This document shows, one piece after another, positions 1 to 64,000 of a stretch of 64,000 nt of DNA. A model generated the notes under the pieces. That model made no database searches and was not told the DNA's origin. It saw nothing but the letters and a program-made list of their open reading frames with translations. How positions within the stretch are numbered: position 1 is the stretch's first letter; each line of letters starts with the position of its first letter. A program made the position numbers and the translations under genes. The stretch comes from Phallusia mammillata (lineage: Eukaryota). The stretch covers positions 11,656,001 through 11,720,000 of the forward strand of contig OZ281501.1 in the NCBI GenBank assembly GCA_965637545.1, in the 5' to 3' direction.

Positions 1-3000
1 GCGGCGCCGAAGATCAGAGGCCCGATGAGCATCACAATAAGCAGGGACATTGGTTCGTCGGGACAGCGTAGAAGGGACATGGGCACTGACAGCACCAAGT
101 GCATCTCGGTATTCTGTGGTGAAAAGCAAACTGTCGAATGGGAAACTCCCTGCTGCATGCACCGTTGCCGGTAGAAGTACTCCTCGGGGTCCAGTTGCAT
201 TCCGATACTCGACGCGTTGTCAGACCGAGATTGACAGCCAGTCAGGGATTCGGCGGCTGAGTTGTCGACTTCGTAACGAATTTCACGCACATAGCAATCG
301 CATATGACGGGATTGTTGTAGAGCCACATAGCACGGATGTTTGGTAGGGTTTGGCGGATGGCTGTCGTCCGAAATCGGTAAGCCGACGACGCGACGTTCA
401 TTGAAGATATATTGCAATTCTAAAGAGGATAAAACCTAAATAAATACTTTTTTGAACAAAAATATATCGCCAAAACTAACAAACAATTTTCACGAAAGCA
501 GGAATAGAATACATCAAAGTCGTTGAATACGTTTGTTTGGGCATTATTTTATGTTGATTTAATGTTGATTTAAAATGTTGATTGAGTTTTTGCCATAGTT
601 TATGTAGACAATTTTAATCCTTGATGTACATACCAATATAATTGAATTGCATATATTGGTTTAGATTGATTATTCAACATTAGGGTGTAACTTTTTCCAA
701 TCAGACAGCAAACCAATGACAGAAATCTATTGATTAAAACGGCATGAAGTGTATGAAATGCGATGCGCTGCCTATTTTTCAAAAACATCAATTTCAATTT
801 AGCGATTATTGCCTTTCGGAGCACAACGCAAAAACGTCAGAACGATGCGTCGGTTGCGCCCGTGTGACGTTTGCCCCTGACACCGACTGCGATGAACAAA
901 CATAGTAATTCGACTCAGATGATCGTGTAATTAAAATTACCGCCATAGCCGCGCTGCGTGCAATTGGCACTTTATCGATTTTTGTGCGACCCAGTCTGCC
1001 TCACCACGCTACAGTGCAGCTCGTCGGCTCTGTTGTATTTGTGTTCACTAAATCGCAACGAACCCACCACTTACTGTAAAACTAATATTTGAATCATGAA
1101 TATGCGCTGTAAAGTGTTTGTTGCGTTTCAAAATGTGACTTTTGGCCTTTTACCACAGGTTTACTGTTGCAACAATCGTGAACTTATAATGGATATGAAA
1201 AGAATAGGGTGCCACCCACGTTTCACATTTGTTCAACGCATAAAACCCATTTCGAGTAGCATGAAAGGCGGACGTGCTTATGTTGCGTGAAACGTTGGTT
1301 TTCGGATGACCTTGCGCAGTGACACTATACGCAAAAACAAATAGATCGCGCCGGCCTTCTGTTCAACGCAAAACGTTCTTTCAACAAATTAGTTTTACAG
1401 AGATGCCACACAGTGTTGTTAACAATATCCAAAGTTGGCATATTTAATTACCTCTATTTTTCTTAATACAACTAACGACCCTTAAAGGTTTGATTTTTGC
1501 TAAAAAAATGAGACAAATTTACAAAAACAGCAGTTAAGGAAACTGTTTTGTAATCGTTCATTTTGAGAAGGTACCGATCAGTTAACGATTCAGACGAGAC
1601 CCTCGCAACATCTTTAAATTGGTGATCGATTAATTGCAAATCGTTAATGGCAAGTTGGTTTAAAATCAAAGTAAAACTCTCTTAAAAACTTACCTGAAGA
1701 AACAAGTACTGCAGTTCGGGCAAATGCGTGAAACAATTGTCTTCGAGGGTTGTCAGGTGATAGTTGTTGCGGAGAGAAATCCAACGTATAGTTTCCAAAG
1801 GCAAATACCATTCAGCACCAAGTGATTGCGAATTTATAGAATGGGATGTAATGGGTCTTATATGCTGCACTGTTTCACCTACCGAGGGAGTCATAATATA
1901 TGGCAAGGAGGCTACATCAAGTTGCATGTCACTGTATGTATTTGGGTCGGTCAGTTTCTGGTTTGTGGAAATGGCCACAAACGTGTAATCGTTCACTGTT
2001 TTAAGTTGGTTGTATGACAAATCAAGAGTCTCTAAGGAGCGATGCGGCCCACCATTTAACCAGCCCTGTTCAAGATGTTGAATGCCACTGAAACTGAGGT
2101 TAAGCGTTTTCAATACGTTGAGCTTTTGAAAAGCGAACGATTCGATATGGGTTACATAAGGCAAGCCGTGCATATCTAATGACTGGAGACTGTTTGCTTC
2201 AAGTCCAAGCTCAACAAAGTCCGGTATTCGTGTCATGGGTCGGTTTTCTGCCAGCGATAAATATGTCAAGATGTTAAGGCGTCCTAGAGACTCTTGTTGC
2301 AGGCCTTGGGAACCGATAACATTTGCTGCCAAGTCCAAATACTTGAGGTTGGCAAAACCGGCAAACGAAAGGCGATCGACCATCTTAATGTAATTGTGGC
2401 TAAGATCCAACCTAAAACAAAATATATTGTTTTTACATTAGGAAAGTCCGGTTTTGGTAGCAGAGCTTGAATGCAATTTGTGGGACAGTTTTGCGCGACA
2501 TAGTGAATCCAGGAACGGGGAATGAAAAACATTTATTGTTTATCAAACATTATTTCGAAACATAAGCATATGTTCGTGTACAAACATCTTGACGGGTATC
2601 ATAAATTACATGTGGTATACAGAGCGTTCACCATATGGTTGATATTTGTTTGTTTACTTTCGGTTGTAACATGGTTACGGAGATTACTTTCAACATTACA
2701 TAAAGTTACAGCAAAACACAATCCTACCTTTCCAGAAACTTTAAAGGTTCCAAAGTGACCGGAGAAATTCTTTCAATTGAATTGTAAGATAAATCCAATA
2801 CAATAAGACGCGTGTTCTCCAAGCTTGCTGACCAACCAAGGTCAGTTATCAGGTTGTAGGCAAGATCCAAGGTATGCAAGGAGTAAAAGGTATCAAAGGC
2901 ACCGATGTCAATATGCGATAAAAGATTGTTCCTTGCACGGAAGATAGAAACTTTGGCGTAATATGTATCATTCGAAGAAATAGAAATGTTCTCTAGTCGT

Positions 3001-3311
3001 TTCATCTTGTTTCCATTTAGATGGAGACTGAAGACGTTTTTTGGGAGGCTGTTGGGTAAAGTTGCCAGATCTGCATGAGAACAGTTGACTAGCACGTGAG
3101 TTAAGTTTCCCATTGCCATGAGCTCTGGCGAACTATCAGATTTAGATGTTGGCGAATAACTTGAACACTTGCAAGGCTTAGGACACATCGGTACCGTAAC
3201 AGCAGCATTCACTGACAAATTAGGAAAACACATGAGCAAGGAAAGTACAAGAAAACTGCATAGTCTTTTCAGGGGCTCTGTCGAAAATCTTTGGACACGT
3301 AAACAAATCAT
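1..3311 (-). CDS. LRR single-pass membrane receptor, N-terminal ~573 aa (continues off the left edge)
   Basis: Exons 3311-2728, 2411-1694 and 419-<1 join in frame at GT-AG junctions (KFLER|LDLSHN; YLFLQ|NCNISS). Hydrophobic signal region, LRRNT CPKPCKC, repeated LxxLDLSxN motifs, LRRCT WLYNNPVICDC, then a hydrophobic stretch SLLIVMLIGPLIFGA at the window edge. Start codon uncertain. Confidence 0.85.
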
Positions 3312-6300
3312 GGTAGCGTTTACGGTAAACTTAGTTTGTTCCCAAAAGCAAAAAAACTGCTCAGTGACTGGACGTCCTTCCGTTTCGTTCACACCTTGAA
3401 ATGCCCTGATATCCTGCTATTGTTATTAATGCTGGTCGCAGAGACCACGTGCGTGCATGTTCGCACTTTGGCACGTAGCGAATGACATTACATCTGCAAC
3501 AACAAAGAAAGTTACAATCGCCATTGCTGGCAACACGCCGAAATCCGCCGTGAAAAACAATGTGTGATGTAGAATACCCTTTCTATCACAAGGTTATATG
3601 TTCAACACATTTTACGTAACGTAGCTTAGTAACAGAACAAATGTCTAACTCCAATCTTTTCTGCTCAAAGCAAATCCTGAAGGTGCTCATATCGCGTGTA
3701 ACAGCTATTCATAACAACAGCTGCGGGTGACAATTATCAACCTTGCGTTTGTTTCGGTCTTCTACCAGTACATGGCATGCTACAGTGGTCAAGCGTTGTA
3801 CACGTATAAATCATATCCTGAACTCTTCGTCTGAACAACGTCGTCGCATACACGATGAGCACATACTCGTTGATTCACTGTATTCTGTCACAAAAAGTCA
3901 GCTTCGCAATGTTTTCGATATGATTTGCGACACTAAAAATTTGGAAATTTATTATTTATCGCGCACATTAGGCTTTAGAAAAGTGACAGAATTACAAATA
4001 AGAGGGTCGAGGTACAGCAATGGCATCACCTGCGTCGCTAAGCTAAGGCGTGAAACCGACATATAGCCAACGGCGCGCACAGCGTGAAGTAGCGGCAACA
4101 CCTATATCCAACATACAAAATCACTTCTCAACATGCCACATTCCAGTATCAATTGAATAAGTTGCGTAATACAGTAAACGTAAACCACGTGCAATTAAGA
4201 ACTTCGCTTTTAGTAATTTGCATAGAACATGTCAACATCGCTAAGTATAGGATTTTAATTTATACACATAGACCTTCGTTGAGGTGGGTTATTCCTTTGG
4301 ATATATATACCTAAGCAAACGTCCAAACGAGTTCTTTGAGTCATAACCTGACCCTGAGCTGGCGCTACCACGTTTTAACTAATTATAGTCTCTTCCCCTT
4401 CCTTAAAGCTATCACAAAAAAGGCGTAGTAATAAACTGCCTGCAAAATAAGTTTAAAACATAAAATAATAACACATTCATAGGCAAACGGCTTACACAAG
4501 CTTTCGTCTAATACGGTGACATACCAAAATGCGTGACTGGTTTGTATGCAACAGGACAGAATGTATGTCGCTCTTTGGAGATACGAAACACGTTTACACC
4601 AGCACACATCATTCGTCAAGCTGTCCCACATGTCATTTTGTCGCATTATAAAAGAAACGACCTGATATGCGTATAGACGGTTTACTTTTTGGTCCTCCCA
4701 TCTTCATTGACGTCAAAAAGCGTCGAGCGTAACAAAGCAACGCGATTTCGCCGTCGTTTGCCGCGACCACACGTATTGTGGAATGCCGCATATTTTCACC
4801 AATGCAACAACTCCAAGCGAATTTCCGCGAGGAAAGCAGTTTTCATTGATGTATCGCGCTTAAGTTGCTCGCTGACTAATTCAACGGCAAGTAATGGATT
4901 ATTCATGAATTCAGTATGCAGCAGCTTTTGCTAATTGTGACATCCCCACAGACGAAGCGGCATTGCGCACACGTGGATGTCCAAAATGAAACCGGAATTA
5001 TATTAAACCAACGAATAACGGAAAAATTGTGATTCCCAACAGATGGTCCATCATTTTGTGTCAACTGTGCACCTAAATAAAGTTGCACCAACTGAACCCT
5101 GTCAGTTTAGGGTTGCTTATAATTTAGGCTAGCAAGTTCTTCCCGTATAAATATTTATCTAAACGCGGAAACGACTCACCGGAGCAGAAACAAATAAACA
5201 CGTAGTTTAAGCAAAAACGACCCAAAATCCATTGATTCACCCTACAACCAGACGACATTCAATGGCCATGTCCAGCTGTCCTTTGGGAGTAGCAGAGGTG
5301 GTCTGCCTTGTAATTATATTTTTGCGCGATCTTGTGCCTCAAAAAAGCGGCACTAATTGGCGGCTGTCCTGCAATGTTAAAATTCTTTACGCCTGCAGTT
5401 TGACAAGATAACTTGTACGAGCGCAAATCTGTTTAGGTATTTTGACATTTCTGTTCACTTCTTATACCTGTTACTTTGCAAACCATACAAACTTTCCCCG
5501 TGTTTCTGATCAATGATTAACTATGATGTTGTTCACGTAAGTAAAGGCTAGAAAGGGGCGGAATTCTCTGGTCACTGGGTAAACAAATTTCAGCATCAAC
5601 CAATATTCGACCGAAACTCGTGGCAAGGCAAAGCAACCAAGTCTGGTGTAAAATGTGTACATACTGTATCAGCACCCACTATCTATAGACAAAGTACGTG
5701 ATCGAAAATCTTTCATGCCCCACAGACCAATAACATCCTGACAAAGGGCGTCAAGTTGTCACGAAAGCGTTTGCTTACCCAAGCGACCTGGACAAAGCAC
5801 GCGTGGAAGGCGCTATCTTTTGGGAGAAAACTGCCCAGCAGTACTTGCTTTATTTAAAGCGAAAACACAATTAAAGCACTAGTGGTATAAAGTTTTTAGG
5901 TTGTAAGCTTGCACACAAACATTGGTAAGACCCAGTGTACAAAAATAGTGACATCTCAAACACATTAGACCCAACAGGTGGCTGTTTCTCATGCTGATCG
6001 TGACACACGGCTACACACAGATTTGCTGACCTCTAATTTATCAGTACCTTACGATTGTTTCAAACATATAGCCTTGAGATTTTTGAGCTAGGACTGACTC
6101 GCGTTTTTTTATGACTAAAACGAAGAGTCACATAACATCCAGTCTATATCACTGCTGGTTTGATTAATCATCGAAAAACGAAGCGAAACTTCTTCAAAAT
6201 TCCTTTTCTTAACTCTTACTACTAAACCCGGTGCTATAAAATCAGTTAACAAACAGCAAAGAAAATAACACCTTTTTTATTTCAAAAATACAGTTTATTT

Positions 6301-9212
6301 TAGGCTGTGTAATGTTTCGTAATGGGGGTTTGCTGTATATTCTGAACCACCTAACGAAAGTTTTGGTTTCTAACAACAGTTTTTAAACCAGAAAAAAATG
6401 AGACCTCATATCTAATAGACGACAATTTTAGGTTAAACCGATTTTTGACTAGAATGTCGCCTCTTCGTTAATCCGCTTTAGGTGTGGTGGATAAGGTTTG
6501 TTTTGTACCAAATGACGTGTCGGACATTTTACAACTGAGGCATAAAGTCTGTCGCGATAAACAGCATTGAAAATCCGTAACGCTGAACTTGAATCAATCC
6601 CTACAAACTGCCACAGACGAATACCGGAAGGATTTCCACAGCAGAACTTAGCAACTACTAAACCACTTAACGATAATCGTAGAGTGTCACTCACAATTTA
6701 CTTCCGTGTACGCTTAGACGCTTTCAGACTTGTAGCGTACGTGGGTCGCCGTTTAATAATTAAACGATTCTTTGCGGAAAAGCAATATCTGGTTCAATCA
6801 ACGCAACTTGGTGAAAAGTCCACACTCCCACAGCTACTAAAAATCAATGCCTACGAGGCCACTTATTTACATATTAGAAACACATTTTAAACAGCTCAAA
6901 TTTTATCTCGAAAAAACTCGTAAAAACGTCTACTTAGACGGTGTTAGGCCGTTACGCACTATATGAAATGTTGCGAATCCGAAACGCCGTTGTGGCTGGT
7001 TATAATTATCTTGTTTCAAAGGGACCATTTGGGCATCGTTTTTCAGCGGAACGTCACCTACGGTCGTGTGCAAAACCCACAGCTTGTAATTGGCCCACGT
7101 ACTTGTCCTGGCAGGTCGTTACGTCAATGGGCCCGGCGAAGTCGGTATTCGGAGTTTTTTCTTTTGCGGTCTTTCGGAGTTCAACGTTAATCCGCCTCCG
7201 TGTTAAGCGGCCGTGTTATAATACGCTTAATAAGACACACAGACACATAGTTTAAGTTATTTTGAGTGTTTTGCGCAGTAATCAGTCAAACCTTTACCTG
7301 GTCAACTTTTTCGCATAAACAAGCTTGTTTTGACATAAATTTTATTCAATTTAAAATTTCACCATGTTTTCTATGGTTTGGTTTTGCCTTTTCTGCAAGC
7401 CTAAAACCAGCCATTGTCCCGCACCTCTATGCGAAAACGTATCAGTCCTTTCATGAACAACACCAAATAGTGAAGAAAGCATAAATTTGACCATATCCGG
7501 AGTTTATGTTAAAATATGGCATAGGTTTATAAACCAAGGCTTTGAGGCGAAACGTTTCTCTGTGGTACAGGATTCAAAGATTTTCTGGTGGGACACTGCG
7601 TTTATAATTTTGGGTGGGTGGCAATATGGGAGGCCTGCTCGCAGCCACTAGAGCTCGGTGATATTTGATTTGTTAAGCCAAGATGCAAAAACTGTCTGAG
7701 TGAATGATCACCATCAACAAACATGTAATGCTGTAGACAAAACAGTCCTTGTACAAAAGAAAACTGACCGCATGTTGGTAACTACAGCGGTTACCAATCA
7801 CAACAAGACCTCACAGAAGCGTACAGCTCAAACAATTGCAATTACCTCACATCTCACACATAAAACAACTAGGATCTTCCTCAAATACCGGTAGACACTG
7901 CACTTACGTCTCACGATTGGGTGTATTTTGCTGCAATTTAGCAAACCGTCAGATAGAAATTAAGCAAATTTAGATAGACGGTAAGTAAGAAACGATTTAG
8001 CACGACAAAACACTGTCAGATTTACGTTAAAAGTTAAAATGACCAAAAACATTTGGCGGTTTGTAGACGTAAGCCTGCAGGAATATGAAAGAATTAAGAC
8101 TTAGTCGTTTAATTGGCTCATTAGGTGCGCTTTCGTGGGCTCATATATAGTAGATTTGAAACAAGTAAACTGTCATTTTCACTTATATATATATTCACTG
8201 CCCTGCAAATGATTATGGTGCACTGGACAGCAGCGAAATGCAGAGTATCAACCAATGAGGCAAACACACATAAGAGGCATTGGTCGAATGAACTTGTGGT
8301 GATCTTATTTCAGTCAATCAATATGATTACACGCAGCAGGTGAACCACACACGTGCGTACTACCCCATAATGTATTTGCAGCAAATCAGTTATGTGTGCG
8401 GGTTTGCACGGGTTCCCTATAACCTACTTTAGAGTACTAAACATTTAAACGTAAAAAGTATTTTTGATTCAGTCAGTATCTCTTAAACTGCCACAAATCT
8501 TACGGTCTCTCTTGTACGGATGAAAAGGATTTTTAATAAAATTCTAAGTTTAAAACAAATCACTGAAATTAGATGGACATCAATATAACTTCACCCAATT
8601 ATCAAGTTCGTGTATGTTTACAACCCTCAATGACGCAACGGTTTGTCACGATACCGGAAAATAGCTGCAGGTTGAGAAGCGTGAAAACGAGCCTGGTTTT
8701 GTTGGAAGGCGCCAACTGGACGAGTTTGGGTGATTTCGTGAGCGTCAATGCTGGCAATTAACGCTGCACCTGCCCTTCTTATGCCAAGCAGCAGCACCTC
8801 AATTGCGCCAAGGTCCGTCCTCTGAGCATGGGTGCTCTGACGTCATATACTCTGTTGTCGTGCGTCCCCAGATCCGACGGAGAACGCGCTCCTGTCGCCG
8901 ATATAGTATATTCTTATTGTTGATTATTTTTAATTACGGAAACAATTGTAATCGCACATTACGTGCGTTGTGACGTCACCAAGTCGCTGGTCTGATCCAC
9001 AGAAAGGCGCCAAGTACTGCCAATTTTTTTTACGCACGCCTTTTACTACGCCTAATTTTCAAATACCAATACAAGCCATTAGGTGCAAACTAACTCCGTA
9101 TGTGTAATACAGGTCTCAAATACATCTGTGTGTACAGAAACGTCAGGTGAAGTTACAGTAAAATGTAAAAGGATAGTGCTGAAATAAAACGCGTTTAACA
9201 GCTAGCGGCAAA

Positions 9213-12200
9213 ATGTTGATTTTGTTGAGTTGCCTGTTTCTTTTACGAGTGTCAGGAAGGCCTACAACCGTGACCACGTCATATCCACTTCAGACTGAAG
9301 CAGAAAGCACGCAACTCTACTTCACATCTTCAGGCCAAAAAACTGCGGAACAAAATTCGCTTTTAAGGCAGAACCCTGTGAGTTTACCTGTCTGTCCTTC
9401 GGAATGTCACTGCTACGCAATTACAATAGTAGACTGCAGTCGTGCAAACTTGACGTACATTCCAATCGAGAGTTTGCAATCTGTTCACGCGACTGTTGAG
9501 GAACGTATCGGTATTCCACCTTTAACCTTGCAGCTGCACTTGGGATTTAACAACATTACAGTCATACATGACGACGCCTTTCTGGTCGGCGGGCGCAACC
9601 TGGAAAATCTGTACCTTCAAAACAACGCAATCAGCTTCGTTCGACCACGCGCCTTTCGCGGATTGATGAAGCTGAAATATTTGGACGTCAGTCACAACCT
9701 CGTTAGTACGCTCGTCCACATTATCACTTCATCAGTGAACAGCACCATTTCCTGCCGCAACCAGTCCGTGTTTGCACCTCTCCGTGACAGTCTATTGTCT
9801 CTGCAGTTATCTTATAACCAGATCGCCGCCATCCCGGACGAATCCTTCGTCAAGTTTCGGCACTTGGAAGTTTTGTCGCTCAGCAACAACCGAATTTCTT
9901 GGATTGGTCGTCATGCTTTCGCTGACTTACGTAACTTGAAAACTCTTGTGTTGAGGGCCAACCCTTTGGGACCTACTACAGTGCAAAATATCGGACACGT
10001 TTTGAGTTACTTTTCAATGGGAATTGCCACTCCTACTGACGATGCGGGGAGACAGAAATTTTGCTCCAGTATTTTTCTTAATGTTTCTGGCCATGAAAAT
10101 GATAAAATAAAATACCTAGATTTGGGTGAAACCAATTTAACTTCAATCCCCTCTTTGTTGCCCTTTTCACTGAGAGTCCTGATGTTGGATGGGAACAAAA
10201 TAACGGAAATAGTGCCACCAGCTTTCAGAAACAGTCCCCTTTTGCAAGTGTTGCACCTGGCCAATAACCGAATTCGCATCATACCTGACGGGATTTTCAG
10301 ATACAATTATCAGCTGCACCTGCTGGATCTATCCAGAAACAGGCTGGAAAATTTGACGACTAATGCTTTTTGTGGATTAGTTAATCTTCAAATTCTTCGT
10401 TTGTACAGAAATCCTACTCTGCGCTCTATTCCTCGAAAGGTATGATTTTGCACACTGTAGCGTTTTATTTAAATAAGTTACCCGCTGTGAATCCCTGGGT
10501 TGCTGCGTAAACAGCGAAAATGTCGGTGAAGGTTTTCACATCACACGAAATAAAATAATTACACTAGTAACAATACCGCTTTTATTACATGATGGAGGTC
10601 TTTTTAATGCTTCTAAAACGGACATTGCCTATACTTACATAGGATTGTACATGTTTGCAGAAAAGTATGCGTGTTTGTTTTGTGGCGTAATCAAGTAACC
10701 AGAAATACACCGAGTTCGTTTTGTTTAGATTTTTTCAGGTACCATACGTTTGGCGGTTTTGTATTTACATGACTGTGGGATTAGTGATCTGCCTATGGGT
10801 CCTTGGATACATCGACTAGCGGGTTTGTGGCTTTATGGAAATCCTCTTGATTGCAGCTGTTCGACTTTGGTCCCAATCCTTAGTGAGTTACGTTATCCGG
10901 GAAACAAAAAACTCCGTCTTGATCCATACAGGTGAAATATCTTGTGTATATGGTACCTGAAGGTATTGAAGGCCCAATGATATTATTTGTGAATGTATTT
11001 GAAAAAATCTAAGGACTTATGGGCGACGAAAAAAAAAATTCCAAAGGGGGCAGATTTTGACAAATACACACTTACATGAATAGATTACTATATTAAGAAG
11101 TTATGTGCGGATGGGCATAAAATATAGCCCATGGAGTATAATTGCGTCTACAATGCATATATCACGTGTTCCTTTGTCTGTTCGAAACAGCAGTAAAACG
11201 CCATAGCTTCTGCAAGCAACACCAGATACGTAAATAAAGCAGACATTTGCCACATGTTCGTTCTGTAACAGTTTGGCAGTTGTTTATTTTGTCAGTTTAG
11301 GGAATAGTTTTTAGGTAGGCCCTATAATACTTGCAAGTACTTTATATCGTGTATGAAACACCTAAGTTAAGTTTAACAGTTTTATTTCTGACACGAGACA
11401 AACTGGTTGTTGGTGTTTTGAGTATTTTTTTGAAAAAACAAGTCTTGCATTGTTAAAAGATAAACCCACGTTCTGTAATGAAAGTGCTTCAAAAGCCCTA
11501 AAAAACAAACAAACATACTGTGCGCACATAAACTGGTTTGGTCAAGAATTACCTGTATAAAGAAATATTCAGCTTGATAGCGAAAGAACTGTTTTTTTAG
11601 AGACCCTGCATGGGACGACCAGGAGACGTGGTCGCACCAAAGGCCAAGCCACACACAGTGTTCTACACCACCACGAATGGCAGGACTCTCCGTCAAAGAT
11701 ATATCACTTTACCACATGTCTTGTTCGGTTCAGGTACAATAGATATTGAAGACAAACCGTCAAGGTGTAGATTCGCCAGAAACACCCACTAAAAGCCATT
11801 TTTTAAACTTTATTCCCGACTATTTCACATACTATTTGTCTATATTGAGGTTTTTCATGATTATGGATTCTTGTTTACTCTATTCGACCTGTTTAAAGCT
11901 GAAATTTGTACCGAATTCCAACACGAGATTGCAATTTACATTTTAAGGAGGCCACAGGTCCTGCAGGGTTACTTGAAGGGAGCCACGAGACCCAAAAGTT
12001 ACTTTTAGGGGGCCATGGTCCGCGAAAGGTTGAAAACCACTGCGTTAAACTAATCAGCAGTTGTTAATATTTGTGCATCCTCGAGTGCGTGATTATACTA
12101 GATCCAAATGAAGTATGCCAGAGAGATAATTCGATTCATTGGTATAGTTGCATAATATTTTATAACACGCCTAGACTTTTTTGTAACAAATAGGTAAACA

Positions 12201-12840
12201 TTTGGGAATCTGTATGAAATCTTTTGTAGCTATTATGCTCTTAACATGTAATAAACGTGATACCAAAAACAACCGATGTTGCCTTATTTAACAGGAGTGG
12301 GACTTGGTTACTCGCTACAAACGCCTGGCAATCGCAAAAGATCCAAACTATAATGATCCAGACTATCACTCCTACTACTACTCAGATGTAGAGACCACAG
12401 CACCCAGCCAATTACAGGATTATTCACTACTTGAAAACTACAACACGGCGACTTCAGATCCAGTTGCAGTATCCATGGAAGATCACAAAATTTCTGAGAT
12501 GTCAACCCGAGGAAACAACTCTTCTTTATGGGTGATTGAAATCCCGCTTTCTGAAGACGCCGAACTAGCAAAAAATTATCAAGGAGATTCGAATTATTAC
12601 AATCTTCCTGGGGATAATGATGACGCGTACTCTGGTGACGGGCCGGCCGCTATTGATTTCGAAAACGATGTAGCATTGTTGTTGGACGAAGAAGACGCGC
12701 TTGTTTACAAGGAAAAGAGTCGAAAGACAGACCTTACAAGCGAGTGGTTGGCTTATTATGAACACGTGATACCTGACGACAACATACGGGATTTAGAGAC
12801 TGATTTCGGGACATATGAATACGATTATCAATTCAAGTAA
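9213..12840 (+). CDS. Secreted LRR protein (~702 aa) with C-terminal acidic Tyr-rich tail
   Basis: Exons 9213-10439, 10729-10931, 11601-11733 and 12295-12840 are phase-compatible. Signal peptide MLILLSCLFLLRVSG, LRRNT CPSECHC, multiple LRRs, LRRCT split over exons 2-3 (WLYGNPLDCSC...CSTPPRMAGLSVKDISLYHMSC). No transmembrane segment in the last exon. Confidence 0.85.
11763..12042. mobile_element. hAT/Charlie-type MITE, left-truncated
   Basis: Ends in GGTTGAAAACCACTG (Charlie-like TIR); about 200 bp closely match 37850-38049. Confidence 0.75.
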
Positions 12841-13301
12841 ATTACGAACCAAGTGTGCTCTATAACAATTCACGCCGCAATGTGGTTGTGAAAAGTAGTC
12901 AGCTTTGTGTGCAAAAAAGCTTTTTAAATGTTTTATTATTTCCAACAGGACGGGTTAACGACGCTTTAACGTCATATAAGTTACAAAAAGTTGCTCTTAA
13001 ATATCTCTTGATTTTTTATTGGTTTGACAGATATTTTTTAGGTGAGTATACATCCGTCCGTGAACAACTGTTTTTGTAAAGTTTTTATTTTCATCCATCA
13101 GACAGTTGAATGGAGATAAGTCACAACAAACAGCCGATTTGGTAACACATAAGTTTATTGCACAGCTAATATAAGAAATGCGAAGTTTTTTCAGGGCTCA
13201 ATACACTCAGCAATTTCCGAAGCATGAATGAATGTCGAGCAATTATTTTACGAGAAATCCAGTGATAACGTTCACAGTGTACAACTGTCAATAGTAAAAC
13301 T

Positions 13302-16300
13302 TCATGTGGGGGCAAACTGGGTTGAAACCCAAGCAAGTCCCCATTTAAGGTTGGTCAGCATAAACTTGAGAGCTTTGGTCCACTGTTCCTCCGAGTTAAA
13401 CTGCATTTTTATGGAGTACGATGCACCCGACCCACCAGTGTCTTCGATCTTACCTTTTTCCATTCTAACAAAAAAGGTTAAATGAATGCATGGTTTAGGG
13501 ATGTTTTGTTTATCAAATGATATAAAGTGTGATGTTGTATAAGTAACCTGTAAGGGAGTGCAAATCCACTGTTTCCCTCCACTTCCTCTTTAAACTGCTG
13601 CAAACAGTCAAGGAATGCAACCATTGCCTGGTCAAATTTAGTGTCCCACAAAAATCGTAGCCCACCTGATCCATACAAAGGAAGATCCTACACAACAACA
13701 GAGACTTTTTGGTCTTGAAATGAGCTATTTAGGGATAGGCTTCAATTATACACAGGGTTGCCATACCGTCCTTATTTCTAAGATTTGTCCTTATTTTAAA
13801 GGGCTATGTCTTAGAAAAGTTCATTGTCCTTATTTCTAAGAAATGTCCTTATTTTTGACTTGAGTCCTTATTTTGTCTTATTTTCAACAATTATGAGTTA
13901 AATCCCTGCTACAAGTAAAAGTAAACCAAGACTTGAGCTGTTGTGAGATGCACGAAACATTTTCTACGAATAAGGGGTAGCTGGTACAGATTGTTTCTGG
14001 CCAAAATATTGCATATGATATGTCATGGCTCATATAAATGCAAAGATTTGTTCAAAAACGCTTGTTTTGTTTCGCATAAAAGTTTAATTTTTCGGTTGTC
14101 CTTATTTTTGGTTTCAAGTCGATGGCAACCCTGATTATACAGTACAAAGGAAGATCCTACACAACAACAGAGACTTTTTGGTCTTGAAATGAGCTATTTA
14201 GGGATAGGCTTCAATTATACAGTACATTCAAATATTTATATGGCACTCATTTTAAAATGTCACAGTTTTGCCACAAATACAAGTGTAGTCGGGTATATTG
14301 ACGGGTTTTGCCATTTGTAAACACAAAAATACCTTTGATTTGTCATCTAATGATTCTAAGTAGGAATGGTTTCCAAAAGGTACAAGCTTGTATCGCTTAA
14401 ACCTGAGACCCATTTTCTTGGCCAGGGAAGAGAGTAGAAGAACAACCTGACCCCAGGCAGCATTAATCTCTGTCCACTCTATGTGCATTCCAGGGAGTCG
14501 GCCTAATCGAAAACCATTTATTGTCCCAAAATGACCCTGATGCCTACAATGCAAAAAAAATCAAACATATTTCTATTACATGCATTTAACATCAATGTGT
14601 AATGTGTATGTAGAAAAAAATACCCAAACATCTAAAAGCACTTTTTCAAACCAGAGAGATTTGGCTTTGTGGTGACAAAATAACTAACCAAATGTGAAAC
14701 GTAGCATTGAAGACATTGGTCTTTGACAACTTTTTTAACTGTGTTTCAACATGAGCAAGTTGCTTGTCTGCACTACATTGTTCTTCCTCCAGTTCAAGTT
14801 GTTGGGCCCGAAGCTCTGAATACTCCTGCATATGTCTGATCAGAAGCAAAATACAAATTTACACACAAAAAAATAACAAATGTTGTTTAAATTATTTAGG
14901 TTATGACTTGTCACAACTATTGTATTTTCTTACTTTTCTTCTTCCTTACAAATTTGTTGCTTTTGTTTTTCAATACCAATGATTTCCTTTTCAACATCTT
15001 GTCTTTCTCTTTCAGTTTCATCTAATCTGCGCACAAAAAAAGTTTTTTTTGTAAATTGCTTTTTATAAAAATGTGTTATTCAATATGTGCTAAAACAGTT
15101 TTGTGGCAAACAAAATAATCTCTGTCTCCAAGCTGATGTATCATGGTGCCTTACAGATACATTTGTCTTGATAAACAACACATCCAAATTATCACACTGT
15201 ATATCACTGCTACAAATTAATTATTTACTGGGAAAGCAAAAGTTTTTCCTCCGTTTTCAACTTCTCCAATTCTTCAGCAAGCTGCTCCACTGAGTCATTC
15301 TTGTCACTTGATTCTATGGTCTTCAGATAGTCTCTTCAAAAATGCAACAGCCATAAGTAAACTAAACAAAAGCTCTACAACAAACAAAAGGTTAAAATCA
15401 CCTGTATTGGTCACATTCCTCTGTACATCTGTCAGACTCTCTTTTCAACTGTTCAACAAGAGTTTCAGTACATTCTTCACACAGAGGATGTTCCATATTT
15501 GAGTTTCCAGACACAATATCAAACAGCCGAACTATAGTCTACAAAAGATCAAATTTTTGAGATAATGCTACTTATCCTGTTTTTTAGTTGACAAAAATAA
15601 ATGTTAAAAATTATATATTTAGGTTAAGAACTAAATGAGTAAAAAATATATGAGTGTTTTACTTTCATGCCATGACTTAGGGTTTCCATTGATACTCCAT
15701 TTGTTTCACCAATAAAAGTAAAGCTGTTTGTGCTTTCTTGACATGTAACAGTATGGTCTGTTGTTGTTGAAACTGTGTTGTTGTCATAAATAGAATGTAC
15801 AGATTCTGTTGCAGCATTAGTTTTGTCACTCCCTGATGACATCACATCATGTTCCTGGGGTGGCTTGTCATCTGATGAGCTTGACTCCTAGTTAACACAA
15901 TATTTGGTATCATCCTGTTCATAGAATTTATGTACAAAACTATAAGTTGTTCCAGGCTCCTATTTGCTTTGGTATAGATACTGATGATAAAATCTACCAA
16001 TAAATGCATAATTAATCACAATATTTAATGGCTGTGCTAGAGTTGCCAAAATGGCAGGATATAGGTCAAAATGTTGCTTTGTTTGCATTATATGATCATT
16101 GTGATGCTCCAAAACACCACTGAAAATATTCTCCGAAAACTTCAAGGCCTTCCAATAATTATGAAAATGTTAACCAAATTGTTTATGGGTGGACTTACCT
16201 AGTCTGATAAACATTATGGTAATAAGGTCTAAAGTTAATTAATGCTTTGGAATAGTAAGTAAAAATAATCACACATAGCTGACTCACCGATACTTCAGCA

Positions 16301-16464
16301 TCATTTCCAATGGGATCTTGGTTTTCATGTGCCAAGTTTAGAAGATTCTGGGATGTGCCAACTAGGTCTTGTAGGGTGTTGGAATCAATTGCATCAAACG
16401 ACGAATCAAGCTTAATTAGTTGGTTACATTTTGTGCACATGAAACAAACTGTTTCATCACCCAT
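13302..16464 (-). CDS. BECN1: Beclin-1 / Atg6 (~465 aa)
   Basis: Nine phase-compatible exons: 16464-16288, 15887-15663, 15538-15402, 15333-15229, 15026-14934, 14835-14689, 14543-14333, 13687-13548, 13464-13302. Motifs [58 protein letters not shown]. Confidence 0.98.
13674..14221. repeat. 79-bp direct repeat flanking a MITE (13674-13752 and 14143-14221), containing the exon 8 splice acceptor
   Basis: Both copies read TACAAAGGAAGATCCTACACAACAACAG...TTCAATTATACA and appear identical. Confidence 0.95.
13753..14133. mobile_element. hAT-type MITE (381 bp) in Beclin-1 intron 7
   Basis: 12-bp TIR CAGGGTTGCCAT / ATGGCAACCCTG, 8-bp TSD ATTATACA, repeated subterminal GTCCTTATTT motifs. Confidence 0.93.
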
Positions 16465-16960
16465 AGCTAAATTGCAACTTTTTATTGACTCAAGTCCAAG
16501 GACCTATAATAAATAATATGAAAATACAAATACCATAACAGAAGTTATCAGAAACAAATAAAGTTGGTTACAAATTCCTTGGACAAAACCCAAACAAACA
16601 TTTGTCATTTTGTCAACCAACAAATTAATTTCTTTCCTCTCATCCGACAGTTAAAAATTCATGATCATAAATTAATTACACGGAAGTGGTACAGTTCTTA
16701 AATCTACGCAGAACTCTTGCAGTTTAACATTTTCAAATCACAAAATTAACACAAATCATATAAGGGTAAATTGTGTGACGTTACTTTAACTGGATTTAAT
16801 AGCCGATGTAAAGCCCAAAGCCGAGAACGATTTGAAAAGCTTACTGTGCCCGCAATCGTGAAACCACACCACCGCAATCATTGCACAAAATATTAATGTT
16901 TGAGCTTAGCCTACTGTCAAAAACATTAAGCAATGTAAGCTGTGTTAGCCAAACGGACCT

Positions 16961-18590
16961 GTAGGGACATGTCTAAAAGACGGAAATACGGGACGACGGA
17001 AATACGCAAATCGAGGTCTAAAAGACGGGAGAGACGGGGTTACGGGACAGACGGGAAAAGTGCCAAACTAAAAGACGGGAGAGGCGGGACTACGGGAAAG
17101 CGCATATTCAACATGTCCAAAAGACCGGGACTGGTTAAAAGTTCACGCGCAGTTCTTTTTGCGTTAGACGGGACTACGGAAAAGCATTTGTTCGATATGA
17201 CTAAAAGACGGGACTGGGTAAAAGTTCACACGCAGTTCTTATAGCGTTAGACGAGGCTACGGAAAGGCGTTTGTTAGACATGACTAAAAGACGGGACTGG
17301 GTGAAAGTTCACATATAGTTCTTAAAGCGTTAGGCACGACTCGGAAAAGCGTTTGTTAGACACAGGGAGTCGAACCGCTTGTCATATGGGTTCAGGTTCG
17401 GTTCGGGTTCACTTGGTTTTGTTTTTAAGGGTTCGGGTTCAGGTCCGGTTTTTAAAAATGTATATTTTCGGGTTCGGGTTTTGTTCCGGTTTGGGCAAGT
17501 TATCCGGTCCGAACCGGTTTGCGGTTTTTAAACCGGTTCAAGTTTTTATTCGTTTCAATTCAATTCTACCCATCATCTACCTGGCCTTATCAAACGCCAA
17601 AATAATTTTGCCCGTGTGCTGTTATCTTTGACAGTGCGCTGTTTTGAACAAAAAATCATAAAATATAAAACAGACTGCATTTTTTACGTGTTCGGTTCCG
17701 GTTCGCGTCCAACGCCAAACAAAATATAGGGTTCAACTCCGGTTCGGGTTTTTAGAAAATCGTAAATAGCGGTTCGGGTTCGGTTCGGGTTTAATGAAAT
17801 TAACCGCTCAAACCGGTTCGCGGGTTCGGGTTCAGTTCCGGTTCGACTCCCTGGTTAGACATGACTAAAATACGGGACTGGGTGAAAGTTCACTTATAGT
17901 TCTTATAGCGTTAGACGGGACTACGGAAAAGCGTTTGTTAGACATGACTAAAATACGGAACTGGGTGAAAGTTCACATATAGTTCTTACAGCGTTAGACG
18001 GGACGACGGAAAAGCGCATACGTATTCCACATGATTAAAAGACGGGACTGGGTAAAAGTTCACATATAGTTCCGATAGCGTTAGACGGGACTATGGAATA
18101 GCATTTGTCAGACACGACTAAAAGACGGGACTGGGTGAAAGTTCACATACAGTTCCTATAGCGTTAGACGGGACTACGGAAAAGCGTTTGTTAGACATGA
18201 CTAAAATACGGGACTGGGTGAAAGTTCACACGCAGTTCTCATAGCGTTGGATGGGACTACGGAAAAGCGTTTGTCAGACACGAGTAAAAGACGGGACTGG
18301 GTGAAAGTTCACACATAGTTCTAATAGCGTTAGACTGGACTACGGAAAAGCGTTTGTTAGACATGACTAAAATACGGGACTGGGTGAAAGTTCACACGCA
18401 GTTCTCATAGCGTTGGATGGGACTACGGAAAAGCGTTTGTCAGACACGAGTAAAAGACGGGACTGGGTGAAAGTTCACACATAGTTCTAATAGCGTTAGA
18501 CTGGACTACGGAAAAGCGTTTGTTAGACATATACATGATGAAAGTTCAAATATAGTTCTTATTAGCGTTAGGCAGGACTGGGAAAGTTCA
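16961..18590. repeat. 83-bp minisatellite array (~12 units plus shorter proto-units), interrupted by a MITE
   Basis: Unit starts at 17855, 17938, 18108, 18191, 18274, 18357, 18440 and 18523. Consensus TTAGACATGACTAAAAGACGGGACTGGGTGAAAGTTCACA...GCGTTAGACGGGACTACGGAAAAGCGTTTG. Confidence 0.95.
17363..17853. mobile_element. hAT-type MITE (491 bp) inserted in the satellite
   Basis: Perfect 14-bp TIR CAGGGAGTCGAACC / GGTTCGACTCCCTG, 8-bp TSD GTTAGACA, many subterminal CGGGTT/CGGTTC motifs. Confidence 0.95.
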
Positions 18591-18920
18591 GTGGCACGAC
18601 ACATGTTCAGTGCGCGAAAAAGGCACCACTGGTTTGACTTGATTGATCGACGTGTCCATATCAAACAATTTGTTGCTTCCTATATCAGTGGGAGGCCTCA
18701 AATGTGGGAGTCTAATTTCTCGTTAAATAATGGCCGAGGAATGTGCTCTTAACAAAGTAGCCTTCAGACTCTTACGCTTGCAATACGCGACCACTATATT
18801 TGCGTTTGAACACCTGTTGAAAACGGTGGATGCTTTTTGTAGTTTAAACTCATTACAGCATTTCAATTTCTTGCGTTGTACTCTGCTATTAATGCTGTTT
18901 GTATCTTCGAAGGTTGTAAA

Positions 18921-19251
18921 TAGTGATGCAGTTTCGGCTCGAACTTTTTTTGAAAATTCGGCCTAAACTGAACTTTTTGATTGCATGAAATTCATACCTA
19001 AAGTTTCATTTTCTCAAATACGAAACATTATAAATGAATTAATTGTTGCATCTATAAAATACGAGCCACGTTATCTAGCAAATATAAGTTTAGTAAAGCT
19101 TCCGTATTGTAAAAGTGACTTTGGTTTGTCATAATTCAGTTCACTCGCATTAACAACACAAAGGTTCAGTTGAAAACATCCATGGGAAAGGGGGTTTTAG
19201 GTTCGGTCTGATTCGGCCCGATCCTTTTTACATGGGTTCGGTTCATCACTA
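18921..19251. mobile_element. hAT-type MITE (331 bp)
   Basis: TIR TAGTGATG / CATCACTA, 8-bp TSD GTTGTAAA on both sides, subterminal TTCGG motifs. Confidence 0.85.
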
Positions 19252-19996
19252 GTTGTAAACAATGCAAAAGAGAAAGAAACTATTCAATTTTTATTTCTGA
19301 TGTGTCAGCATGAAAAGTTAAGTACCAGAACACGTTTTTTTGGTCAGGCAAGCAGGTGTTGCAAAATATCTGTTTCTTTCGAGTTCTTGGCAATGCCCAT
19401 AGCCTCGTCGCATTTGTCCCACAGGTTGGCTTGGTCGTTTGTTTCGAAAAGCATTCATTCGAGAGGGGAAATATTGGGCAATTACAACTTTTCCACATTC
19501 TCAGCTGCTCATAAAAGTTACTCTTTAGACTTTTTTTAAATTTTTTTTTTTCAAAACTGTGACATTTGTTAACTGTCGCATCGCTGGGAATAAACCTAAA
19601 GCCAGTTACGAGCTTTTATATGTCACAGTTTTGGCGAGGGGAATGTTGTTTAGTATGGAAAAACAATTTAGGAAAACCTCTTAACATACAGTCGCGCTAT
19701 TCCTGTTTGCGTAAGACGGTACTGCTCATGTTTTTACACTAGCTCGGCAAACTTTGGTTAAAGTTTTCGATTCATTGATTAGTTGAACTTGATATTTCGT
19801 CAGTCATATTTTCAAGCGTATATATGGGAGGCAAATTTATTTTCTGACTTAAACTTTCGCTGGCATTTGTTGTCGCTGTCCGGCCATCAATCTGCAGTTG
19901 TGTTTATCAAGTCTTCTTTCAGGGACCATTAAAAGTAACCACGAAAAGATAAGGAGCATGTACTGCTAAGAATTTAAGAGCAATCCTCATAATCAT

Positions 19997-20118
19997 CCAG
20001 TCCCGTCTAACGCTATAGGTCAGTAACTATATGTGAACTTTCACCCAGTCCCGTCTTTTAGTCATGTCGAACAAACGCTTTCCCGTAGTCCCGTCTATAA
20101 GAACTGCGTGTGAACTTT
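19997..20118 (-). repeat. Inverted ~1.5-unit copy of the 83-bp satellite
   Basis: CCAGTCCCGTCTAACGCTAT...GTGAACTTTCACCCAGTCCCGTCTTTTAGTCATGTC is the reverse complement of the array unit. Confidence 0.9.
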
Positions 20119-20180
20119 GGTAGAGCTACTAACACGGGTAGAAGGCCCTGTCTGAGAACTTCTGGTAGGTGGCGCAACAG

Positions 20181-20263
20181 AGCATAGGCGTTTATGGTGC
20201 TGACTCGCAATTATTCTTACCATAAACCCAAATTGCTGTAACAGCACCATAAACGCCTATGCT
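20181..20263. other. Perfect 22-bp inverted repeat forming a hairpin
   Basis: AGCATAGGCGTTTATGGTGCTG (20181-20202) is the exact reverse complement of 20242-20263; inner 6-bp stem GCAATT/AATTGC. Confidence 0.9.
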
Positions 20264-20571
20264 AAACGGTATTAAATTATAATTCGAAGTTTAACGTTCA
20301 TCACATCACCACACTAAAACAACCTTGTTCTTTTTCAAAAGTGAAATCCACCTGCAAATAAGCTGAAGAATAATAAAGGCATAATTGTCACTTATGTAGT
20401 TGGTAAATCATAAATTCTTTGGAAAGGAGGACATTTGGGTAATTTTTCTAGTCCTCGGAGGACAATTTTGTTTTTGTTAAAAAGGAGGACACGTCCTCCA
20501 AAAAGGGGACGTATGGTAGGCCTATTGTAGCATAGCACTGTTTGTATATCCTGTCATTAAACACTGTAAAC

Positions 20572-20905
20572 CAGGGGTGTCCAACTCGAAAACACCGCCG
20601 TGCCAATTTTGGTTTTGAAATGTGCTCGCGTGCCGCAACGTTTGATACTTTTCCCAAACCATGTCTTAAACATCTTAACGGTATGGACTCAATCCGAAAA
20701 CATGTAAACCCCTTTTAAATAATTAGAAAACAAAGATGTCGTCCAATGCGAGTAACCTGTTTATGATACTCCAGAAACCATTCCGTTTATGCAACACAAG
20801 ATACAAATAGTTTGTTTACCACTTGAATGTGCAAAAGCTTGCGTGCCATTTGCAAATGCTCTGTATGCCATTTTTGGCACGCGTGCCACGTGTTGGACAC
20901 CCCTG
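20572..20905. mobile_element. hAT/Charlie-type MITE (334 bp)
   Basis: Perfect 14-bp TIR CAGGGGTGTCCAAC / GTTGGACACCCCTG, 8-bp TSD CTGTAAAC. Same family as 48813-49258. Confidence 0.95.
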
Positions 20906-21107
20906 CTGTAAACAAACAATGAATCTGTTAAGGCAGTGGTTCCCAACCTTTTTTGTTACATTCCTCCCTTTGCCCATTTTCGAACTATTCATTCCTCCCC
21001 ATTAGACAAAAAACAAATATAACATAAAAAATTATAGCAATTTGAAATAGACCTTATAATTAGGGATGTCCATTTCAGAATCTTTTACAACTGGATTTTC
21101 AATTTCA

Positions 21108-21323
21108 ACTAGAAGAGTGGCTTTCTGATATACTTCCATTTTATATATTCTATACGATATTTACCAATTTACTATACACATCATTTGATCTACACATATG
21201 ATTGTTTTTGTAAACAAAAACTAATGGGTCCCCACACGCATGTTTGTGCGGATTTACGGTAAACAAATGTTGCGGTGATTTTTACATTCTTAAGGACAAA
21301 TTTTTAGAAAGCATTAACCCAAC
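21108..21323. repeat. Interspersed repeat fragment, homologous (inverted) to 50014-50229
   Basis: Collinear similarity over ~215 bp (e.g. CATCATTTGATCTACACATATGATTG, GGGTCCCCACACGC). A TAGGGATG hAT-like end at 21061 has no partner end that I could find. Confidence 0.75.
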
Positions 21324-21492
21324 AATTAAAAAAATTGTTAGTATTCTTTTTGCACTATTATTGTCATGTAATTACAAAAACATTAAAAAACGTAACAAAG
21401 ACTTAAATCTAATCTCTTGCTTTGACCCAGATATAGTCCTCCAAGGTCGGGCAATTTTTTTTAGAAAGCTGTAACAGTTGTGTTACAGACAC

Positions 21493-21623
21493 TGTCATGA
21501 ACGCACACACGTTTAAGCGGTTACCTGTATTGACTGCCACGTTTAAGACGCGGTACACGGTTATATACGAAACGTGACGTCATAACTCAGGGACGACATC
21601 TAGCGGTAAATACATACATCACA
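21493..21623 (-). repeat. 3' LTR (131 bp)
   Basis: Direct repeat of 25375-25505 with one G/A mismatch. Confidence 0.97.
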
Positions 21624-21635
21624 ACTTCCCTTCGT

Positions 21636-24600
21636 TTAAATTGAACTTAACTGACGTCTCGAAGGGTAAGGATTCACAATAACATTCAATGGACGTAAAT
21701 GAACACGATTACGCCGATATAATACACCATCACTAGTTTTTACAAGATAAGAGCGATGAGATAACTGTTTTTCTATAGTTCCCTGTTGATCCCATAGTTT
21801 GTTTTGGGTATTGTAAAGTTTCACAGGAGTGTTCACTTGTAATTGCAGCATGTTTCTTGTTCCCCTGTCATAATACTTCTTTTGTTGTTTTCTTTCTTTT
21901 CCAAACGGACGGCAAGTTGAACTTTTTAACTTTTCGATATCCAGGGGCATCGTGTGTCTGATTTGCCGACCCATGAGAAGCTGTGCAGGCGATTTTCCTC
22001 AAAGGAGAGGAGCACTCCTAAATATTAACAAACTTTTGTTAAAATCCTGTACACTGGCGTGAGCTTTTTTAAGTAGTTGCTTCGTTGTCTGGACACTCCT
22101 CTCAGCCAGTCCGTTAGATCGTGGATAATGTGGACTCGAGGTTAAATGAAGAAAGCCCCATTCCTCGGCGAATTTTGCAAACTCCTCACTGGAAAACTGA
22201 GGACCGTTATCACTGATAACAGTTTCGGGAATTCCAAACCTGGAAAAAATAGTTTTCAAACCACTTATAACAGACGCCGCAGAAGTTGTAGTCAACGGGG
22301 TTACTTCTGGATATCCGGAGTAGTAGTCCGCTGTTACCAAAAACATTTTTCGGTTCCAATAGAACAGGTCAGTTGCCACTTTCTGAAACGGATAAGAAGG
22401 AGCTTGGTGAGGTTCTAACGGTTGGCGTTGTTGCTGTGACCTGAATTTTGCACAAATGGCACAGGAAGAAACCAAACCAGATATGTCGTTGGATAACCCA
22501 GGCCAATATATACTTTCCCGAGCTCGTCCTTTGCATTTTACTTCACCCAAATGGCCTTCATGCACACGTTCTAAAAAATAACTGCGCATAGACATTGGAA
22601 CAACTATTCGAGATCCACGAAACAAAATACCGTCAACAACAGAAAGTTCATTTTTGACATCCCAAAAGGGTTTTGCTAAAACAGGACAAGCACGCTTATG
22701 TAAAGGCCAACCATTATTTACAAGACGCGTTACAATTTGCAACTGTTCGTCACATATGGTTTTACTTTGTAACTTTTGTTTAACTAATGGCATACAAGCA
22801 ATAGCGGATACAATTAGATCTACATATTCACATACACTATGACAAGAAAGCGATTGAACGGACACACTGTTCTCCACACATCTTGATAACAAATCAGCTG
22901 TGTGCATGAATTTACCTGGAGTAAACTCTGCGGTGAAATGAAATCTTTGCAACCGGATCATTAGACGTTGAATGCGCAACGGACAGTTATTTAACTCCTT
23001 GAGAAACAACGCTATGAGAGGTTTGTGATCAGTTTCTACCACAAACTTCTGACCATAAACATACTGATAAAATCTTTCACATGCAAAGGTGATAGCAAGC
23101 AATTCTTTTTCAATTTGTGCATACCTTGTTTCAGCGGTTGTTAAAGCTCTTGCCGCATAAGCCACTGGCTGCCACATGTTGTCATGCTGTTGCAAAATTA
23201 CAGCTCCAAGTCCATGTTTAGATGCGTCTGCCGAAATTTTGATCGATTTCTTGGGGTCGAAAAACCGAAGTACTGGGGCAGTTGTGACCAGCCGTTTTAA
23301 ATTCCTCCATTCCATTTCGTGTGCTTGCGTCCACTCCCAGTTGCTCCGTTTATGCAATAACAAACGCAAAGAAGATGTTTTAGTAGACAAGTCGGAAATG
23401 AAACGACCTAGGTACGTGACCATTCCCAAAAATTTCAGCAAGTCACCCTTAGACTGTGGACGCTTTAGTTGCTCTATTGCATGAACTTTATTTGGATCAG
23501 GTTGAACACCTGAAGCACTAACAACTTCACCAAGAAAAGTAATCTTGTCTACACCGAACACACATTTTTCCTTATTGAGTTTCAGATTATTGCGTTGCAA
23601 AACCGTTAACACATTTTTAAGCCTCATGTCATGTTCCTGCTTAGTTGAACCCCAAACCACAATATCGTCCATAGACGTAACAACGCCATTCATGTGTTCA
23701 AACATCATGTACACCAACTTGTGAAACACTTCTGGCGCAGAACAAATGCCGAACGGCATGCGCAAAAATCTATACCGTCCAAACGGAGTATTAAACGTAC
23801 AAAGCTTAGAACTATCTTCATCCAACTTTACTTGCCAAAACCCAGACAAAGCGTCGAGTTTAGAAAATACTTTAGCATTTGAAAATTGACTAATAATTTC
23901 TTCTCTAGTCGGAAGACAGAAATGCTCACGCAAAATTGCTTTGTTTAAATCTCGCGGATCTAAGCAAACTCTTAGTTTTCCGTTTTTCTTTTCTACTATT
24001 ACAAGAGAGTTCACCCACTTAGTTGGTTCTTCTATTCTTTTGATTACTTGCATGCTTTCCATTCTTTGTAGCTCCTGTTGTAGTTTGTTTTTAAGTGCAA
24101 ATGGAATTTTTCTGCTGGGACGGACTACGGGACAAACTCTGCTATCGGTCTTTATTCGGTGACAACCTGGAACACAACCCAACCCTTGAAATAAATCTGA
24201 AAAGCTGGACAGAAAATTTTGTTCGTCACTGACAATCGGTTCCAGTCTATTTATTAGGCCAAGAGTTACTGCTCCATTTAATCCTATAATAGGCAATGCA
24301 TTAATCTCCACAACAACAAATGGTAGAGTAAATGATTGCTCTCTGTATTGAAGTGTTGAACTAATTGTCCCACAAACTGGAATATGGTGGCCAGTATATG
24401 AGATCAATCGAATATTAGTAGAAGAAACATATGGACGTTCCTGAAGTTTTTGAAAATCATTCCGTGACAAAATATTAACTTGGGCTCCCGTATCTATCTT
24501 AAAACGAAGTGTACATGAAAGCACAAAAATGTCAACAAGCCAATCTTTTGGTGAACTAGTAGTACTTACAGATTGCATGTTGTACGTCTGAATTGTATCC

Positions 24601-25346
24601 GCGCGTTGCGCTTGCGGGTGATTAGCTGCACTGCAACATCGAGCGAAGTGGTTTCTTCCACCACACTTCAAGCATCGCCTTCCCCAGGCAGGACACGCTC
24701 TGACGTCATGTCGCAAGGCACAGAATCTGCAAACTCGAGGCGCTGGTAATTGATTACCACGTGGTTCGCGTTGAACAGCATCCAAGCTAAAACTTTTAGA
24801 ATTTGTTGATCGAAACATTGTCATTTGCGATCTTACTGTTTCGTTTGTTATGCACATTTTAATAGCTTTTTCAAGCGTTAGTTCCACTTCCCGCAGCAAA
24901 CTTTGACGAAGTTGATCACACTTGATACCAATAATAATTTTGTCTCGGATTAATGAGTCGCAAAGTTCACCGAAATCACAGCTTTTAGACAGTTTTTTTA
25001 AATCGGTTATAAAAACATCTATTCTTTCACCATCATTTTGATTTCTAGAAAAAAACCTGTATCGCTCGCTGGTGATATTCTTCCTCGGACAACAGTAGCT
25101 TTCGAAGGCATTGACCACAGTTTCAAAGTGCATTTCTTGTCCTTCTTCAAATTTAAATGTTGAGTGGATGGTTTGACCTTGCTCTCCCAACACGTGGAGC
25201 AACATAGATGTTTTAACTTTTGCAGCCTTTCCGTCATAACCAACAGCTGTCAAATAAAGCCTAAATCCCCTAATAAACTTAACCCAGTTTTGTGACACAT
25301 TGCCACTCCATTGCATAGCTTCCGGCAGTGAGAACGAACCTTCCAT
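21636..25346 (-). pseudogene. gag-pol polyprotein (~1236 codons) with one in-frame TGA in the integrase
   Basis: Zinc knuckles CRFCALRHDVRAC and CLKCGGRNHFARC; protease DTGA; RT SMDD; RNase H DAS..EKELL..TDHKPL; integrase HHCC and D,D(35)E. ORF 25346-21999 continues in the same frame after TGA as GKSPAQLLMGRQIR to 21636. Confidence 0.93.
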
Positions 25347-25359
25347 TTTATTTGAAAAA

Positions 25360-25374
25360 CCACTTCTGACACCA
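25360..25374 (-). promoter_or_regulatory. Primer-binding site, probably tRNA-Leu
   Basis: TGGTGTCAGAAGTGG directly follows the 5' LTR and is complementary to the 3' end (...CCACUUCUGACACCA) of eukaryotic tRNA-Leu(CAA) as I recall it. Confidence 0.8.
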
Positions 25375-25505
25375 TGTCATGAACGCACACACGTTTAAGC
25401 GGTTACCTGTATTGACTGCCACGTTTAAGACGCGGTACACGGTTATATACGAAACATGACGTCATAACTCAGGGACGACATCTAGCGGTAAATACATACA
25501 TCACA
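25375..25505 (-). repeat. 5' LTR (131 bp)
   Basis: Direct repeat of 21493-21623, immediately followed by the PBS on the minus strand. Confidence 0.97.
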
Positions 25506-26065
25506 TTAAAAAGTGTATACATAACAAATTGTTTTTCATTTAACTTTGTTTCGCAAAACGAGTACCATTGACCTGTAGTAACCTCTCAGGGTGCACACGC
25601 CAAACGACTGTTTGACCTTTTGACACCGTTTTCAATAGCACGCCGTCATTCGTGTTCAACAATACTGTTAAGCCTAATTTATACATGCCCTGAGTATTGA
25701 CTCCTAAATTGATTGTTAAAAAAACGCTACGTTATGAAGAAAGTTCTGAGCTGTGTTTGTAATACCGACTAGTTGACCTTAAGTAACCCGTGATCATGCG
25801 GCGGCCAACCTGACAGCGAGCATTTAAAAAAACATTTATTTGGCAAAAAAGTCAAGTTAATTTTTTCATCTTAACTTTTATTAACAAAGTTTTTCTTGAC
25901 ATATACAAAACCGAAGCACGGTTATTAGGCTTAAATCACGTCATAGGTGTGAAACCTTCGCCAAAACTAAAAATGTGAGTGATAACTTAATAAAACGACA
26001 TAGCATTGCTGTGCAAAACAGCTGATTTCTAATCACTGAAACGATGTCTTGTAAAACGTCTGTCC

Positions 26066-26534
26066 GACGTCAAGCTGAGCCCTCCCGCTATCGTAAACCA
26101 GTGAGTTACTCTCTTGGTACTTCTGCCTACAGTGTCTTTCTTGACCAAACGAGCGTTAGACACATTTACGTTTCGGGAGCCTGTGGGTGAATCTCTGGGT
26201 CATACGGGGTCAAAATTCACATGGACCATCTTTAGACCAATACCTATTATGTGTGTAAATTTGAAAAAGTTTGAACCATTCTTTCTTGACCAAAACGTGG
26301 GAACAAATCCGCGCTAAAAATTTCACGTTTTGGGGGGCTGTGGGTGAACCGAGGGATCAAACGGGGTCAAAATTCACATGGACCATCTTTAGACCAATAT
26401 CTGTAATGTGTGTAAATTTGAAAAAGTTTGAACCATTCTTTCTTGACCAAAACGTGGGAACAAATCTGCGTTAGAAAGAAAAAAATACATAGACAAAAAC
26501 AATATGTGTCCCCTTCAGGGAAGGGGACCCATAA
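26066..26534 (+). mobile_element. Non-autonomous Helitron/Helentron-like element with internal 157-bp tandem repeat
   Basis: Starts GACGTCAAGCTGAGCCCTCCCGCT and ends in hairpin GTCCCCTTC-AGG-GAAGGGGAC plus CCATAA. Both ends recur, inverted, at 49309 and 48121. No TIR or TSD. Confidence 0.65.
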
Positions 26535-29500
26535 TAAACATTTTTTTACAGTTTTTATGAAATTCCTCCCCTGAACTCATAAAATTCCTCCCTAGGGAGG
26601 AATTCCTCCCCGGTTGGGAACCACTGTGTTAAGGGTTAATGCCAATACAATTAAACCCAGTTTTTCGGTTTCTAAGTATGGTCGAAATGAGTTGTTTTCA
26701 AGTACACACAATTAAAGCACAGCTTTTTATTTGTACATTGTAACAGAAAATACCCACGCAAAATTAGTTAACTCCGGACTACGTTTAAAATGCAATAATT
26801 ATACATGTTAGTCACGTACAGAATACGGGCGAAAACAAAGCACTTTTGAACAATTTAGGTTATTTTTTTAACGCATACGAACAGTAAAACGGCTTGAGAT
26901 TCGCGGCAGCTTTGCCACAGTATTATAACTAAGCATGAAAACGAAAACTACAAATGTGTGAATTGAAAGGCGGTTTGCGCAAAAATATGTAAAAAATAGG
27001 GGGTTGGGGGGTGTCCCGAGCAGCAATCGCGAGTTAGTAACCCGCTTGTCGACGTCGTCGCTAGCGTGCACAGCGGATCTACGAGACAACGGTTCACGAT
27101 ATCGTGCAAACGATCAAAACTAAAACAAGGCAATCGACTCAATAAAAGATGACGGGTATGGTTTAACCGAAACGGAAATTACAACCAAAAGAACTAACGA
27201 AGTGAAAACGGCGTTCGCTAAAAATATGGGAGGACTTGGCGAGGTTGGTCACAGTGGCACGCTGTTATAAACTGCAGCTACATATTGTCGATGGAAAATT
27301 AAAGCGACGATCAGAGCGCGGCGACACAACTCGTTGGAAACAATAGGTCGGTGCACGGGGTAGGTAGACAGCAGACGTTTTGCAACTCGAGCAGACGCGA
27401 CAGATTTACCGACGCAAACGACATTAGTAGAAAAAAAAAATACGAAACGCGGTCGCAGGAATAAAATGGTTAGTCGAGTGTTTGTAATCAGCAACGGATA
27501 CTAGGGGCGTAAACCACATGCGAGCACGAACTCATGGCGACGAAGAAGGCGTTGCTTGTAAAACTTTGCGCGCAACTTTTATTGTGACGGTTGGTTGCAT
27601 AAGCGAGAACAGCGACACAGTTAAACGATGATTGAAAACAACGTGCGCCGAAAGTGGACAATGAACACTGAAATGAGACAAAAATTCGAGACTTGAACGC
27701 AATTGTTAAAAGGCGATGACGCATCAGGGTAACTAAAACGGGATTTACTCGAGAGCGGTGCTACTTTAAAACATATATTCGCAAATATTTGGCGGTCACT
27801 GGTTTCAAAAACGCGACGAAAATAGCAAACTACGACTGTGGGCTGTCGATGAGGACGCCGCTATGAAGAATAGAAGGGATGTGGCGCGCAACAAGCGGGA
27901 AACCGCGTCGCAATTGGCTACTCGGGAAAAATGCACAAGGCATTGAAAACAATATGCGCCGATTGCATGGGGAAATACGGTTTAAACTTTGCGGCTAAAT
28001 TATAGCGGGAAAAGTTAATAAAGCTGGCAACATTAATTAAGGATATTTTTCTACATGCTACCTCCACAATACAACACAAAAAACAGAACGGACAAGCACG
28101 TTGTTATCTTGGGTATATGCTGGCTTGGGGCTTACTTGGGTGTGTAAACAATATGTACATGCAGCTGCAAGTTTACTAGCACCGAAGGCAAGTAATATAC
28201 AAACCACGTCGCTGCCTCTTGGCAGTTGCCGCTTGCCAATCTTCGTCCATCGTCATCTAATGCAAACATAAGAAAAAATATAGAAGCCACGCACGTTACA
28301 AACATACGGAAAGTTTATGACATTATCTGCATAAGACATTATTACAATGGTGAGGACGTTGGATTTTGTTAAGCACAGACGTTGAAATCAGCACGTAAAC
28401 GATGCTAGGCCGACATAAAATGCATAAGTGAAATGGGTCATACCTATTTAAACAATCGTTCAATGCGTAAAAGCGGTCGCTGAGTTAAAACGCTACGCTC
28501 GCAACAGAATAGTTTCTCAATAGAACACACAATCGCTATGCGTTTAAAGCAGCACGAACGAACGAACAAAACGGATGATTCGTTATCCACGACACGGCAA
28601 TTCAGGTAACTGAGAGATTGAGACATTAAACACCTTTCAAGCAAAGAACAATCACCGTAAAAGACGTTACGCTTCAAATAGAAGTAATCAATACATCTGC
28701 GGAAAGTGCGGCACGTCGCAAATTGTTTAAAAACGGTGTTGACCTCAGTCAAAGAGGTTCACAATAGAAAACTGAACGTATATTACAGCACTACTGGCAT
28801 ACCAAGAACTCATCGTTGGTTTTACACGAGGTTAAGAACGCGCAAAGTGATTAGAACGATTGCAAGGCGATTTACCAGACAGTGGTTTTCGATACTGAAA
28901 AACGCGCAAAGGCAAATCGGGTGGCACCTGGTGCTAAAATGTGTCAAGAGTTCGACTCCACATCGTACAAATAGTGATAAAGTGCCATCAGAGGCAAATA
29001 TGTTGAAGTCTGTGCACTAGGGATTAATTATTGCATGATACGACCCAACACGCGGACAACTAGTAAAAGTTTGTCTGTTGTGATATGGTGCGTTTTTATG
29101 GCAACGGTGTTTTAGCACCTTGCATTCTATACACAATCAGCGTTCATAGAACTGACGGTTGCTAAAACTTAGCTCAAAGCGTGCGCTTTTCGCGTCCATA
29201 AATCGTCTTTGAAGCCAAAGGTCGTGTACAGTACACGTTGAAGCCGTTCGGCACATATACGGCTTTTTGCCTGAGTGACACAGAAAAGATGGATTTGGGT
29301 TCAGGCAAGCGGAGGTTTGCTGACAATTTTGTGAATTCTTTGAAGATTAGGACGAGGTTTGGCACGCGGGCGACATGTTAATGGCCATTTCGATTGAGAC
29401 GAGGACTTGGAGCGTCGTCGGCCCGTGCTGAGCTGAGAGATTATGTACAAAAGAAGTCTATGTACAGAAGAGGAGTTCCCTTGCTAAGGATCTGGGACAA

Positions 29501-30162
29501 GAAAATATATTTGATTTGGTACATGTTTAAAAGCGGACATCGAAACAACCAAAAACGAAGCAGTTCATCAATACAGATGGGGCAAACAGGTTTGCAATAT
29601 CACCACGAACAAGAAACAGTGCAAAAACTTTAAAACAGATCCATCAATGGTTTCAGAAATTGCATCACATCAAGAAAGAAAGATCAAACAATCAGATGCA
29701 AAGACTAAACAAATGTATAAAAAGCCTTTGAAATAGTCATTTACACACAAAACATACTTGTTGCAGCGGGTAATATCATGTAAACTCAAGCCACAGTTAT
29801 ATTCACAACAGATCCCAGTGTTAAAATATAATTTCTAAGAAAATATGTGTTAAATTTTGTGCAGTTAGCACCTCAATGTGGAGCTCAATTAAATTTCTGG
29901 GATGAGCAGCTACTCAGTACACTTTAAACTTAACACTTTTATGGTAAATGCACTTGTTTTTTTATATTCCGAACAAGTTTTATTAAAGTTTTTTGTTAAA
30001 TAATGGTTGCTTGAAACTAATTTAATGCCAGACCCAAGCACTCAACACGCCAACAAACTGATGGATCACTTAAAACAGCTTGTTCAGATAGTTAAGGTCG
30101 GGGTATAAACAGAATATATTTGGCATTTGCATTTATCAAAATGTCTTTTTTACGGTATAGAC

Positions 30163-30543
30163 CAGCGCTCTTCAACCTTTTTTGGTTTGGTGAACCCTTA
30201 AAGTTGTTGTGACGAACTCATGCACCCTGTTTACTTAACTACCCATACTCCAAGCATGTGTTCGCGAATTTTCTATGAAACATCGGCGAAAAAGCCAAAT
30301 CTCGATGTCCTAATATAACCCAAATGTAACACAGACACTTTTAAACTTGACACGAGGATAAAACATTAAAAACGTTTACCTGGGTTATACATCAATTGAA
30401 ACCTACTAATATCGTGAAAGTCAGATATTAATGGTTTATTAAAAGTTTGTGATGCACCCTTGTATACCCTTTCGTACTGGTGCACCTCATGCATACTTTG
30501 ATGCACCCTATGGTGCACCGTGCACACCGGTTGAAGAGCACTG
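30163..30543. mobile_element. hAT/Charlie-type MITE (381 bp)
   Basis: 15-bp TIR CAGCGCTCTTCAACC / GGTTGAAGAGCACTG (one mismatch), 8-bp TSD GTATAGAC. Confidence 0.93.
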
Positions 30544-32226
30544 GTATAGACTGTACATTTTATAATTAAGGTGGAAATATGCATGTAGTTTGAACCATTA
30601 CACTGACAGTTTAGGTATCTTTGCAAGCATTAGAAATTGCACTCATTGTTGGGTGTAAGTTAGTACAACAAATAAATGTCGGAGCAGATGCCAAAATGCA
30701 AATAGACATATATTACGTATTACCAAAAAACAATGGGGCAACATTGCAAATAAATTTTCGCATGTGAACTTACAACATAATCACTTTAAATTGGAATATT
30801 TAAAAACACTAAAGCCATTTGTAAGGCACATCTGATAAATGAGTTTTTGTATCTTTTTGTTAACTGAAAAATGTTGTGTCAACATCCAATGCAGAAAGGA
30901 TGCTGGGTGCACGAATGTCAGATGCACGGATGCCGGGGGAAGGATGCCAAGTTGTTAGGGGTGGTTGCATAAATACTTTAATTAACATAACTGTTGCATA
31001 ATATTAGTTGCCAAAATCCAGGGATTTGAAATGGTATTTTTTTACAACAAATTAACACAATTTAGGCTACACAAAAAAAAAAAACAATATAGGTCAAATT
31101 TTTACAATTACATTTCGGAAATTATACAGGGAGTGCAAGGCATGTTTTGTGATGTTTTATAAAGCATTGACAAGTAAAAAGGTCAATAATCACTAATCCC
31201 TAGGAAAGCATAAATTGGCTGATGTAAACATATGCAACTTGTCCAAGGTTTTTCACAGTGAAACAGATAATTTGCAAATATTTATAATACAGACAAATCC
31301 AGGTAATTGTATGAACAATTTGCAAAGTTTTCAATTCGATGGACTGAAACATGCGATTATTAGGCTTGATGATTTTCCTAACAGATGAAAGGTGAAAAAT
31401 GATTTTCCTAACAGGTTATAACAAGTATGAAATTTACACATGTGATTAACTGGTATGCAATTCAGGAGATTTGCCTGTAGTATTTAAACAAGTCTATGTT
31501 GCTAGCCTGATCTGTGTACGATAAATTCAACGCGTTTGTGGAGTAAATATCACATTCAACATGAAAAACTGTAAGTTGGGCTCTAGCACTGTAAGTTATT
31601 TTAAGAGGAAATTTTAACACAGATACTCTAAATCTTTATCTCATGCACACTTGTAAAATGTAATATAACTGACTGGTAAACACATAACAGTAGAACTTCT
31701 GTAACAGTATGAATTTGCAGTTCAGCAAGAACCAACACCAAGTATAACAGTCGATAAAACGGTGACAGGCAGTCAACTTTAGCAAGATTGCATAACCAAG
31801 ACATCAAATAGATTGGTAACAATAGGACAGATTAGATACTGACACAAAAACGCTGTACTTTTTCTGTAATCATCACACAGTTAAAGTCTAACGCAATATG
31901 TCATTTAAAAAAAAAGTGTTTCCTAAAACTGTTTGCCATGTACAGTTTAGCATAGGTTTATACTTTAATGGGAACGTAAACATGGTAGAAGTATATACAA
32001 CCAAGAAGCGATTATTACAACATTTGTTTACCACTGACCTACTGATGACAAGGACAACATCAATGGGTTGTTTAGCTCTGTTTTACAGACATATAAAGAC
32101 AACTATGTATTGTCATTGAGATGAACATCTGCACCATTGAAATACATACAAACACTTATCTATGTTTAGTAACATAAACAAGGAAAAGTTGAAAACTTAC
32201 CTATTTACAAAAAACTGACTTTAATT

Positions 32227-35200
32227 TTAAGTCTGAGCAGGAGCCCCGGCAGCTGCAGCAGCGGCTGCATACTGCTGTCCATGCATAGCATAATACTGTC
32301 TGTAGTATTCAGCCCATGCAGCAGAATAATCGGTGGTAGCCTGGAAATATATTTTTAAAGTGTCAGAAGTAAACAAATGACAGATATTATACATTTTCAA
32401 CCTTTGTTATTACAGCAGTAGATATTTTCAACCTTTAACAACTTTCACAACTGTACCTCGCCATGGATCATTGAAGTTATCTTAATTGGTCATTTCTATT
32501 CACACATTTTAAACAAGGGGATCTTCTCACAGTTGATGCTAATACAGAAATGGCAACAAAGCGCTAGTTTACCTGGGTTGTTGCTGGTTGTGCAGCTGGA
32601 GCAGCATTAGGTGCAGGTTGTTGAATAGCTTGAGCATTAGGAGCAGCTACAGCAGCTGCTGCTGCAACAGCACCTGTTGAATCAAAAATATGATGATCAA
32701 AATTAACCACTAAAATATTTCACTGTGCCGAATTTACAGTAGGGGTATGTCAGATAATGTTGTAACCGTTAACATCAATAAGTCAGAAGCAAGACTGGCA
32801 AGTTACATAATCATCATTCACAGCAAGTGTAACTTATATATAAGTCCAAAATGCCATGCACTAACCTGTTTGTTTTAAGTACTCATCCCATTGCTTGGTG
32901 TAATCTGGTTGACTGGCAGCAGCAACAGCAGTTGCAGCGGAAGCTGAAAAAACAGTAAAATGTTTTGCAAAGAGCACATAATACCGTTTCAATTAAATCT
33001 AAATCTGAGCTTGCTAAAACCTCTGCAATTTAATCTGCCACATGGACAATTCTATTATGCATCAGATCAGTAACATCATTTATGGCCCTTTTACTCAACT
33101 GACAATGTGTAAGTTCAATGTAGTTCTAGCACAGCCCTAACTTCCATGACATCTACACATACCTGCAGGTTGCTGAATAGCTTGCGCTTGACCATATAAC
33201 TGAAGATATGACTGCCAGGCTGCAGCATTACTATCAGCCACAGGTTTGCCTATAATATAGAAAGTTTAACACTTATTTTTCATAAATGTGACATAAATGT
33301 AAAATAGTTCATCTACATACCCAATTCAGTTCCATTCTGCTGGGGTGTTGTAGCAGTTGGTGGGTTCCACTGTTGAAACTGTCCTCCCCATGGCTGTTGC
33401 TGCTGGAATGATTGTGGAGCTGGTTGTGCTTGTGGTGGGGCTTGCAGCTGGGTCTGGGCCGGGTAGCTTGCAGGGGGGAGTCCGCCATATGCCTGCTGCT
33501 GCCAAAAAAATGTTGATCCTATTTGAGTGCTCACAACTAAAGTGTTTGATTTTTCTCACAATGGGCAGTGTTTTTGTTTAGGCAGAGGAGATAAAGTTGA
33601 AACAGTTTTGGACAAACAGAAATAAATGTTGCACAGCTATTGTTTAAATAATGAACATCATTATTGTCATGTTATCATAAAAAGCAAGACATTTTTTTAA
33701 CAAAAAATCCTTGGCAACTTAACAACTTCCTCTACCAGAAACAACACACAGTGTGTATGAAAAGCTCAGACTAAATAAAAGTTGTCTTCACTGGATTTTG
33801 CAACCCATCTTAACCACAGGGTAGCATCATTGCTTCTCAATATATGTATATACCATCAAAGTTTCCATACCTGTGGGGGAGGCTGAGCATAGGCACTGGG
33901 TGGGGGTTGGCCAGGGGGACCACCTCCAATTTGACCACGGTATCCTTGATTATTAGTAGTTCCTCCAGGACCAGCATCAACTTTTTCTTGAATAAGTCTT
34001 CTTGCTGCAGTGATCTGTTCTTGCGTACCTGTAGGAATAGGATTTATCAGTGCTTTGACCAACTACAGCTAAACAAGTTGCCTGATAAACTCCTTTTTAA
34101 CACAAAGCTGCGGAAATTTAAACAAAGTAACTAAACCTTTTATCAAAAACGTCTTGTAGTTCAAATCGGAGCCAGGTGGTGGATTTCTTTGTATTTCAGC
34201 ATGTGCACCAGATTGCATGTTAATCTGCTTGATGGTTTCCCCACCTGTGAATGACAAGAAACACTTGCTTACATGTCTGCTGATGTTTGGCAAAATATAA
34301 CATAATTTGCAACACAAACCTTTGCCGATGACCAGACCAGTTCGATTTGCTGGAACCAAATGTTCAGCAGTGGTATGTCCACCCATGTTTTGACCTCTGT
34401 TCTGATTGGTTCCTTCCCATTGACCAAAACCAGGTGGACCACCACCACCACCACCTCCCCCACCACCTATAGCACCACCACCAGCAGTGCCACCCATTCT
34501 TTGACCTGTAACAACACAGACATATCACCTCATGCTAAAATAATTGAAAAAATGTAAACAATGTTTGAAAAGTATATATCTCAGATAATGTTGTAACGTT
34601 CTATCTTCATAAATTCAGAAGCAGAACTGGCATGTTACAGATTCATCATAGATAAAACCAAATCAATTAGGTAAGATTTAAGCAACTAAAAACACCAACT
34701 TGACCAACGCCACATGTTGTGGATTGTCAGGCAGGTAACCTTTTCAGTTTACCTCCCATCATACCATCGCGCTCTTGAACATTCTGTATGATTTGGTGGA
34801 TCTTTCTGATGGCAGCATCCACACCATCTTTCCTCCCAGTCACACTGCACATACGCTCGGGGAGTCCAGGCTCCTCTATATAAAGTTTTACAGATTGTAA
34901 GGTTTACCAAGTGCAAAATACCAAGCAATCACTACAAACAATATTCATGCTTGGTACCATGAAGCATTTTGTCCACAGCAGACTTACCGGGTTTAAATTG
35001 TATGCGAGTTCCTGTTTCATCCTGAATTTGATTGATCATGTCACCACCCTTGCCAATCACAACTCCCACAGCAGCTTTTGGAACAGGAATGAATGACCGA
35101 TTTGCATCATCGCCAAACATAGATGGCTATGATGATAACAAAACTAGTTTAGCATATATGTGTTATAGTAATATAAGATTTTTTTCTGTGCAAGAAGGCT

Positions 35201-38200
35201 CAGTTCAAAAAGATTAGCTTCATTGGCTTAACAACCATCTTAACCACAGGGTAACATCACTGCCATATAACAAAAATGTTTGAAGTAAATTTTGTTCTTA
35301 CATCAGCATTTCCATCCATTTTTTGCTGAGCAATTTGCTGGTCTCTGTTGGCCATCATTTGATGAATCATGTTGACAGCATTCTAAAAACATATTGTTAA
35401 GTTATGAAACTAACCACCACCTTTTTAAACTTTAATTTAATACAATGTAACCTTCAAGCGCTAACTTATTTTTAGCACTTTTTAGCTCGAAAAATTGTAC
35501 TCTTTATCCTGGTAATCGCCCAAATTTGTTTAGTTTGCAAAACCACAGTACACCGAAAACTTACATCAATATTTATTTGTGGTCCAGTTATCTTCAGCGG
35601 TTTAGCCAGACCTAGATTTTCAGTTGATTCTTGAATAAGAAGCATTTTCACTCCCAAAGTTTGTTGTAACTAAAAACAATAGGAATCTAAGAAGTCATCA
35701 ATACCAGCAGTTGAACCATAATCTATCGTTATGTTAAGAGTAGCCATCAGGAAATGGGTGATAGACTTGAAGTCATCATAATTTGCAACAAATTCAAATA
35801 ATCTGACATCATTTGGCAGAATAGCACAAACTTTATTGTGAAACTGCAATGCATACCATTTTAATGGTCTCTCCACCCTTTCCAATGATAAGGCCACACT
35901 TGTCAGGAGGAATATCAATAGTAACTGACTTGTCCATGCCATCGCCCATACCTTGCAGACCACCAGAAGCAAGATTAAAGTTATTTCCAAGTGTACCAGC
36001 TTGTGATCTTGAAACTATCTCATTCAGCATATTCCTGCACACACTAAGTAAAAAAAACACACAATTAAACCATACATCTCCATGTAAATGTTAATAGGTG
36101 TTATGAAAAAATGCCATCAGTGATAGGGTGATAGATAATAAGTCATCATTGTAGAATTTACTATGACCAAACTTGCATCATTTGGCAAAACTATGGAAAT
36201 AAAGTGGTTATGCATTAAACTTACTCAATTTGCTCTACTGTGCCAGATAGAGTACATGGTCTTTCTTTGGTGCCAGGCATACTTTGCGTAATTTGAATTC
36301 GGCAACCGGTTTCTCTTTGCATTCGCATGATGTTTTCACCTCCACGACCAATAACTGGAAGGTAGAAGATACTATAACTACCTGCTATGCTGTATAATGT
36401 ATATCCAGATAATAGACTTACTTAATCCCACAAGATCATCCGGTAGGCTGATGGTCTCTGACATCATGCCACTAAAATGTCAATTAATATTGATAAACCT
36501 ATTTTACTCAAATCTTTGTTTCAAACACAACATTTGTTTAATTGGCAACTTTACTTACGCCTCTGCTTGCATTCCAGGGACAACAGAAGAATTATTTGAC
36601 ACAGCTAGAAACAACAGTATATATTTACCACTGCATAACTCAAACCAGGTAACCACAAGATACTTACAATTAGCAACACTAAGTGGAAGAGGAGCTAGTT
36701 TTTTTGGCCCAGGCTCTTCTGAAAAAAACAAACATATCAAATATCATGACTAGCTTAGTTTATTTGAAAAATAGTGTTATCTAACTGAACACAATCACTG
36801 CAGTAACGAACTTCACAGTCAAAGTCTGACTAGTCATAAGGAAGCAGAAAGACACCCAAGTGTGAAAACAACCCACTGGGTTACTGGCTCAAGCACAATC
36901 CCACCTTTTTCACTGTTTAAGCACACTGCAGGCAAGGCAGGCCTGGCAGATACTGAGATTAACTGGTCTAGGTACAAAGCACAAAGCATAGAGGAATGTG
37001 CTAATAAGAGATAGAGAACTTCCTGCCTGTGTGGCCCACATCCTGTAATAGGACTCGCTATAAAAAGCTGTAGCTGCCTGTTCATAGTTTCACAGGAATA
37101 GCCATTATTGTGTGTTAGTATGTTCCAAGCAGCTGTTAATGGCAATTTGAAGTGTTTTATGATACTAAGAACAAAATTTGTTTTTCAAGTAACACACATT
37201 GAAAAAAGCATGTGGTCATCTACACATAATCTTTGTTCTTTTTATTTTGTAGCAGTAATTAGATTTTATACAAAACGAATATAAAGCACAAACATACCAC
37301 CATCTTCTAAAGCTCTTTTCTGTGGAGCGTCTCCCATAGGCCCAGGGGCTGCCAGTAGTGAGTGGGGAACCTAAAAATTATAAAAAATGACAACAGAATA
37401 ATAAAAGGTCACAAATCCAGTTGGATAAGATAGAATTATGCCTCCCAGTGGCAACTATGCTCCCAATAGCAGTAAATAATGTGGCAGAAATTATATGTAT
37501 AGGTCACTATAACAGGTTGAAAGTTATATTTCTTTGTTGAACAAGGCTTTTATAATACATTGTGGAAACATTGAATTACCATGATACCTCTTTGCTATTA
37601 ATTGCTACAACACTCTTTCTGTATGTAAAGTTGCATATATATTTGCACTACTTTCAATATGTTTTGCTGTGTTGGCAATAGTCACAGAAAAAAATGCTTT
37701 GGTTTATTTCCAGAATAATGAGTCAGGGATATTTTTTATTGTAGTTGATGCTATTCCAAACTGTGAACTTGGATCTCCATGATAACATGTGTTTGCTCTA
37801 GTACACTGGTTCTCAACTAGGGGGGCCACGAGCTGTGTTCCGGGGGGCCACAGGTGTAGATTCACCAGAAACACCCACTAAAAGCCATTTTTTAAACTTA
37901 TTCCCTAATTTAATCGACTATTTCACATACTATTGGCTACATTGAGGTTTTTCATGATTTTGGATTTTTGTTTACTCTATTCGCCCTGTTTAAAGCCAAA
38001 ATTTATACTGAATTCCAACACAAGATTGCCATTTACATTTAAAGGGGGCAGTGTGTTTTTGCAAGCCAATGTTCTTGTTTGAGTGTATTAAACATAAAAT
38101 TAGACAATACAGCTAACTAAAATTTTTGTTAATTTTCAATATTTCCTTTCCTGCAGTGATTTAATTAAAATCAAACGTTTATCATAAGCAATATACAATT

Positions 38201-39756
38201 TTGTATTTTGTTGTGTGGTAAGATTTCAAATCCTTGTTTGCAACTACATGTCTCTGAGGTTGCTGTAGGTCAACATTATGAAGTTTTAAAATGCAACTCT
38301 GAAATTTGTTTGAGGATGCCTAATGCTAAGTTTTTAATCTTCACATATGCAATTTCATTAGCTTTTTGTTAATCACTATAAAGTCAAACAATTTGATTTA
38401 ATGTACTTATTTAATCTTTGCTGAACCAATTTATGTCAGTAACTTGCTTTTATAACTTGTCAATATAAAGTGATTTACCCAACTGTCTGGACATATAAGC
38501 AAACAAACAATGCTAACTATCATCACAATAAGCCTTGTTTTCTCTACCAAAGAATCATGATTGTAGTCTATATTACTGAACTGTTTGACAGAATTATAAC
38601 AACATGCAGTTTATGGTGAAATTGCAACTTAGAAAGTGCTCTTTTTAGGAATCTAGAGAGATTGTTATATCACCAAAAAACAGTTTGCATATCAGGATTA
38701 CGCTCACAAACTGAATGCATTGAAATTAGGTTTTCATCCCAAGAATGATTTGGTGGGAAATTCTCAACATAACAACATTTCAGAATTCTGTAAATTTTGT
38801 TTCAAAATCTCAGGAAAAAGAAACCAAGCAAAACTTATTTTAAGCTTTCATATCTAATTTAGTAATAAATGCTCTCCAGTAGTACAAAAATTAAAGAAAA
38901 CGTCTTTAACTAGAGACGTACAATTAAAATGTGCAAAATTGACTTATTTTCCTGAATCCTGAAAAACTATGGTAATAAAAAAACATATTTTGAATTATGA
39001 ATTAGGAAATATTTGAATTATGCACAATCTGCATCATACAGTCAGATTTGCATAAACTTTGTAATAGGGTTCCTCTATTTCTCGACTTTTTCGCTTCGCG
39101 AGAACTGAGAATTTGCCAAGTTCTGACCATGAATATTGTTGTATTAAGTGTCAACTTCATTGCTTAACATGGTAGTGTATTGTTATACACTATTCCTTTG
39201 TGTGCTGTTTATTACTTTGTGTGCTGTTTTGCAGATTCTATTATTTCTTAAAACATTATTATCAGCAAAGGAACAACAATACAGAACATATATATCAGGT
39301 AAAATAAAAGTAAAATGGAGTTGCATTATCACTTGACGATTGTTTAACAAGTTATTGGTATTTGTGTGGGCTGTGGTAAAATATCTTTGCATGCTTCAAG
39401 AGATGATTGCTGTCAGTGCACTGCAGAATTGGTTATTGCTTTACATTAAACATTATGCAAAAAACAGAAACATTATTTTTTACAAACACATGGCTACATA
39501 GCCATATGGCTATAGCCATTTGCATTATGACCAAGAAATTACAAAGAAAGGTTGCAACTATATTTTTTTACTGTTTTTGAAACTGTTGAAAGCAAAAAAA
39601 AAACACAAATCAAACATCGCAAATGGATAGCAATTTAACAACTATAAAATACAATTCTACCAAAATGGCACTGACCTCTTGTTGTGAAGTGATGTTGTCT
39701 ACAGTGTTGATTTCAATTTGAGCGTCTCCAGATGCATTAGCAATCCCCTCGGCCAT
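32227..39756 (-). CDS. FUBP1: Far upstream element-binding protein family (FUBP1/KHSRP/PSI-like), ~691 aa
   Basis: 19 phase-compatible exons: 39756-39676, 37370-37298, 36718-36668, 36604-36559, 36471-36422, 36354-36225, 36043-35857, 35669-35565, 35382-35302, 35126-34988, 34875-34753, 34505-34320, 34244-34137, 34028-33871, 33498-33321, 33249-33163, 32943-32866, 32673-32573, 32340-32227. Four KH GxxG loops (IGRGG, IGKGG x3), QKRALEDG, three Tyr motifs ([26 protein letters not shown]). Co-ortholog of vertebrate FUBP1/2/3. Confidence 0.95.
32746..32822 (-). ncRNA. C/D box snoRNA, diverged U38/snR61-like paralog (intron 17)
   Basis: C ATGATGA, D' CTGA, C' TGATGT, D CTGA, terminal stem TGTG/CATA. 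D' guide GCCAGTCTTGCTT; D side GTTACAACATTAT shared with 34577-34654. Confidence 0.8.
32958..33086 (-). ncRNA. Candidate H/ACA snoRNA (intron 16, 129 nt)
   Basis: Hairpin 1 closed by GCCATA/TGTGGC, H box AGATTA, hairpin 2 closed by TTGCA-GAG/CTC-TT-TGCAA, then ACA plus 3 nt. It ends unusually close to the 3' splice site. Confidence 0.4.
33762..33835 (-). ncRNA. C/D box snoRNA, target unassigned (intron 14)
   Basis: Terminal stem AAGC/GCTT, C ATGATGC, probable D' AAGA, C' GTGAAGA, D CTGA. Shares TACCCTGTGGTTAAGATGG with 35197-35264. Confidence 0.72.
34577..34654 (-). ncRNA. C/D box snoRNA, U38 (SNORD38)/snR61 homolog (intron 11)
   Basis: Terminal stem TATCT/AGATA, C ATGATGA, D' CTGA, C' ATGAAGA, D CTGA. 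The 13-nt D' guide GCCAGTTCTGCTT is complementary to conserved LSU rRNA AAGCAGAACUGGC; the +5 rule selects the A I recall as yeast Am1133 / human Am1858. Confidence 0.88.
35197..35264 (-). ncRNA. C/D box snoRNA, target unassigned (intron 9)
   Basis: Terminal stem GGC/GCC, C GTGATGT, probable D' AAGA, C' ATGAAGC, D CTGA. Paralog of 33762-33835. Confidence 0.72.
35743..35817 (-). ncRNA. C/D box snoRNA, target unassigned (intron 7)
   Basis: Terminal stem GCCA/TGGC, C ATGATGT, D' TTGA, internal stem AATTTG/CAAATT, C' ATGATGA, D CTGA. D guide TCTATCACCCATTTC. Confidence 0.78.
36113..36186 (-). ncRNA. C/D box snoRNA, target unassigned (intron 6)
   Basis: Terminal stem GCCA/TGGC, C ATGATGC, C' ATGATGA, D CTGA. 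D guide TCTATCACCCTATCA. Paralog of 35743-35817. Confidence 0.75.
37804..38049. mobile_element. hAT/Charlie-type MITE, right-truncated (FUBP intron 1)
   Basis: Begins CACTGGTTCTCAAC; body matches 11763-11950. Confidence 0.75.
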
Positions 39757-40418
39757 TTACAAAACTAGTCTAAAGTGAAATAACTCTTGTTGCTTTAGCG
39801 GGAGAGCACGCCTAAACCGCCACAGGAAGTTCACAGAAAGAACACTAAAGAGTAAAAAAATGGCGTTTTTGACCACGTGAGAACTGATGCATTGTGGGAA
39901 ACCAGTTTAAAGAAAAACGTGGTAGGCTTGCACATAGAATCTTACAAAAGCAACACTTGCGGTGAAAGTGAGCAAAAAGTTTGTGGTAAACAACATTTTA
40001 CCAAATACCGTACGCTTTTTGTTGTGAAGTTTTTTTTTGTAATTTGTCAAAATTTGAAATGTTTGTTGTTTGATTTAAAACTTTAAAAAAAAAATTGATT
40101 GAAATGTTTCTACGAGACACCGTTTCGCAAAACGTTTCCTGCATTTTAAACATTTTAATACCTTTAATCATAGTATGTAAAGACGATGCTTTAATCATCC
40201 GATTTTAGATGATGCGCAGCCCTCATGCATTTTTGTTGGACCTAAATTTGCGTTTATTTTAAATCTTAGAGCAACATTAATGATCGATTTCGAAAAATTA
40301 TTAGTTCGAATAGAAGAGACTAAAACCTTGTTAAAATAGAGTTTTTGACAGCCCGCAAGGTATTTTCCAAAACCTAATGTGCTTCTTCATGCTCTCAGTT
40401 GTAGGCCATCATATAAAC

Positions 40419-41073
40419 CAGGGAGTCGAAATACATGTCATAAGGCAGTGGTTCTCAAACTTTTTCATATTTTTTTCAAAACGGTCCCTTTGCCATTATT
40501 TCGAGGGCTCGCGGTCCTTAAGCCTAAAATTTGTATTTCATAAAAACGAAAGCTGATTGCAGGATTTTAGCTAGTTATGCAAAATTGCGCTTAATAATCA
40601 TCCAAAGACAGCTTGTGACATCACAGACAAGACAAAAAAAAAGCATTATGATTGTGCGCGAACAATTGCTATTTTAGTAGTTGTCATTCAATAAAAGCTA
40701 TTGTTTAACAATGGAGACAGTCGATTCTCAATTCCACTTTGATTTAAACTTATTTATTGGCACGAACTGACGCTAAATAAAATTATAGAATTACTTCAAC
40801 CGCTTCGCGGTCCCCCCAAAATTGCCTCACGGACCCCTAAAGGACCGCGGACCCCAGTTTGAGAACCGCTGTCATAAGGGTTGAGGTTTGGTTCGGGTTC
40901 ACTTTGTTTTGTTTTGGGGGGTTCGGGTCCTGTTGAGGTAAAAAATGTATAATTTCGGGTTCGAGTTTATTGTTCCGGTTCGGGCAAATTAGGCGGTACG
41001 AACCGGTGTGTGGTTTTTAAAAATCGTTTAATTTTAATTTTACTCGAAGAAAAAACGATTTTTTGACTCCCTG
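40419..41073. mobile_element. Degenerate copy of the 17363-17853 MITE family, interrupted by a Charlie MITE
   Basis: Ends CAGGGAGTCGAA and TTTGACTCCCTG; TSD ATATAAAC/CTATAAAC (7 of 8); body collinear with 17363-17540. Confidence 0.85.
40446..40871. mobile_element. hAT/Charlie-type MITE (426 bp), nested
   Basis: 15-bp TIR CAGTGGTTCTCAAAC / GTTTGAGAACCGCTG (one mismatch), 8-bp TSD TCATAAGG. Confidence 0.93.
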
Positions 41074-41733
41074 CTATAAACTAAATGTTGGGCTGACCTC
41101 GATTTTGACTTCAGTCCCGGTTTCTAATTGTGTTGAGTTGGAAAAACGACACAAGAAAACATTGGTTTCGGGTTCGTTATATAACGTGCGGGAAACCCAA
41201 ATAAAATCATTTTATTGTGGAATATTTATGTCAGGAAAAAGACCAAACTTTGCAATCATAACTTTCAAAATTCGTAGTTGGTATTTGACTAAGATGGAGT
41301 CCCAGAGGTGTTGTATTTCGTCCGCCACATTTTATTAAATTTTACAGGTGCCAAAATTTTTTTGCACGATTTAAGAAATGCAATATGGAACATATAGGCT
41401 ACAAAAAATAAAACATATCGTGAAATATAGCAATACTATCAACAACACATATAGGTAGCAAATAATAATGCATACTGGTGTGCATAAGAATGGTAAACAC
41501 GAAAATAAAATACGACATAAAGATAACTGCACATTACACTTTCCTTTGTTCCATGCTTCAAGTGTGTTTTAACCTACAGCGAAATGAAGAAATTTTCAAG
41601 AGTTAATCACACATAAAAACAGTAGTTATGTCCAAAAACGCAGTTTGTTGGTCTATTTTGATCTAGGATTGACCATTGTTCACAAGGCTATTTACATTCA
41701 AAGAGTACAAAACGTGTAGACAAATGCAGGCTA

Positions 41734-44363
41734 CTATTTTGATGAAGTGGCGACAGCTAACGCATTTGTGCGCATTTTTCGCAGAAGACTAATTAAATTG
41801 TCAATTCCAAATAGAAACCCTCCATCAGGGCCGGGATGTACCACCGAATCGCTAAAACAATAATGCGCGAAATCTATAAGTCGTATATCGATAGCTTGAG
41901 TTTGTGGTGGCGTTGTGTATCGACTACTTGATAAAGCTATATCACGACCGGACGTGGTAAAACAGTTTGATAACGAGCCACATGACTTTGTGCGATGTCT
42001 CTTCTTGGTTGTGATTTCCTTTACACTTTGCTGTAAAGAAGCTTTAAAAGAGCTGCGCACATGCTCTTGTGGAACGCGGGAAGGACTTCTTGAACTGTGC
42101 TCAGCAGTCGTTTTCTTGGCTGCTTCCTCCGAGCTTTCAGCCGAACGAAAATCTCTCATCGCAGACGGGAAACTATTGGGTCTGCATGTACTATCCTTTC
42201 TGTGTTTCGAATGTTTGTGCGGTCGGTAACTGATGTCTTTTCTGTGAACAGGCGCATTGACCTTCGTTCTTTCAGGTGAAGATTCGCCAGGATTCTTAAC
42301 TTGCGCAATGCATTCAGCTGCAGTGCTTTCACAGTCGCCCTCGTAAACTAGGAGAAGGGAGCCGGAATAAAAACGGTACGATATGAGTGAGGCAACCGCG
42401 TGCCGTAGTTCCAGTAGCTGTTTGATAGCTGACTCAATCAGGTTGCAATCAACGTTTTGAAATTTGTGTTGTTCAAGACCGAAGCTGGAAGGAAATGGTG
42501 CTTCTGTTGCCGTCGGGGTACTTGCTTCTTTGCCGGCCATTCTGCAAAAAACAAACATATTTCAGTTTAACATTTAAACGGGTATAACGTTGGTTTTCCC
42601 TTTATCATTTTGTTAGGTTACCTGACAATCGGAGAATGACCTCTAGAAAAGAAGTCGATCAGATTTGAAACCAGTCCATCAACAGAAAGATTGTGTCCAT
42701 AGTATTTATTGATGTAGATGTATTCTTTACGCTCTGGGTCGTAAATCTTTAAATATAATTTGGCAGACATTAAATTGACGAAGCATTGTTGTGGAAACGG
42801 AACCAGGGTTTCAATATATTTCTGGTGTAGTTTAGAACAAAGTTTTTCGAATACCTGCATTCCGCTCATACGAACTCCAACATCTATAGCAGTCACGTGA
42901 CGTGCAAGTTTCGCCGGCGACGCATTTTCTCTGACACGAGTTCCAACTTTGAGATCCAGAATGCAAGGATGGCGATAGGAAGCAGTCACATTTTCAAGCA
43001 TCATAAATCGTTTGGACTTGGCCAAAATTCCTTCCTCCGATTGAACATTCTTAATTCGAACAAACATTGTTGGCGATTAACGATATTGTTGTCGCTACTG
43101 TGTTTCGGTACTGACAATCAAACAAAGCTAGGCTACTTTATAAGCGGTATTAATGAAAACAGTTTTTTTCAAACGGAAGTAGGCTAATAGTTGCATATAA
43201 ACTTGCAATGAATGAATTTGACGGTCACACATTTCCCACTCTACACATAAACAAACCTTCAATTTGGTCCGAACATCAGTCATAACTTTGGAATTCCAGG
43301 GATTTTGCTGATGGTCATCCTCTGTGCTCCGAAGTTCAACTCGGGCTTCTCTCCCGTCCACAGTTTGTATGCTTACAGTTTTGTCAAATCCTTGAGTCAG
43401 TTCGTCCAATACGTCAGTTTCCGGCAAATATGAAAATTCGCTACAGAGTCCTTCCTTGGGACGCAAGGAAGTTATCCTTGGATTGGTTGGATCTCTAAAT
43501 ATCAAAGCAAACGTTTGCAGGAAAATTATAAATGCGGTATATATGGAACTTACATGACGTGTGTTCGACCATAGTCTTGAACACAGCGCTTGGAATGAGG
43601 CCTTGGAGTTTCTACCAAAGCTTTGATAGAACTAGAACTGCGCTTGATCAGGGATTTGGTGTGTGCTATAGCAGTCACTGACGAATCGCCATCACCTTCG
43701 ACGTACGTTACGTTGATAACACCTGAAATTAAAAAATAGATCTCTGACAAATGTAGCATGGCCAGAACAAGAATTTCGGGAGGGGCTGTGGCTCAATTTT
43801 AAACAGAAAAATATAAATAAAAAACACTTTTAAACACGCAACGTAAAGTCTTTTTAACGAATGGTTTGAAAGTAATTAAGTCAGCCAAAACTTGCATTAG
43901 TCATCACCAGGTTTTTTTAAGGTTTGGTTTGGGTGACCGCTAAGTAGTTTTGAGAGACCGCAAGTGTTTCATTTAAATACCCAAAAATAGCCATATTTGC
44001 TTATTTGGGAAACCGCTGGAGACCGTTTCGGTCCCCCAAAACACCTTAAAAAAACACTGATCATCACTAATTATTAAAGAAAAATCCCACACAATTTTCT
44101 TCATTCTCAGCTCGAAGCCTACCTCGAAACTCGGGAGCAAACTTTTTGAACACTGTTGGTAAATGGTGATAGAAAAACAACTCTCTGGAAACATATGGTT
44201 TGCATATAGTAGAACTGTTGTAGCAAAGAATGTTCGCTCTTCCGCTGACTTGATTACCAAAAGGCTTCAAAAACATTACTCTGTCAGGCTTGGACGAAAT
44301 CGAGAATTTCGCAACATCGGATGTGCGATTGTTCTTTGTAAACGAGTTGTGTATAGATTCCAT
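41734..44363 (-). CDS. Inositol hexakisphosphate kinase-like protein (IP6K family), ~591 aa, divergent
   Basis: Exons 44363-44123, 43722-43554, 43494-43257, 43049-42855, 42746-42622, 42541-41734, all in phase. Motifs PFGNQVSG, ICKP..RE..FY, NPW, MLENV, PCILDLKVG (PxxxDxKxG), NKYYG, YRFYSGSLL, IRLIDFAH. The exon 4 acceptor is inferred. Confidence 0.9.
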
Positions 44364-44489
44364 TTGCAAAGGAAGAAATTCGATGCTTTTTCTGGGTTAG
44401 ACTGTCTTCATATCAATGCTAAATCTTGAGTCTTAAGCGAAAAGTTTGCGATGTATTGAAGGGTTCCATGATTGCAAAAAGCAAAACTG

Positions 44490-44571
44490 CGTCGTCGGCA
44501 GGATTCGAACCTGCGCGGGCAGAGCCCAACAGATTTCTAGTCTGTCGCCTTAACCACTCGGCCACGACGAC
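44490..44571 (-). tRNA. tRNA-Ser(AGA)
   Basis: 82 nt, GTCGTCGTGGCCGAGTGGTTAAGGCG ACAGA-CT-AGA-AA-TCTGT, long variable arm, GGTTCGAATCCTGCCGACGACG. A and B boxes intact; TTTT terminator just downstream. Confidence 0.97.
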
Positions 44572-46508
44572 TGGTACGGATTCACGGCTTTTTCACAATA
44601 TTATATCTTCGCGAGTACTTTGCCTGTATAGTTAAACAGAAATTTATTTCGAAATTTGTGTTTTTGATTTTAAGATGTTCAATATTAACAACCAGGCTTG
44701 CAAATCACCTTGTACAACTGTCACAAAAAAACATGTTTTTGTACTGTTATAATATGCGAAGTAGGTGGTAAACAAATGAAGCACTTTTGAGGATTGCGGT
44801 GTAGTCTGTAGTTCTAAAGGCGAAGTATAACTTCTTTCACACTAAAACTAAAATTCCATACCAACCGAGTACACTGCAGTAAGAAAAATCTAATCACAAA
44901 CATAAATCTTAATCTATTCTGCACAAATCATTCAAATTTAACAAATCAAGTTATACCTGCACTAAATTCGCAGTACGTTGCGTTGCTGTGAGTCAACTTA
45001 GCCCGAAGAATTTGGTGCCTTTTTCATCAAACAACGCGTAAGCACAATCCGATTTTAAAATCTATGCTGAGTGCAGACCAAGAAACGCAACTGGTAAAGT
45101 GTTACACAACTAATCGTATTCGTTGTGGGATTATAAAAGTCATTTCCATTACAGTCCGTCTGTTACGTATCGCCCCATTCTGAAGTGGTAATGGTATTTG
45201 ACTTCGAAAGAATTCAAGCTCAGTCAAAATTTACACTAAACAAAACAAACTTCATTCTTCAAACAATTATCCATGTTTCTATTGCGACCAACAGAAATAT
45301 TTTTATGTAAAGTAAACCGAATACGATACTGGTTGATGTTTTATGTTCGTCATTTGATGAAGATGTTAAAAGTATTGTACAGCTTTAAATGGTTATCAAT
45401 GCGGTGATCAAATAGTGTAGAATGAATAAAGTGTAATCTTCTTGTCAAGTCAAACCTTGGTCGTAAGCATCGGCCATCAACTTGTACACGTATGGCAAAA
45501 CGCAGCCGAAGTGTGAGAGAAAAAGGTCTCTCTACCAGCAGCTTGACAAGGCTGGGCCTGCTGACGTCACTGACTGGTAATGCCGTACGGCTCTGTACAG
45601 CATGTAAACTGCTGGTCACAAGGTACATTGGACATATAATTGATCTGTGTATGTAGGCAAGTAGTATTTGACTAAAAGTAACGCCGTTATTATGAACAGC
45701 AAAATACATGTAGCTCGTTTGAAACAAATAAATGTGAAATAATTGTCGACGTCGCTTTCTGCGTTCTCATTCTCAAGTTCCTTGAATCTTGTTTTCTTTT
45801 ATAAAAGAAAGCTTGGGAAACAAATAGCATGCGACAGAAGCTGGATGAAATATTTGGCCAGAGAAAGGTATTTTCCTTTGTCAATTAACACTGCATATCT
45901 TGACATTAAAGTCGTACAGTTGTTTTAAGCTATATATAACAAACTAACATGGGGGAAAATTCCATTTGGTATCAGAAATTTTATATAGGTTTAATAACAT
46001 AAATCTAAGCTTGTTAAAAAGTTTTAGGCCTACTTTGTTTGCATAAATTGTCTGTATTTCACATGATATATACTTGAACTGTCGCAGTTTTTTTTTGTAA
46101 TTTTACATTTAACATTGCCATTTATATAAATATTAGGCTATTTTAAAACTGTAAGATGTACATTAATTGAGGTGTGAAGCTTGCCCCGTACGGCATGAGG
46201 GTATGGTTACAAGATATAATTCAATATCTAATGATGGGCCAGTCTGCAGAACATGGCAGTTCCCGACGAGATCTCACGCATGCAGGACCTATTTGTCCCA
46301 TGCGTGCACGACCCGTAAATTCGCGTGCAAGACCAATTTCAGCAGGCGCAAAGCAAGCGCTAGAGTTTAACATAGGACAATTAATGCCTTTTTGATGCGA
46401 AATTTCTGCGTACAACGCCGAAAATTCGGTGTGCAAAACTTTTTTTTCAAAACTAAATCGTGCGTGCACCTGCCATACTCTGCAGACTGGATGATGGCTA
46501 AACGAGGT

Positions 46509-49500
46509 ATGGATAATCAAGAAAGCACAGTTGTAAAACTGAATCTGTATAAACTCGATTAAACAGACCGGCATGTTTACTAATGAAATAATGTGTAGGT
46601 TGTTTCTCTTTGTTTGTATTGGTTCTAAAATAAACTGTTGGTTTCAATTTGTGCGTAATTTCTTTTAATGTTGTTTTGTCTGATTTCAGATCGATCTAAT
46701 TCATTCAGCATTTGTTGTGCACACACTTTATCAACAACAAAAGTTGGGAAAATATTGTGACCTAAAGGTTTTGGTTGGGGACAAGCAGTACTTTGTACAT
46801 AGATGTATCCTGGCAGCTGCTTCCGCACAACTTGATTCACAAATTAATGTAAGCTTTTTATTTTCATTTGTCTTTTTTACAAAACAGTTACCAACAGTGC
46901 TTCATACCGCAACGAAACAAAACAAAATACGCTATTCGTTCTCAGCAAATTATGTATTTCGTTCCGGTACCGATATTTTCATTTCGTTCTGGTACCGATA
47001 TTATCGTTTTGTTCCGGTCTAACTGAAATTACTTATTTTGTGGTCTTAACAAAAGATCCTCTCTTTGTGGTCTTTACAATTAAACAAACAAGGAAAAAAG
47101 TTGCAACAGACAGCAAATACTGTCAAGGATAGTTCATACATCACTTTACATTTGTCAGTTAAAGTCAAACAGGTTGTACATTGTTGGAGCTTTAACAGTA
47201 TTTCGTTCGGTTTCAGTACAGAATATTTTTTATTTCTGTATTTCGTTCCAGTATTTGAGCCAAAAATCATTTCTTATGTTTTGGTATAACATTCCATTCC
47301 AGTATGAAACCTTGGTTACCAACATGTGACTTTTATTGATTTGTTTGTTTTTGTTTTTTGAAAATTTGTGTAATACCATCTTTACTGTTGTATTAAGTTA
47401 AATGTATAGTTATACTTTGAAAAAACCTAAAACCCTAAAAACATAAATCAAACTTTTTTGACCCAGGGGCAAAGGTATTGACTTTTCAGACAAAGTAAGG
47501 GAGAATTTGTTTGCATTTTATTGAACTTTCCAGCTATGTCTATGCTCTTGTAATCATGACAAGTTATTGAAATTCTGTTAGTTCAGATTTGTATATTATT
47601 AAAATATACACAAGCAATTTAAGGACAGTTATTTCATTTTTGTTGGAATATTTACATTTGTTTTTTCATTGTTGTGTTAAAACAACAACTTTTCTTAATT
47701 GTCACCAATAGTTTTAAAATAATCAAGGTCTTATTTTACATTTTTCATAAATTACTCTGTGTTTGTTTTTCAGGGATTGGATACAATACAACTTGTTGGT
47801 GTAACTTATTATGGGTTTGAGTGCCTTTTGGAAATTTTGTACTCTGGGAAGTTGAATGATATTTCCAGCCTAAGTGATGCTAAGTTTCAACAAATTGTTA
47901 GTGCTGCTGATGCATTGAATGCAGAAACAGTAAGTTAAAATAATATATACATTGTTTGCTAATCTATCGGTCTAGTACTTATTATAAAATCTTTTCAGGT
48001 TATGGAATATTGCACGAGGGAAAGGGGTGACCTGATGGCAATTCTTTTGCGGAGGAGTAGCACTGTAAATGTTGGAAGCATGGCTTCTCAGGTTTGATAA
48101 AATTTATTTTTTGCACATTTTTATGGGTCCCCTTCCTGAAGGGGACACATATTGTTTTTGTCCGTATTTTTTTTTCTTTTTTTCTGTCTAACGCTGGTTT
48201 GTGAGACACATTTGGTCAAGAAAGAGTGCTTTGAATGTGTTCAAATTTACAGAGATGTTAGTTAATAATCCAAATTGGATCCTCCTGAAGTTTGATCCCG
48301 ATTGACCCAGCGGTTCACCCACAGGCCCCCAAAACGATTTTTTTAAAAACAGCTGTACTGACTAAAGTACATAATCCGAGAGTTTCATGCTTTGTTGGTT
48401 GGTGCAATGTATAGTATTGTAAAGAATTTTGTAACTTTTTATTGGATTCACCAATTTTCACCCCTAAACCCCGAAAAAATAAGTTTTAGGCCAGAAATAC
48501 AAGCCCTAATGTGCTAAAATGTTAAACAATTATATGCAGTAGGTTATTCGTTTAGTATTTAAAATTTTGCATTAATCGGCCAAATAGTTACTTTTACAGT
48601 CCATAATATGTGTACACTGTCAGTCAGATAGAAGTCTCACATCTCAATGGAGTAATTTATTGGTTTACGATTAATGGGGGTGAATGCAGAGCGGTAGTAT
48701 TTAAAATTTGGCCTTAATCGGCCAAATAGTTACTTTTACAGTCCATAATATGTGTACACTGTCAGTCAGATAGAAGTATCACATCTCAATGGAGTAATTT
48801 ATTGGTTTACGGCAGGGGTGTCCAACACGTGGCACGCAGAGCATTTGAAAATGGCACGCAAGCTTTTGCACATTCAGATGATAAACATTAGGATTTATCA
48901 GGCAATTAATTTTTTTCTATTGATTCTTCTCCAAATTTAGTAAAGATTATCAGTATCAAGGTTACACAAACTCACTGATTAAATTGGTCGTTTTTTGAGC
49001 CCCGTTGCAAACTATTTGTATCTTGTGTCGCATAAATGAAATAAAATGTTTCTGGAGTATCACAAACAAGTTTACTCGCATTTCACGACATATTTTTTTC
49101 TAATTAATTAGGGTTTTACATATTGGCAAAATTTTCGGATTGAGTCCATACCATTAAGACGTTTAAGACATGGTTTGGAAAAAGTACCAAACGTTGGCAC
49201 GCGAGTATATTTTAAAACCAAAATTGGCATGGCGGTGTGTTCGAGTTGGACATCCCTGGTTTACGGTTAAGGCAAATGAATGCAGAGCGGGAGGGCTCAG
49301 CTTGACGTCCTAAAATCTGGGGTGCGCATTATGCATGGGTACAACAATTTTTGAAGAAAATCTCCCTCGAAATAAAACTTGAAATCACACCTTTCTTCTT
49401 GTTTGTTGTCAATCATGCATCATATTCAGCCATCCTGCCCAACACACTTAGTCAGTAAAATTCATAATTGACGACACTATCCTTTTCCATTTGTAAACGC

Positions 49501-52500
49501 CGCAATCTTACTGGGTGCGTTCAAGCGGAACCGATCTTAATAAAAAACGCAGTGTGCAGTCTCTACTTGGTAGTCTTTGGTTTCAATTCACAGTTTAATT
49601 AGCAGTTTCATCAAGATGGCTGCTGTTCACTTCAAACACGCTCCATACGAACACAATGCTCTCGTATCCAGACGCTTGCTCGATCACCTGCTCGTTTGCT
49701 GTCACAATGTACCCTATACAAATCCGAAACATTTCTTCTCTATCGAGTTTGCTAGCGCATGCGCAGTGATACTGACCGGCAGAATAACATCCGGTTGTTC
49801 CCAAAGATGATCTTTTTTCTCAACTAATTTTACGTTTACGGACTTAAGTAAGAGTCAAAGTTTGGGTGCGTATTATACATGGGTACAGGCTTTTTTCCAG
49901 CATCGACATGCCATTTTTAGGGTGCGTATTATGCACGGGGGCGCATTATGCATGGAAAATTACGGTATCCCGTTCTTATTTGCTGTTTTTTTTTTTTTTT
50001 GACAAAACTTAAAGTTGGGTTAATGCCTATTGAAAGTTTTTCCTTAAAAATCTAAAAATAACCGGAACATTTGTTTCCGTAAATCCGCACAAATGCGCGT
50101 GTGGGGACCCATTTGTTTTTGCTTGCAAAAGCAATCATATGTGTAGATCAAATGATGTGTATGGTAAATTTGTAATATAGGATATAGAATATACAAAATG
50201 GAAGTATTTTAGAAAGCCACCTTTCTAGTACAAAAAGCATTCATACTTTTTATTCATACTTTTAGCCTTCACAATTAGAAGCTGCTCCTGGTAGTCAACA
50301 TCAAGAAGGTATTTATAATGGGCTCCTTCCCAGAAGAGGGCACATATTTTTTTGGTACTTGCAGCTATAAGAGGAAATTTAGCATTAAAAATGATCACAT
50401 CCTACTAATGTGCTACTGTTTATATACACATATGTGAGACCCATAGGTTTCTGCTTGCAGACACAAATATGCTATAAATTGGCGGGAAGCATGGGTGACA
50501 AAAATATATCCCTTGTAATCTTAACAAATTTAATATATATATGTAATAAATTTTACCAAGTAATCAACAATACAATGGAAAGCCACCATTCTTTAATACT
50601 ATTTGCTTAAGTATATGTATTACTAAAATGCACCACTTTTAACATAACCATGTATCTCATAATTTTATTTCAGCAGTATCTCATCCTCAGGATGGTTCAG
50701 GGTAAGTTTTTTTATACTGTTGATAAGTAAGCATAGCATTCCTCCTTTATTTATACATGACTCCTTTACTCATGCATTGTTTTTTATTATATTACTAAAC
50801 ATAATTTTTTTATTTATTTAGGGTTCCTGTTAAAGCCGAAGTCACTGAATTGTCAGCAAATCAGCAAAGTATGTCAAGTAAAATATTTTTGTTTTAAAAT
50901 ACTTTTGTTTACATATCCCATGTTTCAGATTTTATTGACCAACATCAACAACAACATATTGTAAATGAGGCCAGGTAAATTTTCTATCATTAAAAAACTA
51001 TCAGCAACTGTAGTAATCCTTTGTTTTGATGTAAAGGGCTCCTGCAAAAGATTTTGAGCAGGATTTATCTGAAACTCCTGTTGCTGCCGAAGTTGAGGTT
51101 GACAACACTCATTCAATGCAAACAGAAGGTTAGCTCTATGGCAATATCTTTGACATTTCCAAATGTATCTGGATGTAAATTTATTTTAAAAGTAATCCTT
51201 GAACCCACATTTCAGTAGACAATCCCGTCCGCGAGCCCCCAAAGCCAGAAGGCCATCTCACACCCAACAATATGTACCAACCAGTTCCTGTTGTTTACAC
51301 TGAAAGTGATGCAGTGAACAATCGGGAGTACCATGATGAAGAAGGTTGGATAAGTTTTGTGTTATGTTTTAAATCACTTTAGAATGAAGACAAAAATCTA
51401 ATTGTTAAATGTTTGTTTGGTGTTGCTGAAGAATATGAATCTGAAACTTCAATTTCCTGTCGGGTGTGTGGAGCGGTTTTCCTCAACTCATCCGATCTTA
51501 AAGATCACATGCACTCTCACATTGGTGAAAAGTTATTCAGGTACAAACATAACAGCATGGCATCTTTTGTTTTTTACATTTTAGATTTTTTTTGTCAACA
51601 AATTGTCCATTTAAATTGTTTTACTTGAAAAAGTACAGAGCCTTGAAATATATTGTTAGATGCTATGCTGAAGAAACAAATGTGGAGTTTGAATCTGCCC
51701 TGTTAAACATTTTATCTTTGATTATAACAATTATGGATTAGTAATAGGTTGTGTTTTTGTAACAAAATAGTTTTTTTTAGTTTTTTTGTGACACAAATGC
51801 ATAAATACGTATTTCTTGTGGTCATTTTTGATGAGTTAAAAAACGTCGGCATTTAACTGTTAAAGGTTTTGAAGTTGAACATGGTTTAATGTCACTGGTG
51901 GTGGTTTGCTCTTATGGTCCCCTTTAAGGGTTCATGGGCCTCAGGGGAAAATGGGGGTTTCAAATTAATTTGTTTATTTGACATATACTTTTACCAAGCT
52001 GTATTGGATGCTGGTTTGACATGGCTCTGCTGTTTGCATGTAATTTATAACTTAGATTTTGGAAAAGTTTTTGTGACTTAGCTAATTATGTTAAATAACT
52101 TGGTGTGATAAATTGAGCCAGTTAGCTACCTGATTAATATGAACTGTATTATCTTTACACAATTTGTTTCAGATGTGAAATCTGTGGACTTCACTTTAAG
52201 TTTCAATCCAACCTTTGGAAACACAAAGATTCACACAAAACTGAAATGACTTGTTATATTTGTGGAGAGGAATTTAAGGTACACCCATTTGGTGCACTAA
52301 TGGCTGCCTATTTGATTTCACATCACAGTTTTAATTTGTTTGTTTGTTGCTCAGATATTAAAAGCACTTCAAACCCATATGAAGGATGAACACCCTGAAC
52401 AGTTATCATCTGATGTAAGTCAGTATGTCTACACTGTTAAAGTTAAACTGCATTACTAAAGAAGGTGTATGTATGTATTTTATTGCCACTATTAAAAATT

Positions 52501-54647
52501 AATATAGGTTTGTGCAATAGATTAAAAATTGATTTTGCTGTTATGTTCAACAATGTTAATTCATTATTTGTGGTTTGTTTGCTTGTTGCAAAACATACTA
52601 CTGCAGCATCTTTTTTAAATTATACATGATTTGTTTGTTATAAAAATGTTTTTGGTTAGTATCATGCTGATGGCAACAACCTAAAACCACAAAGGTTTAT
52701 AAAGAAAAGAACGGGAGTAACTCCATCAATGGAACGAAATAAATCAGCAGGTAAATCAAGTAATTCAATTTCCAGATGTTTTGAGCAGTTTAGTACAAAT
52801 ATGCCTCCAGAACCACATGCATTACATAAATGCTTTATAGAGTTTTGTATTCCTTTTTACAATCTGACAAGTTGTTTTGTTTAGCTGAATCACTAATAAG
52901 TCCTGTTGTGGTGAATGACATCATGAGAGGGGCAAATGGAAAATACCAGTGTCCTCTGTGTGAACGTGGATTTGATCGAAGGTGGAATCTCAAGTGCCAT
53001 GTTCTCATACACACAGCTGCTGTACGTTTTTATTTTTGTGGATTTTGGGCTCAAAATTCCTTTTTGCATCAAAATCAGACTCTTCTTTCTTGGCTCTTGT
53101 ATAAAACCGTTTTCCATGAATGAAATGATTCAAAATATTCTTATTGCTCTACTTCAATTTTGTCAATTTTTAGCTAAAATTCAGACCAGACTTTCTTTTA
53201 GACATCATTTTTATGGTTTTCAGCAAAATCCATGTTATCAAATTGTAGGCCATTTTTAAAAACATTCTTATAGCTCTAATTTTCATCTGTAATGACTTTC
53301 AGTTGCAAATAAACTACATTTGATTATAATTTAATATGTCAGGAAAACACAGGAATATGTTTTGCTATTACCTTTTTTAAAAGCATAATATATGCACCTG
53401 TGCAAAAATGTTACAAAAGCAAAAGCCACTTTCAAATATGGTCTTTATGAAAATTTATGTAGATGTTCAAATACGTATAATTCGTAAAAAACAATCATGT
53501 CAATTAAAAAAATGCTTTATAGCAAAAGAAGGGGCCTGGTGGAAGCGTGGGGGATTATCGTTACATTGAAGGAGGCTTTTCGTGTCCGGAATGTGGAAAA
53601 CCATTTCGCAATCTGCACAACTTGCGGCGCCATGCATCTACCATGCACGGGATGAACGCTGCGCAACTGGCAGAAGCAAGCGATCCCGCCCGTGTCGAAT
53701 ACCAGGCGAGAAAGCCCAAAGTCGCCCCTCCCAGGTGTGGCATAAATACATAGCGTTTGCGGTTGAAACCCATTACAGTTATGTTAAACTGATACGATCT
53801 GAAACGATCTTTTAATGCTATTATTATTTTACAGCGCTCTATAACTTTTTTAGTGTCATGAAACACTTTTTGGCAAATATTGCAGAATTCCCAATGAGTA
53901 GCTATTTAAAAACACACTATACAACAAATGCGCGTATAAACTTAATTAAAAACATATGCATTTTTTACCATCTCGGCACCCGCAGTAATGTGTTTAATTC
54001 GTGATAAAGCTCCCGTCCAAAACAAAATAAATAAAATCGTTTAAAGCACGGAGAGTTTGTAATATTTTTATAAATGATCTATTTGACTCGACTTAATGTG
54101 TATGGTTGGTGAACTTTGATGCAATTTCTAACCAGATATTTTTGCAGGAAAGTGGAACCAAACCAAGACAACGACTTCAAGTAAGATCGTGCTGTCACCA
54201 TATTTAACACTTGTAAATGTTTCTATTAATATAACGCATTGCATAAGATAATTTTTTAAAGATGTAGAAATGGTGATCTGTTTTGAAATAGTTTGTTATC
54301 ATTATCAGGCTAATATGTAATCGTCTTCACGCTAAATAGTTTGATTTTAGACTTACTGAGCATATTGTTTGTTTGTTTGTTTGTTTTTTCGAATAGAATT
54401 CGTGCACGCACTTCATACTTTTAAATCTAGGTTTTGGTGTTCGATCTGTGGGCGGGGCTTTAAACGAAACCGGAATCTTGTTGGCCACATGGAGTCGCAC
54501 CAGGGCGAAGGAAGTGGGAAGTACGATTGTCACGTGTGCGGCAGGAGGTTTGCGCAGAAGGAATCGCTTAACGGCCATCTGTGGGTCCACGGCGGCAAGA
54601 ACGAAGACGGCCAACCCGCCGAGGAAGTAACATGGACGGAGCAGTAA
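46509..54647 (+). CDS. BTB/POZ domain and seven C2H2 zinc-finger protein (ZBTB-like)
   Basis: Exons 46509-46532 (uncertain), 46690-46848, 47774-47929, 47999-48026 or -48091, 50279-50308, 50674-50701, 50822-50868, 50929-50974, 51037-51128, 51216-51344, 51432-51540, 52173-52278, 52355-52414, 52660-52750, 52885-53021, 53523-53734, 54148-54180, 54431-54647. BTB motif YCDLKVLVG..Y.VHRCILAAAS; fingers CRVC, CEIC, CYIC, CPLC, CPEC, CSIC, CHVC. Confidence 0.85.
46895..47314. mobile_element. hAT-type MITE (420 bp)
   Basis: 8-bp TSD GTTACCAA, imperfect TIR CAGTGCTTCATAC / GTATGAAACCTTG, subterminal ATTTCGTTC repeats. Confidence 0.82.
48121..49309 (-). mobile_element. Helitron/Helentron-like element (same family as 26066-26534) with internal 142-bp tandem repeat
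   Basis: Shares both termini and internal blocks with 26066-26534; hairpin GTCCCCTTC-CT-GAAGGGGAC; repeat units start at 48555 and 48697. Confidence 0.65.
48813..49258. mobile_element. hAT/Charlie-type MITE (446 bp), nested in the Helentron-like element
   Basis: TIR CAGGGGTGTCCAAC / GTTGGACATCCCTG, 8-bp TSD GTTTACGG. Inverted and longer relative of 20572-20905. Confidence 0.93.
49311..49967. mobile_element. Partial Tc1/mariner-pogo-like non-autonomous element (one end only)
   Basis: Repeated GGGTGCG(T/C)ATTAT(G/A)CA motifs and terminal GAAAATTACGGTA; no matching left end found. Confidence 0.5.
50014..50229. repeat. Interspersed repeat fragment, inverted homolog of 21108-21323
   Basis: Collinear similarity over ~215 bp by eye. 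Confidence 0.75.
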
Positions 54648-56041
54648 AGCCGGGGGTTTTGTCTCTGTTTTGAAGTCGGTTTATGATGGTCTCCATTGGT
54701 GGTACAATTTGCCGGAAATTTAACCCCAAAGACCTGCGGAATCGTCTCACTTTTTTGATTGGGTTTTAGGTCTGACTGAACAACTTCACCCGATCGAAAC
54801 CTGAAAAATTTTGATTGAGCGATAATGTAGTATGTTTTCGAGTTGATGATATTGTATTCCATGCAGCATAAAACACGATAAACCGTTTCCTGTCAGCGCA
54901 CTATTGCCAAACCTCACTTTTGTCGTTGTCTGTATAGGCACAACAATTTCTGTGTAAACATTTAAATTCCAGTACACGCCTCGACTGGTTGACCTCCATT
55001 ATCGACAGATTGCGTTTTTTTTTCTTTGCTGAAACTTTATGAAAGTTCCTAGCGTTGCTTGTTTGTCCCAAACTTTTGCAAACGTACGGTCTACTATTGT
55101 CGTTTTAGGTTCGGCTTTTCTAGGCATTCCAAACTATGTTTTCGTCATATTTCAACGTAGCCCGCGAACCCCTTCAAAATCAACTTTTGTTTTATTTATT
55201 TATGAGGTTGCTTAGAGTTTGTTGGCAGTTTCAGAAATACTCATGTGTATAAAATCACCCTTTCGTGTATGCTGGTCACTGTTCTTTGCTTCGCACAGTT
55301 TTTTTTATCGATTAATCATAAAATTGCATGTTGGGTTGCCTTAAAGGGCAAAAGTTATATACGCGAATGTGCTGAAGCAAAATGGTGTAGGTAAGAATTT
55401 GAAGTTGCTTATTTTTATATCTGCTGGCGCCACAATCTAAAAAATGTCTATTGGCTTGAACGCGCGGTTAGTTTATTAGCACTGTGTTGCTAAGTTATAG
55501 TGAAGGTTTTGTCGTTTTTTGTTGTTTCGCTTCGGCTGTTTTTATCTGGATGTTTATCGAAATTATGAATAAAGATACAGCTTTACCAGAAGAAGTTTCA
55601 AGTAAAATTTGCAGATTTTAAGCTGCAGCGAATTCAGCCCTGCTTATGTTGTGTCACAGTGGTTCATTAAACCGTTTTTACAAGCACAAGTTCGGTTTAA
55701 ATATAATGGCCTAAGTAATTGATTAGACCGAAATAACATATCAAATAAACATTCAAGCAAATTTTATTTAACCCCTAAACCTTAGTTCCACCGAATTCAG
55801 GTAATCCGGATCTTCTCCTAATTCGGGAAAAACTTGAGTTACAAATAATTTTTGATGTGGATTTGTAAAACTATTGACATCCGTTAACCCGAGCCCCAGA
55901 TGTTTTTAAGCCAATCATTATCTAAATACACATTGGAAGTCAAAATAATTTGTACGGTCATAGTATTTTATTGACAAGAAAGCTTGCAAAAATGAACACT
56001 GATTACCCTAAGAAACAGGATGTCTAGAACCGTACACGCAG

Positions 56042-59000
56042 TTAACTTTGTACGGCAAGAGTGGACGACACGTTGGACAACTGGCGAGGTGACACCATAT
56101 CTCCACTTGCAGAGGGAAATGGCGGGACCGGTGGCAGTTCAAGCGTGTCGTTCACGTGATCAGCTTCGTGGATTCGCAACACTGGTGCGGTGGAGGTTTT
56201 CACTTTGGGTAGAGCGTCGTGGTTGGGATTGTCCGGATCGTTTTGCTGGGGGTGGTTACGCGAAACTACCACTGGCCATGAACTGGCGTTAGCAGTGGCT
56301 GGAAGGCTATGGTGAAAGGCCTAGACAACATATTCGGAAATTATCATCCAAACTAGAAAAAGGTAGCGAACGACACAAATTGCCAAGTAACGGGTATTGG
56401 ACCTGAAAACTTTTACTGCAACATATTTTGTTCTTTCTTAAAAAAAAAACTTACAAATAATATCGAGGCATTGTACCTGAACAGCGGCTTTTCTGGCCTT
56501 GATACCAGCAACTCTCTGTTTAGCGGCAAGTAATCGGTCGTTTGTTTCCTGAAGAATTTGTGTATCAAACTTTGATTTTTCCTGGCCCGACTTCATTTGC
56601 CGGGAGATTTGCTTATGTTCCATGTAACGTCGCACCAATTCAGCTTGCTCCGACAACTGCATCTGTTGGAAAAAAACATTTTTTAGCAATCACCTTTTCG
56701 CATTGTTGTTTCTAGAAAATCGCCATAATTGTCATCAAACAATATGTTACAAACTTGGTATACCCCGTAATTATTCCCGACAAAAAATTGGGTTTCAAGG
56801 TAAACAGATGCATTAATTAGTACTGTATTACAAAATTTACAAAATCCTTGTCATCATAAAGTTACACCTACTTTCATATTTTGACGACACGCCTGCTATA
56901 AGTTCAGAAGGACTTTTCAAATAATTTAAAAAAGCGGTTTTGGGGAAAGGATGACATACCCTTCTTAGCAGAACATGCAAAATTATACAAAATATATGCT
57001 CCATTACACAAGGAAGTTAAGAAATCGCTGACTCGTTATTTTATGAATGACAAGAAGCACGGGGTTAGGAAACGAACCTTCACTCCACTGACGATATCTT
57101 CCTTGTCAGCTTTCACATCTTCCTTTGCAGCTTGGCGGTCGTGACGTATCAAGGCGTTTGACACTGACGTATGCTGGTTGCCAAAATCTGACGCAAACAT
57201 CAGCTCGGCGTGACGTGTACGGTGACGTTGCAAGGCACGTTCTTTTCTTTCTTGGGCCTGGCGAAATAGAATATTTTTGTTGCATGATATACATGTTCGT
57301 CACATAAAAGAACACACCACCTGAAAACTTTATATTGATTTACATTTGTAAAAAAACACAAGATGTCAGATCCTGATAAAATAGCTCATAAGCTAGTCTT
57401 AAAGCACGAGTTATTCACAGAAAAGAGAGTTTGGCAAAACTGAGCAAGTCGGAAACTGGCTTTGACGCACATCCACAGTATGATATGTTTAGATTGTTTA
57501 CACGTAGTATTTACAACTTACATATTCCACATAAGCGTTTTTGTTAATCTCTTGTTGCTGAAGAGCTTCGGCGATTCTTAGTCGATCTTCTTGTCGCTGA
57601 CTCATCGCTGTACTTCTTTTTTCTTCCTGTGAATAAAAAAGCTTTTTAGTCTTTTGTCATCGGTGCCAATTTTGACTGTGCAGATTCAGCTAGTCAAGAA
57701 AGTGGCGTCAGGACGTTTTTTTAAAAATGTTATGGTACATGAACTGTAATAAACCACCAATAATAAAGCATAATGCCGAAAATCAAAAAAACATGTTTTA
57801 ATTGAATTAATCGTTGGTAATTGCTAATTTTTGTAACGTAGAAATGTTTACATGCAGAATACCTTATATGCAGTGACAATGTGCTTGGCTTGCATCCTCT
57901 CCTGCTGAATCCGCATCACTCTATCAACCTTCATACTGATCAGATCGTTTTTGTCCCTGTCCCTGTACGCCTTCGAGACAGCCATAAGCGTCGCCAAGCT
58001 CACATTGTCACGCAACTGCAAAAAAACAATGGAACAATAGAGTTTTCTCTGAAAACTATGCTGGCAGCAACAGCTTATTTATTATTTTGTCACCTTAGAA
58101 AAAAATCTGTAGTGTATACAGGCTAATACAGGGGTTCCCAAACTTTTTTGGTCTGTGGCCTAAATGTCTATTTAATAGCGATTCGTGGCTCACCGCGTGC
58201 TGTAAATTTGGGCACAAACAAAACAATAACTCAAAAACAGGCGAAATGGTTTCTAGCAATTTATTTGTAATGAGATACATGCTCCTGAAATTTGGCTACA
58301 AGATTCGGAATTATTTGCAAATATTATGTTTTTCAAAACAAAGCGCATAATATCTACTGTATAGCAAAACAGTAGAATCTGTTCAAATGGCTCTGTGGCC
58401 CATTGAAAATGTCTTGGTGGCCTAGTACTGGGCCATGGCCCACAGTTTGGGAACCACTGGGCTAATATTTATCAGTTAGTAAATACAAGCATTTTACTCT
58501 GGGTGATGGGTTGTGTTTCTTCGCTTGTGGCCTTGGTTTTGAATATTCCTGTTCATGCCAATATTCGATTGCCTCCCGAATATCTCGACCTGCCTCACGA
58601 TTCATGATCAGATGTTCTTGGGTCGGTTCGATCTGGTCATTATAAAAACGTTTTTAATTTGTAAAAACACTTAGTCTTGTGTAAAGTTTTTGCACTTTCA
58701 GTTGAGCAAGACATGGTTATATGTAGAGATGCATCGAATCGAAATAATTTCCTTTTTATGCAATATTAAGTAGAAAAGACATCTTTTACCCTTCCAGCTT
58801 GTGTCATAAAGGGTCGAATCGGCCAAATAACTTCGGCAAACCGAGTATTTATCTCTAGTGTAAGTTGTAACGACTAAACACAGCTTGGAGTTGATTATTT
58901 GCAAAACCACTGAAACTTGTTGCTTTTTACCTCAGCCAGAGTGGGTTTTCCGCCGCCTATCTCAAACGCCTTGTCGTGTATTCGCCACTCGTGGTTCGGA

Positions 59001-62000
59001 ACTTCCACGTCGGGTTGACATTGAACAGCCACTTCCCTCATCTGTTTGTCTCTGCCACCTTCAATCAATGTACCGAGCACCGGGTGGGGTTGGTTAAGCC
59101 CTGGGCGAACAAGTGCCTTTGTGGGTCCCAGCATTTGTTGCACTGTAACTGGTTCCCGCTTTTTTGACGGTGCAGTCGCAGGTGTGGACACAGGAGCAGA
59201 AAATTTTTGAGGCGAATCTTAAAATTTAATAAATTTAAAATTAACAAATAAGATACAAAAACATAATATACTTGCATGTAATACTAGGTATGTGCCAATA
59301 TATTACTTTCTTTTTATTTCTTGTAAAAATATATTTATTACGTCAAAGACTGCAACAAATAACATGTTCCTCAGTTAAAAACTAAACAAACTAGTGGTGT
59401 ACAGTATTATTGGAGAAACAATAAAACACTGCTACATATGTATGGTTCATACAAAAAAGTATTCAGGTATATGGCTACGGACATCAGTGTTACTAAATTA
59501 CAATTCTAAAGGGGTGAAATCAGGACGCAGCATGTGTAACACTCATTGCTTTTCTGGCTATTATTCACAATTATAAAGTGTACTAGCAATGTAAAAAAAT
59601 CCAACCTCTTTGTTCATCTTGGAGAAATGTCACAGTAAGTGGTTTAGAAAACAAAGACTTGGCTGGCAATCCTGATTCATGGTGCACATGAATTGTGATC
59701 CCTTCATCTGGAGAATTGTCTGAAACATGATATCATGTGGTTTATAAAGACAATAAGATCTTACTTTAATCATTTCAAAAGGTTGAACAGAAATTAAAAC
59801 CCCACCAAATGACCGCAAGGCATTTTGTTCTAGCTTGGCCAAATTTATGTGTAGTGAAGTGGGAAAATCCTTCAGAATTAAACTTTCTTTGTTATCCTGT
59901 TAAATCAAAAAATAATGTTTTTGTTATATTTTTCTTTCACAAATAATTTACAATTATTGTCAAAATACAAACTAACAGTTTTATTGGCATCCAGTTGTTT
60001 TGGGGTCATTGGTTGTGTGTGAGCTGCCCCACTTGGAGTCTTAGATCCAGGTCTGCGATTCTTTGAACAAAAATTTATGCCATTATGACCTGCAGCAAAT
60101 AAATCAACTGGGAACCAATCATGGTTTTTGTAATTTGAATTAAGTTTAAAAAATGCCCAATCCAGTAAGTAGTACTAAATATTAGATAGTTAGTAAGGAT
60201 TTTTAAACTGGATGTGTATCTGCATAAAAGGTCTGTCAACATCTTATGTTTTAATGCAGTGATTTGCCTCAAACTCTGATCAATTGTTGTTTACACAAAA
60301 TAAAGAGATTTTTAGGGAATAAAAGTTTACCCTCAGGTAAGTGTCATAATCCAAACCTATTGCTTCACCAGCCTGACTTCCACCAGGTGTGGTGTGGGTC
60401 TGAGATCGTAAGCTCATTTTTTTCAATTTTTGACTGAAAACAAAAAATAGATATTATACATTAGAACAAAATGAAACCAGTGGTTCCCAATTGGGAAGGA
60501 ATTTGAAAACTCAAGGGGAAATGTTTACTTTAATTTTTACATGTAACTTGTAGATTGACTCATATTCTCTGGGAGCATGACCTTTATAATTGATAAAAGA
60601 CCCAATTTTAAATGATCTTTTTATGGTTTAGGTAGCATTAGGGAGGAATAACATGTTTTGAGATGTTAGACCAGAAATTCATAGAAAAATGTTGGGAACT
60701 ACTGCCTTAAACAATTGATGTTCAGGTTGGTAACCTGGTAAAAAAAAACAATTGCCACCTTATTTCAAAAAAGCTAATTTTCTGTTTCCTTCTACTCAAA
60801 TGTCCTCTAATCCATCTTTGAATGACAATTACAGGAGACCCATGAACTAAGATTTGGTTTATGTCTGAAAGGATTTTCCTTACAGTTTTCATTTCCATTT
60901 CAATGGTTCTCTCTTGAACAGGCTGAAAATATGTCCATTTATTCAGAAAGAAAGACTTATGTGAGCAATCATCAAACCTCTGTTTCCTTGGGGCACAAAT
61001 CAACCATTAGTGCAGGATTTAAAGCAATGAAACGCTTAGAGAAAATTGCATCCTCTATGATTTCCTCATCACCAACAACATGATGATCAATTGCTTTCAG
61101 TGACCAAATTGTATTTACAGTATGATGTCTGCAAAAATGTTTATAATTCAGTATTCAAATCATGAAAAGTAACTCCAAAGAAAGTGAACAAGTTTCTGTG
61201 TAGTTACAATTAGTTTTACATTAAAAAACCCAATCATTATCACGAAAAATGAAATTGTTTTTGGTGATTAATGACATACAGCAAACCTGTAGTTATGTTT
61301 AAGGCTCAGAGGTGTGTCATAAAGTGTGAGAGCAACAAGACTTGGACATGCAGAAAGAGCTTGAACAGATTCCAGCTTTCCGATTCCATTGTCATGTAAA
61401 TTCAAAACCTGCAAACTTTCCATTTTTTCCCAGAATTGTTCATCTGGTAGTTTTGTAATCTAAAAATTTAATTGAATTTATATGCCTAAAGATGTATATG
61501 CCTGGACTAAATTAATAAGGCAAGTATTTGTGTACCTGATTACTGTGCAGGTCAAGTCGTATTAGACAAGGACAATTTTCAAGAGCATTAAATCTTGTCA
61601 GGTAGTTGTTATGAAGTATGCAAACTCTTAGATGTCGGCATGACTGAATGTGTCCCAAACTTCGAACGTGAAAGTTGGTTAAGTGAATGTATTCAATTTC
61701 CTTAAGTGACCGGGTTTGCTGGTTTGATGTTTTACACCTAAGAAAAAGTAAAAACAAAACATGAAAAGTTGTTTTTTATATATTTGGAGACTTTTTTCAG
61801 TTTGTCAATATTCAATGCTTGCTATGCACACAATAAAGTACAAATATTTCTACCTGTCCAATAAAAATGCCCTCGTTGGTGACATGAGATAACCACCTTC
61901 CACAGCCTGTCTTAATGCTGCATCTCCTAATCTTGTGTCAAATTTGGACTGCAGTCGTCCATCTCTTTGCTTCTTTCTGGAAGATGTTTGGCCTTGTTTG

Positions 62001-62098
62001 TTACTTTGTTGTGAAGGCAAGTCTGGTTTTGTGACACCAACCGATTTGGCCAGTAGGCTAATGTCAAACCCTTGTTCAGGTCCATTCACAGCCATCAT
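56042..62098 (-). CDS. LRRIQ3: Leucine-rich repeat and IQ domain-containing protein 3
   Basis: Clear exons 62098-61854, 61737-61536, 61459-61287, 61128-60978, 60922-60759, 60433-60331, 60174-59977, 59217-58931 and terminal 56320-56042; several internal junctions only approximate. Motifs SCRHLRVCILHNN, LDLHSNQ, LSACPSLVALTLYDTPLS, IWSLKAIDHHVV.DEEII, SPVIVIQRWIRGHL (IQ) match LRRIQ3 as I recall it. An upstream coding exon near 62416-62525 is possible. Confidence 0.88.
58129..58459. mobile_element. hAT/Charlie-type MITE (331 bp)
   Basis: 16-bp TIR CAGGGGTTCCCAAACT / AGTTTGGGAACCACTG (one mismatch), 8-bp TSD GGCTAATA. Confidence 0.93.
60478..60704. mobile_element. Old Charlie-type MITE related to the ends of 20934-26626
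   Basis: Ends CAGTGGTTCCCAA and TTGGGAACTACTG, GGAGGAAT motifs; TSD degraded. Confidence 0.65.
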
Positions 62099-62699
62099 GC
62101 ACAAAGAAACTACTTCATTTTTAGTTTCAAAACAACCTATATTTATTGAAAAATATTGGTTAGTAACTAAATCATTTTTTCTTCACTTATGACAGGCCAA
62201 TTTGTTGACAAACAGTTACAAATTATCTTTAACCCATCTCTCATGCATACCTAAACTTTTTTCTAATTTTTTTATTGATTTTTGTATCACTAGCCTCAGT
62301 TTGCAACTTTGCAAATATCGATTTACTTTCACAAAATTCTTTTTACTTTTAAACTGTACTTTTTGCCACTGGCCTTAGTTTTCAAAACATCCATTTCCTT
62401 TCAGAACATTCTCACCTTGCTTCCAGTTGAATTGTTTTAATGGATGCTTTTGATACTTTTCCTTTTAATTTTTGCAAACCTCGTTCTGAATGTAAGCCCA
62501 TCTTTGTGAAACCTGACGACTCCATTAAACTCCATTAAACTCTTCTTTGTCCTGACTAATTGTAAACAATATTTTATTTAAAATTCATTCTTATTCATGT
62601 TTTTAATGCATGGACAGCTGACTGAGGACGTGGATACTAAAAACTAAGTAAAATCCCAACTTGCTAAACATTTTTAAAATTCCCCTTACTTGAAGATAC

Positions 62700-62713
62700 A
62701 TTACCATGGTTAC
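62700..62713 (-). promoter_or_regulatory. Putative RFX X-box upstream of LRRIQ3
   Basis: GTAACCATGGTAAT matches GTNRCCATGGYAAC at 13 of 14 positions, at the edge of a CpG-rich patch ~600 bp upstream of the inferred ATG. Confidence 0.55.
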
Positions 62714-63668
62714 AACAGACAGCTTGTCGCGTATCGCTGTCGCCTGTCAGCTTTTTCGGGTGAAAGTACAAAATATTTATTTACATTCTCATGTTAGATG
62801 ATTCAGGAATTTGGAAACGAAATTTAACATCGAATTTATCACACTGTCATTTGACTTTATCATCTTGTCCCTTTTTGCTGGAATATCGGTGTGATGAACA
62901 GGTGTATGTACTCGTTAAACTCACTTTCAAAATCTATTTCACTCTGTCGGTTAGTGTTGCTTACTCAGCAGAAAGCCTGGTAGCAATGTGGGCGAGTGGT
63001 TTACCACGCTTGCACCAACACAAAGATACTGTTTTGATCCAGATAGTATCATTAACCGCTTGTCAGATGTAAAAACCGCATCTTCGATTTCTTTTTTGGT
63101 TAAATGACCTTTCTTGTCTATTGATGTTGTGTGTTAATTTACGGTAACAAACAAAATTTCTTTCAGTACTAGGATTCGACTTTTTGGTAACAGCGGCATG
63201 GAAAAGGTCGCCATCTCCAAAAACGTTTTCTTGCAACATTACTGTAGCAATCAGCAGTCAAGCATAACAGTGTTCTCGGTCATCATGTGTACGTTCTGTT
63301 CGACACATTGTGTGTAAACAAAGCAAAATACACAGGAGATACAAGTTTAACAATAAAGATAGTGTATTGTATTGTATTGTATTAATTTTGAAACCGTGCA
63401 TGAAAATGGTACATAGGAATACGAAAACACTACACTAGCGCCACGGAATCGGGAAACAGCCGCAAAAACCTCGCGGTTGAAAATACGCCAATGTCAAAAT
63501 TTTTACAAAAAAGGACATAATATTGTCAGACGCAGCAGCCGCACCCTTAAAAAGACTACGTTATAAACAGTAACGAACGAAATTTAAAATGAATAAAAAA
63601 CAAAACAAAAACACACAAATTTATTTACACTGTACAACACAAGTAAGAATTTAAACACAAAAGTTGTT

Positions 63669-63779
63669 CTAAGTGAATTTGTCAGCACATTTTCTTGGGT
63701 CGGCACTCCTGTTCCTGTTGGTTTTGGATGCTCCTCTCACGAATAGTTCGAATTGTTTAACTTGGACATGGAGATGAGG
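63669..63779 (-). CDS. Probable terminal coding exon of an unidentified gene outside the window
   Basis: Pyrimidine tract plus CAGTAG acceptor, open frame PHLHVQVKQFELFVRGASKTNRNRSADPRKCADKFT-stop, AATAAA about 45 nt downstream. A possible preceding exon lies near 63870-63926. Confidence 0.35.
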   Translation of the reverse strand, partial: PHLHVQVKQFELFVRGASKTNRNRSADPRKCADKFT

Positions 63780-64000
63780 CTACTGAAAAAGAATACTACA
63801 AGCAGCATTGTTTGTCCTTATCTGAGGCAACAAGAATTAACATTTTTAAACACTAAGTATATAATTACAGAATGTGCAGTGAAAGTGCACAGTACCAAAT
63901 CATGGTGTTGTTGGCTGCTGTTTTTCTAGTAGTAAATTTTTAGTTAGTTTTATAAACAATTTTTTTGACATAGGTACATCATTAAATTTCAAGTCATTCT

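Follow-up and report, generated by a model that had tools for sequence, protein, structure and literature searches.

How does a gene fare when the 3' splice site of one of its introns is present twice, in identical form, and the first of the two copies would lead the transcript into a transposon? This question is raised by the Beclin-1 gene of the ascidian Phallusia mammillata, in a 64-kb stretch of DNA (referred to below as the window; all positions are positions in it). An earlier note on this DNA had claimed that a duplication associated with a miniature transposon (MITE) places a decoy acceptor in front of Beclin-1 exon 8. Here, we consider what the duplicated structure is, how it may have arisen, what splicing to the extra acceptor would do to the product, and which of the two acceptors is likely to be used.

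The locus is the Beclin-1 gene. The open reading frames of exons 7, 8 and 9 match the Pfam family PF04111 (APG6/BARA) with E values of 1.5e-30 to 7.6e-11, across profile positions 13-178. Moreover, the translations of all nine exons are contained, exactly and in order, in the Beclin-1 protein of P. mammillata (UniProt A0A6F9D825; CAB3225355.1; 465 aa), and the gaps between them consist of split codons only. This protein, whose cluster has one member, was reached through a full-length ascidian Beclin-1 (from a representative search with exon 7) followed by alignment with the single exons; a word search with the exon 7 reading frame returned relatives only, at identities of 86% or less, and exact matching of the protein and of the exon 7 and exon 9 reading frames gave no contig. 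The exons are as follows.

16464-16288, minus strand: Beclin-1 exon 1
15887-15663, minus strand: Beclin-1 exon 2
15538-15402, minus strand: Beclin-1 exon 3
15333-15229, minus strand: Beclin-1 exon 4
15026-14934, minus strand: Beclin-1 exon 5
14835-14689, minus strand: Beclin-1 exon 6
14543-14333, minus strand: Beclin-1 exon 7, with donor GT at 14332-14331; residues 296-365 of A0A6F9D825; APG6/BARA match
13687-13548, minus strand: Beclin-1 exon 8 (140 nt), with donor GTTACT; residues 366-411 of A0A6F9D825; APG6 match
13464-13302, minus strand: Beclin-1 exon 9 and stop codon; residues 413-465 of A0A6F9D825; APG6 match

Introns 1 to 8 measure 400, 124, 68, 202, 98, 145, 645 and 83 nt. A leucine-rich-repeat gene (Pfam LRR_8 and LRRNT; plus strand, 9213-10445 and 12304-12840) is convergent with Beclin-1, with less than 500 nt between the coding ends of the two genes. 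Just upstream of Beclin-1 lies an 83-bp tandem repeat array, in two blocks at 17029-18609, which yields repeated short open reading frames.

The intron 7 region contains a direct repeat in which 13674-13752 and 14143-14221 are identical at 79 of 79 positions, at an offset of 469 nt. A chance match is excluded by the length of the repeat, and no third copy is present across the 64-kb window. Within each copy, 65 nt of intron 7 run into the opening 14 nt of exon 8, and the two copies are separated by a hAT-type MITE. The earlier claim of a 79-bp duplication carrying the intron 7 end and 14 nt of exon 8 around such an element is borne out exactly, as is the presence of a sequence-identical extra acceptor upstream of the real one; the positions given for the end of exon 7 (14333), the upstream AG (14158-14157) and the start of exon 8 (13687) are likewise correct in the sequence. 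The two copies do lie on either side of the MITE, but the upstream copy does not abut it, being set apart from it by one C and a target-site duplication. The parts of the structure, in the order in which they are met on the gene strand, are listed here.

14157-14332, minus strand: ancestral intron 7 in full (176 nt), with the decoy AG at 14158-14157 as its end; the decoy exon starts at 14156
14143-14221, minus strand: upstream 79-nt copy, composed of TGTATAAT, 57 nt of intron and 14 nt of exon 8
14052-14156, minus strand: decoy reading frame by translation, 34 codons ending in NKRF and then TGA at 14054-14052; the tail is absent from A0A6F9D825
14146-14143, minus strand: junction microhomology TGTA, just upstream of the C at 14142
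14142, minus strand: single C separating the upstream copy from the left target-site duplication, at the start of the second 80-bp unit
14134-14141, minus strand: left target-site duplication TGTATAAT, the same sequence as 13745-13752, abutting the terminal inverted repeat
13753-14133, minus strand: hAT-type MITE, 381 bp, with perfect 12-nt terminal inverted repeats, a subterminal motif and no long open reading frame
13745-13752, minus strand: right target-site duplication TGTATAAT, abutting the terminal inverted repeat and at the same time supplying the opening 8 nt of the downstream 79-nt copy
13674-13752, minus strand: downstream 79-nt copy, which holds the productive acceptor (AG at 13689-13688, exon from 13687)

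Subtraction of the 469 added bases from the 645-nt intron leaves an intron of 176 nt, and the upstream acceptor therefore ends a complete ancestral intron. Eight of the 79 repeated nucleotides are the MITE's own target-site duplication, and TGTATAAT is present three times because the C at 14142 and the left target-site duplication separate the upstream copy from the MITE.

The assignment of the inserted element rests on several features. Terminal inverted repeats of hAT elements follow the consensus YARNG. Here the ends are perfect 12-nt inverted repeats, CAGGGTTGCCAT, at 14133-14122 and 13753-13764, and with one mismatch allowed this 12-mer occurs just twice in the 64-kb window. The subterminal motif AATAAGGAC is present in about seven copies within the MITE, mainly at one end, and the longest open reading frames inside the element (49-63 aa) include no transposase. 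Considering the 8-bp target-site duplication, the CAGGG-type ends and the asymmetric subterminal repeats, the MITE can be taken as a non-autonomous hAT element, and its designation as a hAT MITE in the earlier note is supported by its target-site duplication, its inverted repeats, its 381-bp length and its want of a transposase reading frame. The hAT transposon Hermes has the target preference nTnnnnAn (PMC10368747); set against it, TGTATAAT carries the expected A at position 7 but a G at position 2. No further copies of the MITE were found in the window or in the loci of two relatives, the MITE end gave no matches in a metagenome scan, and positions 13200-14700 gave no Rfam match. An ATTAAA hexamer is present on the gene strand within the MITE, at about 14090-14080, and could be a premature polyadenylation signal within intron 7.

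How did the duplicated structure arise? On the gene strand the sequence runs from GAA-TGTA through a first unit (C-TGTATAAT-67 nt-TGTA) and a second unit (C-TGTATAAT-MITE-TGTATAAT-67 nt-TGTA) to TGG. The extra DNA is thus an 80-bp unit repeated head to tail, with a 4-nt TGTA microhomology at the junction: TGTA stands before unit 1 and at the end of both 80-bp units, and there are two copies of the 13-mer TGTACTGTATAAT, one at 14226-14214 and the other at 14146-14134. A giant target-site duplication of 79-80 bp, which would make the whole repeat a product of transposition, is ruled out by the left flank, which has the extra C and the 8-bp target-site duplication. In a related ascidian, a single acceptor is found at this exon junction of the Beclin-1 locus, and the repeat is absent; the relatives' exons show about 75% nucleotide identity, and their introns are too diverged for alignment. 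A neighbour of Beclin-1 at the related ascidian locus is a gene with FAM200/ZBED5-type (hAT-transposase-derived) domains. Judged from its sequence, the P. mammillata allele is a genuine and ordinary structural variant, with good support for the structural reading.

The simplest origin consists of two separate events. An 80-bp segment across the boundary of intron 7 and exon 8, reaching 14 nt into the exon, would have been tandem-duplicated through the TGTA microhomology, and the 381-bp non-autonomous hAT-type element would then, in the presumed order of events, have inserted into TGTATAAT of the second unit with an 8-bp target-site duplication. Small tandem duplications are common in the window, since two others are found within the same 64 kb, at 26165-26477 and 48553-48811. 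The former consists of 156 nt present twice at 90% identity, and the latter of 117 nt present twice at 97% identity with a spacing of 142 nt. Elsewhere in the window, an uninterrupted reading frame of 1115 aa on the minus strand (21999-25346) resembles, by eye, a retrotransposon pol (protease, reverse transcriptase, integrase), and a 112-aa reading frame directly downstream of it (21636-21974) looks, by eye, like its continuation.

Two other accounts of the structure need to be weighed against separate duplication and insertion. The MITE lies in the second 80-bp unit, and its target site is only 1 bp from the duplication junction (5 bp when the TGTA ambiguity is allowed for), a closeness expected by chance about 4% of the time within an intron of some 250 nt. 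For this reason a single-event origin is a live alternative. A double-strand break within a few bases of the left end of a MITE already in place would have been followed by the copying of about 80 nt from a MITE-free homologue and by joining at TGTA, a form of synthesis-dependent end joining in which the duplication is caused by the MITE rather than independent of it. The upstream copy is indeed a footprint-free empty site, as would be expected of an unoccupied template. Against this, the MITE would have to have been heterozygous and the break unusually placed, two independent and ordinary events give the same sequence in a window where small tandem duplications are frequent, and the argument from proximity is post hoc. 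Taken together, these points leave the single event possible, with the balance somewhat against it. The description of the duplication as MITE-associated is, by the same token, only suggested: the 1-bp distance hints at a link, and yet the simplest history is that of two separate events.

Perhaps the structure is instead an artefact of assembly, in which a heterozygous site with and without the MITE was mis-joined into a false duplication. Ascidian genomes are highly heterozygous, and all of the junctions but one also exist in a simple empty or a simple filled allele. The remaining junction, from the exon 8 start through the C and the target-site duplication into the MITE, is shared with a simple filled allele over only 5 nt (TGTAC) and therefore needs reads of its own. 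Moreover, the structure has the logic of real events, with both a target-site duplication and a microhomology, and we regard an artefact as very improbable.

If the exon 7 donor were joined to the upstream acceptor, the consequences for the protein would be severe. The second half of the BARA domain (residues 366-465) would give way to 34 unrelated residues. The predicted 34-residue tail followed by a stop had been given correctly, as the translation of this frame shows; the loss that had been put at about 95 C-terminal residues is in fact 100 (366-465 of 465 aa). The stop codon lies in MITE sequence. The decoy exon extends for 609 nt to the exon 8 donor, and its stop lies some 500 nt upstream of the final exon junction. 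By the exon-junction rule, a stop codon far upstream of the last junction makes a transcript a substrate for nonsense-mediated decay (NMD), and the decoy transcript is therefore predicted to be one. Rescue by re-splicing was considered and rejected: the decoy junction lacks a GT, and use of the cryptic donors at +11 and +16 would shift the frame. In the predicted fold of the pre-mRNA the two terminal inverted repeats pair with one another and neither acceptor is hidden, with a mean unpaired probability of 0.44 for the decoy versus 0.35 for the true acceptor.

Which of the two acceptors is used? Each 3' splice-site module consists of a branch region, a pyrimidine tract, the AG and 14 nt of exon, and the two modules lie 469 nt apart. 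The upstream and downstream acceptors are identical from -65 to +14 and diverge only past exon position +14, so that they are equal under any scoring of those positions. What differs is the surroundings, since only the downstream acceptor has exon 8's purine-rich stretch and donor beside it. A productive mRNA would have to use the downstream module, with the upstream copy and the MITE removed within the 645-nt intron. In A0A6F9D825, K365 at the end of exon 7 is followed without a gap by D366 and LPLYGSGG of exon 8, and this direct joining means that the public product is that of the downstream acceptor. That protein is possibly from an animal without the duplication, and may derive either from cDNA or from a gene model; the absence of the decoy isoform from protein collections is uninformative about use of the decoy.

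The published rules conflict on which acceptor should win. In beta-globin constructs carrying two copies of the 3' splice site, a proximal copy followed by 14 nt of exon was passed over and splicing was exclusively to the distal site (PMC5389562); for the effect of exon length on this choice, the authors refer to Reed & Maniatis 1986. Human data, on the other hand, indicate that among competing acceptors of equal strength with short flanking introns the upstream one is strongly preferred (PMC9225289), in favour of the competition expected in the earlier note. We lean, as a prediction, towards the view that the downstream acceptor probably supplies most of the steady-state mRNA, with some use of the decoy hidden by NMD. 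A fraction of transcripts would then be spliced to the upstream acceptor and removed by NMD, both the choice of site and the fate of these transcripts being predicted, and their loss would make the allele mildly to moderately hypomorphic.

The opposite outcome deserves consideration, since the decoy has the full ancestral intron in front of it and emerges first during transcription, and could therefore dominate. The exon 7 donor would in that case pair with the nearest acceptor because the 176-nt ancestral intron reaches the decoy undisturbed. Most transcripts would be truncated or degraded, and the allele would be a strong hypomorph or a null, carried heterozygously. The Beclin-1 introns are short throughout (68-400 nt, with 176 nt to the decoy), the proximity rule for short introns favours the upstream site at equal strength (PMC9225289), the acceptors match from -65 to +14, and no structure masks the decoy in the predicted fold. 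Against dominance of the upstream site stand the mere 14 nt of native exon that follow the decoy, the purine-rich stretch and exon 8 donor beside the downstream acceptor, the use of the distal site in the duplicated-acceptor constructs with a 14-nt exon (PMC5389562), and the known protein A0A6F9D825, which corresponds to splicing at the downstream acceptor and matches the window at 100% identity. We judge it unlikely that the upstream acceptor wins. A bolder combination joins this outcome with the single-event origin: a strong Beclin-1 hypomorph segregating in a wild chordate, generated by a break beside a hAT MITE that was repaired off a MITE-free homologue, with NMD hiding the product. The gene's own acceptor would here have been copied in front of the MITE, and the ancestral intron would splice into transposon sequence. 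As a whole, this combination seems distinctly improbable.

How does the allele compare with systems already described? It is a new instance of known things, namely an intronic hAT MITE, a tandem duplication at a microhomology and a competition between duplicated acceptors, and does not represent a new kind of system. The closest parallel is the beta-globin series 3'D-14/55/205 of Reed & Maniatis 1986 (reused in PMC5389562), which likewise has two identical acceptors in cis, the proximal one with 14 nt of exon. The Beclin-1 case differs in being a natural ascidian allele with short introns, acceptors 469 nt apart and a transposon between them. Intronic hAT MITEs with ends of the Hermes/Ac/Tol2 type (PMC10368747) share the 8-bp target-site duplication, the short CAGGG inverted repeats, the asymmetric subterminal repeats and the lack of a transposase, whereas the Beclin-1 element is a single copy in the window and matches nTnnnnAn on one side only. 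Junction tandem duplications absorbed into introns (PMC2891723) are also copies of a splice site bounded by microhomology, in which use of the outer site leaves the mRNA unchanged; to this the Beclin-1 allele adds a transposon 1 bp from the junction, which is the source of the stop in the alternative frame. Finally, as in alleles with transposon-derived pseudo-exons or premature stops, transposon sequence would enter the mRNA and end the frame, but the decoy acceptor in Beclin-1 is a copy of the gene's own and does not come from the element.

The allele is of value as a splicing experiment set up by nature, and possibly as a natural Beclin-1 hypomorph, in a model ascidian. If the decoy is used, Beclin-1, an essential autophagy gene, would have a naturally occurring knock-down allele in P. 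mammillata, a model species of developmental biology. Use of the decoy would also make the locus a clean in vivo test of nearest-site pairing in short introns against the context of the downstream exon, for which the two rules predict opposite outcomes. If the decoy is ignored, the allele would illustrate how junction duplications and transposon insertions can be absorbed harmlessly into introns, as one route of intron growth. And if the single-event reading is true and general, templated repair next to transposons would be a route to duplicated splice sites, and to new alternative exons and introns, in ascidian genomes.

What the first reader, a model, noticed from the sequence alone, without database searches (positions are those of the whole stretch)
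32746..36186. FUBP/PSI gene is a multi-snoRNA host with three duplicated C/D pairs spread over its introns
Seen: six 68-78 nt units with C and D boxes and terminal stems, one per intron (6, 7, 9, 11, 14, 17), in the order X X Y Z Y Z, plus an H/ACA candidate in intron 16. Host introns are ~175-370 nt, while many empty ones are 60-110 nt. Known: intronic snoRNAs move and duplicate between introns of housekeeping genes. I do not recall FUBP genes as such hosts. Only family Z has a recognisable target. Introns 8 and 18 are also long and may hide more.
Basis: partly seen in the sequence, partly recalled or inferred. Interest (0 to 1): 0.75.

Follow-up and report, generated by a model that had tools for sequence, protein, structure and literature searches.

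The report
Six intronic snoRNAs in FUBP gene
A sea-squirt gene for a FUBP-type RNA/DNA-binding protein carries six genuine small nucleolar RNA genes (three families, two copies each) inside its introns, which is a new host for an ordinary and well-understood arrangement.

Summary
The six box C/D units are real. All lie in sense orientation in introns 6, 7, 9, 11, 14 and 17 of a minus-strand four-KH FUBP/KHSRP-like gene, and RNA contigs confirm every splice junction listed for the region.

- **X pair** is SNORD83 (one copy above Rfam's cut-off).
- **Z pair** is snR61/SNORD38. Its guide matches the conserved LSU sequence around the SNORD38 site.
- **Y pair** fits no Rfam family.

The units recur in the same introns of the orthologous gene in two related species. 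Against the closest relative they are 74-88% identical without gaps, while the rest of the introns is 40% identical. Five of the six end 68-73 nt before the 3' splice site, the classic position for splicing-coupled C/D snoRNP assembly. The sixth, Y2, sits 263 nt away and has a longer terminal stem.

SNORD83-like snoRNAs also occur in FUBP-like loci of more distant relatives, so this host link is old in the group.

Not supported: the H/ACA candidate in intron 16, and anything hidden in introns 8 and 18. Expression of the small RNAs could not be shown, because the RNA runs available hold only spliced mRNA.

Verdict: a new member of a known kind, of modest interest. The scan had already noted the Y pair (s1-361576).

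The parts
32230..39707 (-). Host gene: FUBP/KHSRP/PSI-like protein with four KH domains and about 19 exons. Exon 1 starts at 39678 or above; the stop codon is near 32230.
   Evidence: The splice junctions listed for the region stand in RNA contigs of four runs with GT..AG ends. Exon 1 was located from the loose end of those contigs. KH_1 hits on four exons and a weak FUBP_C hit. Best solved relatives are FUSE-binding protein and FUBP2.
36112..36186 (-). X1: SNORD83-type box C/D snoRNA in intron 6 (36044-36224), ending 68 nt before the 3' splice site.
   Evidence: Rfam SNORD83 40.8 bits against cut-off 35. An ortholog sits in intron 6 of L005; identity is 84% with no gaps. Terminal stem GCCA/UGGC.
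35742..35817 (-). X2: second SNORD83-type snoRNA in intron 7 (35670-35856), ending 72 nt before the 3' splice site.
   Evidence: Rfam 32.9 bits, below the cut-off. It has the same boxes, stem and conserved 11-nt element as X1. Orthologs sit in intron 7 of L005 and L002.
35197..35264 (-). Y1: unassigned box C/D snoRNA in intron 9 (35127-35301), ending 70 nt before the 3' splice site.
   Evidence: A 19-nt stretch after the C box is invariant in Y1, Y2, L005 and L002. Orthologs sit in intron 9 of L005 and L002. The terminal stem shows compensatory changes.
34578..34654 (-). Z1: snR61/SNORD38-type snoRNA in intron 11 (34506-34752), ending 72 nt before the 3' splice site.
   Evidence: Rfam snosnR61 46.4 bits against cut-off 45. 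Its D' guide pairs over 13 nt plus one wobble with an LSU sequence present in 61 rDNA loci. Orthologs sit in intron 11 of L005 and L002.
33762..33835 (-). Y2: second Y copy in intron 14 (33499-33870), 263 nt before the 3' splice site, with a 7-8 bp terminal stem.
   Evidence: No Y copy was found anywhere else in L002, intron 14 included.
32747..32822 (-). Z2: second Z copy in intron 17 (32674-32865), ending 73 nt before the 3' splice site. Its guide differs from Z1 at positions 6 and 7.
   Evidence: Rfam 33.8 bits, below the cut-off. An ortholog in intron 17 of L002 shares the C at guide position 7.
32944..33162 (-).
   Evidence: Fold z-scores +0.32 and +0.55. No Rfam hit. No similarity to L002.

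Best explanation
The gene is a highly transcribed FUBP/KHSRP-type housekeeping gene that doubles as a host for six intron-encoded box C/D snoRNAs of three families. Each snoRNA is inferred to be made in the standard way. The core snoRNP proteins (SNU13, NOP56, NOP58, fibrillarin) assemble on the C/D motif while the intron is being spliced. The lariat is then debranched, and exonucleases trim it back to the protein-protected 68-77 nt unit. Z guides 2'-O-methylation of the LSU rRNA adenosine that SNORD38/snR61 guides in other eukaryotes. X is the tunicate SNORD83, an orphan whose conserved 11-nt element has no match in conserved rRNA. Y is a lineage-restricted snoRNA with a short conserved guide in front of a degenerate D' box. 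The pairs arose by separate copying of single snoRNAs into other introns of the same gene, at different times: Z first, then X, and Y last or lost elsewhere. Shown: sequence features, splicing, position and conservation. Inferred: processing, protein binding, methylation and expression of the small RNAs.
For: Boxes, stems and family matches. Sense orientation inside introns, with the junctions listed present in RNA contigs. Five of the six end 68-73 nt before the 3' splice site (coordinates). That is the conserved position reported for intronic C/D snoRNAs, about 50 nt before the branch point (PMC8162545). Orthologs in the same introns: L005 has X in introns 6 and 7, Y in 9 and Z in 11; L002/L003 has X in 7, Y in 9 and Z in 11 and 17. 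Selection: window against L005 gives 74-88% identity without gaps in the snoRNAs, 40% in the other intron sequence and 80% in exons. Against L002, intron similarity survives at the snoRNAs and at one 45-nt block in intron 2. The Y terminal stem shows compensatory changes (AU, CG, GC). The Z guide matches the LSU sequence in 61 of 118 rDNA loci, and the fifth-nucleotide rule puts the methyl group on the A of AAGC[A]GAAC. SNORD38 is listed for 28S-A1858 in PMC6466398.
Against: No read evidence that the small RNAs accumulate. The four RNA-type runs laid hold only spliced mRNA contigs and none covers a snoRNA; such libraries lose short RNAs, so this says nothing either way. X2 and Z2 score below Rfam's cut-offs. 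Z2 and its L002 ortholog carry a C at guide position 7. That C would face an A in the usual LSU sequence, so these copies may be impaired. Y2 sits far from the optimal position. The rRNA of this species was not available, so all target statements rest on rDNA from other eukaryotes.
Confidence: 0.85

Rival explanations
1. Only one copy per family is functional, and the second copies (X2, Y2, Z2) are decaying duplicates that are still spliced out but no longer make working snoRNPs.
For: X2 and Z2 fall below Rfam's cut-offs. Z2 has a C.A mismatch two nucleotides from the target position if the rRNA has the usual sequence. Y2 is 263 nt from the 3' splice site and was not found in L002.
Against: All second copies keep intact C and D boxes and terminal stems. 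X2 has an ortholog in L005 at 82% identity without gaps. Z2 has an ortholog in L002 that keeps its boxes and most of its guide. X2 and Z2 sit at the optimal 72-73 nt. Six of the 67 rDNA loci that carry this site have a G where the C of the intron-17 copies would pair. Y2 has an extended 7-8 bp stem, the kind of feature I recall from memory as compensating for a poor position.
Confidence: 0.25
2. The units are chance clusters of short box motifs in AT-rich introns.
For: C and D boxes are short, and a loose scan also turns up a weak candidate in intron 1.
Against: Two units pass curated Rfam cut-offs. Pairs share guides but not flanks. Orthologs sit in the same introns. Conservation is far above that of the surrounding intron.
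Confidence: 0.01
3. The host choice is functional: snoRNA output is tied to a FUBP-type regulator of growth genes, so ribosome modification follows FUBP transcription.
For: SNORD83-type snoRNAs sit in FUBP-like loci of several samples. This shows that the association has lasted.
Against: Six of the thirteen related loci fetched have no C/D snoRNA in the gene. Y and Z are limited to one clade. Nothing tested here links host function and cargo.
Confidence: 0.08

Closest known systems
SNORD83 (Rfam RF00137; human SNORD83A/B, which I recall as lying in RPL3 introns)
   Same: Length, GCCA/UGGC terminal stem, C, C' and D boxes, and the 11-nt element AUCUAUCACCC before the D box, which is identical to the Rfam consensus. 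It is present as two copies in neighbouring introns of one host, as I recall for human. Its target is listed as unknown (PMC3349704).
   Different: The host is a FUBP-type gene, not a ribosomal protein gene. The spacing between the conserved element and the D box is 5 nt in four copies and 4 nt in L002 and the Rfam consensus. More distant FUBP-like loci carry SNORD83 with a changed element.
snR61 / Z1 / Z11 / SNORD38 (Rfam RF00476; human SNORD38A/B in RPS8, 28S-A1858, PMC6466398)
   Same: The D' guide is complementary to the same LSU sequence, the fifth-nucleotide rule selects the same adenosine, and there are two copies in one host.
   Different: The host is FUBP-like rather than RPS8. The intron-17 copies have a changed guide (positions 6 and 7). 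A conserved GUAAC/GUUAC internal stem explains part of what looked like a second guide.
Multi-snoRNA protein-coding hosts in general. From memory, the hsc70 gene with U14 copies in several introns is one example; in this genome, a domino-type gene with about 18 snoRNAs
   Same: One snoRNA per intron, sense strand, paralogous copies within one host, and host introns longer than empty ones.
   Different: FUBP/KHSRP genes are not described as snoRNA hosts in the papers I could search.
SNORD53/SNORD92 (Rfam RF00325), the nearest family to Y
   Same: Overall layout and a UGGUU core in the 5' guide align over the full length.
   Different: 26.5 bits against a cut-off of 46, and only for Y2. Y is not a member by Rfam's criterion.

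Membership tests
Box C/D snoRNA (intron-encoded) | C box RUGAUGA near the 5' end and D box CUGA near the 3' end, joined by a short terminal stem; total length about 60-100 nt | tested here: met
   All six units. Stems are 3-8 bp.
Box C/D snoRNA (intron-encoded) | Sense orientation in a spliced intron, at the conserved distance before the 3' splice site | tested here: met
   The listed junctions stand in RNA contigs. Distances are 68, 72, 70, 72 and 73 nt for five units; Y2 is at 263 nt. The position rule is cited from PMC8162545.
Box C/D snoRNA (intron-encoded) | Conservation of boxes and guide, but not flanks, in orthologous introns | tested here: met
Box C/D snoRNA (intron-encoded) | Accumulates as a discrete small RNA bound by fibrillarin, NOP56, NOP58 and SNU13 | tested here: inconclusive
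   The only runs available are contigs of mRNA-type libraries, and none covers a snoRNA. Protein binding cannot be tested here.
SNORD83 (RF00137) | Score at or above Rfam's gathering cut-off of 35 bits | tested here: met
   X1 40.8. Orthologs: L002 45.4, L005 38.9, L128 46.5 and 44.2, L129 42.9. X2 scores 32.9 and the L005 intron-7 copy 30.1, both below the cut-off. They are filed with the family through their paralogs.
snR61/Z1/Z11-SNORD38 (RF00476) | Score at or above the gathering cut-off of 45 bits, and a guide for the LSU adenosine of the SNORD38 site | tested here: met
   Z1 46.4 and L005 47.6. The guide is complementary to an LSU sequence in 61 rDNA loci. Z2 scores 33.8 and has a guide mismatch, so its membership rests on paralogy.
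SNORD53/SNORD92 (RF00325), considered for Y | Score at or above the gathering cut-off of 46 bits | tested here: not met
   26.5 bits for Y2; nothing listed for Y1.
H/ACA snoRNA (intron 16 candidate) | Two hairpins separated by an ANANNA hinge, ACA three nucleotides from the 3' end, stable fold, and conservation | tested here: not met
   The fold is no better than shuffles. The hinge motif is buried in a stem. The ACA is about 16 nt from the 3' splice site. There is no Rfam hit and no ortholog similarity.
FUBP/KHSRP/PSI protein family (host) | Four type-I KH domains and C-terminal tyrosine-rich FUBP_C repeats | tested here: met
   KH_1 on four exons; FUBP_C at 17.9 bits, just under its cut-off of 20.1. 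Top solved relatives are FUSE-binding protein and FUBP2. Only single exons were tested.

The most novel reading that the evidence does not exclude
The link between SNORD83 and the FUBP gene is ancestral to a large part of the tunicates, and the FUBP introns act as a nursery. SNORD83-derived copies spread from intron to intron and, in some lineages, keep the scaffold (GCCA/UGGC stem and boxes) while replacing the guide element, as in the 'V' copies in L001 and L006 and the altered elements in L128 and L129. Separately, the Y guide may serve two LSU sites that share ACCACAG. By my memory of the numbering, one of them is the conserved methylated A guided by snR47/SNORD36 in other eukaryotes.
Probability: 0.2. 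Interest if true: 0.45.

Novelty: new member of a known kind. Interest (0 to 1): 0.3.

Why it matters
The finding adds a documented case of snoRNA host switching. SNORD38 sits in a ribosomal protein gene in human (PMC6466398), and so does SNORD83 by my memory; here both share one FUBP-type gene. It also gives a small dated series of intron-to-intron copying events within a single host. SNORD83 keeps the same 11-nt element from the vertebrate-based Rfam consensus to this sea squirt while having no match in conserved rRNA, which narrows the search for its target. For annotation, it supplies six snoRNA genes and an unassigned family (Y) for ascidian genomes. It does not change how snoRNA biogenesis is understood.

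Tried and rejected
1. **Expression from public runs.** All holders were contig sets of mRNA-type libraries. They gave the exon junctions but no cover of any snoRNA, so this is not evidence for or against expression.
2. **H/ACA in intron 16, and hidden RNAs in introns 8, 18 and the 3' part of 14.** Fold z-scores lie between -0.62 and +1.02, and there are no Rfam hits.
3. **One block duplication YZ to YZYZ.** Rejected, because L002 has Z in introns 11 and 17 but Y only in intron 9.
4. **A second (D-box) guide in Z.** The conserved GUUAC pairs with GUAAC after the C box, the rest is not conserved in L002, and it has no recurrent rRNA match.
5. **An rRNA target for the X element.** The best conserved complement is no better than 12 of 60 shuffles. 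One review states an 18S target for SNORD83A without naming a site (PMC10932220), while PMC3349704 lists the target as unknown.
6. **An rRNA target for Y.** With AAGA read as the D' box, the 10-nt guide pairs with uACCACAGGG (9 bp, 83 loci) and AACCACAGcc (8 bp, 45 loci). Three of 60 shuffles do as well, so this is suggestive only. The tRNA-Lys idea of note s1-361576 could not be tested because no tRNA-Lys gene is in the window.
7. **Non-conserved guides of single copies, and the guides of the V, L128 and L129 snoRNAs.** No convincing conserved rRNA complement.
8. **Retroposition marks.** Reading the sequence next to the copies showed no poly-A tail or target-site duplication, and similarity between paralogs ends at the unit boundaries.
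9. **A viral-contig scan for rDNA** gave only a 360-nt LSU fragment.
Full report
**What is there**

The region 32230-39707 holds one minus-strand gene. Contigs of four public RNA-type runs join its exons, and every junction listed has GT..AG ends.

Single exons, translated by reference, hit KH_1 four times and FUBP_C weakly. One KH exon finds FUSE-binding protein and FUBP2/KHSRP as its best solved relatives. The host is therefore a FUBP/KHSRP/PSI-type protein. I did not build or search the joined coding sequence.

**The six units**

Reading the minus strand and aligning the pairs shows six units of 68-77 nt:

| Unit | Coordinates | Intron | Intron length (nt) | Distance to 3' splice site (nt) |
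|---|---|---|---|---|
| X1 | 36112-36186 | 6 | 181 | 68 |
| X2 | 35742-35817 | 7 | 187 | 72 |
| Y1 | 35197-35264 | 9 | 175 | 70 |
| Z1 | 34578-34654 | 11 | 247 | 72 |
| Y2 | 33762-33835 | 14 | 372 | 263 |
| Z2 | 32747-32822 | 17 | 192 | 73 |

- Each unit has a C box, a D box and a terminal stem of 3-8 bp.
- Within each pair the boxes and one guide-like stretch are conserved, and similarity stops at the unit boundaries.
- Rfam places X1 in SNORD83 (40.8 bits, cut-off 35) and Z1 in snR61/Z1/Z11, the SNORD38 clan (46.4, cut-off 45).
- X2 (32.9) and Z2 (33.8) hit the same families below the cut-off.
- Y reaches only 26.5 bits against SNORD53/SNORD92, whose cut-off is 46.

**Position in the intron**

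Using the RNA-supported intron ends, five of the six units end 68-73 nt before the 3' splice site. [quoted passage not shown] Y2 is the exception at 263 nt, and it has the longest terminal stem (7-8 bp).

Empty introns 3, 4, 5, 10, 12, 13 and 15 measure 63-112 nt. Introns 1, 2, 8, 16 and 18 are long but empty.

**Related loci**

The ORF of the exon between X1 and X2 found short exon-type proteins on long contigs. I fetched thirteen loci with the same exon structure (exon maps).

- **L005**, the closest (88-100% exon identity), is a contig that ends at exon 13. It has X in introns 6 and 7, Y in intron 9 and Z in intron 11.
- **L002 and L003** are the same sequence from two metagenomes. They have X in intron 7, Y in intron 9, and Z in introns 11 and 17.
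- A global alignment of the window against L005 gives 74-88% identity without gaps inside the four shared snoRNAs, 40% in the remaining intron sequence and 80% in exons.
- Against L002, intron similarity survives at the snoRNAs and at one block in intron 2.
- The Y terminal stem changes by compensating pairs (AU, CG, GC).

**History of the copies**

- Z was duplicated before the split from the L002 lineage. The intron-17 copies of both species share a derived C at guide position 7.
- X was duplicated before the split from L005. It is single in L002, or was lost there.
- The intron-14 Y copy was not found in L002.

These differences exclude a single Y-Z block duplication. I saw no poly-A tails and no target-site duplications next to the copies, so the mechanism of copying remains open.

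**Wider distribution**

- SNORD83 above Rfam's cut-off also sits in intron 5 of two further FUBP-like loci, L128 and L129. L128 has a second copy about 2.4 kb past exon 17.
- Loci L001 and L006 carry two to three copies of a snoRNA with the same GCCA/UGGC stem and boxes but another guide. I call this family V.
- Six loci (L004, L007, L008, L127, L130, L131) have none.
- Y and Z are confined to the window, L005 and L002.
- Four ENA samples each hold two FUBP-like loci, so paralogs or mixed hosts are involved. I could not name the species.
- Earlier notes of this scan call the window's genome Phallusia mammillata. I did not check this.

**Targets**

No rRNA of this species was at hand. I fetched 118 eukaryotic rDNA stretches from metagenomes with a conserved LSU pattern, oriented them and scanned them for complements, allowing G-U pairs. 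I did not inspect these contigs one by one and took none for human.

- **Z.** The D' guide pairs with AAGCAGAACUGGC(G) in 61 loci. The fifth-nucleotide rule selects the A of AAGC[A]GAAC, in line with SNORD38 and 28S-A1858 (PMC6466398).
- **Z, intron-17 copies.** They would have a C.A mismatch at position 7, unless the rRNA has G there, as six of the 67 loci carrying this site do.
- **Z, 3' stretch.** The conserved stretch is largely one strand of an internal GUAAC/GUUAC stem.
- **X.** The element AUCUAUCACCC is identical to the Rfam consensus and has no conserved rRNA complement (12 of 60 shuffles do as well). SNORD83 is listed as targetless (PMC3349704).
- **Y.** I read AAGA as a degenerate D' box, followed by a small hairpin and a UGAAGA C' box. 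The 10-nt guide then pairs with uACCACAGGG (83 loci) and AACCACAGcc (45 loci), placing the same A opposite position 5. Three of 60 shuffles score as well, so this is a lead and not an assignment.
- **Y, second site.** From memory, this site is the A methylated under snR47/SNORD36 guidance. I could not verify the numbering with the tools.

**What failed**

The RNA runs show no contig over any snoRNA. These are mRNA-type assemblies, so the point stays open.

The H/ACA candidate in intron 16 and the long introns 8 and 18 fold no better than shuffled sequence. They also have no family match and no conserved counterpart.

**Verdict**

The arrangement works like every multi-snoRNA host.

What is new:
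- the host gene; searches for FUBP as a snoRNA host found nothing relevant
- the presence of SNORD83 and SNORD38 relatives in one non-ribosomal host
- the unassigned Y family
- signs that SNORD83-type copies have long lived and moved within FUBP-like genes of this animal group

Another note (s1-375411) shows that heavily loaded protein-coding hosts occur elsewhere in this genome.

Noticed in passing
window 37009-37053 (minus strand, intron 2): A 45-nt block is 87% identical to intron 2 of L002 (6831-6875), while the rest of the intron is not alignable. It is preceded by UUACAG. It could be a small alternative exon or a regulatory site. No junction to it appears among the joints listed from the RNA contigs.
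   Followed up: partly
L001 8445-8516, 9332-9394, 11309-11380; L006 7743-7813, 11827-11901: A further C/D snoRNA family ('V') sits in introns 7, 8 and 11 (L001) and introns 6 and 10 (L006) of FUBP-like loci. It has the SNORD83-like GCCA/UGGC stem and C' box but different, lineage-specific D guides. It has no Rfam match and no clear rRNA complement.
   Followed up: partly
L128 9376-9448 and 16042-16114; L129 9481-9551: SNORD83 above Rfam's cut-off lies in intron 5 of a second FUBP-like locus in two ENA samples, with the conserved element changed in its D-box-proximal half. One L128 copy lies about 2.4 kb beyond exon 17.
   Followed up: partly
L001/L129, L004/L127, L006/L128, L007/L008: Each of four ENA assemblies holds two different FUBP-like loci with the same exon structure. 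This could be a gene duplication in that lineage or two animals in one sample.
   Followed up: no
window 44490-44571 (minus strand): An 82-nt tRNA with a long variable arm (Rfam 64.4 bits), read by eye as tRNA-Ser with anticodon AGA.
   Followed up: no
window 38436-38526 (minus strand, intron 1): A weak C/D-like candidate (GUGAUGA ... CUGA, 4-bp stem) found by a loose motif scan. It has no Rfam hit and no similarity in L002, so it is probably chance.
   Followed up: partly
window 33000-33085 (minus strand, intron 16): An AAUGAUGU motif is followed about 70 nt later by CUCAGA, some 60 nt before the 3' splice site. This may be the relic of a decayed C/D snoRNA. No stem and no ortholog.
   Followed up: no
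L008 3645-3801 and 12116-12241; L128 14935-15185: Long hairpins match plant and animal miRNA models on both strands, far below the cut-offs. They are most likely inverted-repeat transposable elements.
   Followed up: no
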